A DNA stretch of 39,273 bases from an uncultured bacterium (GTDB taxonomy: Bacteria; Verrucomicrobiota; Kiritimatiellia; RFP12; UBA1067). Location: the NCBI GenBank assembly GCA_902803135.1, contig CADCPA010000304.1:1-39273 (forward strand), given 5' to 3'. The translations under genes and the position numbers were made by a program. The notes under the pieces are model-generated. The model was given only the letters and a program-made list of their open reading frames with translations, did no database searches and was not told where the DNA came from. Below are positions 1-39,273 of this stretch, piece by piece; the stretch's first letter is position 1; every line of letters starts with the position of its first letter.

Positions 1-296
1 AGCAGGCCGTTCGACGCGAAGATGCGCGCGACGTTCTCGACGCAGCCCTTGTTGGGGCCGTCCTGCCCGCCGTAGGTCTTCAGCGCGTTGTTGTAGTCCG
101 ACGGCCAGACGCCCTTCGACTGCAGCAGGATGTTCAGCGACGTCATCACATTGGAGACCAGTTCCTGCGCCCGCGCCTTCTGCGCCGCGCGCGTCACATG
201 GCCGAAGCCCGCGAGGAGCGCGCCCATCAGCACGCCGATGATGCCGAGCACCACCAGCATTTCAATCATCGTAAAGCCCTTGCTTGTCTTTTTCAT
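1..296 (-). CDS. Type IV pilin / type II secretion pseudopilin-like protein (3' end outside window)
   Basis: Not in the ORF track. Manual translation from ATG at 296 gives MKKTSKG|FTMIEMLVVLGIIGVLMGALLAGF..., a class III signal peptide with G|F cleavage, E+5 and a hydrophobic helix. GGAAGG RBS upstream; frame stays open to the window edge. Confidence 0.9.
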   Translation of the reverse strand, partial: MKKTSKGFTMIEMLVVLGIIGVLMGALLAGFGHVTRAAQKARAQELVSNVMTSLNILLQSKGVWPSDYNNALKTYGGQDGPNKGCVENVARIFASNGL

Positions 297-349
297 CTTC
301 GCTTGCCAACCTTCCGTTTGAATTTCGAGTCGTCGGGATTCCGTCCCCG

Positions 350-1534
350 TCAGTTGCTCAAATGGACGAAGTCGTCATGGATGTAGCCGCGGATCGTCGA
401 AATGTCGCTTGACGAGAACTGTTCGAGGTCGTACCATGGCGGGAACGTGCGGCGGTTGGCCCCGGCGGACCAGAGGCGATAGCTCTGATACGGCGGCTCC
501 GAATAGTAGTAGAAGTCCATGTGCCAGCCGTCTCGCACCGTCATGCAGTTCAGGATGTAGAGGTCGCCGCCGGACCCATTCTCGCCCGCATAGCCGTTGC
601 GCGCGTGGATGTGGAGTTCACCGTACTCGATGCCGTCGCCCGTGAAGCCCTTCGGGAGTTCGAAGTAGCCGTCGTCGTTCTCGGAGCAATGGGTGTTGAC
701 GCCGTAGAACGTGCCGCCGCCCGTGACGATGCCCTGGAGGTTCGGCATCCAGCGCGCGCAGACGCTCTGGCTCGTGAGGTTCGAAATCATGCCGGCCTCC
801 TGGTCGGTGATGCGGCCGTCTTTGTTGTTGGCGCCCATGATGTTGCGGATTTCGCCCCAGCCCGAGAACGGCACGCCCGTATCGAGACGGCTCGGCAGCT
901 GGTTGTTCACGCCCCACTGGTTCTTGCCGTTGTAGGACGTGTAGAAACCTTCGTTGCCCGAGAACATGAAGAAGTAGCGCGGGAGCAGGAAGGACATCAG
1001 GCCGAACTGGAAGAGCTGCACGCTCTCGCCGTTCCTGGTGTCGCCCCAGTTCGTGTTGCCGACGTTGATGCCGCCCGCGTTCTTGATGACGCTGAACTTG
1101 TTCTTGTACTTCGTCGTCTTGCCGTAGTAGAACGTGCACGCTTCCGAGAGCTTTTCCATCGATTCCGGCCAATGTCCGTCCGTCCGGGACGGGAAGAGCG
1201 CCGCCACGGGCTGCGCGCGGCAGGCATTGTGGATGCGCAGCGGGTTCAGCGTCGTCTGCGGCTCGTTGCCGCTCTGCTGCACGCTGTAGGTGTCCACGGC
1301 CGTGTAGATGCTGCGGCTGCGGCCCTGAAGCGGAACCGGCGGATAGGAACCGTAGGCCGCGTAGTAGCCCGAAAGCGCGTTCTCGAGGCACTGCATGCGG
1401 CGGATGGTAATCGCGCGGCGGCGGCTGTCGCTGCCGACACCCGCCAGACGGAAGACGACGCCCATGAGCGTGACGATGACCACGGTCACAATCAGCAGCT
1501 CGATCAGTGTGAATCCTTTTCGGCTCTTGTACAT
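350..1534 (-). CDS. Large prepilin-type (GspG-like) pseudopilin, ~394 aa
   Basis: Start reassigned to MYKSRKG|FTLIELLIVTVVIVTLMGV (N-methylation motif). 'LENALSGYYAAYGSYP' and C-terminal 'DGWHMDFYYY...YRLWSAGAN' resemble GspG motifs. Confidence 0.88.
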   Translation of the reverse strand: MYKSRKGFTLIELLIVTVVIVTLMGVVFRLAGVGSDSRRRAITIRRMQCLENALSGYYAAYGSYPPVPLQGRSRSIYTAVDTYSVQQSGNEPQTTLNPLRIHNACRAQPVAALFPSRTDGHWPESMEKLSEACTFYYGKTTKYKNKFSVIKNAGGINVGNTNWGDTRNGESVQLFQFGLMSFLLPRYFFMFSGNEGFYTSYNGKNQWGVNNQLPSRLDTGVPFSGWGEIRNIMGANNKDGRITDQEAGMISNLTSQSVCARWMPNLQGIVTGGGTFYGVNTHCSENDDGYFELPKGFTGDGIEYGELHIHARNGYAGENGSGGDLYILNCMTVRDGWHMDFYYYSEPPYQSYRLWSAGANRRTFPPWYDLEQFSSSDISTIRGYIHDDFVHLSN

Positions 1535-1618
1535 AGGAACTCCCAGTTCGGGATTGGGTCCGAACCGTCGCCGGCAGGGACCCGCCCCCATTTGCATCTC
1601 TGAAACCCGATCCACCGC

Positions 1619-2944
1619 TTAGGTGCCGGCGCCGGCGCCCGACACGGAGGAGATGATCTTGATCATCGGGAGGAACATGGCGATGACGATCGTACCGACG
1701 ACCACGGCGAGGAAGATGATCAGCGCCGGTTCGATGGCGGCCGTCATGCCGGCCACGGCGTTGTCGACTTCGTCGTCGTAGGTGTTCGCGACACGGGTGA
1801 GCATGTCGGAAAGCGCGCCGGTTTCCTCGCCGACCTGCACCATCGACACGACCATGGGCGGGAACACGCCGGAGGCGGCGAGCGGGTCGGTCATGGATTC
1901 ACCTTCCTTGACCGCGTCGTGCACCGTCTGGATGGCGTTGCGCACCACCTGGTTGCCGGTCGTGTCGCGCACGATGACGAGCGCCTGGAGAATCGGCACG
2001 CCGGAGGCGAGCAGCGTGCCCAGGGTACGCGAGAACTGCGAGATGGCCGTCCGCCGGATGAGGGTGCCGATGATCGGCACGCTGATGCGAAACTTGTCGA
2101 TCTGGTAGGAACCGAACTTCGTCTTGGCGAAGACCTTGTACATGACGAACAGGGCCGCCGCGCCCACGAGAATCTGAAGGCCGTTGTGCTGCACGTATTC
2201 GGACACGGCGATGACGAACTCGGTGACGGCCGGCAGGGACTGACCGCCGAGAATGTCGTTGAACACCTGCTGGAACTTCGGAATCACCGTCACGAGCAGG
2301 AAGCCCGTGATGCCGATGGCGGCGAAGAGAACGACCGCCGGGTAGATCATGGCGCCCTTCACCTTGTTCTTGATCTTCTGGGCCTTTTCCGCGAATTCGG
2401 CCAGTCGGTTCAGCACGACTTCCAAGACGCCGCCCGCTTCGCCGGCCTTTACCATGTTGACGTAGAGGTTGTCGAAGATCTTCGGATAGGCCGTGAGCGA
2501 TTCGGAGAACGTCGCACCGCCGGCGATGCCCTCGGAGATGCCGTTCAGGCAGTCCATCATGGCCGGCGCCATCTTCTGCTTCTTCAGAACCTCGATGCAG
2601 CGCATGAGCGGCAGACCGGCGTTCACCAGCGTCGCGAGCTGGCGCGTAAAGGCCGTCAGGTCCTTCGCGCTCACCTTGCCCATCAGCCACTTCGGAAGCT
2701 TGATGTTGATTTCCTTGCTGCCGAGACCGCCCTTCTTCGCCGCCTTCGCGGGCTTGGCGCCCTTCGCCGGCTTGCCCGCCTTCGCGGGCGCCGCCGCAGG
2801 TGCGCTCTTCACCTCGCCGATCGCGGTCGGAAAGAGTCCGTTCGCGCGAATCGACGCGATTGCCGAGGCGCGGTCGCCCGCCTCGATCGTTCCGCGCGAC
2901 TCCTGGCCCGCGCTATCCTTCGCAATGTACTGGAATGTCGCCAT
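1619..2944 (-). CDS. pilC: Type IV pilus / T2SS inner-membrane platform protein PilC/GspF
   Basis: MATFQYIAKD start; FTRQLATLVNAGLPL, GEAGGVLE, KVKGAMIYP, FSRTLGTLLASGVPIL, GEETGAL and IEPALII motifs; two T2SSF repeats. Confidence 0.95.
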   Translation of the reverse strand: MATFQYIAKDSAGQESRGTIEAGDRASAIASIRANGLFPTAIGEVKSAPAAAPAKAGKPAKGAKPAKAAKKGGLGSKEINIKLPKWLMGKVSAKDLTAFTRQLATLVNAGLPLMRCIEVLKKQKMAPAMMDCLNGISEGIAGGATFSESLTAYPKIFDNLYVNMVKAGEAGGVLEVVLNRLAEFAEKAQKIKNKVKGAMIYPAVVLFAAIGITGFLLVTVIPKFQQVFNDILGGQSLPAVTEFVIAVSEYVQHNGLQILVGAAALFVMYKVFAKTKFGSYQIDKFRISVPIIGTLIRRTAISQFSRTLGTLLASGVPILQALVIVRDTTGNQVVRNAIQTVHDAVKEGESMTDPLAASGVFPPMVVSMVQVGEETGALSDMLTRVANTYDDEVDNAVAGMTAAIEPALIIFLAVVVGTIVIAMFLPMIKIISSVSGAGAGT

Positions 2945-2990
2945 CTTCGGTCCTGCCTCGGTTGATTGGTTATACGTTCAAGGTTCCTGT

Positions 2991-3019
2991 ATTATACAAC
3001 AGACAATCGGTTTGCGCAA
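2991..3019 (-). promoter_or_regulatory. Sigma70-type promoter for pilC and the pilins
   Basis: Minus strand TTGCGC-17 bp-TATAAT, ~46 bp upstream of the pilC ATG. Confidence 0.65.
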
Positions 3020-3034
3020 GCAGTGTCGCGCGGT

Positions 3035-5485
3035 TCAGCGTGCGGCGCCCGGAGGGGTTGCGGACGCTTTCCCGCCGTCTTTCGCCGGCTCCTTCGCCCC
3101 CGCCGAGGCGGTCTTCCGCGCCGCGGCGATCTGGGCGAGGGTGTCCTTCACCTCGTCGGACTCCGGCAGCAGCTTCTGCGCCTTCAGGCCGTAGGCCTCG
3201 GCCTCGTCGAAGCTGCCCAGCTTCAGAAGGGCGAGCGCGAGGTTGTTCAGCACGGCCGGTTCGGACGGCTTGCGCGTGAGGCACCGCATGAGGGAATCCT
3301 TCGCCCGCGTCCACTGTTCGAGCTCGAAGTAGTTCATGCCCTCGCCGAAGTTGGCGTCGGGATCGTCGGGATCGGCCTCGAGAATCGGCTTCGCATACCG
3401 GCTCGCCAGGGCGAAGTCCGCACGCAGCAGCGCAAGCTGCAGGCCTTCGCGCGGCGTCACCTGGCGCAGCGTGGCGGCGCGGCGGCGCTCCGCAAGCTTG
3501 ATCAGACCCTTCAGGTCGCCGTTGGCGTCGTCGAGCCGGTCGGCGAATTTCTGCTCGGTCTTCGCCTGCGCGAGGTCGCCCGCGAGATCGGCCTGGACGG
3601 CCCGCAGACGGGCAAAGCGCGCGAGGCGCCACTGGATGAGCAGAAACACCTTCTTGGCGACGGCGCCAGCGGAGGCGTCGGGGCCGCCGGCCGCATAGAG
3701 ATCGAGGATGCGCGTCGCGAGCTTGTGCGCCGCCGCCACGCCGTCCTTGAGCTCGGCCTCGGGCATGCCCAGCCGCATCACCGTGCCCGAACTCGGGGGC
3801 ACCGTCTCGCCGTCGCGCAGCCACTGGGAATGGCCCATCATGAACGCGGCCTTTTCCAGACGCTCCGGTTTGTCGCGCTTCCAGGTGCGCAGCAGCGTGG
3901 CCACGCCCATGCCGAGCGCCGTGCGGTCTTCCTCGTCCGTCGCCACGCGCATCGACAGCTTCTTCTCATAGGCGGAATCGCCGCCGCGAAGGGAGAGCGT
4001 CGGGAGCTGGCGGCCCTTCTCCGCGGCCGCGAGTTCCAGCCGCGCGTCGAACACGCCGTCGGTGAACACGTACGCCGCGTCGCCGCATTCCTTCAACAGC
4101 TCCGCCATGTAGTCGTCGACGATGCCCAGCATGCGATGCGCCTTGACGAGGCGGCGGCCCGGCAGCACGCCCGCCAGCAGCACGAGCGCCACCACGCCGA
4201 ACAACCCGATTCGAGCGCGGCGGATCGACGCACGGGCCGGCTCGGCGCCTGTCTCGTCCTGCACGCGGAAGCTCGCCAGACGCACGTGATTGCGGCAGCA
4301 GGCATCCGTGCCGAGCACGACAAGGAAGTACGACACCGTAATCGCGGCCAGGAGCAGGAAGACCTGCAGCATGTAGGGCAGGCGCACTTCCGTGAGCGGA
4401 CTCCAGGTCCAGAACCAGACCTGGTGGGCCATCGAAAGCTGCGAATAGGCGATGACGCCGGAAATGAAGAAGATTCCGCCCACGTGGTACGGCAGAAACC
4501 GCTCTTCGTCGACGGCCCGCGGGAGCGTGATGCTCGACACGAGGAACGGCAGCGCGCAGAGCGCGAACGCGAAGATCCAGCCGAGGCCGCCCATCGCCTC
4601 CATGAGCACCGAGAGCCAACGCTGCGCATAGGCAATCGGCAGGCTCGACGTCAGCACCGCGCCGCCGCCCATCCTGAGGAAGCTCCAGCAGTTGAGGACG
4701 ACGCCCAATATGAAGCCGAAGCCCCAGAAGAACGTGAGAATCCACTTCGCCGTCTGCGCCGTCAGCGGGTCCAGCAGCGGCGTGTTTTCGCTCAGCGCGT
4801 CGTGGCGGAGCGCCATGTGGTAGGCAATCCAGCAGAACGTGACGAACATGATGCCGAGCGGCGTCTCGGCGGCCAGCAGGCCCAGCAGGCACATCGAGAC
4901 GTAGGCGCAGCCGAGGGTGCCGTTGAGCATGAAGACGACGAACGGCGTCAAACCGAGGATCGTGAGGAGGATCATCAGCTCTTCCGACGAGAAGGCCTGC
5001 GCCGACAGCCACACGGGATCCGCGCAGACGAAAAGGATCGCGCCGATGACTGCGGCGACGCGCTGGATGAGATACCGCCGCACCGCGAAACGGAGACGGC
5101 CGCGCACCAGAAGCGCGATGACCGTACGCAGGAACAGGTAGGTCGCGCCGGCCATGCAGCCCAGGCACAGATGCCCCAGGAGGCGAAGCATCGCCACGCC
5201 CGACGACACGCCGCCGAGGAAGAGTCCGCCCGCCAGCGTGCGCCAGAAGCCCGGGAAGATGTCCACCGGCGGACGCAGGCCCGCGGCGACCGCCGCGCCG
5301 TCCCACAGCGAGGGCACGAGGCCCGGCAGCGCGAAGACCGTCACGCCAAGGAAGGCGAGCACGCCCAGCACCGCCGCCAGAATCCAGTCCAGCAGCGTCA
5401 AGCGCTCGTTCGACAGGAACATCCGCTGAGGATGGTCGATTTCGGCAAAACCGTCGTCTTCGTCGTCGTAATATTTCTTCTTCAT
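3035..5485 (-). CDS. Polytopic membrane protein with C-terminal TPR repeats (possible GT-C/DUF2723-like glycosyltransferase)
   Basis: About 11 hydrophobic segments, then a soluble domain, then TPR-like repeats (DPDDPDANFGEGMNY, PSEPAVLNNLALALLKLG, PESDEVKDTLAQI). Start MKKKYY follows a GAGGAG RBS. Confidence 0.75.
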   Translation of the reverse strand: MKKKYYDDEDDGFAEIDHPQRMFLSNERLTLLDWILAAVLGVLAFLGVTVFALPGLVPSLWDGAAVAAGLRPPVDIFPGFWRTLAGGLFLGGVSSGVAMLRLLGHLCLGCMAGATYLFLRTVIALLVRGRLRFAVRRYLIQRVAAVIGAILFVCADPVWLSAQAFSSEELMILLTILGLTPFVVFMLNGTLGCAYVSMCLLGLLAAETPLGIMFVTFCWIAYHMALRHDALSENTPLLDPLTAQTAKWILTFFWGFGFILGVVLNCWSFLRMGGGAVLTSSLPIAYAQRWLSVLMEAMGGLGWIFAFALCALPFLVSSITLPRAVDEERFLPYHVGGIFFISGVIAYSQLSMAHQVWFWTWSPLTEVRLPYMLQVFLLLAAITVSYFLVVLGTDACCRNHVRLASFRVQDETGAEPARASIRRARIGLFGVVALVLLAGVLPGRRLVKAHRMLGIVDDYMAELLKECGDAAYVFTDGVFDARLELAAAEKGRQLPTLSLRGGDSAYEKKLSMRVATDEEDRTALGMGVATLLRTWKRDKPERLEKAAFMMGHSQWLRDGETVPPSSGTVMRLGMPEAELKDGVAAAHKLATRILDLYAAGGPDASAGAVAKKVFLLIQWRLARFARLRAVQADLAGDLAQAKTEQKFADRLDDANGDLKGLIKLAERRRAATLRQVTPREGLQLALLRADFALASRYAKPILEADPDDPDANFGEGMNYFELEQWTRAKDSLMRCLTRKPSEPAVLNNLALALLKLGSFDEAEAYGLKAQKLLPESDEVKDTLAQIAAARKTASAGAKEPAKDGGKASATPPGAAR

Positions 5486-5495
5486 CTCTCTCTCC

Positions 5496-5888
5496 TCAGA
5501 ATTCGGCGTTGCCGACAAGTTCGGGCATTTCGATCTGATTGACCGAAATGTAGCCGCACATGATCAAATCGCGGTAGGAAGGCGTGATCTTCCCCTCTTC
5601 TTCGGCCTTGCCGTTGCGCACCAGCCAGAACTGGAGATAGCTCCAGATTTCCCACTTCATGACGGAATCCGCCGTGTCGGGCAGCCCGGTCATCGACCAG
5701 ATGGATTCGGCATGCTGCGCCACGCCCGACGCGGCTTTCACGGCCTCGACCTGCTGCGCCAGGCGATAGCGCAAGGCAAACCCGTCCATGCCCGTGATCT
5801 GCCATTTCATCGGACCGGCCTCGACGCACGGCGCCGCCGCCAGCGCCGCCGCGGCCATCCAGCCACATCTTTTCAAAAGGAACGCCAT
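5496..5888 (-). CDS. Hypothetical exported protein, 130 aa
   Basis: Fills the gap between co-oriented genes; AAGGAG RBS; Ala-rich signal peptide ending VEA|G. Confidence 0.7.
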   Translation of the reverse strand: MAFLLKRCGWMAAAALAAAPCVEAGPMKWQITGMDGFALRYRLAQQVEAVKAASGVAQHAESIWSMTGLPDTADSVMKWEIWSYLQFWLVRNGKAEEEGKITPSYRDLIMCGYISVNQIEMPELVGNAEF

Positions 5889-5901
5889 CTTGCATTTCTC
5901 C

Positions 5902-7605
5902 TTAGAATCTGAACACGTTGCGATTGAATCCCGTCGTGACGATGTTCATGCGGCCGGCCTGCGTCTCCATCACGGAGGCGACCAGGTAGGTCCGCAACGA
6001 CGAAATTTTCTGATCCGCATCCGTGATGTCGAAGATTTCGCCATCGTCCCGCAGCGTGAGCTGCACGCCGTCGTTGAGGTCGAGCGTGACTTCGCCCAGC
6101 ACGCGCCGCGCGCCGTTGCGGTCCTTGACCGCCATGAACACCTCTTCGGTCATCAACGACGCGCGCATCGCGACGGTCGGCTTGACGCCGGCGGCCTTCA
6201 GCACCTCGCCGACCTGTTCGGACGCCCGGACGATCTCCTCGTCGTTCAGCGCGAGGTCGACCATCGAGATCTTCGCGTCGCGGTCCCGCGGCAGCAGCAG
6301 CGGGAACCGGGCGGCGCCATGGCGGAGGAGGAGGAAGGCCCCGAAAAGGACGAGCGCCGCCACCGGCGCCGCCGCCAGCGCGGCCCACAGTCCATACGCC
6401 CCCCTTCCGCCGCAGAGCAGCACGAGACCCACCGGCACGACGAAACCGTTCAGAACCGTCACCGCGACGGACAGTCCTTCATGGCCGACGAAGACATAGT
6501 AGGAATTGTAGAGGTAGGCAAGCGAATAGGCCACAAGTCCCGCGGCGACGAACCGCACGGCCGCGTGCGCGTCGCCGGCCAGCGCCGGATCGTCGATGCC
6601 CACCAGGCGCACGACGAGGCCGGGGAAGGCCAGCAGCAGCGCCGACAGCGCAGCCCCTTCCAGCAGGGCCAGCTTCGTGCCCATGCGCATCATCAGGCGG
6701 ATGGCCGGATAGTTCCGCTCCCCCGAATAGACGGTGACGATCGGCGCCAGCGCGTTGCCCACGCCGTTGAAGATCTCCAGGAGGCCGATCGTGACGATCA
6801 CCGTCGCCAGCACGGGCAGCATTCCGCTGCCGTAGCGGGAGATGACGAACTTGTTCAGGAAGAAGAAGAGCGCCGCCGAACAGAGGAAGGAACTGGCGTC
6901 GCCAAAGGAGGACGACACGATTCGTCCTGTGTCCTTCAGACTGAAATGGCGCACAAGGGCGAAGGAATTGGCCTTCGAGAGAAAATGCGTCGACAGCACG
7001 CCCGCCGCGACGACGTTGGCGACAATCGTGCCCAGCGCGCACCCCGCAACCCCCAGATCACGGATCGCCAGCAACGACACGGCCAGGTTGACGACGAGCT
7101 GGGCGGCGTAGCTGATGAAGCAGAGGCACGAGTTGCCGTCCGCCATCGCCACGTTCACCAGCAGAATCACACACGGCTCCAGCAGCGCCGAGGGGACGAA
7201 AAACCTCCAGTAGCGCCGCGCATATTCGGCGATTTCGGGCGAGGGGGACATGAACGCCAGGAACGGCTCGCGGAGGAAGATCAGCGCCGTGACGAGCATC
7301 AGACCGACCCCGAGGGCGGTCCACAGCCCCTGCGTGAAAATCTGCCGCGCCCGGTCCGGCGCGCACCGCCCCGATTCGAGCGCGTAGTTGACGCCCATGC
7401 CGACGCCGATCAGGCTGGCGAAGAACGTCACGACGCCCATCACCGACGACAGCAGATTGATGCCGGCCAGGGCCTGTTCGCCCAGCAGATTGCCGGCGAC
7501 CGCCGAGTCGGAAACCCCCATCAGAAACTCGACGACCGTCGCGAAACTCGCCGCGAGGAGGAGTCCCTTGAATTTCTCGATGCCGAAATAGCGTTTCACG
7601 GGCAT
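5902..7605 (-). CDS. MATE-family transporter fused to a degenerate C-terminal anti-sigma-type HATPase domain
   Basis: MATE motifs (DSAVAGNLLGEQALAGINL, LGVAGCALGT, GAYGLW) with ~12 TM segments. C-terminal 'EEVFMAV...LTLRDDGEIFD...GFNRNVFRF' is RsbW/SpoIIAB-like. Confidence 0.88.
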   Translation of the reverse strand: MPVKRYFGIEKFKGLLLAASFATVVEFLMGVSDSAVAGNLLGEQALAGINLLSSVMGVVTFFASLIGVGMGVNYALESGRCAPDRARQIFTQGLWTALGVGLMLVTALIFLREPFLAFMSPSPEIAEYARRYWRFFVPSALLEPCVILLVNVAMADGNSCLCFISYAAQLVVNLAVSLLAIRDLGVAGCALGTIVANVVAAGVLSTHFLSKANSFALVRHFSLKDTGRIVSSSFGDASSFLCSAALFFFLNKFVISRYGSGMLPVLATVIVTIGLLEIFNGVGNALAPIVTVYSGERNYPAIRLMMRMGTKLALLEGAALSALLLAFPGLVVRLVGIDDPALAGDAHAAVRFVAAGLVAYSLAYLYNSYYVFVGHEGLSVAVTVLNGFVVPVGLVLLCGGRGAYGLWAALAAAPVAALVLFGAFLLLRHGAARFPLLLPRDRDAKISMVDLALNDEEIVRASEQVGEVLKAAGVKPTVAMRASLMTEEVFMAVKDRNGARRVLGEVTLDLNDGVQLTLRDDGEIFDITDADQKISSLRTYLVASVMETQAGRMNIVTTGFNRNVFRF

Positions 7606-7862
7606 TAGGCCTGCGGCGTGCGGAGGATGCGCAGAACCTCGCCGATGGCGACGATCAGCTCCCTCGATTCGAATCGATCAATCCAGCCATCCGCCAGAAC
7701 CTTGTCGATCTTTCCCAGCAAATAGGAGAAATCGACGCCGTCGCCATGCTCTTCAAGCCAGCGCTTGAGGATCCGCGCCTCGTCCACATCGACCTTCTCG
7801 TCCTGGAGGATGCCCTTCGTCAGCATCCAGAACTCGCGGCCTTTCTCTTCTCGTGTCAGCAT
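7605..7862 (-). CDS. Small stand-alone TerB-like helical protein, 85 aa
   Basis: AAGGAG RBS and its own promoter. Two motifs, ILQDEKVDVDE and VLADGWIDRFE. TAATG stop/start overlap with the MATE gene. Confidence 0.8.
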   Translation of the reverse strand: MLTREEKGREFWMLTKGILQDEKVDVDEARILKRWLEEHGDGVDFSYLLGKIDKVLADGWIDRFESRELIVAIGEVLRILRTPQA

Positions 7863-7894
7863 GAAATTTCTCCTTGGACAATCAATGACCCATT

Positions 7895-7923
7895 ATTTTA
7901 CCATAAACCCGCTGACGAGACAA
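7895..7923 (-). promoter_or_regulatory. Sigma70-type promoter for the small TerB-like gene and MATE
   Basis: Minus strand TTGTCT-17 bp-TAAAAT with an extended -10 TG. Confidence 0.6.
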
Positions 7924-7945
7924 ACCGCAAATGAGGTCGATGCGC

Positions 7946-9598
7946 CTAGTCCTTCGGACCACCCCAGCGGTCGGCGTCCTTGATGCCGGGCTCCGTCTCC
8001 GAGAAGGCATAGTCCTTGCCCGGAAGGACCGCATTCAGGACGATGCCCATCAGGGCGCCCACCGCAAGACCGGAGAGCGAGATCGTCGCCGAACCGAGGT
8101 GGAAGGCGATCGCCTTTGCGTTCGAGAAGCTGATGCCGAGCGTGCAGACGATCGACACGGCGCAGATGAGCATGTTGCGCGGTTTCGAGAAGTCCACCTG
8201 GTGCTCGACGAGGTTGCGCACGCCCACGGCGGAGATCATGCCGTAGAGGATGAAGGATACGCCGCCCACGGTCGCCGCCGGGAGGGTCGTGATCACCGCC
8301 GCGAACTTCGGACAGAACGCGAGCAGGATCGCCAGCACCGCCGCGATGCGGATCACGCGCGGATCGTAGACCTTCGAGAGGGACAGCACGCCCGTGTTCT
8401 CGCCGTAGGTCGTATTGGCCGGGGCGCCGAAGACCGCAGCCAGGAACGTCGCGGCGCCGTCGCCGAGCATCGTACGGTGCAGACCCGGATCCGCGAAGAA
8501 ATTACGGTTGACCGTCGAGGAGATGGCGGACACGTCGCCGACGTGCTCCATCAACGTCGCGGCGCAGAGCGGCGTCACGGTCAGGATCGACGAGAGGATA
8601 CGGTCCGCATTGTCGCCTGCGTGGGCGAGGACGGGGAACACCGTCTCGTTCCAATGGAACGGCAGGCCGATCCACGGCGCAGCGCCGATCTTCGAGAAGT
8701 CGACGGCGGCGGACGGTACGCCGCACCAGTTGCCAAGCACGACGGCGGTCAGATACGAGGCGACGACGCCGATGAGGATCGGGATGATCTTCACCATGCC
8801 CTTGCCGAACACGGAGGCGAGTATCACCGCCAGGATGCCGACGAGCGCCACCGGCCAGCACGACGAGGCGCTGTTCACCGCGACCGGCGACAGCACGAGA
8901 CCGATGCCGATGATGATCGGGCCCGTCACGACCGGCGGGAAGAACTTCATCACCGTCTTCACGCCGAAGGCCTTCACGAAGCCCGAGACGACCACATAGA
9001 CCAGCGCGGCCACGCACACGCCCACCGAGGCGTACGCGAGGAGATCGGTCTTCGCCAGCCCTTCCCAGCCCGGCTTGCCCTCCAGGCCCGTGAGCGCGAA
9101 GTAGCCGGCGAGGAACGCGAAGCTCGAACCGAGGAACGCCGGCACGATGCGCTTCGTGAGGAAATGGAAGAGCAGCGTGCCGAGACCGGCGAAGAGCAGC
9201 GTCGCGGAGACGCTCAGGCCCGTCAGCAGCGGCACAAGCACCGTCGCGCCGAACATGGCGAAGAGATGCTGCACGCCGAGCAGGCCCATCTTCGGCAGGC
9301 CGAGCGTGCGGGCGTCGTAGATGGCGCCGGCGTCGGCATACTTCGCCTTGAGCGTCTGGATCGCCGCGGCGATGGCGACGGATTCCTCAGCCGTCACGAC
9401 GCCATCTTCGGCGACGTCGGCAAGGAGATGGGCGAACGCGGCGAGGTCGGGATCCTGGCCCTTGGCCGCGAGCGGCCTGACGAGGCCCAGCAGGGCCTTC
9501 GTCTCGGCAAGGTCGGCCTTGCCGTCGGCGTAGGTGAACTTTTCGGCGGCGCGCAGCAACTGGCCCGCGGCCTGCAGCTCCTGGGAGGAGAGGGACAT
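7946..9598 (-). CDS. uraA: Uracil/xanthine permease (NCS2, UraA/PyrP family) with extra N-terminal TerB-like domain
   Basis: GVQHLFAMFGATVLVP, PAFLGSSFAF, FPPVVTGPII, and the NAT signature NTTYGENTGVL. About 88 extra N-terminal residues contain ADGKADLAE and EDGVVTAEE. Confidence 0.92.
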   Translation of the reverse strand: MSLSSQELQAAGQLLRAAEKFTYADGKADLAETKALLGLVRPLAAKGQDPDLAAFAHLLADVAEDGVVTAEESVAIAAAIQTLKAKYADAGAIYDARTLGLPKMGLLGVQHLFAMFGATVLVPLLTGLSVSATLLFAGLGTLLFHFLTKRIVPAFLGSSFAFLAGYFALTGLEGKPGWEGLAKTDLLAYASVGVCVAALVYVVVSGFVKAFGVKTVMKFFPPVVTGPIIIGIGLVLSPVAVNSASSCWPVALVGILAVILASVFGKGMVKIIPILIGVVASYLTAVVLGNWCGVPSAAVDFSKIGAAPWIGLPFHWNETVFPVLAHAGDNADRILSSILTVTPLCAATLMEHVGDVSAISSTVNRNFFADPGLHRTMLGDGAATFLAAVFGAPANTTYGENTGVLSLSKVYDPRVIRIAAVLAILLAFCPKFAAVITTLPAATVGGVSFILYGMISAVGVRNLVEHQVDFSKPRNMLICAVSIVCTLGISFSNAKAIAFHLGSATISLSGLAVGALMGIVLNAVLPGKDYAFSETEPGIKDADRWGGPKD

Positions 9599-9612
9599 GA
9601 CGTGACTCCTGG

Positions 9613-10464
9613 TTATTTGTCGGGATATTGGATGAGGGAAGAGACGGAATAGGGGGCCAAGACGCCCGTACGGGCCTGGAACCCCGCGAGCTCGATCGGG
9701 AAGAGCATCTTCACGACGCGGCCGCCGAGACGCTCGACGAGACGCGCACAGGCGAGCACCGTGCCGCCCGTCGCGAGCAGGTCGTCGACGATGACCGCCC
9801 TTTCGCCGACGTAGAGCGCGTCCTTGTGCATGTGGAGCGTCGCCGTGCCGTATTCAAGCGCATAGTCCTCGTGGATCGTAGCGCGCGGCAGCTTGCCGGG
9901 CTTGCGCACGGGCACGAAGGCCTTGCCGAAGTGGGCCGCGAGCGCCGCCCCGAAGATGAAGCCGCGCGACTCGGGGGCGACGACCACGTCGAAGTCCACC
10001 TGTTCGAGCTCGCGGACGGACATCTCGAGGCACAGGTTGAATCCTTCGGCGTTGTCGAAGATGCCGGTCACGTCGCGGAAGAGGATGCCGGGCTTCGGGA
10101 AGTCGGGGATCTCGCGCACGTACTCGGCGAGAGACAGCTTGCCGCGGCGGATTTCCGCCAGCAGCGCGAAGATTTCAGCCGATTCCGCGTCCGAAATCTC
10201 GCCATCGGCCCGGGCGGCGACGAGACGCTGCTCGAGGCGGCGGGCCTCCGGGTTGCCCCGGAGGGAATAGGGCTTCACCAGACGCAGCAGCGCGGCCGTC
10301 TTCGGGAGGTCGATCTTGCCGTCGGCGAACAGAGCCTGCTGGCAGAGGTCCGCAAGGCCGAGCATCGCAGCGGTTTCATCCAGATCGACCGTGCCGTCCG
10401 CCAGCACGAAATCCTTCAGGCCCTGCAGAATCTGCAGGAAAGCCTTCTTCTCGCGTGCGTTCAT
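9613..10464 (-). CDS. apt: Adenine phosphoribosyltransferase with extra N-terminal TerB-like domain
   Basis: IPDFPKPGILFRDVT, PESRGFIFG, VRKPGKLP, YALEYG and the PRPP loop VIVDDLLATGGT. About 107 extra N-terminal residues carry three ADG motifs. Confidence 0.95.
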   Translation of the reverse strand: MNAREKKAFLQILQGLKDFVLADGTVDLDETAAMLGLADLCQQALFADGKIDLPKTAALLRLVKPYSLRGNPEARRLEQRLVAARADGEISDAESAEIFALLAEIRRGKLSLAEYVREIPDFPKPGILFRDVTGIFDNAEGFNLCLEMSVRELEQVDFDVVVAPESRGFIFGAALAAHFGKAFVPVRKPGKLPRATIHEDYALEYGTATLHMHKDALYVGERAVIVDDLLATGGTVLACARLVERLGGRVVKMLFPIELAGFQARTGVLAPYSVSSLIQYPDK

Positions 10465-10506
10465 GACGCTGCCCTTTCCTTCGGGGGTCCGTCGGCTTTC
10501 CCCGGC

Positions 10507-12216
10507 TTACATCAGCGCATACTTCGCCACAAAGAGCGCCGTGAGGACGTACATGATCCAGTGGATGCGTTTGAAGTGGCCGGAAAGCGCGTTGATCGCC
10601 GTATAGGAAATCACGCCGAACATGATGCCGTCGGAGATCGAATAGGCGAACGGCATCGCGACGATCGCGAGGAACGCCGGCACGGCTTCGCCCGCATCGG
10701 AGAAGTCGATGTCCGTGCAGGAGGAGAGCATCATGTAGCCCACGATGATGAGCGCGGGCGCGGTCGCGAACGCGGGGATGGCGAGGAACACGGGCGCGAA
10801 GAGGATTGCAAGGGCGAAGAACGCCGCGGCGACGACGCCCGTGAGGCCGGTCTTGCCGCCGGCCACGACGCCGGAGGCGGATTCGACATAGGTCGTCGTC
10901 GTGGAGGTGCCGAGCATCGCGCCGACGGAGGTCGCGATCGAGTCGGCGCAGAGCGCGCCGGAGATGCGCGGCAGCTTGCCTTCCTTGTCGAGGAAACCGC
11001 CCTTCATCGAGACGCCGATGAGCGTGCCGAGCGTGTCGAAGAGGTCCACGAAGAAGAACGCGAACATGACGACGAAGAAGTCGAGCGACTTCACGAGCGA
11101 CCAGCCCGAACCGGCCACGGCCGCCGCGCCGTCCGCGCCCTTCACGGTGTGCGTCCAGCTCGCGGGGTTGAAGAGCGCGCCGACCGTCTGGCCGAATTCC
11201 CTGAAGTTCTGGGCGATGCCCTCGAACGAGAAGTTCGGGTAGAGCGAGAACGCCTTCGCCGCCGGATCCGGAATGTAGATGCCCGTGCACTGGCAGAGCA
11301 TGCCCGCACACCAGGTCGCGAGGATGCCGACGAGGATGGCGCCCTTCACGCGCTTGACGAGCATGAAGCCCGTCAGCAGCGTCCCGGCGAGCGCAAGAAG
11401 CGCGCTGATGCCGGCCGTGTGGAAGTTCACGTTCTTGAAGGACACAAGGGCCACGAGCGTCGCCTCGTTGTTGACGATGACGCCGGCCGTCTGCAACGCG
11501 ATGAAGCAGATGAACAGGCCGATGCCGGCCGCGACCGCCTTCTTCAGCGAGAACGGAATGGCGTTGAAGATGCCTTCGCGCACGGGCGTCAGCGAGAGCG
11601 CGAGGAACAGGAGACCTTCGACGAACACCGCCAAAAGCGCGAACTGCCAGCTATACCCCATGCCCAGCACGACGCCGTACGTGAGGAACGCGTTGAGGCC
11701 CATGCCCGGCGCGAGCACGAACGGATAGTTCGACATGAAGGCCATGAGCAGCGTGCCGACGACGGCGGCGATCGTCGTCGCGAGGAACACGCCGCCGCGC
11801 GGGATGCCCGCGGTCGACAGGATGTTCGGGTTCACGGCGAGGATGTAGGCCATCGTCATGAACGTCGTGATGCCGGCGACGACTTCCGTCTTGGCCGTGG
11901 TACGGTTGCGCTTGAGCTTGAAGATGCGTCCGAGGAAGCCGGTGTCGGACTCCTCCGTCTTGACCTCGCGCATCAACCACTTCAGGTGGGCGCCCAGGCG
12001 CACCGACTCCTCGTGCGTGATGACCTCGTCCGCAAGCGCGCCTTCCAGCACGAGGGCGAACTCCGCCATCTCCACGTTGTCCTTCGCCCGCGCTTTCGCG
12101 AAGGAAAGCAGAATCTGCGCTTCCGCGCGATCGACCTTCCCGTCCGCAAGGATGTACTTCTCCAACTTCGCGATCGACGCCTTGATGTCTTCCATCTTGA
12201 TGTCTTCCGTAGCCAT
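10507..12216 (-). CDS. Purine (guanine/hypoxanthine/adenine) permease, NCS2 AzgA/PbuG family, with extra N-terminal TerB-like domain
   Basis: TEVVAGITTFMTMAYILAVNP, APGMGLNAF, DLFDTLGTL, TTYVESASGV, GGKTGLT and ATAPAL motifs. About 85 extra N-terminal residues contain LADGKVDRAE and LADEVITHEE. Confidence 0.93.
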   Translation of the reverse strand: MATEDIKMEDIKASIAKLEKYILADGKVDRAEAQILLSFAKARAKDNVEMAEFALVLEGALADEVITHEESVRLGAHLKWLMREVKTEESDTGFLGRIFKLKRNRTTAKTEVVAGITTFMTMAYILAVNPNILSTAGIPRGGVFLATTIAAVVGTLLMAFMSNYPFVLAPGMGLNAFLTYGVVLGMGYSWQFALLAVFVEGLLFLALSLTPVREGIFNAIPFSLKKAVAAGIGLFICFIALQTAGVIVNNEATLVALVSFKNVNFHTAGISALLALAGTLLTGFMLVKRVKGAILVGILATWCAGMLCQCTGIYIPDPAAKAFSLYPNFSFEGIAQNFREFGQTVGALFNPASWTHTVKGADGAAAVAGSGWSLVKSLDFFVVMFAFFFVDLFDTLGTLIGVSMKGGFLDKEGKLPRISGALCADSIATSVGAMLGTSTTTTYVESASGVVAGGKTGLTGVVAAAFFALAILFAPVFLAIPAFATAPALIIVGYMMLSSCTDIDFSDAGEAVPAFLAIVAMPFAYSISDGIMFGVISYTAINALSGHFKRIHWIMYVLTALFVAKYALM

Positions 12217-12308
12217 GGCATCCGTTCCTTTCTTAAGTATAGATAAGTAGAGGGGTTAAAACCGCTTTTTCAACACGCGTTCCGAAAATCTTTCAGCTCC
12301 CGACTCGC

Positions 12309-12602
12309 CTAGGCGATTGTCAGAATGCTGCTGAAGCCCGTGATGTCCAGCACTTCCTTCACCGTCGGCTGGAGGCCGACGACGGTCATCGAGCCGCCGC
12401 CCGCCATCATCTTTTTCTGGGCGGACAGCAGACAGCGAAGGCCCGCCGAACTCATGTACGGCACGCCCGAAAGGTCCAGCGTGAGCGTCTCGTTGCCGAC
12501 CAGCTGCAGACCCGCGTCGAGTTCCGGCGCCGTCGTCGTGTCGACACGCCCCGTCACCGCAATCACCAGCTTGCCGTCTTCCGTCTTTTTCGCAATCTCC
12601 AT
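12309..12602 (-). CDS. STAS-domain anti-sigma-factor antagonist (RsbV/SpoIIAA-like)
   Basis: GRVDTTTAPEL, DLSGVPYMSSAGLR (phosphoacceptor Ser motif) and VLDITGF. Confidence 0.95.
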   Translation of the reverse strand: MEIAKKTEDGKLVIAVTGRVDTTTAPELDAGLQLVGNETLTLDLSGVPYMSSAGLRCLLSAQKKMMAGGGSMTVVGLQPTVKEVLDITGFSSILTIA

Positions 12603-12617
12603 TCCGAACTCCTTGTT

Positions 12618-12663
12618 AACTCACAACTCTCAACTCACAACTCACAACTCACAACTCTCAACT
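12618..12663. repeat. Heptamer tandem repeat (AACTCWC) x6.5
   Basis: aactcac aactctc aactcac aactcac aactcac aactctc aact, lying between the phosphatase stop codon (which it overlaps) and the STAS RBS. Confidence 0.95.
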
Positions 12664-14712
12664 GCCATAGGTCAGCCCCATCGTCAGCACGTTGCGTCCG
12701 TCCTTGCGGCTGTACATGACCGGCGACATCGTCTTCTTCACGATGAAGATGCCCATGCCGCCGAGGGTGCGGTTCTCGGCGGACAACGTCGTATCCGGAT
12801 CGCGCGCGGCGAGCGGATCGAAGGGCTTGCCGTCGTCCGTCAGCACGAGGCGCACGCTGTCGGGACACGCCGTGAACACGACGCGGAGCGTCCAGCTCGT
12901 CGCCCCCGAATACCGCACGATGTTCGCGAAAATCTCGTCCGCCGCGACCATCAGCTTCATCTGCTGCGCCATCGGCACGGGCTCGAGCGCGGCCTCGAGG
13001 TCGGCCGTCGCCTGGGCGAGGTCTTCCATCGTCGGCCGATACGAATACTCGACGACACGGGAGGAGCCCCGATAGCGGAGGACGAGCTGCGTGCAGTCGT
13101 CCGCCTGTTCAATCTCGCCGGCATGCCGTTTGACCGCCGCCAGCACCTGTTCGAGCACTTCCTTCTGATGGTAGCGCGACGACTTGAGCACGTCGACAAG
13201 ACGCGTCTCGCCGAACAGCTCGCCCGACGGGTCGGGCTGTTCGGTGATGCCGTCCGTATAGAGGTAGATGGCGTCTCCTGCGCCCAGCCGGATGTCCCGG
13301 CTCCGGTAGGGAACGCCCGCCATGGCGCCCAGCACGAGGCCGGGGCTGTCGCGCAGATAGGCGACCTCGTCGCCCCTCCGCACCACCGGCGGGTTGTGGC
13401 CCGCGTTGACATAGGTCACAACGCCGGTATCGAGATTGAGTTCGCCGATCCAGGCCGTGACGAACATGTTCGTCTCGTTGCCCTCGCAGAGCGCGTCGTT
13501 CGTCTCGGTCACGACCTGATGAAGCGGCTTTCCCGTCTGGGCCGTGCCCTTCAGGAGCGTCTTCGCCCGCATCATGAACATCGCGGCGGGAATGCCCTTG
13601 CCGCTGACGTCCGCAATCAGGAAGGCCAGCTTTCGCGGCCCGGTGAAGTAGAAGTCGTAGAAGTCGCCGCCGACGACCTTTGCGGTCTTCATGTCGGCGT
13701 AGATGTCGAACGCCGTCTCGTTCGGGAATGGCGGGAAGACGCCCGGCATCGCGGAGAACTGGATGTCCTGCGCCATCTGCAGCTCCTTCTCCGCGCGTTC
13801 CTGCGCCATCCGCCGTTCGCGCTCGGCCTGCTCGCGCTCCTGCCTCCGCACGAAGCCGGAGATCACGATCGCCACGAAGATCGCCACGAAAGTCAACGCC
13901 ACGGCGTTCAGAATCGCCGTCGAACCCACAAGCACGTTGCGCGTGACGGCGGCGGCGGAACGCGGAATCATCACGTAGACGGGGAAGCCGTCGATGTCGC
14001 GCTTCTGCCAGTAGAAGGAAGGGTCGGGGTCCTTCCAATGCGTACCCTCGCGACCGTTCTCCGCGAGATCGGAGATGACGAGTCCCTCGCGCGTCGTGAT
14101 GACGACGCCGCCCACGCCGGACACATGCCAGTGTGCCGTGATGCCCGTGAGCGACGTGCGCGAGAGGTTGCGCAACGACTCGCCGTCGCAGCCGATTTCC
14201 ACGAAACCGCCCTTCGGACGCCACACGCCCACGTACTTGCGCCAGGATCCGTTGGCGGAGTTCTGCCGGTACGGCTGGCAGTATTCCGTATCGAGGCCGT
14301 CGATGAGCCGCATCATGTCGGCGGCCTGCCCGCCCGCCGCCGCAAAATTGAACGCCGGCTGGCCGTCGTGCGCCAGATACTCCGGCACGGAGGACTTGAC
14401 GATGTCGCCCTTCCCGTCGACCAGGCTGATTTCCGTCACCTGCAGCTCATGGGCGAGCGAAATGAGCGACTCCGTATCCGTCGGATAGCCCTCGTCGAAC
14501 CGCTCGCGCGCCGCCATCGCCTGGCGGACCAGACGGGCGTTGACGCGGGAGACGATGGATTCGGAGACGTCCTGAAAGGCGTTTTCGATCAGCTTGTCGG
14601 CCTCGCGCCGCGCCAGATAGTCCTGCAACAGCCAGGTGACGAACATCGAGGCCGCGAAGGCCAGCAGCACGCTGCCGACCAGCTTGAGACGCAGATTGCC
14701 GACGTCGGTCAT
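12658..14712 (-). CDS. Membrane sensor with SpoIIE/RsbU PP2C phosphatase and C-terminal RsbW-like HATPase kinase
   Basis: Two TM segments flank a periplasmic domain. PP2C motifs: VGGDFYDF, IADVSGKGIPAA, MFVT, NAGHNPP, LYTDGITE, ADDCT. HATPase motifs: DEIFANIVRY, DDGKPFDP, GGMGIFIV. Confidence 0.93.
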   Translation of the reverse strand: MTDVGNLRLKLVGSVLLAFAASMFVTWLLQDYLARREADKLIENAFQDVSESIVSRVNARLVRQAMAARERFDEGYPTDTESLISLAHELQVTEISLVDGKGDIVKSSVPEYLAHDGQPAFNFAAAGGQAADMMRLIDGLDTEYCQPYRQNSANGSWRKYVGVWRPKGGFVEIGCDGESLRNLSRTSLTGITAHWHVSGVGGVVITTREGLVISDLAENGREGTHWKDPDPSFYWQKRDIDGFPVYVMIPRSAAAVTRNVLVGSTAILNAVALTFVAIFVAIVISGFVRRQEREQAERERRMAQERAEKELQMAQDIQFSAMPGVFPPFPNETAFDIYADMKTAKVVGGDFYDFYFTGPRKLAFLIADVSGKGIPAAMFMMRAKTLLKGTAQTGKPLHQVVTETNDALCEGNETNMFVTAWIGELNLDTGVVTYVNAGHNPPVVRRGDEVAYLRDSPGLVLGAMAGVPYRSRDIRLGAGDAIYLYTDGITEQPDPSGELFGETRLVDVLKSSRYHQKEVLEQVLAAVKRHAGEIEQADDCTQLVLRYRGSSRVVEYSYRPTMEDLAQATADLEAALEPVPMAQQMKLMVAADEIFANIVRYSGATSWTLRVVFTACPDSVRLVLTDDGKPFDPLAARDPDTTLSAENRTLGGMGIFIVKKTMSPVMYSRKDGRNVLTMGLTYGS

Positions 14713-15431
14713 TTCGCCCTCCCCTCGGCAATCACCTTGTTGGCGGCGGCCAGTACGTCGGGACGATGCTTGGAAACCGCCACGCCGTAGTGCTCGCGGG
14801 TTTCAAGCGGCGTCGTGACGAAACGTCCGCCCGACGTCTGCGCACGATGGCGCAGCGGAATCGCGTCGAAGAACACGGCGTCGACCTTGTTGGACGACAG
14901 CGCGTCGACGGCGTCGTTCATGCTGGCGAAGCGGATGGGGTCGCACCCGTGGCGGCAGAGGTAGATGTCCTCGAGCGTGCCGGTCTCGACGCCGATGCGC
15001 TGCGAGGCGAGCTGGGACATGCGCGGCTTCACGCCGTCCGTCCGGTACAGGAAGCACACGCCGCCCGTTTCGTAGGGGTCGGAGAAGAAGACGTCCCTCT
15101 TGCGGGCCTCGGTAATCGTGATGGTCGCAATGCCGAAATCGGCCGTTCCCGCCTTCAGGCGCGGGATGATCGTGTCGAATTCGACGCCCTCGATCTTGAG
15201 CTCGGCGCCCATCGCCGCGGCGATCTTGCGCGCGAGTTCGACGTTCGTGCCGGCGAACGCGCCCGTGCCGTCGAGGTAGGAGCACGGCGGCTCCGTCGGA
15301 TGGGTGAGGAAGACGAGCGGACGCGTCGCGTCCACCTTCGTCGAAACCTCCGGCGCCGCCGGCTCGGACGTCGAATCCGAACAGCCGCCGAGCGCCGCCG
15401 CCAGCACGAAGACCGAAAGGAGCCGTTTCAT
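14709..15431 (-). CDS. Family 3 (polar amino-acid type) solute-binding lipoprotein
   Basis: True start MKRLLSVFVLAAALGG|C (lipobox), at the 3' part of track ORF 14709..16082. Motifs FDTIIPRLKAGTADF and ITITEARKRDVFFSDPY. ATGA overlap with the downstream sensor gene. Confidence 0.88.
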   Translation of the reverse strand: MKRLLSVFVLAAALGGCSDSTSEPAAPEVSTKVDATRPLVFLTHPTEPPCSYLDGTGAFAGTNVELARKIAAAMGAELKIEGVEFDTIIPRLKAGTADFGIATITITEARKRDVFFSDPYETGGVCFLYRTDGVKPRMSQLASQRIGVETGTLEDIYLCRHGCDPIRFASMNDAVDALSSNKVDAVFFDAIPLRHRAQTSGGRFVTTPLETREHYGVAVSKHRPDVLAAANKVIAEGRAK

Positions 15432-15433
15432 CG

Positions 15434-16054
15434 TCAGAGCGTTCCGAAAATGCGGTCGCCCGCGTCGCCCAGCCCGGGCACGATGTAGTAGTGGCTGTTG
15501 AGACGCTCGTCCTTCGCCGCCGTGTACACCGGCACGTCGGGATGGTTCTTCTCGAAGTTGGCAATGCCTTCCGGCGCCGACACGAGATTGAGGAAGATGA
15601 TCTTCTCGTAGCCGAGCTTCTTGAGCTGCGTCACGGCGTCGACCGCGCTGCCGCCCGTGGCGAACATCGGATCGATCACGATGGCGAATTCGCCGCCCTT
15701 CGCCGGCGGCACCTTCGCGTAATAGGGAATCGGCTCGGCCGTCTCTTCGTTGCGCTGCATGCCCAGAACGCCCACCTTGGCATAGGGCAGCACATGGAGC
15801 ATCGCGTCGAGCATGCCCATGCCGGCACGGAGAATCGGCACGAGCACGATCTTCTCGTCGATCTTCCGGCCGATGGTCTTCGCCACGGGCGTCTGAATCT
15901 CGACCGGCTTCGTCCTGAGATCCTTCAACGCCTCGAACGCGAGGAACTGGGTGATTTCGCTCACGAGCTCGCGAAACAGCTTCGGCGGCGTGGACTGGTC
16001 GCGCATGAGCGTCATGCGGTGGTCGACAAGCGGATGGTTGAGTACGGTCGTCAT
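15434..16054 (-). CDS. upp: Uracil phosphoribosyltransferase
   Basis: HPLVDHRMTLMRD, VPILRAGMGM, DPMFATGGS and YIVPGLGDAGDRIFGT; GGAGG RBS before MTTVL. Confidence 0.97.
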   Translation of the reverse strand: MTTVLNHPLVDHRMTLMRDQSTPPKLFRELVSEITQFLAFEALKDLRTKPVEIQTPVAKTIGRKIDEKIVLVPILRAGMGMLDAMLHVLPYAKVGVLGMQRNEETAEPIPYYAKVPPAKGGEFAIVIDPMFATGGSAVDAVTQLKKLGYEKIIFLNLVSAPEGIANFEKNHPDVPVYTAAKDERLNSHYYIVPGLGDAGDRIFGTL

Positions 16055-16077
16055 TTTCCGAATCCCTCCAAATAGCA

Positions 16078-16117
16078 GACAAGAGGCGGAACGGGCATCG
16101 CCCTTCCGCCTCTCGTC
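16078..16117 (-). terminator. Strong intergenic stem-loop between the porin gene and upp (terminator/attenuator or mRNA stabiliser)
   Basis: Minus strand GACGAGAGGCGGAAGGGC-GAT-GCCCGTTCCGCCTCTTGTC, followed by TGCTATTT and then the upp RBS. Confidence 0.55.
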
Positions 16118-16153
16118 CGATTTGATCTTCAACGCTTCACGCGCAGCTTCCGT

Positions 16154-17071
16154 TTAGAATTTGACCGTGATGCCGAGACCGCCCCAGGCGAAGTCCTTGT
16201 ACTTGCCGTAGGCCGGGCCGCTCGCGTAGTCGGCCGCATCGCGCATGTCGCCGTCAAGCGTCGTGCAGGACGCCACCTTCGCGAAGAAGCCGAAGTGGTC
16301 GGAGATCTGATAGTCGAAGTCGAGCTCGAGCACCATCGTCGCGAGGCAGGAGTTGATCTTCTCGCCCTCGGGCGTGTAGCCGAAGTTGGGGAAGCACCAG
16401 CCGTAGTTGCGGTTGCGCCACACGAACGTCGCGCTCGGCGTGATCGTGAGGTTCTTCAGGAAGTCCTGGCGGTCGGCGAACGCGAGCGTGCGCTTCACAC
16501 CGAACTGGAGGAGGTTTCCGTCGCTCTCGTGGTACTCGTGCACGACGTTGATGAACGGCGTCAGGTACGGGTTCTGGAGCTCGAAGTAGTGGTTCCAGTC
16601 CATCGTCGTGTGGATCGACCCCCACAGATGGTCATGGCGGCGGTGGGGATAGTAGTACCACACGAACGTCGTGCGGTAGGCAAGCGCCCACTTCTCGTCG
16701 TCGTCAAAGTAGAACTTGTAGTCGAAGTGGAGGTTGGGATCGTACTCGTTGAACGCCTTGCCGAGCGAACTGCGACGCTTGTCGGTGAGATCCGTGTTCG
16801 ACCAGCAGCCGATGCCGAGCGAGAGATTGTCGATGAGATTGACGTTGGCTTCGAGATAGCCCTGCATCGTCGGCTGCGAGTTCACGAGCGAACCGTAGAG
16901 CTGATAGCCGGAATAGATGCCGTAGTTGCCGAAGCCCCACACGATGGGGTCGTCGCTTTCTTCAATCTGGGGCACTTCCTTCTGGGGAGCGGGCGCTTCG
17001 GCCTTTTCGGCCTCCGCCGCAAACACAGTACCAGCCGCGAAGAACGCAGCAGCGATCATCAGCTTTTTCAT
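16154..17071 (-). CDS. Outer-membrane beta-barrel protein (putative porin, TorF-like)
   Basis: Sec signal peptide (VFA|A), aromatic-rich alternating strands, and a C-terminal BAM-type signal WGGLGITVKF. Confidence 0.75.
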   Translation of the reverse strand: MKKLMIAAAFFAAGTVFAAEAEKAEAPAPQKEVPQIEESDDPIVWGFGNYGIYSGYQLYGSLVNSQPTMQGYLEANVNLIDNLSLGIGCWSNTDLTDKRRSSLGKAFNEYDPNLHFDYKFYFDDDEKWALAYRTTFVWYYYPHRRHDHLWGSIHTTMDWNHYFELQNPYLTPFINVVHEYHESDGNLLQFGVKRTLAFADRQDFLKNLTITPSATFVWRNRNYGWCFPNFGYTPEGEKINSCLATMVLELDFDYQISDHFGFFAKVASCTTLDGDMRDAADYASGPAYGKYKDFAWGGLGITVKF

Positions 17072-17108
17072 GTTTTTCCTTTTTTGAAGTTAAAGTGAAA
17101 ACGCCAAT

Positions 17109-17137
17109 ATTCTATCATAACGTCCAAGAGGTTTCAA
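17109..17137 (-). promoter_or_regulatory. Sigma70-type promoter heading the porin-upp-sensor operon
   Basis: Minus strand TTGAAA-17 bp-TAGAAT with an extended -10 TG, ~37 bp upstream of the ATG. Confidence 0.7.
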
Positions 17138-17244
17138 GCCCCCAGATGGCGTCGATGCGGCGAGCCAGGGTGAGGGGGCGAGAAGGAGCAGGTCGCGGAG
17201 GAAGGCGGGGATCGGGCTGGAGGAAGACGTGCCGCCACTACCGC

Positions 17245-17532
17245 GATTTCATACGCTCCGAAATCTCATTCTCGTACTTCGCCCGTCACCCCCGCGAGCA
17301 TGTTGACGTCCTCCACCCGCTCCGGGTCCGTCAGCGCATCCAGCCGCTCCATGAGCGCAGTCGCACTCCCCCCACGCCTTTCACAACCTCCAGCCACACG
17401 GCCCTCGCCCGCACCACCGCCAGCTCCGGCACCGGCGACCTTGAAATGCCTGATTTCCGCTGCATGGCGGGATGATACCGCAGGGGAAGGCGGAAGGCAA
17501 ACTGAAAATGAGATTACGGTGAGTATGAAATC
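17245..17532. repeat. Segment bounded by 29-bp imperfect inverted repeats (25/29 identical), each internally dyad-symmetric
   Basis: 17245-17273 GATTTCATACGCTCCGAAATCTCATTCTC versus the reverse complement of 17504-17532, GATTTCATACTCACCGTAATCTCATTTTC. Confidence 0.8.
17472..17500 (-). promoter_or_regulatory. Sigma70-like promoter inside the IR-bounded segment
   Basis: Minus strand TTGCCT-17 bp-TATCAT; the ATG at 17465 lies 6 nt downstream, consistent with leaderless geometry. Confidence 0.5.
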
Positions 17533-17587
17533 TCATGGCGGAGCAGATGGCGTGGTAGTGCGTCGAAGGTGCCGGTGAATTGCGTAG

Positions 17588-17743
17588 ATGCGCCCCGTCG
17601 CCCAGACGGCGGCGGAACACAAGGTCGTCAGCCGCGCGTTCTCGCCGAAGAGCCACGTCACGGCGATGCTCTACTGCCAGGTCGCGAAGACCGAGTCGCT
17701 CAACTTCATCTGCGATGTCGCGCAGGTGAACGAGACGCTCTGA
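17588..17743 (+). pseudogene. IS4-family transposase N-terminal fragment (DUF4372-like)
   Basis: Manual translation MRPVAQTAAEHKVVSRAFSPKSHVTAMLYCQVAKTESLNFICDVAQVNETL* resembles the 'F(S/T)xxxHxxxMLYxQL...SLxxIC' pattern of IS4 transposase N-termini. No DDE domain follows. Confidence 0.55.
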
Positions 17744-17830
17744 ACGTCGATAATGGGACGACAGCGACCAAATTTCAGATGCCGCGTGGCCGGACGGCGA
17801 GGAACGGGCCGGAGGAGGACAGGCCGCAGA

Positions 17831-17926
17831 AATGTTGCCATTGTTGCCAGTATCCAATTCCAGTGGCCAATACCCAATTGAAATTGGCAACATTGGAATT
17901 GGCAACCCTTCCACACTGGCAACATT
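17831..17926. repeat. Palindromic repeat element built from TTGCCA/TGGCAA units (REP-like)
   Basis: Ends AATGTTGCCA and TGGCAACATT form a perfect 10-bp IR. Internal CCAATTCCAGTGGCCAAT pairs imperfectly with ATTGGCAACATTGGAATTGG. AT-rich relative to the window. Confidence 0.75.
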
Positions 17927-18174
17927 CATGCCCCAACGCAGGGCCGTCGGCGGCTGCGCAATGCGGCAACGACCGCCGCCGCAGTCAGCAGCACAGTCCC
18001 ACAGACAATCACCGTTATCCGTCTATTCATTTTGCTTCTTAGAGTGCCTCTCGGCATTACATCATCCATCCACACGGCCCCATCATGTCCCGTAAAGTCT
18101 ATCAGCTCCGACTGTCAAACATATACTGTAAAGGTTATATGGAAGGGGCTGACCCTACTACGATCATCGGACTC

Positions 18175-18203
18175 TTGACACGGCCACGGCAATCTGATAC
18201 AAT
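18175..18203 (+). promoter_or_regulatory. Near-consensus sigma70 promoter of the two-component operon
   Basis: TTGACA-17 bp-TACAAT with extended -10 TG, 28 bp before ATG 18232. Confidence 0.8.
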
Positions 18204-18231
18204 TTGTGCCAAATCGTTTCACTGGGACCAA

Positions 18232-19383
18232 ATGGCACATACCAAAAAATTCTTTAAGAAGGTCGCGGACCGCATCGAGAAGCTCGACGCGGAGGACCGC
18301 CGTCAGCAATTCGTGGCGCTGGCGGACGAAATCGGTTTCCTCGAATCGGTTTTCAACGCCCTTTCCGAAGGCATCCTCGTCATCGGCAGCGACGGCAAGA
18401 TCCTTTATTCGAACGCACGCGCGGAGCGCCTCGCGGCTTGTCCCTTCTCGCAGGAGCGCGGCAAGCAGATCCGCGACGTCGTGCCGGGCTGGGACTGGGA
18501 CCATCTGCTCAACCCCTCGACCGAGGGCGACGGGTGGAGCCGCACGGCCTCCTGCGAAATCGAACTGGCCTATCCCGAACATCGCATCCTCGAACTCGGC
18601 TCGCTGCCCAACAACGACGCGGTGGTCGTCATCATCCGCGACGTCACGCGCGAACACGCGCAGGCGGAGGACGCGCGCGAGAACGAGCGCACGAGCGCCC
18701 TTCAGGACCTCGCCGCGGGACTCGCCCATGAAATCGGCAACCCGCTCAACGCCCTCTCGCTCAACCTCCAGCTGATGGCGCGCGAATTCCGCCGCGAGGC
18801 CGACCCCGAACGCCGCGAGCGCCTGCTGGCCGACGTCGCCGCGGCGCAGAACGAGATCAAGCGGATTGCGGACATCAACCGCGGCTTTCTCGAGGCGATG
18901 CGCCCCGTGCGCCCGAATCTCATGCCCGGTTCGCTGGCGGATCCCCTGCGCGACACGCTCGCCACCCTCAAGCCGCAGATCGAGGACCGCCGCATCCGCG
19001 TGACGCTCGACCTGCCGCCCGCCCTGCCGCCGGTCGCCCTCGACCGCGCGCAGATGGAACAGGTCTTCTTCAACCTCGCCAAGAACGCCCTCGAGGCGAT
19101 GAAGGACGGCGGCGAGCTGGCGCTGGCCCTCGACGCGAACGACGACGACGTGACCGCCTCCTTCCGCGACACCGGCGGCGGCATGGCGCCCTCCGCCCTC
19201 GCGGCCCTCTTCGAGCCCTACCGCACCACGAAGCCAAAGGGAACCGGCCTCGGGCTCATGCTCTCCCGCCGCATCGTACGCGCCCACGGCGGCGAAATCG
19301 ACGTCGAATCGAAGGAAGGCGCCGGCACGAAGTTCACGGTCCACATCCCCCGCCTCGAAAAACGCGTGAGAAGACTGACATGA
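18232..19383 (+). CDS. Cytoplasmic PAS-domain sensor histidine kinase (NtrB-like)
   Basis: PAS-like 'ALSEGILVIGSDGKILYSN'; H box LAHEIGNPLN; N box QVFFNLAKNALEAM; G boxes DTGGGM and GTGLGL. Start moved to MAHTK, downstream of the promoter. Confidence 0.95.
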   Translation: MAHTKKFFKKVADRIEKLDAEDRRQQFVALADEIGFLESVFNALSEGILVIGSDGKILYSNARAERLAACPFSQERGKQIRDVVPGWDWDHLLNPSTEGDGWSRTASCEIELAYPEHRILELGSLPNNDAVVVIIRDVTREHAQAEDARENERTSALQDLAAGLAHEIGNPLNALSLNLQLMAREFRREADPERRERLLADVAAAQNEIKRIADINRGFLEAMRPVRPNLMPGSLADPLRDTLATLKPQIEDRRIRVTLDLPPALPPVALDRAQMEQVFFNLAKNALEAMKDGGELALALDANDDDVTASFRDTGGGMAPSALAALFEPYRTTKPKGTGLGLMLSRRIVRAHGGEIDVESKEGAGTKFTVHIPRLEKRVRRLT

Positions 19384-20741
19384 AACAACATATCCTCATT
19401 GTCGACGACGAGAAAGACACGCGCGACCTGATGGCGCGCGCGCTGGGCGCGGACTACCGGGTGACGACGGCGCCGGACGCCGAGCAGGCCATGAAGGCGC
19501 TCGACGCGGAGCCCGACATCGCCCTGATGCTCTCCGACGTGCGCATGCCCGGCGCCGACGGACTCCAGCTGCTGAAGGCCGCCAAGGCGAAGCACCCGCG
19601 TCTGCTCTGCATCCTCCTCACGGCGTTCGGCACGGTGGACCAGGCCGTCGCCGCCATGAAGGACGGCGCCGAGGATTTCATCATGAAGCCCGTGGACCTC
19701 GACCAGCTGGACCTGCGCGTCGCCAAGACCCTCAAGACCGGCGCCCTCGAAAACGAGGTCGACCTGCTGCGCCGCCAACTCGACGAAAAGTTCGGCCTTG
19801 AGAACATGATCGGCTCCTCCGTCGCGATGAAACGCGTCTTCGACAAGGTCCGCCGCGCCGCCCCCTCGTCCGCCACGGTTCTCCTCCAGGGCCCCAACGG
19901 CACGGGCAAGGATCTCGTCGCCCACGCCCTTCACAATCTTTCACCCCGCAGCAAAGGCCCCTTCATCGCCGTCAACTGCGGCGCCATTGCCGAGAATCTC
20001 ATCGAAAGCGAACTCTTCGGCCATGAGAAGGGATCGTTCTCCGGCGCGATCAGCCAGCACATCGGCGCCTTTGAGGCGGCCAACCACGGCACGATCTTCC
20101 TCGACGAAATCGGCGAACTGCCGATGCCGATGCAGGTCAAGCTGCTGCGCGTCCTGGAAAACCGCAGCTTCATGCGCGTGGGCGGCTCGAAGACGGTCGA
20201 CGTGGACATCCGCGTCGTGGCGGCGACCAACCGCGACTTGAAGGCGCTGGTCGAAAAGGGACTCTTCCGCGAAGACCTCTTCTACCGTCTGAACGTGGTG
20301 GACATCTATCTGCCCGCCTTGAAGGACCGCCGCGAAGACATTCCCCTGCTCGCCGCGAAGTTCATCCGCGAACTCTCGGAAAAGAACGGACGCGCCATCA
20401 ACGGCATCACTCCCGCCGCGATGAAGCTGCTCGAGGCCTACGACTGGCCCGGCAACGTGCGCGAACTGCGCAACACGATCGAGAAGATGGTCGTGCTCGC
20501 CGTCGCCGACACGACGCTCGACGTCGCCGACGTGCCCGAGGAACTTCAAGCCCCCGCCGCCGCATCGACGAAACTCTCCGCGGCCGTCACCCTGATGGAA
20601 AACGAAAAGGCCCAGATCCTCGCCGTGCTGCAGGAATGCAACGGCAACCGGTCCGAAGCCGCCCGCCGTCTGGGCATCGCCCGCCGCACGCTTTACCGGA
20701 AACTTGACGAATATAAAAACGAAGGAGTTGACGTTCCATGA
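19380..20741 (+). CDS. Sigma54-dependent response regulator (NtrC family)
   Basis: Receiver domain (ILIVDDE, SDVRMP, KP); Walker A GPNGTGKD; ESELFGHEKGSFSGA; Walker B FLDEIGE; WPGNVREL; Fis-type HTH. Confidence 0.96.
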   Translation: MKQHILIVDDEKDTRDLMARALGADYRVTTAPDAEQAMKALDAEPDIALMLSDVRMPGADGLQLLKAAKAKHPRLLCILLTAFGTVDQAVAAMKDGAEDFIMKPVDLDQLDLRVAKTLKTGALENEVDLLRRQLDEKFGLENMIGSSVAMKRVFDKVRRAAPSSATVLLQGPNGTGKDLVAHALHNLSPRSKGPFIAVNCGAIAENLIESELFGHEKGSFSGAISQHIGAFEAANHGTIFLDEIGELPMPMQVKLLRVLENRSFMRVGGSKTVDVDIRVVAATNRDLKALVEKGLFREDLFYRLNVVDIYLPALKDRREDIPLLAAKFIRELSEKNGRAINGITPAAMKLLEAYDWPGNVRELRNTIEKMVVLAVADTTLDVADVPEELQAPAAASTKLSAAVTLMENEKAQILAVLQECNGNRSEAARRLGIARRTLYRKLDEYKNEGVDVP

Positions 20742-21352
20742 ACCGCATCCGCCTGCCATTCGCCGCCATCCTCGCCGCCCTCGCCACGCTGGTTCTGCCG
20801 GTTCGCGCCGAGCCGGTCATCCAGAAGACCGTCTGTCCGGCCTGCCATGGCAAGAAGTCGCTCTCGCTGACCCCGCCGAACCTCGGCCAGTATGACGGCG
20901 AGATCGGCGTGACGCCGGGCCGCCCCTTCACGACGCACCGCTTCGACGTGAAGTACAAGACGTGCCCTCTCTGCGACGGCCTCGGTTTCCATGAGACCTA
21001 TCGTCTCACCGTGAAGCCGCCGGCGGACGCGGCCGACCTCGACCCCTGCCCCGACTGCCGCTGGGCCGGCGTGACCGCCTGCCGCAAGTGCAAGGGCTCG
21101 GGCTACCTGACCTGCGCCAAATGCCAGTCGGGCGGTGCCGGCAAGGACGGCAAACCGGGCTGGATCGTCACCCAGAAGTCGACGACGACCGGCATGCGTT
21201 CCGCGATGAAGCATTCGAAGATGCTCGTGACGCCCTGCGGCACCTGTTCGGGCATCGGACGCATCGTCTGCCCCGACTGCGCCGGCAGGGGCGGTGTTCT
21301 CTGCCGTAAATGCAAAGGGGACGGCGGCGTGCCGAAAAAGGAGAAGCGGTAA
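20738..21352 (+). CDS. Exported protein with eight DnaJ-type CxxC(xGxG) repeats
   Basis: Signal peptide ending VRA|E; CPAC, CPLC, CPDC, CRKC, CAKC, CGTC, CPDC, CRKC; overlaps both neighbouring genes. Confidence 0.85.
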   Translation: MNRIRLPFAAILAALATLVLPVRAEPVIQKTVCPACHGKKSLSLTPPNLGQYDGEIGVTPGRPFTTHRFDVKYKTCPLCDGLGFHETYRLTVKPPADAADLDPCPDCRWAGVTACRKCKGSGYLTCAKCQSGGAGKDGKPGWIVTQKSTTTGMRSAMKHSKMLVTPCGTCSGIGRIVCPDCAGRGGVLCRKCKGDGGVPKKEKR

Positions 21353-22467
21353 TGGCGGCAGCACCTGAAAACGGGAACGAGAACAAGTCGCCCGAGCCGG
21401 CCGAACCGACCGCAGTTCCCCATCGCCGCTACCGGTTCGCCAAGCGGCGCCGTACGACGCTGAAACCGACTATCGAGATTTCCGCGGCGCCAATCGACGT
21501 CGCGCATCCTGTCGACCCGAGTCCGGACGACGTCCAGCAGACGCGCGTGATGAAGAAGATCCGGCCCGTCTCCCTCGAGACGCCGCCGAATCTCCCCTTC
21601 CTCCGCTTCGACGCCATCGCCGGCCGCGGCGGCATGGCCGTCGTCTGGCGCGCCTGGCACAAGGAGCTCAAGCGCTATGTGGCGGTCAAGGTGCTCGACG
21701 AACGGTTTACCTCCTCCGCGCAGGACATCCGCCAGTTCATGTCGGAGGTCCGCACAATGACGGACCTCCACCACCAGGGCATCGTACAGGGCTACGGCGC
21801 GGACTGCGTGGACGGCCGCTACTATCTCATCATGGACTACGTCGACGGCTATACCTTCGGCTCCCTGATGAACCGCAAGTCACGCATCTCCGAAGCGGAC
21901 GGCATCATCATCTGCGAATCCGTCGCGGATGCGATGAAATACGCCTGGGATCTCTTCCAGACCGTCCACTGCGATCTGAAGCCCGAGAACATCATGGTCG
22001 ACCGCGACGGCACCGTCAAGGTCATGGACCTCGGCCTCTGCCAGTCCACCGCCGCCATCCGCAGCCAGGAAACCGCCGACGAAGTCATCGGCACGCCCGC
22101 CTACATCAGCCCCGAGCAGATCTACGGCGACCGCGAACTCGACTGCCGGGCGGACATCTACTGCCTCGGCGCGACCCTCTACCACCTGACGACGGGCCGC
22201 ATGCTGTTCCCCTATTCGGACAACGACGACATCCTGCGCGCCCACGTGGACCCGAAGATCCAGGCGCTGGACCCGCGCGTGAATGCGCCGGATCTCTCGC
22301 TCGGCTTCGTCCGCCTGATCGCGGGCATGCTCGTGAAAGATCCTGAATGGCGCTACCAGACCTGGGACGACGTCTACGACGACGCGAAGGACGTCGAGGA
22401 GGGACGGCCCATTCCGCCCCTTCCCCCCGAAGCCATCTCCTCCGTCCACGTCGACGAAGCCGAGTAG
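21352..22467 (+). CDS. Hanks-type Ser/Thr protein kinase (soluble)
   Basis: GRGGMAVVW, VAVK, HCDLKPEN, DLG, GTPAYISPEQ and DIYCLG; start at the TAATG overlap. Confidence 0.95.
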   Translation: MAAAPENGNENKSPEPAEPTAVPHRRYRFAKRRRTTLKPTIEISAAPIDVAHPVDPSPDDVQQTRVMKKIRPVSLETPPNLPFLRFDAIAGRGGMAVVWRAWHKELKRYVAVKVLDERFTSSAQDIRQFMSEVRTMTDLHHQGIVQGYGADCVDGRYYLIMDYVDGYTFGSLMNRKSRISEADGIIICESVADAMKYAWDLFQTVHCDLKPENIMVDRDGTVKVMDLGLCQSTAAIRSQETADEVIGTPAYISPEQIYGDRELDCRADIYCLGATLYHLTTGRMLFPYSDNDDILRAHVDPKIQALDPRVNAPDLSLGFVRLIAGMLVKDPEWRYQTWDDVYDDAKDVEEGRPIPPLPPEAISSVHVDEAE

Positions 22468-22472
22468 GCGGC

Positions 22473-22506
22473 CGGTGGCCGGCGCCCCTCTGGACGCCGA
22501 CCGCCG
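22473..22506. terminator. GC-rich hairpin between convergent genes
   Basis: CGGTGGCCGGCGCCC-CTCT-GGACGCCGACCGCCG imperfect stem; no U tract. Confidence 0.4.
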
Positions 22507-22521
22507 AAGATCGCCCGCCGT

Positions 22522-23853
22522 CTACGCCCGACGCGGCTTGAACGTGTGTTCGGCCTGCACCTTGCCCGTACGCAGATTGTGCACGACGACCTTGAGAAGC
22601 CCGTTCGCGACCCGGCCCTCGATGACGGTCGGGAAGTCGCCCGGGTTCTTGTCTCCGTCCGGAAGCGAGCAACCGCCGCCCGTGATCTGCGCCCAGGCGC
22701 GCGTCGCATCCGGCGCGTCGAAATGGTAGCGGTGCTGGTGCGCGGTGACGAGGAGCTGCACGCGATGCTTCTGCAGGAGCGGACTCCACAGCTCGCCGCA
22801 CTCGCGCGACCAGTGCGCGAAATCGTCCGGATCGATGACGACGCCGTCGTGCGGATAGGGCCCGTAGGATTTGTCGCAGTAGATCGGAATGTGGCAGAAC
22901 GCGACGACAAACGGCGCCTGCGCAATCTCCGGCCGCGCGAACTGGCGCTCGAACCAGCCGACCTGCGCCTTGCGCGCAGGCGAGAAATTCGCGACGCCCG
23001 CCCATTTCGGATGGGCGTCGGGCTTGTCTTCGCCGGTGTCGAGGCCGATCAGCGCGAGATCGCCCACACGCACCGCAAAGTTGCGCGTCAAGGGCCAGTC
23101 TTCCGGCGCCCGCTCGGTCGGCAGACGATCGAACACGACCTCGCCGAGGCGGGACATGAAACGTCCGCGGAAATCATGGTTGCCGTCATTGAAGAGAACG
23201 GGCATCTCCGCACTCCACGCCGGCGTGGACACCGGCGGCGTGACAAACGCGTCGAGCGCCGTCGCCTTCGTCTCCGTCGTGTTCGTCGCGTCCCCGTTCC
23301 AGAGGACGACGGACGGCTTCAGCTCATGGAGCTTCTTCACCACCCTCTCGAAAACGGGCCAGCGCATGTGCGTGTCGTTCATCACGGCGAAATGCGACGC
23401 GGCCGCGACGCCCAGCGTCGTGAAGGAATGGATCTTGCCGAAGACCGGCTTGCCCACCTTGAGGTCGTAGGCGTTCTTGTACTTGAGATAGGGCGTCGTA
23501 CGCGTGCGGTACCAGTAGCGCGTCGCGGGCTTGAGCCCGGTGAGGCGCACCTGCAGCGCCTCCTCGTCGAGCTGCGCGAGCCCCAGCCCCGTGCCGCTGC
23601 GGTACAGGACGGGATTCTTGAAATCCGCCGTCTCGGAAACCTCGACCTCGCCGTGCGCGAGCCTGTTCACGCGCCACACGACGCCCATCGTCGTCTCGCC
23701 CGGCGCCTGCAGCACCGGCTCGGATGCCGTGAACGGCGCGTCCTTGGCCTCGGCGGCCACGCGTGCGGGCTTCGCGGCGTCTTCGGCCCCCGCCGCCGCC
23801 GCCGCCGCAAACAACGCCGAAGCGCCCAGAAATCCCCGTCGATTCACTTCCAT
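22522..23853 (-). CDS. Tat-exported purple-acid-phosphatase-like metallophosphoesterase (FN3 plus calcineurin-like domains)
   Basis: Tat motif NRRGFL; LTGLKPATRYWYR; metal ligands NDTH, NGD, GNHD, HIP and HQH. Confidence 0.9.
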   Translation of the reverse strand: MEVNRRGFLGASALFAAAAAAGAEDAAKPARVAAEAKDAPFTASEPVLQAPGETTMGVVWRVNRLAHGEVEVSETADFKNPVLYRSGTGLGLAQLDEEALQVRLTGLKPATRYWYRTRTTPYLKYKNAYDLKVGKPVFGKIHSFTTLGVAAASHFAVMNDTHMRWPVFERVVKKLHELKPSVVLWNGDATNTTETKATALDAFVTPPVSTPAWSAEMPVLFNDGNHDFRGRFMSRLGEVVFDRLPTERAPEDWPLTRNFAVRVGDLALIGLDTGEDKPDAHPKWAGVANFSPARKAQVGWFERQFARPEIAQAPFVVAFCHIPIYCDKSYGPYPHDGVVIDPDDFAHWSRECGELWSPLLQKHRVQLLVTAHQHRYHFDAPDATRAWAQITGGGCSLPDGDKNPGDFPTVIEGRVANGLLKVVVHNLRTGKVQAEHTFKPRRA

Positions 23854-23905
23854 TTCACACCCTCCTGTCAATTCGGTTGATTAATCGTGTTGAAACCAGT
23901 CTCCC

Positions 23906-25030
23906 TCAGCGGGCCGACTTGAGATTGAACGTGACGAACAGCGGGCGGTACACGCCCTCCATCTGCGCAACCTTCGCGAACGTGCCCTTCGACTTGTCGT
24001 AGGCATAGCTGGCCACGCGCCAGCTTTCCTTCAGACCGACGAGGCAGAACTTGCCGCCGGGCATGAACGCATAGTCGCGCGGAAACTTGCCGTCAAGCGG
24101 CGCGTTGTTGAGGAACTCCATGCGCCCCGTCGCGGGATCGAGGTTGAACACCGTGATGGAATCCTGTCCGCGGTTCGAGCAGAAGAGCTGCGTGCCGTCT
24201 TCTGAAATCTTGATCGCCGCGGCCTTGCTGAAGTCCGACTTGCCGTCGGGCAGCAGCTCCTTGATCTCAACGAACTCGAAGCCTTCGCCGGTGTAGCGGA
24301 AGCTCGCGGCCTTGTTCAGCAGCTCGAAGATGACGTAGGCGAATTGGCCGTTCGGATGGAAGACGATGTGGCGCGGACCCGCCCCCGGAGCCAGCTTGCG
24401 CGTGTCGATCGTCGCCGCCGGCACCTCCTTCAGGCCCATCTCGGCACGATGTGCGAAATCGTAGGCGACGATCTTGTCGAGCGTCAAGTCCACAATCATC
24501 AGGAACTTGCCGTCGGGCGTCACCACCGCGCAGTGCGGATGCGCACGGTCCTGGCGCGGCTTGTTGGGTCCGTCGCCCACGTGGCGCACCTGGTACGGGG
24601 CAAGGACCCGTCCCGGCTGGCCGGCACACGCATGATCGAACAGGCCGTCGCCTTTGAGATCGACATAGCCCGCCGTGCCCGAACCGTAGTCCGCATACAC
24701 CACGGCGCGCTCGGCCGGATCGAGCGACACGTGGCAGGCCGTTCCCCACCCGGTCAACACGCGGTCGATCGGCGCGAGACGGTCGCCCTGTCCCTCGACG
24801 GCGAAGGCCGCGAGACCGCCGCTGAGCCAGCCTTTCGCGAGATCGGGACAGTCGCACACCGTGTAGAGACGGGTGCAGGCCCTGTTCAGCGCCATGTAGG
24901 TCGGGTTGCGCAGCGTGTCGATGACGCGCATCGTGCGGAAGTCGCCCGTCTCGGCATCGCTTTCGAAAATGTGGATGCCGTCGGTGCGTGCATCGCCTGT
25001 ATAGCTGCCGACATACGTCGTATACTTCAT
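23906..25030 (-). CDS. pgl: Lactonase, 7-bladed beta-propeller (6-phosphogluconolactonase family)
   Basis: YVGSYT, NPTYM, RQDRAHPH, GAGPRHIVFHPNG, SNRGQDSI and FPRDY. Confidence 0.9.
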   Translation of the reverse strand: MKYTTYVGSYTGDARTDGIHIFESDAETGDFRTMRVIDTLRNPTYMALNRACTRLYTVCDCPDLAKGWLSGGLAAFAVEGQGDRLAPIDRVLTGWGTACHVSLDPAERAVVYADYGSGTAGYVDLKGDGLFDHACAGQPGRVLAPYQVRHVGDGPNKPRQDRAHPHCAVVTPDGKFLMIVDLTLDKIVAYDFAHRAEMGLKEVPAATIDTRKLAPGAGPRHIVFHPNGQFAYVIFELLNKAASFRYTGEGFEFVEIKELLPDGKSDFSKAAAIKISEDGTQLFCSNRGQDSITVFNLDPATGRMEFLNNAPLDGKFPRDYAFMPGGKFCLVGLKESWRVASYAYDKSKGTFAKVAQMEGVYRPLFVTFNLKSAR

Positions 25031-25080
25031 TGCCACCGCCCTTCTTTGAGAGGATTAAAAGAAAACCGCCTGCTGCCGCA

Positions 25081-26550
25081 TCAGGACATGGCCTTGTATT
25101 CGGTGCGGATGACTTCGTCCGCCCGCGCAAGCACCTCGTTGAGCGTGCCCGTCTTGACGCGGTGCCAGAGCTTGAGGTCGTCAAGGTCCGCCACCGTCAC
25201 GCCATGGCCGAAATCGTCGTAGAACGGGTCGATGTTGCGCGGCACGCCCAGATCCACGAAGAGGACGTTGCGGTCCGCCACCGCCGCGCTCATCTCGCGC
25301 GTCACGACGGGCTTCGAGGAATCGACCGCCGAGAGGACGACGTCCGACGTCGTGAGCGCGGCCGGAATCGCCGTGAGCGGAATCAGCGCCGGCGGCGCCG
25401 CGTCGCCCGCAAAGGCGGGATGCGAGAGGTCGGGCCGGTGTACATGGTACGCCCAGGTCACGCGGCAGCCGAGCTTCAGCAAAGCCTCCACGACACCGCG
25501 GCCGACCATGCCCGTGCCAATCACGAGCACGTTCGTCTTCGGATCGACGTCGCCGTGCACGCTGAGATAGCGCACGGCGATCTGGTCGATCTCCGCGACG
25601 CGCAGCAGCCCCTCCACGTCATGGCGCACGGCCTTGGAGACGCGAAGCACCTCCGCGCCCGTGAAACGGATCGCACCGGCGCTCCACTTGTTCGCCTCGG
25701 CTTCCGCCAGCGCGTCCTTCAGCTGGGAGACGATGTGGAATTCGCCGAGCAGGGAAGATTCGAGTCCGCTCGCGACGCGCGTCAGATGGCGGAACGCCTC
25801 AAAGCCGCGCAGCTCAAACCGCTCGGACGGCTCCAGCCTGTCGAGCCCCGTGAGGCGCCGCAGCACGGACGCCACCAGCGGATCGCGCGAGGCGACGACG
25901 ACGAGCTCCACGCGGTTGCACGTGTTGAGAACGAAAAACTCGCGCACGCCCCGCACGCGCGTGAGCAGTTCGCCGAGCACGGCCCGCTCTTCGGCGGGCA
26001 AATGGAAAGGCGCGCGCTTGCGGCTCGGCAGCAGCGCGTCGCTCGTGCCGAGCACGAGCAGTTCGAGATCGCGGCGTTCGCGCAGCATCGCGACGATGTC
26101 GTTCTTGACATCGCGGGCGGAGGCGCAGCTCTGTCCGCTCGTCGACACAGCCAGCGTGATCTCGCCCACGTGCGCGGTTGCGGGCGTCGTGAAGTCGCCG
26201 TCGCTCCAGTTCATGTCCGCACAGCAGCAGAGCACGCACGAAAGGCGCGCCTCGTCCAGAATGGCGCGGTTGACGTGCTTGTCGTCCGTACACGCGAAGA
26301 CGAGCAGATGGCCCGCCACGTCGCCGGCCCGGAATGCGCGCTGCGTCCACTGAATGGCGCCCGACGCGGCGAGCGACTTCAGTTCGTCCACCGCGTCGGG
26401 GCAGATCAGTTCCACCGCCGCGCCGGACTCGAGGAGCCCCCGCGTCTTGCGCAAGCCGACGCGTCCGCCGCCGACGACCAGCGCCGTGCGCGTGTCGACG
26501 ATGAGATTCAGCGGAATCGTCTTCCGAACCGGTCTGCCTTCTCTGTGCAT
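25081..26550 (-). CDS. hemA: Fusion of precorrin-2 dehydrogenase (SirC/CysG N-terminal) and glutamyl-tRNA reductase
   Basis: N-terminal part: LVVGGGRVGLRK, VFACTDD, DFTTPA, AVSTSGQS. HemA part: NTCNRVE, FRHLTRVASGLES, VIGTGMVG, DLGVPRNID. Confidence 0.88.
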   Translation of the reverse strand: MHREGRPVRKTIPLNLIVDTRTALVVGGGRVGLRKTRGLLESGAAVELICPDAVDELKSLAASGAIQWTQRAFRAGDVAGHLLVFACTDDKHVNRAILDEARLSCVLCCCADMNWSDGDFTTPATAHVGEITLAVSTSGQSCASARDVKNDIVAMLRERRDLELLVLGTSDALLPSRKRAPFHLPAEERAVLGELLTRVRGVREFFVLNTCNRVELVVVASRDPLVASVLRRLTGLDRLEPSERFELRGFEAFRHLTRVASGLESSLLGEFHIVSQLKDALAEAEANKWSAGAIRFTGAEVLRVSKAVRHDVEGLLRVAEIDQIAVRYLSVHGDVDPKTNVLVIGTGMVGRGVVEALLKLGCRVTWAYHVHRPDLSHPAFAGDAAPPALIPLTAIPAALTTSDVVLSAVDSSKPVVTREMSAAVADRNVLFVDLGVPRNIDPFYDDFGHGVTVADLDDLKLWHRVKTGTLNEVLARADEVIRTEYKAMS

Positions 26551-26582
26551 TCAACCTGCCTGGAATGGGAGAAGCCCGCGCT

Positions 26583-27053
26583 TCAGCCGCGCACGCCCTG
26601 CCAGGTCGCGAAACGCTGACGGGCCAGGGCCTTGTAGCGCGCACCCGTACCGCCGTTCACGAACGGATCGATCGAGATGCCGCCGCGCGGCGCGAATTTA
26701 CCGTAGACTTCCATGTACTTCGGCTTCAGCAGCTTCACGAGATCGTCGTAGACCACGTTCACGACGTCTTCGTGGAAATCGCCGTGGTTGCGAAAGCCGA
26801 AGAGATAGAGCTTGAGGGACTTCGACTCCACGAGCTTCTTCGCCGGAATGTAGCGGATGGTGAGCGTGGCGAAGTCGGGCTGCCCGGTTTTCGGGCAGAG
26901 CGTCGTGAATTCTGGCGCCGTGAACGCGACCCAATAGTCGCGGTCGGGATGCTTGTTCGAAAAGGCGTCCAGGAGGGAGGGGTCGTACCCTCCCTCCGGA
27001 CGGACCGTGCGTCCCAGCGCCGAAAGCCGGTCGAGATCGTCTCTCATGGTCAA
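26583..27053 (-). CDS. queF: NADPH-dependent 7-cyano-7-deazaguanine (preQ0) reductase
   Basis: [29 protein letters not shown] and RGGISI. Confidence 0.97.
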
Positions 27054-27055
27054 GC

Positions 27056-28486
27056 TCAGACCTTGTAGAAACCTTCCCAGCCCTTGCGCGGCGTGCCCTT
27101 CGAGCCTTTGAGGAGCGCGTTGGCCTCGTCGTCGCCGACGACGACCTTCTTGACGGGGTCGAACTTGAAGCCGCGATTGAGACGCTGCGCGATGCAGCCC
27201 AGGCAGAAGACTTCGCTCAGGGGCGCGGAGACCGAGAACGGGCTGCGCGTCTGTTCCTTGCCCATGACGGCGAGGAGGAAGTTTGCGTAGTGGTCGGAGC
27301 CGCTCTTCGGGAACTTCGGCAGATCCTTCTTGTCGACGCCCGCCTTTTCAAGGGTCGCGCCATGCGAACCGCCGAACCACACGTCGCCGTTCGAGAGTTC
27401 GAAGAACTTGCCCGGATTGAGGGACTTCGACTTCGCGGAACCCGAAGCGCCGCCGGAAGCGGGAATCGAGTCGTCCCACGCGGCGCTCTTGTGGCCCTTC
27501 GGCAGCACCGGCAGATTCTTCACGCCTTCATACCATTCAAGCGTGCAGGCCGGACGCTTGCCCTTGGCCGCGAACTTGAAGTTGAGCGTATCCTGCATCG
27601 GGAACACGAAGGGATTCCAGCCCGTGACGTCCTTGATGACGACTTCCGTCGGCAGACCGAGCTCGAAGAAGCGGTGCATCGTGTCCATCGTGTGGGCGCC
27701 CCAGTCGCCGAGCGCGCCGTTGCCGAAGTCGAACCAGCTGCGCCACTCGCCCTGTACGTAGTCCTTGGAGTAGTCGTGGGGAAGCGCGGTACCGGTCCAG
27801 GTGTCCCAGTCGAGGCCTTCCGGCATCTTCTCGCCCGTCGGGAACGCGCTGACCTTTCCGTTCCACTTGTGCCAGCGGCGGCCGCTGTTCATGTGGGCGC
27901 AGAGACGCGTCAGCTTGGACACGTCGATGACGCCCTTTTCGACATACTCCTTGAACTGATAGTAGTTGCCGCCGGAGTGGCCCTGGTTGCCCATCTGCGT
28001 GACGACGCCGTACTTCTTCTCGGCGGCCATCAGGAGTTCGCATTCTTCGAACGTATGGGCGAGCGGCTTTTCGGTGAAGACCGCCAGCCCGCGCTTCATC
28101 GCGGCCATCAGCGCCGGGAAGTGCGAGAAGTCGGGGTTCATCACCGCGACGGCGTCGATCTTGCCGTCCATCGCGTCGAGCATCTTGCGGAAGTCGGTGA
28201 ACTGCCGGGCCTTCGGAAACACCTTCTTCGCCGCGGCGCATTGCTTGCCGTTGATGATGTCGGTGTCGCAGAGGGCGACGATTTCGCAGAGGCCCTTGCC
28301 GTGGAACGTCCGATCCTTGTCGTTCCAGCCGGTGAAGGCGCGGATGTCGTTCCACGCCTGCTGTCCGCAGCCAACGCAGGCGAGGCGGACCTTGTCGCCG
28401 GTGAACGCGCCATGGACGGGCAGCAACGGGAACGCACCTGCGGCAAGCGAGGCCTTCAGGAACGAACGACGAGACATAGTAGTCAT
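27056..28486 (-). CDS. Tat-exported Gfo/Idh/MocA oxidoreductase
   Basis: Tat motif SRRSFLK; VGCG, DFRKML, PDFSH, EKPLA, QMGNQ and GALGDWGAH. Confidence 0.93.
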
Positions 28487-28553
28487 CTGATTCTCCTTAT
28501 TCGCTGTGAAAAAATCCACCGAGGACGAAGCGGCCCTCCATCCTCGGTTGGTT

Positions 28554-28582
28554 ATTCTACCATAATCTGCGCGTACGCGCAA
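28554..28582 (-). promoter_or_regulatory. Sigma70-type promoter
   Basis: Minus strand TTGCGC-17 bp-TAGAAT with extended -10 TG. Confidence 0.55.
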
Positions 28583-28585
28583 ACC

Positions 28586-31573
28586 TTACAGACCCTTGAC
28601 GGTCTCGTGATAGGTGCCCGGCGCGTACGTACGCGCCTGCTTTTCGCCCGGCAGCGTCACGGACGCCGTCGCACCCTTCGGCACCGTGAAGTCCCAGACC
28701 CACGTGTCGCCCTCGTAACGCCAGGCGCTCTTGACTTCGCCGAAGCGCGTCTTGTAGGATGCGTTGACGTGGCCGAGCCGGCGGTCGGGCTGCGGAGCCA
28801 TCACGACGTTCTTGAAGCCGGGCGCCTTCGGGTCGGCGGCGATGCCGGCCGCGACCTTGTAGATCCAGGAGAGCACCGCGCCATAGGCATAGTGGTTGAA
28901 CGAGTTCATGCCCACGTCGCCGAAGCCCGTGTCCTTGCGGTACGAGTTCCACCGCTCCCAGATCGTGGTCGCGCCCTGATCGACGGAGTAGAGCCAGCTC
29001 GGGTTCTTGTGCTGGAGAAGGAGCGTGTACGCCACGTCCGTCATGCCGTTCTCGGAGAGCGTCTCCATGAGAATCGACGTGCCGAGGAAGCCCGTCTGCA
29101 GGCAGTCGCCGTGATCCTTGACGTTCGTGCGCAAACCCGCGATCATGCGGTCCTTGGCCGCCCCTTCCACGAGACCGAGCTTGAGCGCGAAGAGCGCCGG
29201 CGTCTGCATGCGATTGAGCGTCGCCAGCTTGAACGTGCCGTCGGCCGTGAAGAACGCCGCCTTGATGAAGGCCTTCGCCTCAACCGCCTGCTTTGCATAC
29301 TTCGCCGTGTCCTTGCCGGCCGCGTGGCCCATTTCGACCATCAGGCGCGCATCCCAGAGCCAGTAGCAGGCGCCGAGATAGTTCCAGTACTGGGCTTTCT
29401 CGTTGCCCGGCACGCCTTCGTAGCTGAGCCAGTCTGCCCACTGGTAGCCGCCGTTCTCGCCGCGCGTCGCCTCGAAGTCGTACTTCGTCTCGGCGCAGCG
29501 GTCGACGTACTTGCACATCGCCGCCCAGTTCTCCTCGATGATCTTCACGTCACCGAACTGTTTCCAGATCTGGTACGGCACGATGACGCCCGCGTCGGCC
29601 CAGCCGAAACGCATCGGCTCGTTGCCGTACTGGGCGTGCGGCGCCACGCCCGGGAAGCCGCCGCGCGCGTCCTGCGAGTCGCGCATGTCGCGCATCCACT
29701 TGTGGAAGAAGCGCGAGGTGTCGGCGTTGAACGAGCCGGCTTCCGTGAACACCTGCGTGTCGGCCGTCCAGCCCAGACGCTCGTTGCGCTGCGGGCAGTC
29801 CGTCGGCACGGAGAGGTAGTTGGAGAGCTGGCCCCAGTAGACGTTGGCGATGAGGCGGTTGACGTCCTTGACGCCCGTCTCGATCTGGCCGAGTTCCATG
29901 TCCTTGGCGATGGAGGTCACCGGCACGCTCTCGACCGTGAGCGTCACTTCGTCGGTCACCGTCACGGAAATGTAGCGGTAGCCGAAGAACGTGAAGCGCG
30001 GATAGTAGTCGTTGGCGCCGTCCGCGCACGTGTAGACCGCGCGCATGCCGTCGCCCGGCATGCGGAGGTTCGCACGGTAGAGCGAGCCGGCGGGGCCGTC
30101 GTTGCCGCGGCTGCGTTCACCGTTGCTGTCGTTGAGCATTTCGCCCGGCAGGCAGGTGAGCGTCGTGCCCGCCTTGGCCGTCATCTTGAAGTGCGGCACG
30201 GCGGCGGCGTTCTGTCCGAAGTCGACGACGAGCGTTTCGCCCGGCACGACCTTCATCGGTTCGCCCGGCTTGAAGACGCGCGTCTTCACGACCTTGCCGA
30301 ACACGTCCTTGCCGGACCCCTCGGCCCCCTTCCAGCAGTACGCCTCGACCGGCTGGAGCGCGATGTCGAAGCGGCGCACGATCTCGGCGCCGCAGTTCGC
30401 GTAGACCTCGCCGCCGAATTCCGAGCAGACCACGGCCGGCTTGAACGAGGAGAGGCCCGTCACCGGCGCGGCGATGCGCGCATCGTAGATTTCACCGTCG
30501 AAGATGGCCGCGCGCTTGACCGGGCCGCCCACGCCCGCCTTCCAGTCGGACGTGTTCGTCGTCAGCACTTCCTTCGTGCCGTCTGCATATTCGAGCAGCA
30601 GCTCGGCGCGGAACGCGCTCTTCTTGCCCGCGTAGTTGACGATCTTGTCGCGCCACCAGCCGGCGGAGACTTCCGCGGCGAGGATGTTCGTGGCGCCTTT
30701 CGCGCGGTTGAGCTTCCCGGTGATGTCGTAGGTGAAGTAGTACTTCGTCTTGCGCGCATGCGTGAAGCCCGGCTTCAGGGCCTGTTCGGCGCCGACGCTC
30801 TGGCCGTTGACGTAGATTTCGAACGTGCCGAGCCCCGCGACCGACCACTCGGCCTTCTTGATTTCGGCCTTGTTCGCAAACGTCGAGGCGAACCAGCTCG
30901 TTCCTTCGGCGGAAATCTGGTGGCGGTGCGCATAGCTGTCCGCGACCACCGCGTCTTCGGCCGCAATCCACGCGCTCGTGAAGGCCGGCGCGCCGGCGAT
31001 GTCGCGCATGCGCGGCGAGGAGAGGCGCACGCCTTCGGCGCAACGGCCCCACGGACCGGCCCCGTAGACGCCTTCCACGCACGGCTTCACATAGTCCTTT
31101 CCGTCTTTCGTCACCTGCCAGGCGAGATCGTCGGTCAGGAGGCGCGTCACCTTGCCGTCCTTGCCCTCGAGCTCGAGCGCGGCGATGAAGCCCATGCCGT
31201 CGCGGAGGTTGGCCGCCGGAACCTCGATCACGTTCCGGCCCGGCTTGAGATGCTGCGCGAGATCCCACACGACGGTCGGCGTGCGCCAATCGTCCTCGCC
31301 GCATGCCTGCGACGCGACCTTCGCGCCGTTGATCTTCACATCGGCTCCGTTGTCGCACGTGAAGAGCAGCTGCGAACGCACAACGGCCTCCGGCGCGTCG
31401 AACGTCGCGCGGAAGACGACCTTGGCGCCGTTCGCGCGGTTCTGCGGATGCCAGATCCACTTCGCACCGTCCAGCGAAGCCGTGCGGGCGGGTGCGGCGA
31501 AGACCGTTGCGGCCGTCCAGGCCGCAACCGCAAACGTGAAGGCAAAAGCCTTTCCAGGAAAAAGTTTATTCAT
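28586..31573 (-). CDS. Alpha-L-rhamnosidase (GH78), exported
   Basis: Signal peptide; VDFGQN, PRFTFFGYRY, PTDCPQRNERLGWTAD, GATTIWERW and SFNHY. The start may instead be 31582. Confidence 0.95.
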   Translation of the reverse strand: MNKLFPGKAFAFTFAVAAWTAATVFAAPARTASLDGAKWIWHPQNRANGAKVVFRATFDAPEAVVRSQLLFTCDNGADVKINGAKVASQACGEDDWRTPTVVWDLAQHLKPGRNVIEVPAANLRDGMGFIAALELEGKDGKVTRLLTDDLAWQVTKDGKDYVKPCVEGVYGAGPWGRCAEGVRLSSPRMRDIAGAPAFTSAWIAAEDAVVADSYAHRHQISAEGTSWFASTFANKAEIKKAEWSVAGLGTFEIYVNGQSVGAEQALKPGFTHARKTKYYFTYDITGKLNRAKGATNILAAEVSAGWWRDKIVNYAGKKSAFRAELLLEYADGTKEVLTTNTSDWKAGVGGPVKRAAIFDGEIYDARIAAPVTGLSSFKPAVVCSEFGGEVYANCGAEIVRRFDIALQPVEAYCWKGAEGSGKDVFGKVVKTRVFKPGEPMKVVPGETLVVDFGQNAAAVPHFKMTAKAGTTLTCLPGEMLNDSNGERSRGNDGPAGSLYRANLRMPGDGMRAVYTCADGANDYYPRFTFFGYRYISVTVTDEVTLTVESVPVTSIAKDMELGQIETGVKDVNRLIANVYWGQLSNYLSVPTDCPQRNERLGWTADTQVFTEAGSFNADTSRFFHKWMRDMRDSQDARGGFPGVAPHAQYGNEPMRFGWADAGVIVPYQIWKQFGDVKIIEENWAAMCKYVDRCAETKYDFEATRGENGGYQWADWLSYEGVPGNEKAQYWNYLGACYWLWDARLMVEMGHAAGKDTAKYAKQAVEAKAFIKAAFFTADGTFKLATLNRMQTPALFALKLGLVEGAAKDRMIAGLRTNVKDHGDCLQTGFLGTSILMETLSENGMTDVAYTLLLQHKNPSWLYSVDQGATTIWERWNSYRKDTGFGDVGMNSFNHYAYGAVLSWIYKVAAGIAADPKAPGFKNVVMAPQPDRRLGHVNASYKTRFGEVKSAWRYEGDTWVWDFTVPKGATASVTLPGEKQARTYAPGTYHETVKGL

Positions 31574-31607
31574 GGCAGTCATAACCTTTGTTGGTGAGTA
31601 TGCGAGT

Positions 31608-31636
31608 AGTATACACAAAAAAGCGAAAGTCGGCAA
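31608..31636 (-). promoter_or_regulatory. Sigma70-type promoter for the GH78 gene
   Basis: Minus strand TTGCCG-17 bp-TATACT. Confidence 0.55.
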
Positions 31637-31639
31637 ACC

Positions 31640-32812
31640 TTACGTGAAGACGGCATGGGCGAGTTCGCGCCTCAGAACGGCGGCCACGTACGTGCGGACA
31701 TTGTCCGGCGCACCGGCCAGGAGGCGGAACGGCTGGGGATTGCCCGGCGTCACGAGGCGGAGTTCGGGCCAGGGGCGTCCGTTGACCTGGAAGGCCGACA
31801 GACCTTCGAGCACCTTCATCTCGCGCGCAAGGCGCAGTGTGCGCGTGCGGCCGAAGGGACCGATGCCGGACCACAACCGCAGTTCGCCGCCGCGAATCGT
31901 CAGACGGCGCGAACCGAACAGCGAAAAGAGGATGATGCCGACGAGCACGCACGTTCCCAGCAGAAACGGAATGCCGAAGAGCGACCTTTCGAGGATGAAA
32001 TGGCGCTGGATGATCTGAGTTCCGTAGATGCCGAAGAGGCTGATTCCCGACCAGAAGCAGGTAAACGGAATGAGGAAGAAAACCACCTTCGACATCTTGC
32101 GGTAGACGAGCGTCACGCCGGCAGACGGGTTGGCTGCATCCTGTTCGACGGTCAGATGCTTCGGCGGCGGGGCGAGCAGAACCGCGGAATCGGCAGGCGG
32201 TTCCGGCGCGTCGCGTTCCGCGTTCGCGGAATCTTCCGAATCACGCCAAGCAGACTTCGCTCCCTTCAGGCCCCGCAGGGCGAACGCCACCTGCGGCGCC
32301 TCGTCCGCCGAGATGCGTTCCAGGATGTCTTCGCGCCGCGCCACGCGCACGCCACGGCGCGAGTGGACGAAATGCTCGGCAAAGAGGAAATCGACGCTGC
32401 CGTCGGGATGGTCGTGGCGGGTCGCTTCGTCGAAGAGCTCGTCCTTCTCCCAGCTCTTCGTGCGGAAAGCGCCGAAGCGCAGAATGCGCTCGTTCGTGAT
32501 GCACCAGACGGCGAGGCATCCGCCCAGCCAGCGTCGAAACGGCGAGAGCAGACAGCTGAGCCCGACGACAAGGAACGGCAGGCAGAAGAGCGAAACGCCG
32601 ACCTTGATCGCCGGCGATTCGGAACCGCACCAGAGGTCGGCCACCGTCCAGTGCATCATGAATTTGCCGAAGATCAACCAACACCAGAACAGGCCGAAGG
32701 CCATCTCGGGAATCACACCGAACGTCCACGTGGGCGGATGCGTCTTGCCGCACCAGACGACAGACTCCCCCGGCCTCAGCCTGCGCATCTGTCTCTCGGT
32801 CAACGTCGTCAT
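31640..32812 (-). CDS. Hypothetical membrane protein with two (2-TM plus PH-like) modules
   Basis: 'LRPGESVVWCGK', then 2 TM and 'ITNERIL' (bacterial PH-like pattern). A second FxxFW 2-TM module follows a linker. Confidence 0.7.
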   Translation of the reverse strand: MTTLTERQMRRLRPGESVVWCGKTHPPTWTFGVIPEMAFGLFWCWLIFGKFMMHWTVADLWCGSESPAIKVGVSLFCLPFLVVGLSCLLSPFRRWLGGCLAVWCITNERILRFGAFRTKSWEKDELFDEATRHDHPDGSVDFLFAEHFVHSRRGVRVARREDILERISADEAPQVAFALRGLKGAKSAWRDSEDSANAERDAPEPPADSAVLLAPPPKHLTVEQDAANPSAGVTLVYRKMSKVVFFLIPFTCFWSGISLFGIYGTQIIQRHFILERSLFGIPFLLGTCVLVGIILFSLFGSRRLTIRGGELRLWSGIGPFGRTRTLRLAREMKVLEGLSAFQVNGRPWPELRLVTPGNPQPFRLLAGAPDNVRTYVAAVLRRELAHAVFT

Positions 32813-32827
32813 TGTCGGCTCCCCTGT

Positions 32828-32864
32828 TTAAGAAATTCCGCCGCCGGATTGCTCCGACGGCGGA
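32828..32864 (-). terminator. Intrinsic terminator after the Gfo/Idh/MocA gene
   Basis: Minus strand TCCGCCGTCGGA-GCAA-TCCGGCGGCGGA stem with a GNRA loop, followed by ATTTCTTAA. Confidence 0.65.
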
Positions 32865-32889
32865 TTCGTTCAACTTCGGCGCATCGCGA

Positions 32890-34248
32890 TCAGAGCGTGT
32901 AGCCGAGCGCGTTGGACAGCGTGGCCTTGTTGGAGACCTTCACGTCCTTGCCGAAGCCGCGCCACGGATTGCCCGGGAGGTACCACTCGTTGTCGCCGCA
33001 TTCGGGCATCGCCACGTCGCCGTCCTTCTCGAAGTCGGCCGGGCGCGGAATGCAGTCCATGTTGTAGTACTTGCTGTTCGTATCCGTGAGAATCGACGCG
33101 AGCGAGACGATCTGGCCCGTGTAGCAGGAGATGCGGCCGATGACGCCGCAGGCCGTGGACATCGCGCAGGCTTCGCCTTCGTTGTAGTACGGCCCCGTCT
33201 TCATGATCGAACGGAGCAGGTTGTAGTGCTCGATGTCATAGGGGTTGCCGTCCTTGAAGTCGCCGACGAGGTCGATGCGCTTGCCGTCCAGCGTCTTGAC
33301 CGCATGGCCGGCCGCGATCGTCGAATCCTTCGTGCGGAAGATTTCCTGCACGCCACCGCCCGAGCAACCGTCGATCTGGCGGCACATGGAGTGGATGTGC
33401 ACGCCTTCGCCGTAATCGAAGTCGATGCTGAAGGAGTCGTACTGGTTGCCGCTGAGACGACGCGCGCGGGAACCGAAGCCGAGCGCGCTCTTCGGGTAAC
33501 GGCCGAGATACCAGTTCGCGATATCGATGTTGTGCACGTGCTGCTCGCAGATGTGGTCGCCCGAGAGTTCCGTGAAGTTCAGCCAGTTGCCGCAGAGGTA
33601 GGCCGCGTTGGACTCGTTGCCCTGGCGGGCGCGCACCCACGGCACCGAGCCGTTCCAGTACACGTTGCCGCCGATGATCGGGCTGATGAGGCCCTTCTGA
33701 AGCATGTCGGCGATCTGACGGTAGCCCTTCTGGTGGCGGCGCTGCGTACCGCACACGATCGAGAGGCCCTTCTCCTTCGCGAGCTTGGAGGCCTCGATCA
33801 TGAGACGGCAGCCGGCGCCGTCGACGGCCACGCCCTTTTCGGCGAACACGTTGATGCCGGCCTGGATGGCGGCCATCGTGTGCGTCGGACGGAAATTCAG
33901 CGGGGTCGTGAGGATCACGATGTCCGGCTTGACTTCCATCACCTGCTTGTAGCCGTTGGCGCCGCCAAAGCAGAACTTTTCATCGAACTTGAACTTGCGC
34001 GCAACGCCCTTGGCCTTGTCCACGAAGAAGTCCGCCGCCGCGACGACCTTGAGCTCGACGTTGCAGCCTTCGTCGCGCAGCATCTTCGCCGCGTTGTGGA
34101 TGTTGTCGAGCGCGCCGTTGCCGCGGCCGCCGCAACCGACGATGCCGACCTTGAACACGCGCGGCGCGCCCTCGGCCTTGAGAATGGATGGCGCCCCGAC
34201 GGCGCCCGCGAAGAGCGCGGAGCTCTTGATGAAGTCCTTACGGGTCAT
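32890..34248 (-). CDS. Gfo/Idh/MocA oxidoreductase with Tat-like signal
   Basis: MTRKDFIKS leader; VGCGGRGNGA, FAEKGVAVD, GTQRRH, NWLNF and SGDHICEQHVHNID. Confidence 0.92.
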   Translation of the reverse strand: MTRKDFIKSSALFAGAVGAPSILKAEGAPRVFKVGIVGCGGRGNGALDNIHNAAKMLRDEGCNVELKVVAAADFFVDKAKGVARKFKFDEKFCFGGANGYKQVMEVKPDIVILTTPLNFRPTHTMAAIQAGINVFAEKGVAVDGAGCRLMIEASKLAKEKGLSIVCGTQRRHQKGYRQIADMLQKGLISPIIGGNVYWNGSVPWVRARQGNESNAAYLCGNWLNFTELSGDHICEQHVHNIDIANWYLGRYPKSALGFGSRARRLSGNQYDSFSIDFDYGEGVHIHSMCRQIDGCSGGGVQEIFRTKDSTIAAGHAVKTLDGKRIDLVGDFKDGNPYDIEHYNLLRSIMKTGPYYNEGEACAMSTACGVIGRISCYTGQIVSLASILTDTNSKYYNMDCIPRPADFEKDGDVAMPECGDNEWYLPGNPWRGFGKDVKVSNKATLSNALGYTL

Positions 34249-34309
34249 TTTCCTTTTCCTTTTTTTAGTGCGGTTGAAATTCCGACTCGGCCAACCAACG
34301 GCCGGAAGA

Positions 34310-35266
34310 TCAAGCCTGCTCCCACTGCGCGCGGAGCATCTTGCACATGTCCGCAAAGATCTTGCGCTGCTGCTCCTGGTTCGGCCAGATGTCCTTGCCC
34401 TTGTCGTTCTTGCCGAGGGAGACGTGGCCCGCTTCGACCGAGACCGCGCCGCGGTAGCCGATGAACTTCAGGCCGCGGAAACCGTCCACGTAGTTGTCGG
34501 CCGCGCCGTCCGAACCCGGAATCTTGCGGCGGCGGAGCGAGGCGATGTGCACGTGGCTGAGCTTCGAGCCGGCCGAGACGAACGCACCGAAGAAGCTGGC
34601 CTCTTCCTTGGACATGTGCCAGAAGTCGCCCATCACCGTGCAGCCGTCGCCGATTTCCTGCGCCATGCGCGCACCGTCGGAAACCTGGCGGAGGAACGGC
34701 GTCTCGGCACGCTGCAGCGGCTCGAGCACGATCGTCGTGCCGCACGCGGCGGCCTTCTCGGCGAGGCGCTTGCCCGTGTTCGTGACGAAATCTTCACGCA
34801 GTTCCTTGAGTCCCATCTCCGGCGAGCCGCGGGCGGGGCAGATGATGAGGCCGATGCTCTTCATTTCGCCGAGCAGCTCGAGAACCGGCATGAAACGCTC
34901 GACTTCCGCGTCGTTCTTCGCCTTGTCCTTGCGGTCGAACTGCGAGCCGCCGCAGGCGGTCGTGAGGAACAGCTTGCGCGTCTTGAGGGCGTCGCGCAGC
35001 TTGAGGCCGTTGTCGCGGAGCCAGCCGAGGTCGGACGGAATTTCGACCGCCTGGAAATCGTTCTGCTCAAGGTAGTCGAGCTTGGCGTTGATGTCGTTCG
35101 CCGCCGGAATGCCCCACCACTGGAGGCAGAGGTTCAACTGTGCGGGTTCCTTCGGGAACGGCAGCTTCGGGAGGCCCTTCATCTGCGGGCATTCATCCGC
35201 CTTGACGGGCATCGCCGCGGCCAGACCGGCCAGTGCGCTGCCTGCGAGAAATTCACGTCGATTCAT
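34310..35266 (-). CDS. Tat-exported sugar phosphate isomerase/epimerase (xylose-isomerase-like TIM barrel)
   Basis: MNRREFL; metal ligands in LEPLQRAE, GDFWHM, HVHIA and SVEA. Confidence 0.9.
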   Translation of the reverse strand: MNRREFLAGSALAGLAAAMPVKADECPQMKGLPKLPFPKEPAQLNLCLQWWGIPAANDINAKLDYLEQNDFQAVEIPSDLGWLRDNGLKLRDALKTRKLFLTTACGGSQFDRKDKAKNDAEVERFMPVLELLGEMKSIGLIICPARGSPEMGLKELREDFVTNTGKRLAEKAAACGTTIVLEPLQRAETPFLRQVSDGARMAQEIGDGCTVMGDFWHMSKEEASFFGAFVSAGSKLSHVHIASLRRRKIPGSDGAADNYVDGFRGLKFIGYRGAVSVEAGHVSLGKNDKGKDIWPNQEQQRKIFADMCKMLRAQWEQA

Positions 35267-35298
35267 TCGCACTCCTTGTTGTAGATTTAACTGTAAGT

Positions 35299-35327
35299 AT
35301 TGTAGCGAAAATCCGGAAGGCGCGCAA
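35299..35327 (-). promoter_or_regulatory. Sigma70-type promoter for the isomerase-oxidoreductase pair
   Basis: Minus strand TTGCGC-17 bp-TACAAT. Confidence 0.6.
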
Positions 35328-35374
35328 GTGGAAAAGGCGCAGCTGCACGCATCGCCGGGCGTTGAATGCGCCCG

Positions 35375-36652
35375 TCACTTCACGAGGTCGCCGACCAGCA
35401 TGATCTGCGCCGGCCAGAAGTTGGTGCCCTGGTACTTGGGTTCGGCGAGTTCCTTTTCGGGATCTTTCAGACGAAACGCCACGCTCTGGCGGGACGGCTG
35501 ATCCTTGTCCACTTCGATCTCGACCGTGTGTTCGCCTTCCGCGCCCGTGAACACGTGCAGCGTCGCACGGCGGTGATAGGTGCAGTAGCTGTCAAAGCGG
35601 GGCTGGACGCGGTCGGCGCGCCGGCCGTCCACCGCCACCCACACCTGGCCGCCGTCGGGTCCGAGCAGGTCGTAGATGCGGCACGTCGTGCCCTTGAACT
35701 TGAACGCCAGCCTGTCGCCCGGCGCGCCCGCATGCCAGATGTCGCCCATCCATCCGCCGAACGCCTTGACTTTCCAGTCGTCCGCCGGCAGCTTCCGCCA
35801 CGATCCCGCGAGCATCGACGCCTCGACCGGAACCATCTTCGCCTGCTCGAGGTTGTTCGCGACGTACGGCGCGCGCGCGATCAGCGGCGCGTGGTCGACG
35901 GGCTTCAGGGCCTTCATCTGCGTGAAGCCTTCGATGATGGACTTCAGATAGAACGCATGGCCTTCAGGAGCCGGATGCACGCCGTCGCCGGCGAAGAGCA
36001 CTTTGCCGTCGCCCTCCTTGCGGTCGCCGGGCGTCATCGCGAGACGGCCGGCGGCGACTTCGGCCGCGACGCGCGGACCGAACCCGATGGACGGGATGCC
36101 GTAGAAGTCGGCGAGCTGTTCCATCGCGCTCGCGGCGCGCGGACACATCCCCTTCCCGTAGTCGTTCATCATCGTACACGTAATCGTGTAGGTGAAGACG
36201 ATGTCCGTCCGCGGATCCTTCCGCCACGTCTGGCGCACGATGCCTTCCATCGTCATCCAGATGGACTCCGGCGAAGCGCCGGCATCGTTCGTCGCGAACT
36301 CGACGAAGAGCAGGTCGGGATTGTAGCGCAGCGCGTCATGCTCGAGACGGAAGACGCCGAGGTCGGACCCCGTGCCGCCGATCGCCGCGGGAACTTCCTT
36401 GAACGTCACGTCCGGATAGGTCTTCCGCAGCCAATCGGTCGTCAGGTTCCGCCAGCCGTTCATCTCGGTGATCGAACCGCCGAGATACGCGACCGCGATC
36501 TCCTTCCGGCCGTCGGCGATCTTCTTCATGAAGTTGCCCACGCCGGTGCGCACATGGACCTCTTCCGCCTTCACGGGGCCCTTGTAGACGGGCGTCTCGC
36601 CCCACGCCAGCGCCGCCAGCGCGACAATCGTTCCCACGAGCAGTCTTTTCAT
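35375..36652 (-). CDS. Exported SGNH/GDSL hydrolase (putative carbohydrate esterase)
   Basis: Signal peptide; YLGGSIT (block I), AIGGTGS, EFATND (block III) and DGVHP (block V). Confidence 0.9.
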   Translation of the reverse strand: MKRLLVGTIVALAALAWGETPVYKGPVKAEEVHVRTGVGNFMKKIADGRKEIAVAYLGGSITEMNGWRNLTTDWLRKTYPDVTFKEVPAAIGGTGSDLGVFRLEHDALRYNPDLLFVEFATNDAGASPESIWMTMEGIVRQTWRKDPRTDIVFTYTITCTMMNDYGKGMCPRAASAMEQLADFYGIPSIGFGPRVAAEVAAGRLAMTPGDRKEGDGKVLFAGDGVHPAPEGHAFYLKSIIEGFTQMKALKPVDHAPLIARAPYVANNLEQAKMVPVEASMLAGSWRKLPADDWKVKAFGGWMGDIWHAGAPGDRLAFKFKGTTCRIYDLLGPDGGQVWVAVDGRRADRVQPRFDSYCTYHRRATLHVFTGAEGEHTVEIEVDKDQPSRQSVAFRLKDPEKELAEPKYQGTNFWPAQIMLVGDLVK

Positions 36653-36680
36653 CTCTTTTCGCTCCTTGCCATTGAACATT

Positions 36681-36701
36681 CAACCTGCAACCCGCAACCT
36701 G
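36681..36701. repeat. Short heptamer tandem repeat (CAACCYG) x3
   Basis: caacctg caacccg caacctg in the rluA-SGNH spacer, abutting the palindrome TTGAACATTCAA. Confidence 0.6.
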
Positions 36702-36715
36702 TCCGCGCTTCACGC

Positions 36716-37414
36716 CTACCGATAAACCATGTCGTCGGGCGGTTCCGCCGCAAAGGCGACCCGACGTCCCGTCACGGGATGCGGGAAACTCAGCTGCACC
36801 GCATGGAGCAGCGTACGCGACGCACCGCGCGCGGACGCGGCGTCGCCATAGAGCGGATCGCCGACGAGGGGATGTCCAAGATGGGCGGCATGCACGCGGA
36901 TCTGGTGCGTACGCCCCGTTTCAATCGTAAACTCCACGAGCGACTCGTCGCCGTTGCGGCCGAGCACCTCCCACCGCGTCACGGCGCGCTTGCCGTCCGC
37001 CCCTTCCGGCACCACGGCCATGCGCTTCGGATCCCACGGCTTGCGTCCGATCAGCGTCTCCAGCGTGCCCTTGCGCGGTTTCAGCACGCCGCGCACGATG
37101 GCGAGGTAGGTCTTCACAACCGCCGTGTGCGATTCGAAAGCCGTGCGCAGCGCGAGGTAGGCACGCTGCGTCTTCGCGAGCACCATCACGCCGCTCGTGT
37201 CCGCATCGAGCCGGTGCACGACGCCGGGACGTTCCACGCTGCCGACGCCCGCCATCGTCGGCACATGCGCAAGCGCGGCATTCACCAGCGTGCCCGTGAG
37301 GTGGCCCGGCGAGGGATGCACGTACTGCCCCGCCGGCTTGGCGACGACGAGGATGTCGGCGTCTTCAAAGAGAATGTCGAGCGGAAGCGTCTCGGGTTTC
37401 GGGGCGGTGGCCAT
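36716..37414 (-). CDS. RluA/RluD-family pseudouridine synthase (no S4 domain)
   Basis: KPAGQYVHP, VHRLDADTSG, ETGRTHQIRVH, GDPLYG and LHA. Confidence 0.95.
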   Translation of the reverse strand: MATAPKPETLPLDILFEDADILVVAKPAGQYVHPSPGHLTGTLVNAALAHVPTMAGVGSVERPGVVHRLDADTSGVMVLAKTQRAYLALRTAFESHTAVVKTYLAIVRGVLKPRKGTLETLIGRKPWDPKRMAVVPEGADGKRAVTRWEVLGRNGDESLVEFTIETGRTHQIRVHAAHLGHPLVGDPLYGDAASARGASRTLLHAVQLSFPHPVTGRRVAFAAEPPDDMVYR

Positions 37415-37415
37415 C

Positions 37416-39273
37416 TTATTCCTTCGCCTTCCTGTCGCGCCGGTTCTCAAACTTCAAAAGAGCGGACGCTTCGCGGATATCCGCGCAACCCGCGCGCACA
37501 CGACCGTCCGCCGCAGGCGAGAGCCGCACGAGATGCGTCGCGTGCCCGTACACGTTCGCGCGATAGACGCCGCACGCGTCGGCTTCGTCCCGCTGCCGCC
37601 AGACGTCGCGCACGTGCCATGTGCCGTCGAGGCCGACGCCCGCCAGGTCGAATGCGATTTCCCGCTCAAGGAGATTCGCGTTGAGCAGACCCAAGGCGAC
37701 CGAACCGTCCGCCAGCGGACGCCCCCAGACCTCAGCGAAACCTTCCTCCTGCAGCAGCGCCGCCCCCTTTCCCAGCGGATCCTGGTCGATCGCGAGCACC
37801 TCGTCGTTCGTCAACAGGCCGAGCGTGAAGGCATCGAGCCGCCCCAGGTCGCAGCCGATCATCAGCGGCGCCGCGGCAAGGCACCAGAGGGACATGTGCG
37901 TGTACTGCTCGTTCGGCGACAGACGCGTGCCCTTGTAGCCGTTCCATTTCATCTTGCCGACGCAGAGCATGTCTGGATCGTTGAACGCCCCGGGGGCGGA
38001 CCACATCCACAACTCGCCCTGATGCCGGAGACTGTCGTAGACGTCGCCCCACGTGTCGAAGACGTCCGCCGTCGTGCGCCAGCAGGCGCCGCCGACGGTC
38101 GATCCCCACGACGAAACGTCGTCCCTGCCGTATTGGCAGATGGCAAAGAGGATGTCGCGCGGCTGCTCGCGCAACGCGCGGCCCATCAGCAGGAACGGCA
38201 GGCGCGCACGGTCGAGGCCCGTCCCCGTGGCGACGCGCTCGTAGCTGCACCAATCGTACTTGAGGAAATCGAAGCCCCAGGCCGCATAGGTCCGCGCGTC
38301 CTGGCGCTCGTGGCGCCAGCTGCCCTCGCAACCGCCGCACGTGCGCGAACCCGGCGAGGAGTAGAGACCGGCGCGCAGGCCCTTCGCGTGGATTGCGTCC
38401 GCAAGCGCCTTCATGGACGGAAACCGCCGGTTCGGCAGAATCGTCCCGTCCGCCGCACGCACCGGCCCCGCAAGCGTCGCGTCGTCCGCCTCGCCCGGAT
38501 TGTTCTGCCAGTAGTCGTCCACGCAGACATAGTTCCATCCGTGGTCGGCGAGGCCGGTGGCAAGCAGCGCCTCCGACGCCGCGAGAACCTTCTCCGCCGT
38601 GACCGCGCGCGTGAAGGCGTTCCAGCTGTTCCAGCCCATCGGCGGCGTAAGCGCGAAGGCGTCTCCGACGACCAGGTCGACCGTGCGCGTGGCCGTTCCC
38701 TTCGCGTTCGCGGCCGTGATCGCCAGCGGATAGACGCCGCGTTCCCGCACGACACCGTTGACGGACGCGTTCGCGGGGTTGAACGTGGCGCCCGGCGGCA
38801 ATCCCGCGACCGTGATTGCAACGGGCCGTTCGCCCGTCACCGGCACGCGATAAAGGATGGGCGAGCCGGGACGCACGCCGAAGCGCACGGGACCATTGAT
38901 GCGCGGCACCGCAGGCGCCGGCGGCGTGAGAATGCCCAACTGGGGCGAAAGCGAGGCCGGATCGACGGGCCCCGTGCCGTCTTTGAAGAGGAAAAAGGCG
39001 TCCGCCCAATCCGCATGGTCCTGCACGTGTGGATCGCCGCCATCCGTGACCTCGAGCTGCACGACCCGCGCGCCGGCGAGATCGACGGCGAGCGACTGCC
39101 GACGCTTCCCCTTGCGCAGCAGGCCCGACGACGCCGCGAGACGTCCGTCCACCCACACGCGGAATTCAACGGCGGCACGCGAGGTGCGCGGCACGCCGTC
39201 GTCGAGACCGACTTCCGCGGAAAAGGAAAGCGCATGGCCGCCGAGCGGCACCGTCAGGACGTTGGGCGCGTGG
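37416..39273 (-). CDS. Alpha-galactosidase (GH27) with NPCBM and Ig-like domains (5' end outside window)
   Basis: NPCBM (FSAEVGLDD, DHADWADA); LTPPMGWNSWN, DDYWQ, GLYSSPG, DFLKYDWC, WRTTAD and NDPDML. Frame is open to the window edge. Confidence 0.93.
   Translation of the reverse strand, partial: HAPNVLTVPLGGHALSFSAEVGLDDGVPRTSRAAVEFRVWVDGRLAASSGLLRKGKRRQSLAVDLAGARVVQLEVTDGGDPHVQDHADWADAFFLFKDGTGPVDPASLSPQLGILTPPAPAVPRINGPVRFGVRPGSPILYRVPVTGERPVAITVAGLPPGATFNPANASVNGVVRERGVYPLAITAANAKGTATRTVDLVVGDAFALTPPMGWNSWNAFTRAVTAEKVLAASEALLATGLADHGWNYVCVDDYWQNNPGEADDATLAGPVRAADGTILPNRRFPSMKALADAIHAKGLRAGLYSSPGSRTCGGCEGSWRHERQDARTYAAWGFDFLKYDWCSYERVATGTGLDRARLPFLLMGRALREQPRDILFAICQYGRDDVSSWGSTVGGACWRTTADVFDTWGDVYDSLRHQGELWMWSAPGAFNDPDMLCVGKMKWNGYKGTRLSPNEQYTHMSLWCLAAAPLMIGCDLGRLDAFTLGLLTNDEVLAIDQDPLGKGAALLQEEGFAEVWGRPLADGSVALGLLNANLLEREIAFDLAGVGLDGTWHVRDVWRQRDEADACGVYRANVYGHATHLVRLSPAADGRVRAGCADIREASALLKFENRRDRKAKE

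Follow-up and report, generated by a model that had tools for sequence, protein, structure and literature searches.

A small acidic four-helix module shared by two NCS2 permeases and an adenine phosphoribosyltransferase in a gut Kiritimatiellae genus

Gene organization of the locus

The window, that is, the whole 39,273-nucleotide stretch of DNA analyzed here, derives from a Kiritimatiellae bacterium of the cattle gut. It contains four genes that carry one common module, encoding an AzgA-type permease, an adenine phosphoribosyltransferase (Apt), a UraA-type permease and an 85-residue stand-alone protein. The initial annotation described these genes as co-oriented, which is the case, and we add the correction that they lie on the minus strand. 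The genes and features of the region are as follows, with the module referred to as a tag where it is fused.

5902..7605, minus strand: MatE-family efflux protein, 567 residues (PF01554, E 1.2e-22)
7605..7862, minus strand: stand-alone copy of the module (solo copy), 85 residues, a separate sub-family
7895..7923, minus strand: promoter-like site (TTGTCT, 17-nt spacer, TG-TAAAAT), a consensus match only
7946..9598, minus strand: UraA-type NCS2 permease, 550 residues, with an N-terminal tag at about residues 1-95 (9314-9598)
9613..10464, minus strand: adenine phosphoribosyltransferase (Apt), 283 residues, made up of a half-repeat, one full tag and the Apt core
10507..12216, minus strand: AzgA-type NCS2 permease, 569 residues, with the tag at about residues 1-92 (11941-12216) and the core from about residue 95
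12309..12602, minus strand: stand-alone STAS protein, 97 residues (PF01740, E 4.5e-16), directly upstream of the tagged AzgA-type gene
12658..14712, minus strand: membrane SpoIIE (PP2C) phosphatase fused to an RsbW-like HATPase_c_2 kinase domain, 684 residues (PF07228, E 9.3e-53; PF13581, E 4e-15)
15437..16132, minus strand: untagged uracil phosphoribosyltransferase-like gene (PF00156 match at 15557-15859)

The last gene, which we take to be Upp-like from inspection of its translation, has the same orientation as the cluster, lies about 3.2 kb upstream of it and gave no match to the module in profile searches. Genome-wide, both PF00860 genes are tagged (2/2), together with one of the six PF00156 genes, the Upp-like and Hpt-like phosphoribosyltransferases (PRTases) being untagged. 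The adjacency of STAS and AzgA-type genes recurs in three of the nine related loci searched (L037, L076 and L078), two of which (L076 and L078) also have orthologues of the SpoIIE/HATPase_c_2 protein upstream of the AzgA-type gene. A general domain scan showed no Ter genes among the window genes that it covered.

The module and its fusion to the salvage proteins

The module is an acidic domain of about 80 residues, composed of two helix-loop-helix units and thus of four helices. Alignment of the four N-terminal segments shows invariant columns D, K, D, L, D, E and S, and a module profile matches the AzgA-type permease (E 9.9e-39), the solo copy (E 1.6e-35), the UraA-type permease (E 2.4e-32) and Apt (E 1e-29). 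Pairwise blastp values, each from a two-sequence search, extend from E 2.5e-11 for UraA-N against AzgA-N (36% over 77 residues) to E 0.009 for the solo copy against UraA-N. Profile, blastp and alignment agree with the original proposal of one strongly diverged homologous module on four adjacent genes, and the motifs quoted for it are present. A single copy per gene is found in the AzgA-type, UraA-type and solo proteins, and this part of the proposal does not extend to Apt, which has one and a half.

The first loop carries the motif A-D-G-x-[VI]-D-x-x-E and the second D-G-x-[IV]-[TS]-x-E-E-S, spaced by 38 residues (D25 to D63). The loop residues D, D, E, D, E and S are nearly invariant among 64 sequences, and D, E, L, D and E are nearly invariant among 144 sequences with unrelated partners. 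Across 133 copies, the median net charge is -2 to -5 and the median pI 4.8-5.5. The AlphaFold2 (AF2) model of the solo copy, which has no Pfam or NCBIfam match, is confident (pLDDT 93.8, pTM 0.84) and places helices at residues 4-21, 26-38, 46-58 and 63-81. Residues 1-95 of the AzgA-type permease are likewise predicted to form four helices (pLDDT 74.5), with the elements of both models in the same order. The expectation that the N-termini align and fold alike is borne out by the invariant columns and, for the two copies modeled, by the four-helix predictions.

In the three fused proteins, about 100-110 residues precede the catalytic or transport core. PF00860 covers residues 111-531 of the 569-residue protein (E 2.3e-30, 106 bits) and residues 106-493 of the 550-residue protein (E 3.5e-79, 266.8 bits), with a cut-off of 27 bits in both cases. 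As the 550-residue protein scores 278.1 bits against the uracil-permease equivalog NF007995, below its cut-off of 477, "UraA-type" is a best-match label and the substrate a presumed one. "AzgA-type" is our assumption, based on the N-terminal core motif of the 569-residue protein, which no NCBIfam model matches; database sources name its relatives just "NCS2 family permease". The 283-residue protein meets the Apt equivalog cut-offs, with 202.8 bits against NF002636 (cut-off 125; residues 111/112-280, whole profile covered) and 199 bits against TIGR01090 (cut-off 185.85; residues 112-280 against profile positions 1-169). These Pfam and NCBIfam matches begin after the tag and untagged forms are the norm, consistent with the initial statement that such proteins normally start at their cores.

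More specifically, Apt consists of the half-repeat at residues 1-40 (10345-10464), the tag at about residues 41-110 (10135-10344) and the core at residues 111-283. The half-repeat was detected as an additional match in the module profile search (E 6.1e-4), and the relative G002 has a second tagged NCS2 permease whose N-terminus is 76% identical to residues 1-37. The linkers between module and core are about 10 residues or less.

An in-frame methionine lies near the core boundary of both permeases (residue 103 of the UraA-type and residue 82 of the AzgA-type protein), and true starts at the core N-termini, as also considered in the initial annotation, would leave the extensions untranslated. 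This reading is very improbable. A Shine-Dalgarno-like sequence precedes the first ATG in all four genes: GAAAGGAA upstream of the ATG of the AzgA-type gene, GAAGGAAAGGG for Apt, AGGAG for the UraA-type gene and AAGGAG for the solo gene. At the protein level, the extensions are retained in at least 10 genomes (dN/dS below 1). They have a confident predicted fold and are in frame with PF00860 in all 88 of the longer database hits (88/88). Furthermore, three studies of the bovine gut yielded almost identical DNA contigs that span the domain-core junctions, and one of the three may be the source sample of the window itself.

The module evolves faster than the cores and is under purifying selection. 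In the domain regions of the AzgA-type and UraA-type permeases, dN/dS ranges between 0.22 and 0.40 in seven of eight pairs and reaches 0.89 in the eighth. The Apt tag is weakly constrained (dN/dS 0.43-0.78, three pairs).

Distribution, phylogeny and further partners

A search of the six-frame genome with the four-copy profile, as the initial annotation had suggested, revealed a fifth copy at the C-terminus of an NhaC-family antiporter (G000:C127, E 9.9e-12). Of 18 further genomes belonging to the genus, 11 contain the module, and no copy was found in 12 genomes of other families in the order. Clusters of tagged AzgA-type, Apt and UraA-type genes occur in L075-L078 and G018, and a tagged AzgA-UraA pair in G017. 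The tagged AzgA-type/Apt/UraA-type cluster is an innovation specific to a single Kiritimatiellae genus of the rumen and gut. In the relative G002, a UraA with a 90% identical core is untagged.

In the domain tree, copies cluster by partner and each partner class forms one clan, indicating that the fusions are old and do not reflect a recent duplication, as initially stated. The AzgA, UraA and Apt copies together form one clan (support 96/82). Being mutually closest, these copies fit a spread of the module by shuffling between neighboring genes, of which the chimeric 5' end of Apt is a trace. The earlier view that the module was grafted onto two NCS2 permeases and the Apt of one pathway is upheld, and an arrangement in which importers and the adenine-trapping enzyme all carry one small domain is undescribed in the literature searched.

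The module is not specific to the nucleobase pathway. In addition to NhaC, its partners include UPRTase, SDF, Acyl_transf_3, HlyD, BRCT, and DnaQ and HNH nucleases. Further salvage proteins with the module are the UPRTase P0064 and another NCS2 permease, of the xanthine type; it is possibly also present on P0023, a fragment of a nucleoside symporter (E 0.0012). Among the best 150 profile hits, the soluble enzymes identified were nucleobase PRTases (four Apt and one UPRTase), and about 25 hits, counted by eye, combined the domain with one C-terminal TM helix.

The solo copy has a different setting. Its clan is supported at 100/100 and joined to the tail-anchored forms at 99/99, its stop codon overlaps the MatE start (TAATG), and the 83 nt separating the solo start codon from the UraA-type stop hold the promoter-like site, one of three found by the consensus scan against 0.8 expected in shuffles. 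In three of five further genomes of relatives, the solo copy adjoins MatE or HlyD/AcrB efflux genes, with MatE in G018. MatE is the probable functional neighbor of the solo copy. The C-terminal 138 residues of the MatE protein (an extension of about 130 residues) have no Pfam match. The role of adaptor or competitor in salvage, once proposed for the free copy, is disfavored by the separate clan, the promoter-like site of its own and the efflux neighbors. The solo copy probably stands outside the salvage set and would go with the MatE gene as an unfused version of the same type of tag.

Possible function and comparison with known systems

Assignment of the module to the TerB fold, as made initially, draws weak support from the two ADG motifs and is opposed by the Pfam cut-off, the motif spacing and Foldseek. 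The module falls outside Pfam TerB, as every copy stays below the PF05099 gathering cut-off of 24.4 bits, the best value being 14.5 bits (E 0.045) for the Apt half-repeat only. The one match in a whole-genome PF05099 search was a canonical TerB (C296:7694-8020), with all five module copies missed. Against 21 canonical TerB segments, hhalign gave a probability of 79% (P 1.6e-5) over 31 confidently aligned columns. The two motifs could both be aligned in the greedy setting, at the cost of an insertion of about 35 residues on the TerB side. PF05099 at E <= 1e-3 also matches 21 of 144 module-profile hits, and reciprocal hmmsearch of module and TerB gave matches in very small databases only. Foldseek against the PDB listed no TerB-like or metal-binding analogue among its matches (best E 1.3 for the AzgA-N model and 1.7 for the solo model). 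The module sequence profile hit 2h5n, presumably a TerB-like structure, at E 0.6. Like the module, TerB (PF05099, in a clan with DUF533/YebE) has a hydrophobic helix ending in A-D-G-x-h-x-x-x-E twice, and often occurs on membrane proteins; the helix-ADG-x-h-x-x-x-E-helix units of the module share this motif with the 21 canonical segments. Unlike the longer canonical domain, the module has four helices only, and its motifs are 38 rather than about 72 residues apart. We regard it as a shortened, diverged version related to the "ADG" helix-loop-helix of the TerB type, with a link to TerB that is remote and weakly supported. The literature searched did not contain the module partners (NCS2 permeases, Apt) as TerB-domain fusions.

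The module also resembles EF-hand pairs such as calmodulin lobes, KChIP and calsenilin, which likewise hold two helix-loop-helix units in about 75 residues. In calmodulin, the loop-to-loop spacing is about 36-38 residues, similar to the module. The module loops resemble EF-hand loop positions 5-12 (D-G-x-[IV]-[DT]-x-x-E), calsenilin and KChIP were hit by the module profile in the PDB at E 0.006-0.06, and EF-hand_5 matches 5 of 144 module-profile hits. EF-hand Pfam models do not match any window protein, the best EF-hand entry in Foldseek is S100A1 with a TM-score of 0.37, and the DSSP loops of the module models span 4-7 residues only. A canonical EF-hand was rejected, as positions 5, 9 and 12 fit and positions 1 and 3 are hydrophobic, not acidic.

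Judged from sequence, the function of the module is most likely regulatory. Our tentatively preferred reading is a cytoplasmic, membrane-proximal binding switch, in which the two acidic loops would bind a divalent cation or small ligand. The retention of the same acidic loop residues across all partner classes points to binding by the loops themselves rather than to a partner-specific interface. Since every salvage protein has the module immediately at its N-terminus, nucleobase import and AMP formation would both respond to a single common signal. According to PMC7824862, TerB has been proposed to bind a ligand or metal, and as a ligand-binding domain may sense a nucleoside-like signal made by PRTases. 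Several observations speak against such a switch: the tag-less UraA of G002 indicates that at least one partner can do without the tag, acidic residues are missing from the loops at positions 1 and 3 of the canonical EF-hand, and five of the six PF00156 genes here are untagged, including the Upp-like and Hpt-like genes. The missing EF-hand model matches, the Foldseek results, the faster evolution of the module relative to the cores and the weak constraint on the Apt tag count against it as well.

That the soluble partners are just PRTases trapping imported bases is a pattern that a shared sensor alone does not explain, and which favors docking. Here, permease and Apt modules would bind mutually, perhaps bridged by a cation, and Apt would be held on the cytoplasmic side where adenine leaves its importer, so that the base is converted to AMP at once. 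We consider such an arrangement possible, on the unlikely side. It agrees with PRTases being the module-bearing soluble enzymes in the best 150 hits while the permeases importing their substrates are also tagged, with the single clan of AzgA, UraA and Apt copies, with the flanking of tagged Apt by tagged AzgA-type and UraA-type genes in six of six genomes or loci (the window, G018 and L075-L078), and with the C-terminal TM helix forms, which place the module at the membrane face. A preprint (bioRxiv 10.1101/2025.09.30.679545) further describes a TerB-like protein that is predicted to form a homodimer, and suggests that TerB proteins alternate between the cytoplasm and the membrane. However, the tagged permeases of G017, G002, G004 and G005 have no tagged Apt beside them, the Upp-like gene near the cluster is untagged whereas the UraA-type permease is tagged, and the 90% identical core of the G002 UraA does without the tag. 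The module is also found on BRCT, DnaQ/HNH nuclease, NhaC and Acyl_transf_3 proteins, for which no common complex is plausible, and the short linkers leave little tether reach. The stronger claim of a physical, possibly cation-dependent assembly, in which Apt docks on the purine importer via the four-helix modules and import and phosphoribosylation become one coupled step, is less likely still. If true, it would be a protein-level form of the old idea that purine uptake is mechanically linked to PRTase action, and the tag could be re-used for wiring enzymes to transporters.

The module may instead be a passive structural appendage, neither signal nor docking element: a bundle that stabilizes the dimer or expression of each partner, or a neutral lineage-specific extension spread by local recombination. 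Salvage fusions confined to one genus, the loss of the tag with its partner kept (G002 UraA), the faster evolution of the module and the tolerance of a chimeric half-repeat on Apt are all in line with this. On the other hand, the loop residues are nearly invariant over very different partners, the permease tags show dN/dS values well below 1, and each partner class has kept its copies throughout the divergence of the genus, making an appendage of this kind rather doubtful.

Known systems offer partial parallels to the preferred binding switch and to its salvage context. In SulP/SLC26 transporters, a small cytoplasmic regulatory STAS domain is fused to a transporter of UraA's 7+7 inverted-repeat fold class. 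This STAS domain differs from the module in being C-terminal, of unrelated fold and not common to an enzyme, and the STAS protein of the window is a separate upstream gene, unlike the fused domain. Permeases are also encoded together with the PRTase that traps their substrate, e.g., uraA-upp and pbuX-xpt, and G002 has a pbuX-like/xpt-like gene pair (named by eye). To our knowledge, coupling in these operons is transcriptional and metabolic only, and no shared protein module has been described. In the Ter system, TerB is linked to phosphoribosyltransferases by gene neighborhood (Anantharaman, Iyer and Aravind 2012, as summarized in PMC7824862). The functional association of nucleobase PRTases with a domain of the TerB type is the feature that it has in common with this cluster. 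As far as that summary goes, the link in the Ter system is one of neighborhood within a stress/defense system with TerC, TerD and TelA, whereas in this cluster the domain is part of the same polypeptide as the importers and as an Apt equivalog of housekeeping type.

The shared module and the reality of the N-terminal extensions

Five co-oriented genes were called as open reading frames on the minus strand of the region:

10507-12216, minus strand: NCS2 permease, AzgA-type, 569 aa (ORF)
9613-10464, minus strand: adenine phosphoribosyltransferase (Apt), 283 aa (ORF)
7946-9598, minus strand: NCS2 permease, UraA-type, 550 aa (ORF)
7605-7862, minus strand: stand-alone module, 85 aa (ORF)
5902-7605, minus strand: MatE-family gene, its ATG overlapping the stop of the 85-aa gene

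The permease cores defined by Pfam occupy residues 106-493 (550 aa) and 111-531 (569 aa), and the complete NCBIfam equivalog profile for Apt matches at residues 112-280 of the 283-aa protein, so that both permeases and Apt carry about 100-110 additional N-terminal residues. When these three extensions are aligned with the 85-aa protein, D, K, D, L, D, E and S columns are invariant, and pairwise blastp among the four copies gives E values from 2.5e-11 to 0.009. A profile built from them recovered all four from the six-frame genome, plus a fifth copy and a half-repeat in Apt. The initial annotation had proposed one domain common to four adjacent co-oriented genes, and alignment, blastp and profile search agree with this.

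A Shine-Dalgarno sequence precedes each upstream ATG (4/4 tagged or stand-alone genes), and it is highly improbable that the extensions are start-codon artefacts rather than true N-termini. Between orthologues, dN/dS of the domain is 0.22-0.40 in seven of eight permease pairs (0.89 in the other) and 0.43-0.78 in three Apt pairs, compared with 0.11-0.40 for the cores. Bovine-gut DNA contigs from three studies span the domain-core junctions with 0-5 differences, although one of these runs may be the source of the window itself. Assembly chimerism is ruled out by the loci of relatives together with the contigs over the junctions. The shared N-terminal module is thus real, and neither an assembly nor an annotation artefact. 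Contigs of an RNA run (X20; 0.06 share of words) map to the conserved cores at 90-95% likeness with hardly any cover of the three N-domain bins, and have no bearing on expression.

One bovine-gut contig (X5) carries a 16-nt non-coding insertion at window position 12247, upstream of the AzgA-type start, which looked like a duplication of neighbouring sequence. An Rfam scan of the whole window returned no family at gathering score, hence no purine riboswitch was seen. Further upstream lie the following features:

12309-14712, minus strand: partner-switching set, adjoining the tagged AzgA-type gene on its upstream side
12618-12663: tandem heptamer, unit AACTCAC (plus strand), 6.6 copies, 92% matches
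15437-16132, minus strand: untagged Upp-like PRTase, co-oriented and upstream of the partner-switching set

The partner-switching set consists of a stand-alone STAS protein and a membrane SpoIIE phosphatase that carries a fused RsbW-like kinase domain, the heptamer occupying the short gap between the two genes. With the Upp-like gene upstream and the tagged cluster downstream, the signalling genes have salvage genes on both flanks. A STAS gene is found at the same place in three of nine related loci searched (L076, L078 and L037), and STAS signalling may possibly be tied to the NCS2 permeases.

Fold and family of the module

AlphaFold2 models of the AzgA-type N-terminal domain (helices 8-22, 30-44, 48-62 and 68-90; pLDDT 74.5) and of the stand-alone protein (helices 4-21, 26-38, 46-58 and 63-81; pLDDT 93.8, pTM 0.84) have an identical four-helix layout, in which the loops joining helix 1 to helix 2 and helix 3 to helix 4 are made up of the two conserved acidic motifs. 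The module as a whole is acidic too, its median net charge over 133 copies being -2 to -5.

The paired motifs had been taken as the signature of a TerB fold, a claim that is weakly supported. The program hhalign, run against an alignment of 21 canonical TerB domains from the same phylum, gave 79% probability, over only 31 columns; in the greedy setting both motifs align, with a TerB insertion of about 35 residues needed between them. The motifs are spaced by 38 residues, in contrast to about 72 in canonical TerB, and no Pfam or NCBIfam model exceeds its cut-off on the module (best TerB, 14.5 bits against 24.4). In Foldseek searches of the PDB with both models, every match had an E value of 1 or more, and the matches listed included no TerB entry. 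A PF05099 search of the genome found no tag copy, its sole match being one unrelated canonical TerB gene. This canonical protein (G000:C296:7694-8020, plus strand, in the window's own genome; 66.6 bits, 360-aa frame) is missed by the tag profile.

Searching the PDB by sequence profile gave weak EF-hand entries (E 0.006-0.06) and, at E 0.6, a TerB-like one. Among 144 profile matches scanned, 21 also contain PF05099 and five contain EF-hand_5, in each case at E <= 1e-3. In the ESM Atlas the best score (0.83) was to a 'hypothetical protein' cluster, a lead only, and clusters partly annotated as TerB appeared only at ranks 11 and 16 (0.76-0.77). The case for labelling the module TerB is weak, and by the tests available it is not a member of that family. 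It defines a sub-family that is compact (about 80 residues), TerB/EF-hand-like and of 'ADG' type, without annotation in current domain libraries; we read it as a short member of a wider TerB-like 'ADG' helix-loop-helix kind.

Partners, lineage and history of the copies

The fifth genomic copy (E 9.9e-12) lies on another contig:

G000:C127:2074-4221, plus strand: NhaC-family Na+/H+ antiporter (PF03553; locus L009), C-terminal module at 3946-4218

This fusion is retained in three relatives (G001, G012 and G002). Against 1.84 billion representatives, the module profile gave 512 matches at E <= 1e-3, including 46 at E <= 1e-10.

Partners of the module among the best 150 of the 512 profile matches
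AzgA-type core: 6 matches
UraA-type core: 4 matches, including P0060
Other NCS2 fragment: P0047
Apt: 4 matches
UPRTase, C-terminal copy: 1 match
NhaC C-terminal fragments: 2 by core match, further short lookalikes by eye
Acyl_transf_3, C-terminal copy: 3 matches
SDF symporter, C-terminal copy: 1 match
HlyD-like: 1 match
Possible nucleoside symporter fragment: E 0.0012
Domain plus one C-terminal TM helix, 105-115 aa: about 25 proteins, by eye
BRCT proteins: 22 matches
RNase_T exonuclease proteins: 7 matches

The partners of the sub-family thus range from transporters to BRCT/nuclease proteins. In a word-indexed search for longer proteins, which is biased toward the query's own kind, PF00860 was the sole transporter or enzyme domain in 88/88; where names were given, these read 'NCS2 family permease [Kiritimatiellae bacterium]', and public annotation records PF00860 alone and ignores the module.

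Among public records, the closest are MAGs of Kiritimatiellae/Verrucomicrobiota from rumen and gut. Four MAG loci (L075-L078) keep the order AzgA-type, Apt and UraA-type with all three genes tagged, two of them with an SDF symporter inserted; the same cluster occurs in the related genome G018, and G017 has tagged AzgA and UraA. Among relatives whose tagged permeases have no tagged Apt beside them, the query used recovered no Apt from G017, G004 or G005 at E <= 1e-10, and the G002 match was interrupted at a contig end (genomes 79-91% complete). G002 has MatE, STAS, tagged AzgA and a 429-aa ORF, and a larger salvage cluster (L037, G002:C371, 8600-12304) with a second tagged NCS2 permease, of xanthine type, and untagged Xpt-like and UraA genes. 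The core of this untagged UraA is 90% identical to that of the window's UraA-type permease. This locus shows that the tag has been gained or lost recently.

Within the window's own genome, both PF00860 genes and one of six PF00156 genes are tagged; the Upp-like (15437-16132) and Hpt-like genes are not. The module was found in 11 of 18 further genomes from this genus, as opposed to 0/12 from the order's other families. When the class was sampled evenly, 14/301 genomes gave matches (E <= 1e-6); 11 of these lie outside the genus and have BRCT, nuclease or DnaQ-GYF architectures, with a salvage-protein fusion in none of the 11. In other families of Kiritimatiellia (L158, L159 and L161-L163), some copies are joined to a conserved C-terminal domain, about 130 residues long and nuclease-like in appearance. 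Together with the DnaQ-exonuclease-GYF and BRCT proteins, these fusions suggest a DNA-processing branch of the family.

A maximum-likelihood tree of 64 domain segments (109 columns, with many forks unresolved; the window's own Apt was omitted because of its two domain matches) contains one clan per partner class (AzgA 94/83, Apt 90/77, NhaC 97/96, stand-alone 100/100). The AzgA, UraA and Apt copies, with one SDF copy, form a single clan (96/82), and the stand-alone proteins cluster with tail-anchored forms (99/99), distant from the salvage copies. Apt itself carries one and a half modules, with an additional half-repeat at its extreme N-terminus (window 10345-10464, minus strand); orthologous fusions elsewhere have about 252-256 aa and one module. 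Apt residues 1-37 share 76% identity with the N-terminal end of G002's second tagged NCS2 permease; the 5' end of the Apt gene is therefore a chimera that arose by rearrangement between tagged genes.

The stand-alone gene has a promoter-like site just upstream. In five relatives its orthologues adjoin MatE (G018), HlyD-like and AcrB genes (G004 and G005), TatD (G011) or tRNA synthetases (G002), and a fused HlyD form of the module exists (P0062). The free copy had been proposed as an adaptor of the salvage system, a role rejected as improbable on the tree, the gene neighbours and the promoter-like site. We read it instead as the unfused tag of the efflux gene. In the neighbouring MatE-family protein, some 130 C-terminal residues (5902-6318, minus strand) form an extension with no Pfam match, which by eye looked like a GHKL or anti-sigma-kinase-like fold.

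Possible function and known systems

The module has a single shared origin and is under purifying selection. It is cytoplasmic in Apt, its one soluble partner, and is placed at the termini of membrane proteins; the termini of UraA are on the cytoplasmic side. The acidic loops are conserved irrespective of the partner. We tentatively propose that these loops form a putative cation or small-ligand site, through which the module would work as a common switch for import and trapping. Docking of the tags on importers and PRTases to each other is favoured by how strikingly the importers are matched with PRTases that trap the imported bases; however, Upp and UraA exist in untagged forms and the module has unrelated partners elsewhere, and we consider docking unlikely. 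A complex prediction for the N-terminal domains of AzgA (1-95) and Apt (1-112), run with 10-row alignments and no controls, returned 0.00 in two runs and weighs neither for nor against binding. A passive appendage is likewise unlikely.

Textbooks present the nucleobase transporters and salvage PRTases of bacteria as single-domain proteins, and to our knowledge their post-translational control is almost unexplored. One small module on every NCS2 importer of a genome and on its adenine-trapping enzyme offers a concrete way to ask if base import and phosphoribosylation are co-regulated or physically coupled in bacteria. Since the hosts are Kiritimatiellae of rumen and gut that have not been cultured, immediate impact will stay modest unless a function is demonstrated. 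In the portions of the literature accessible to us, there was no paper in which nucleobase permeases or Apt carry a TerB-like domain, and none on the fusion of this module to them. The closest known counterparts are the TerB domain, the EF-hand pair, the STAS domain that SLC26 transporters carry, and the gene-neighbourhood association of TerB with PRTases in Ter systems (PMC7824862).
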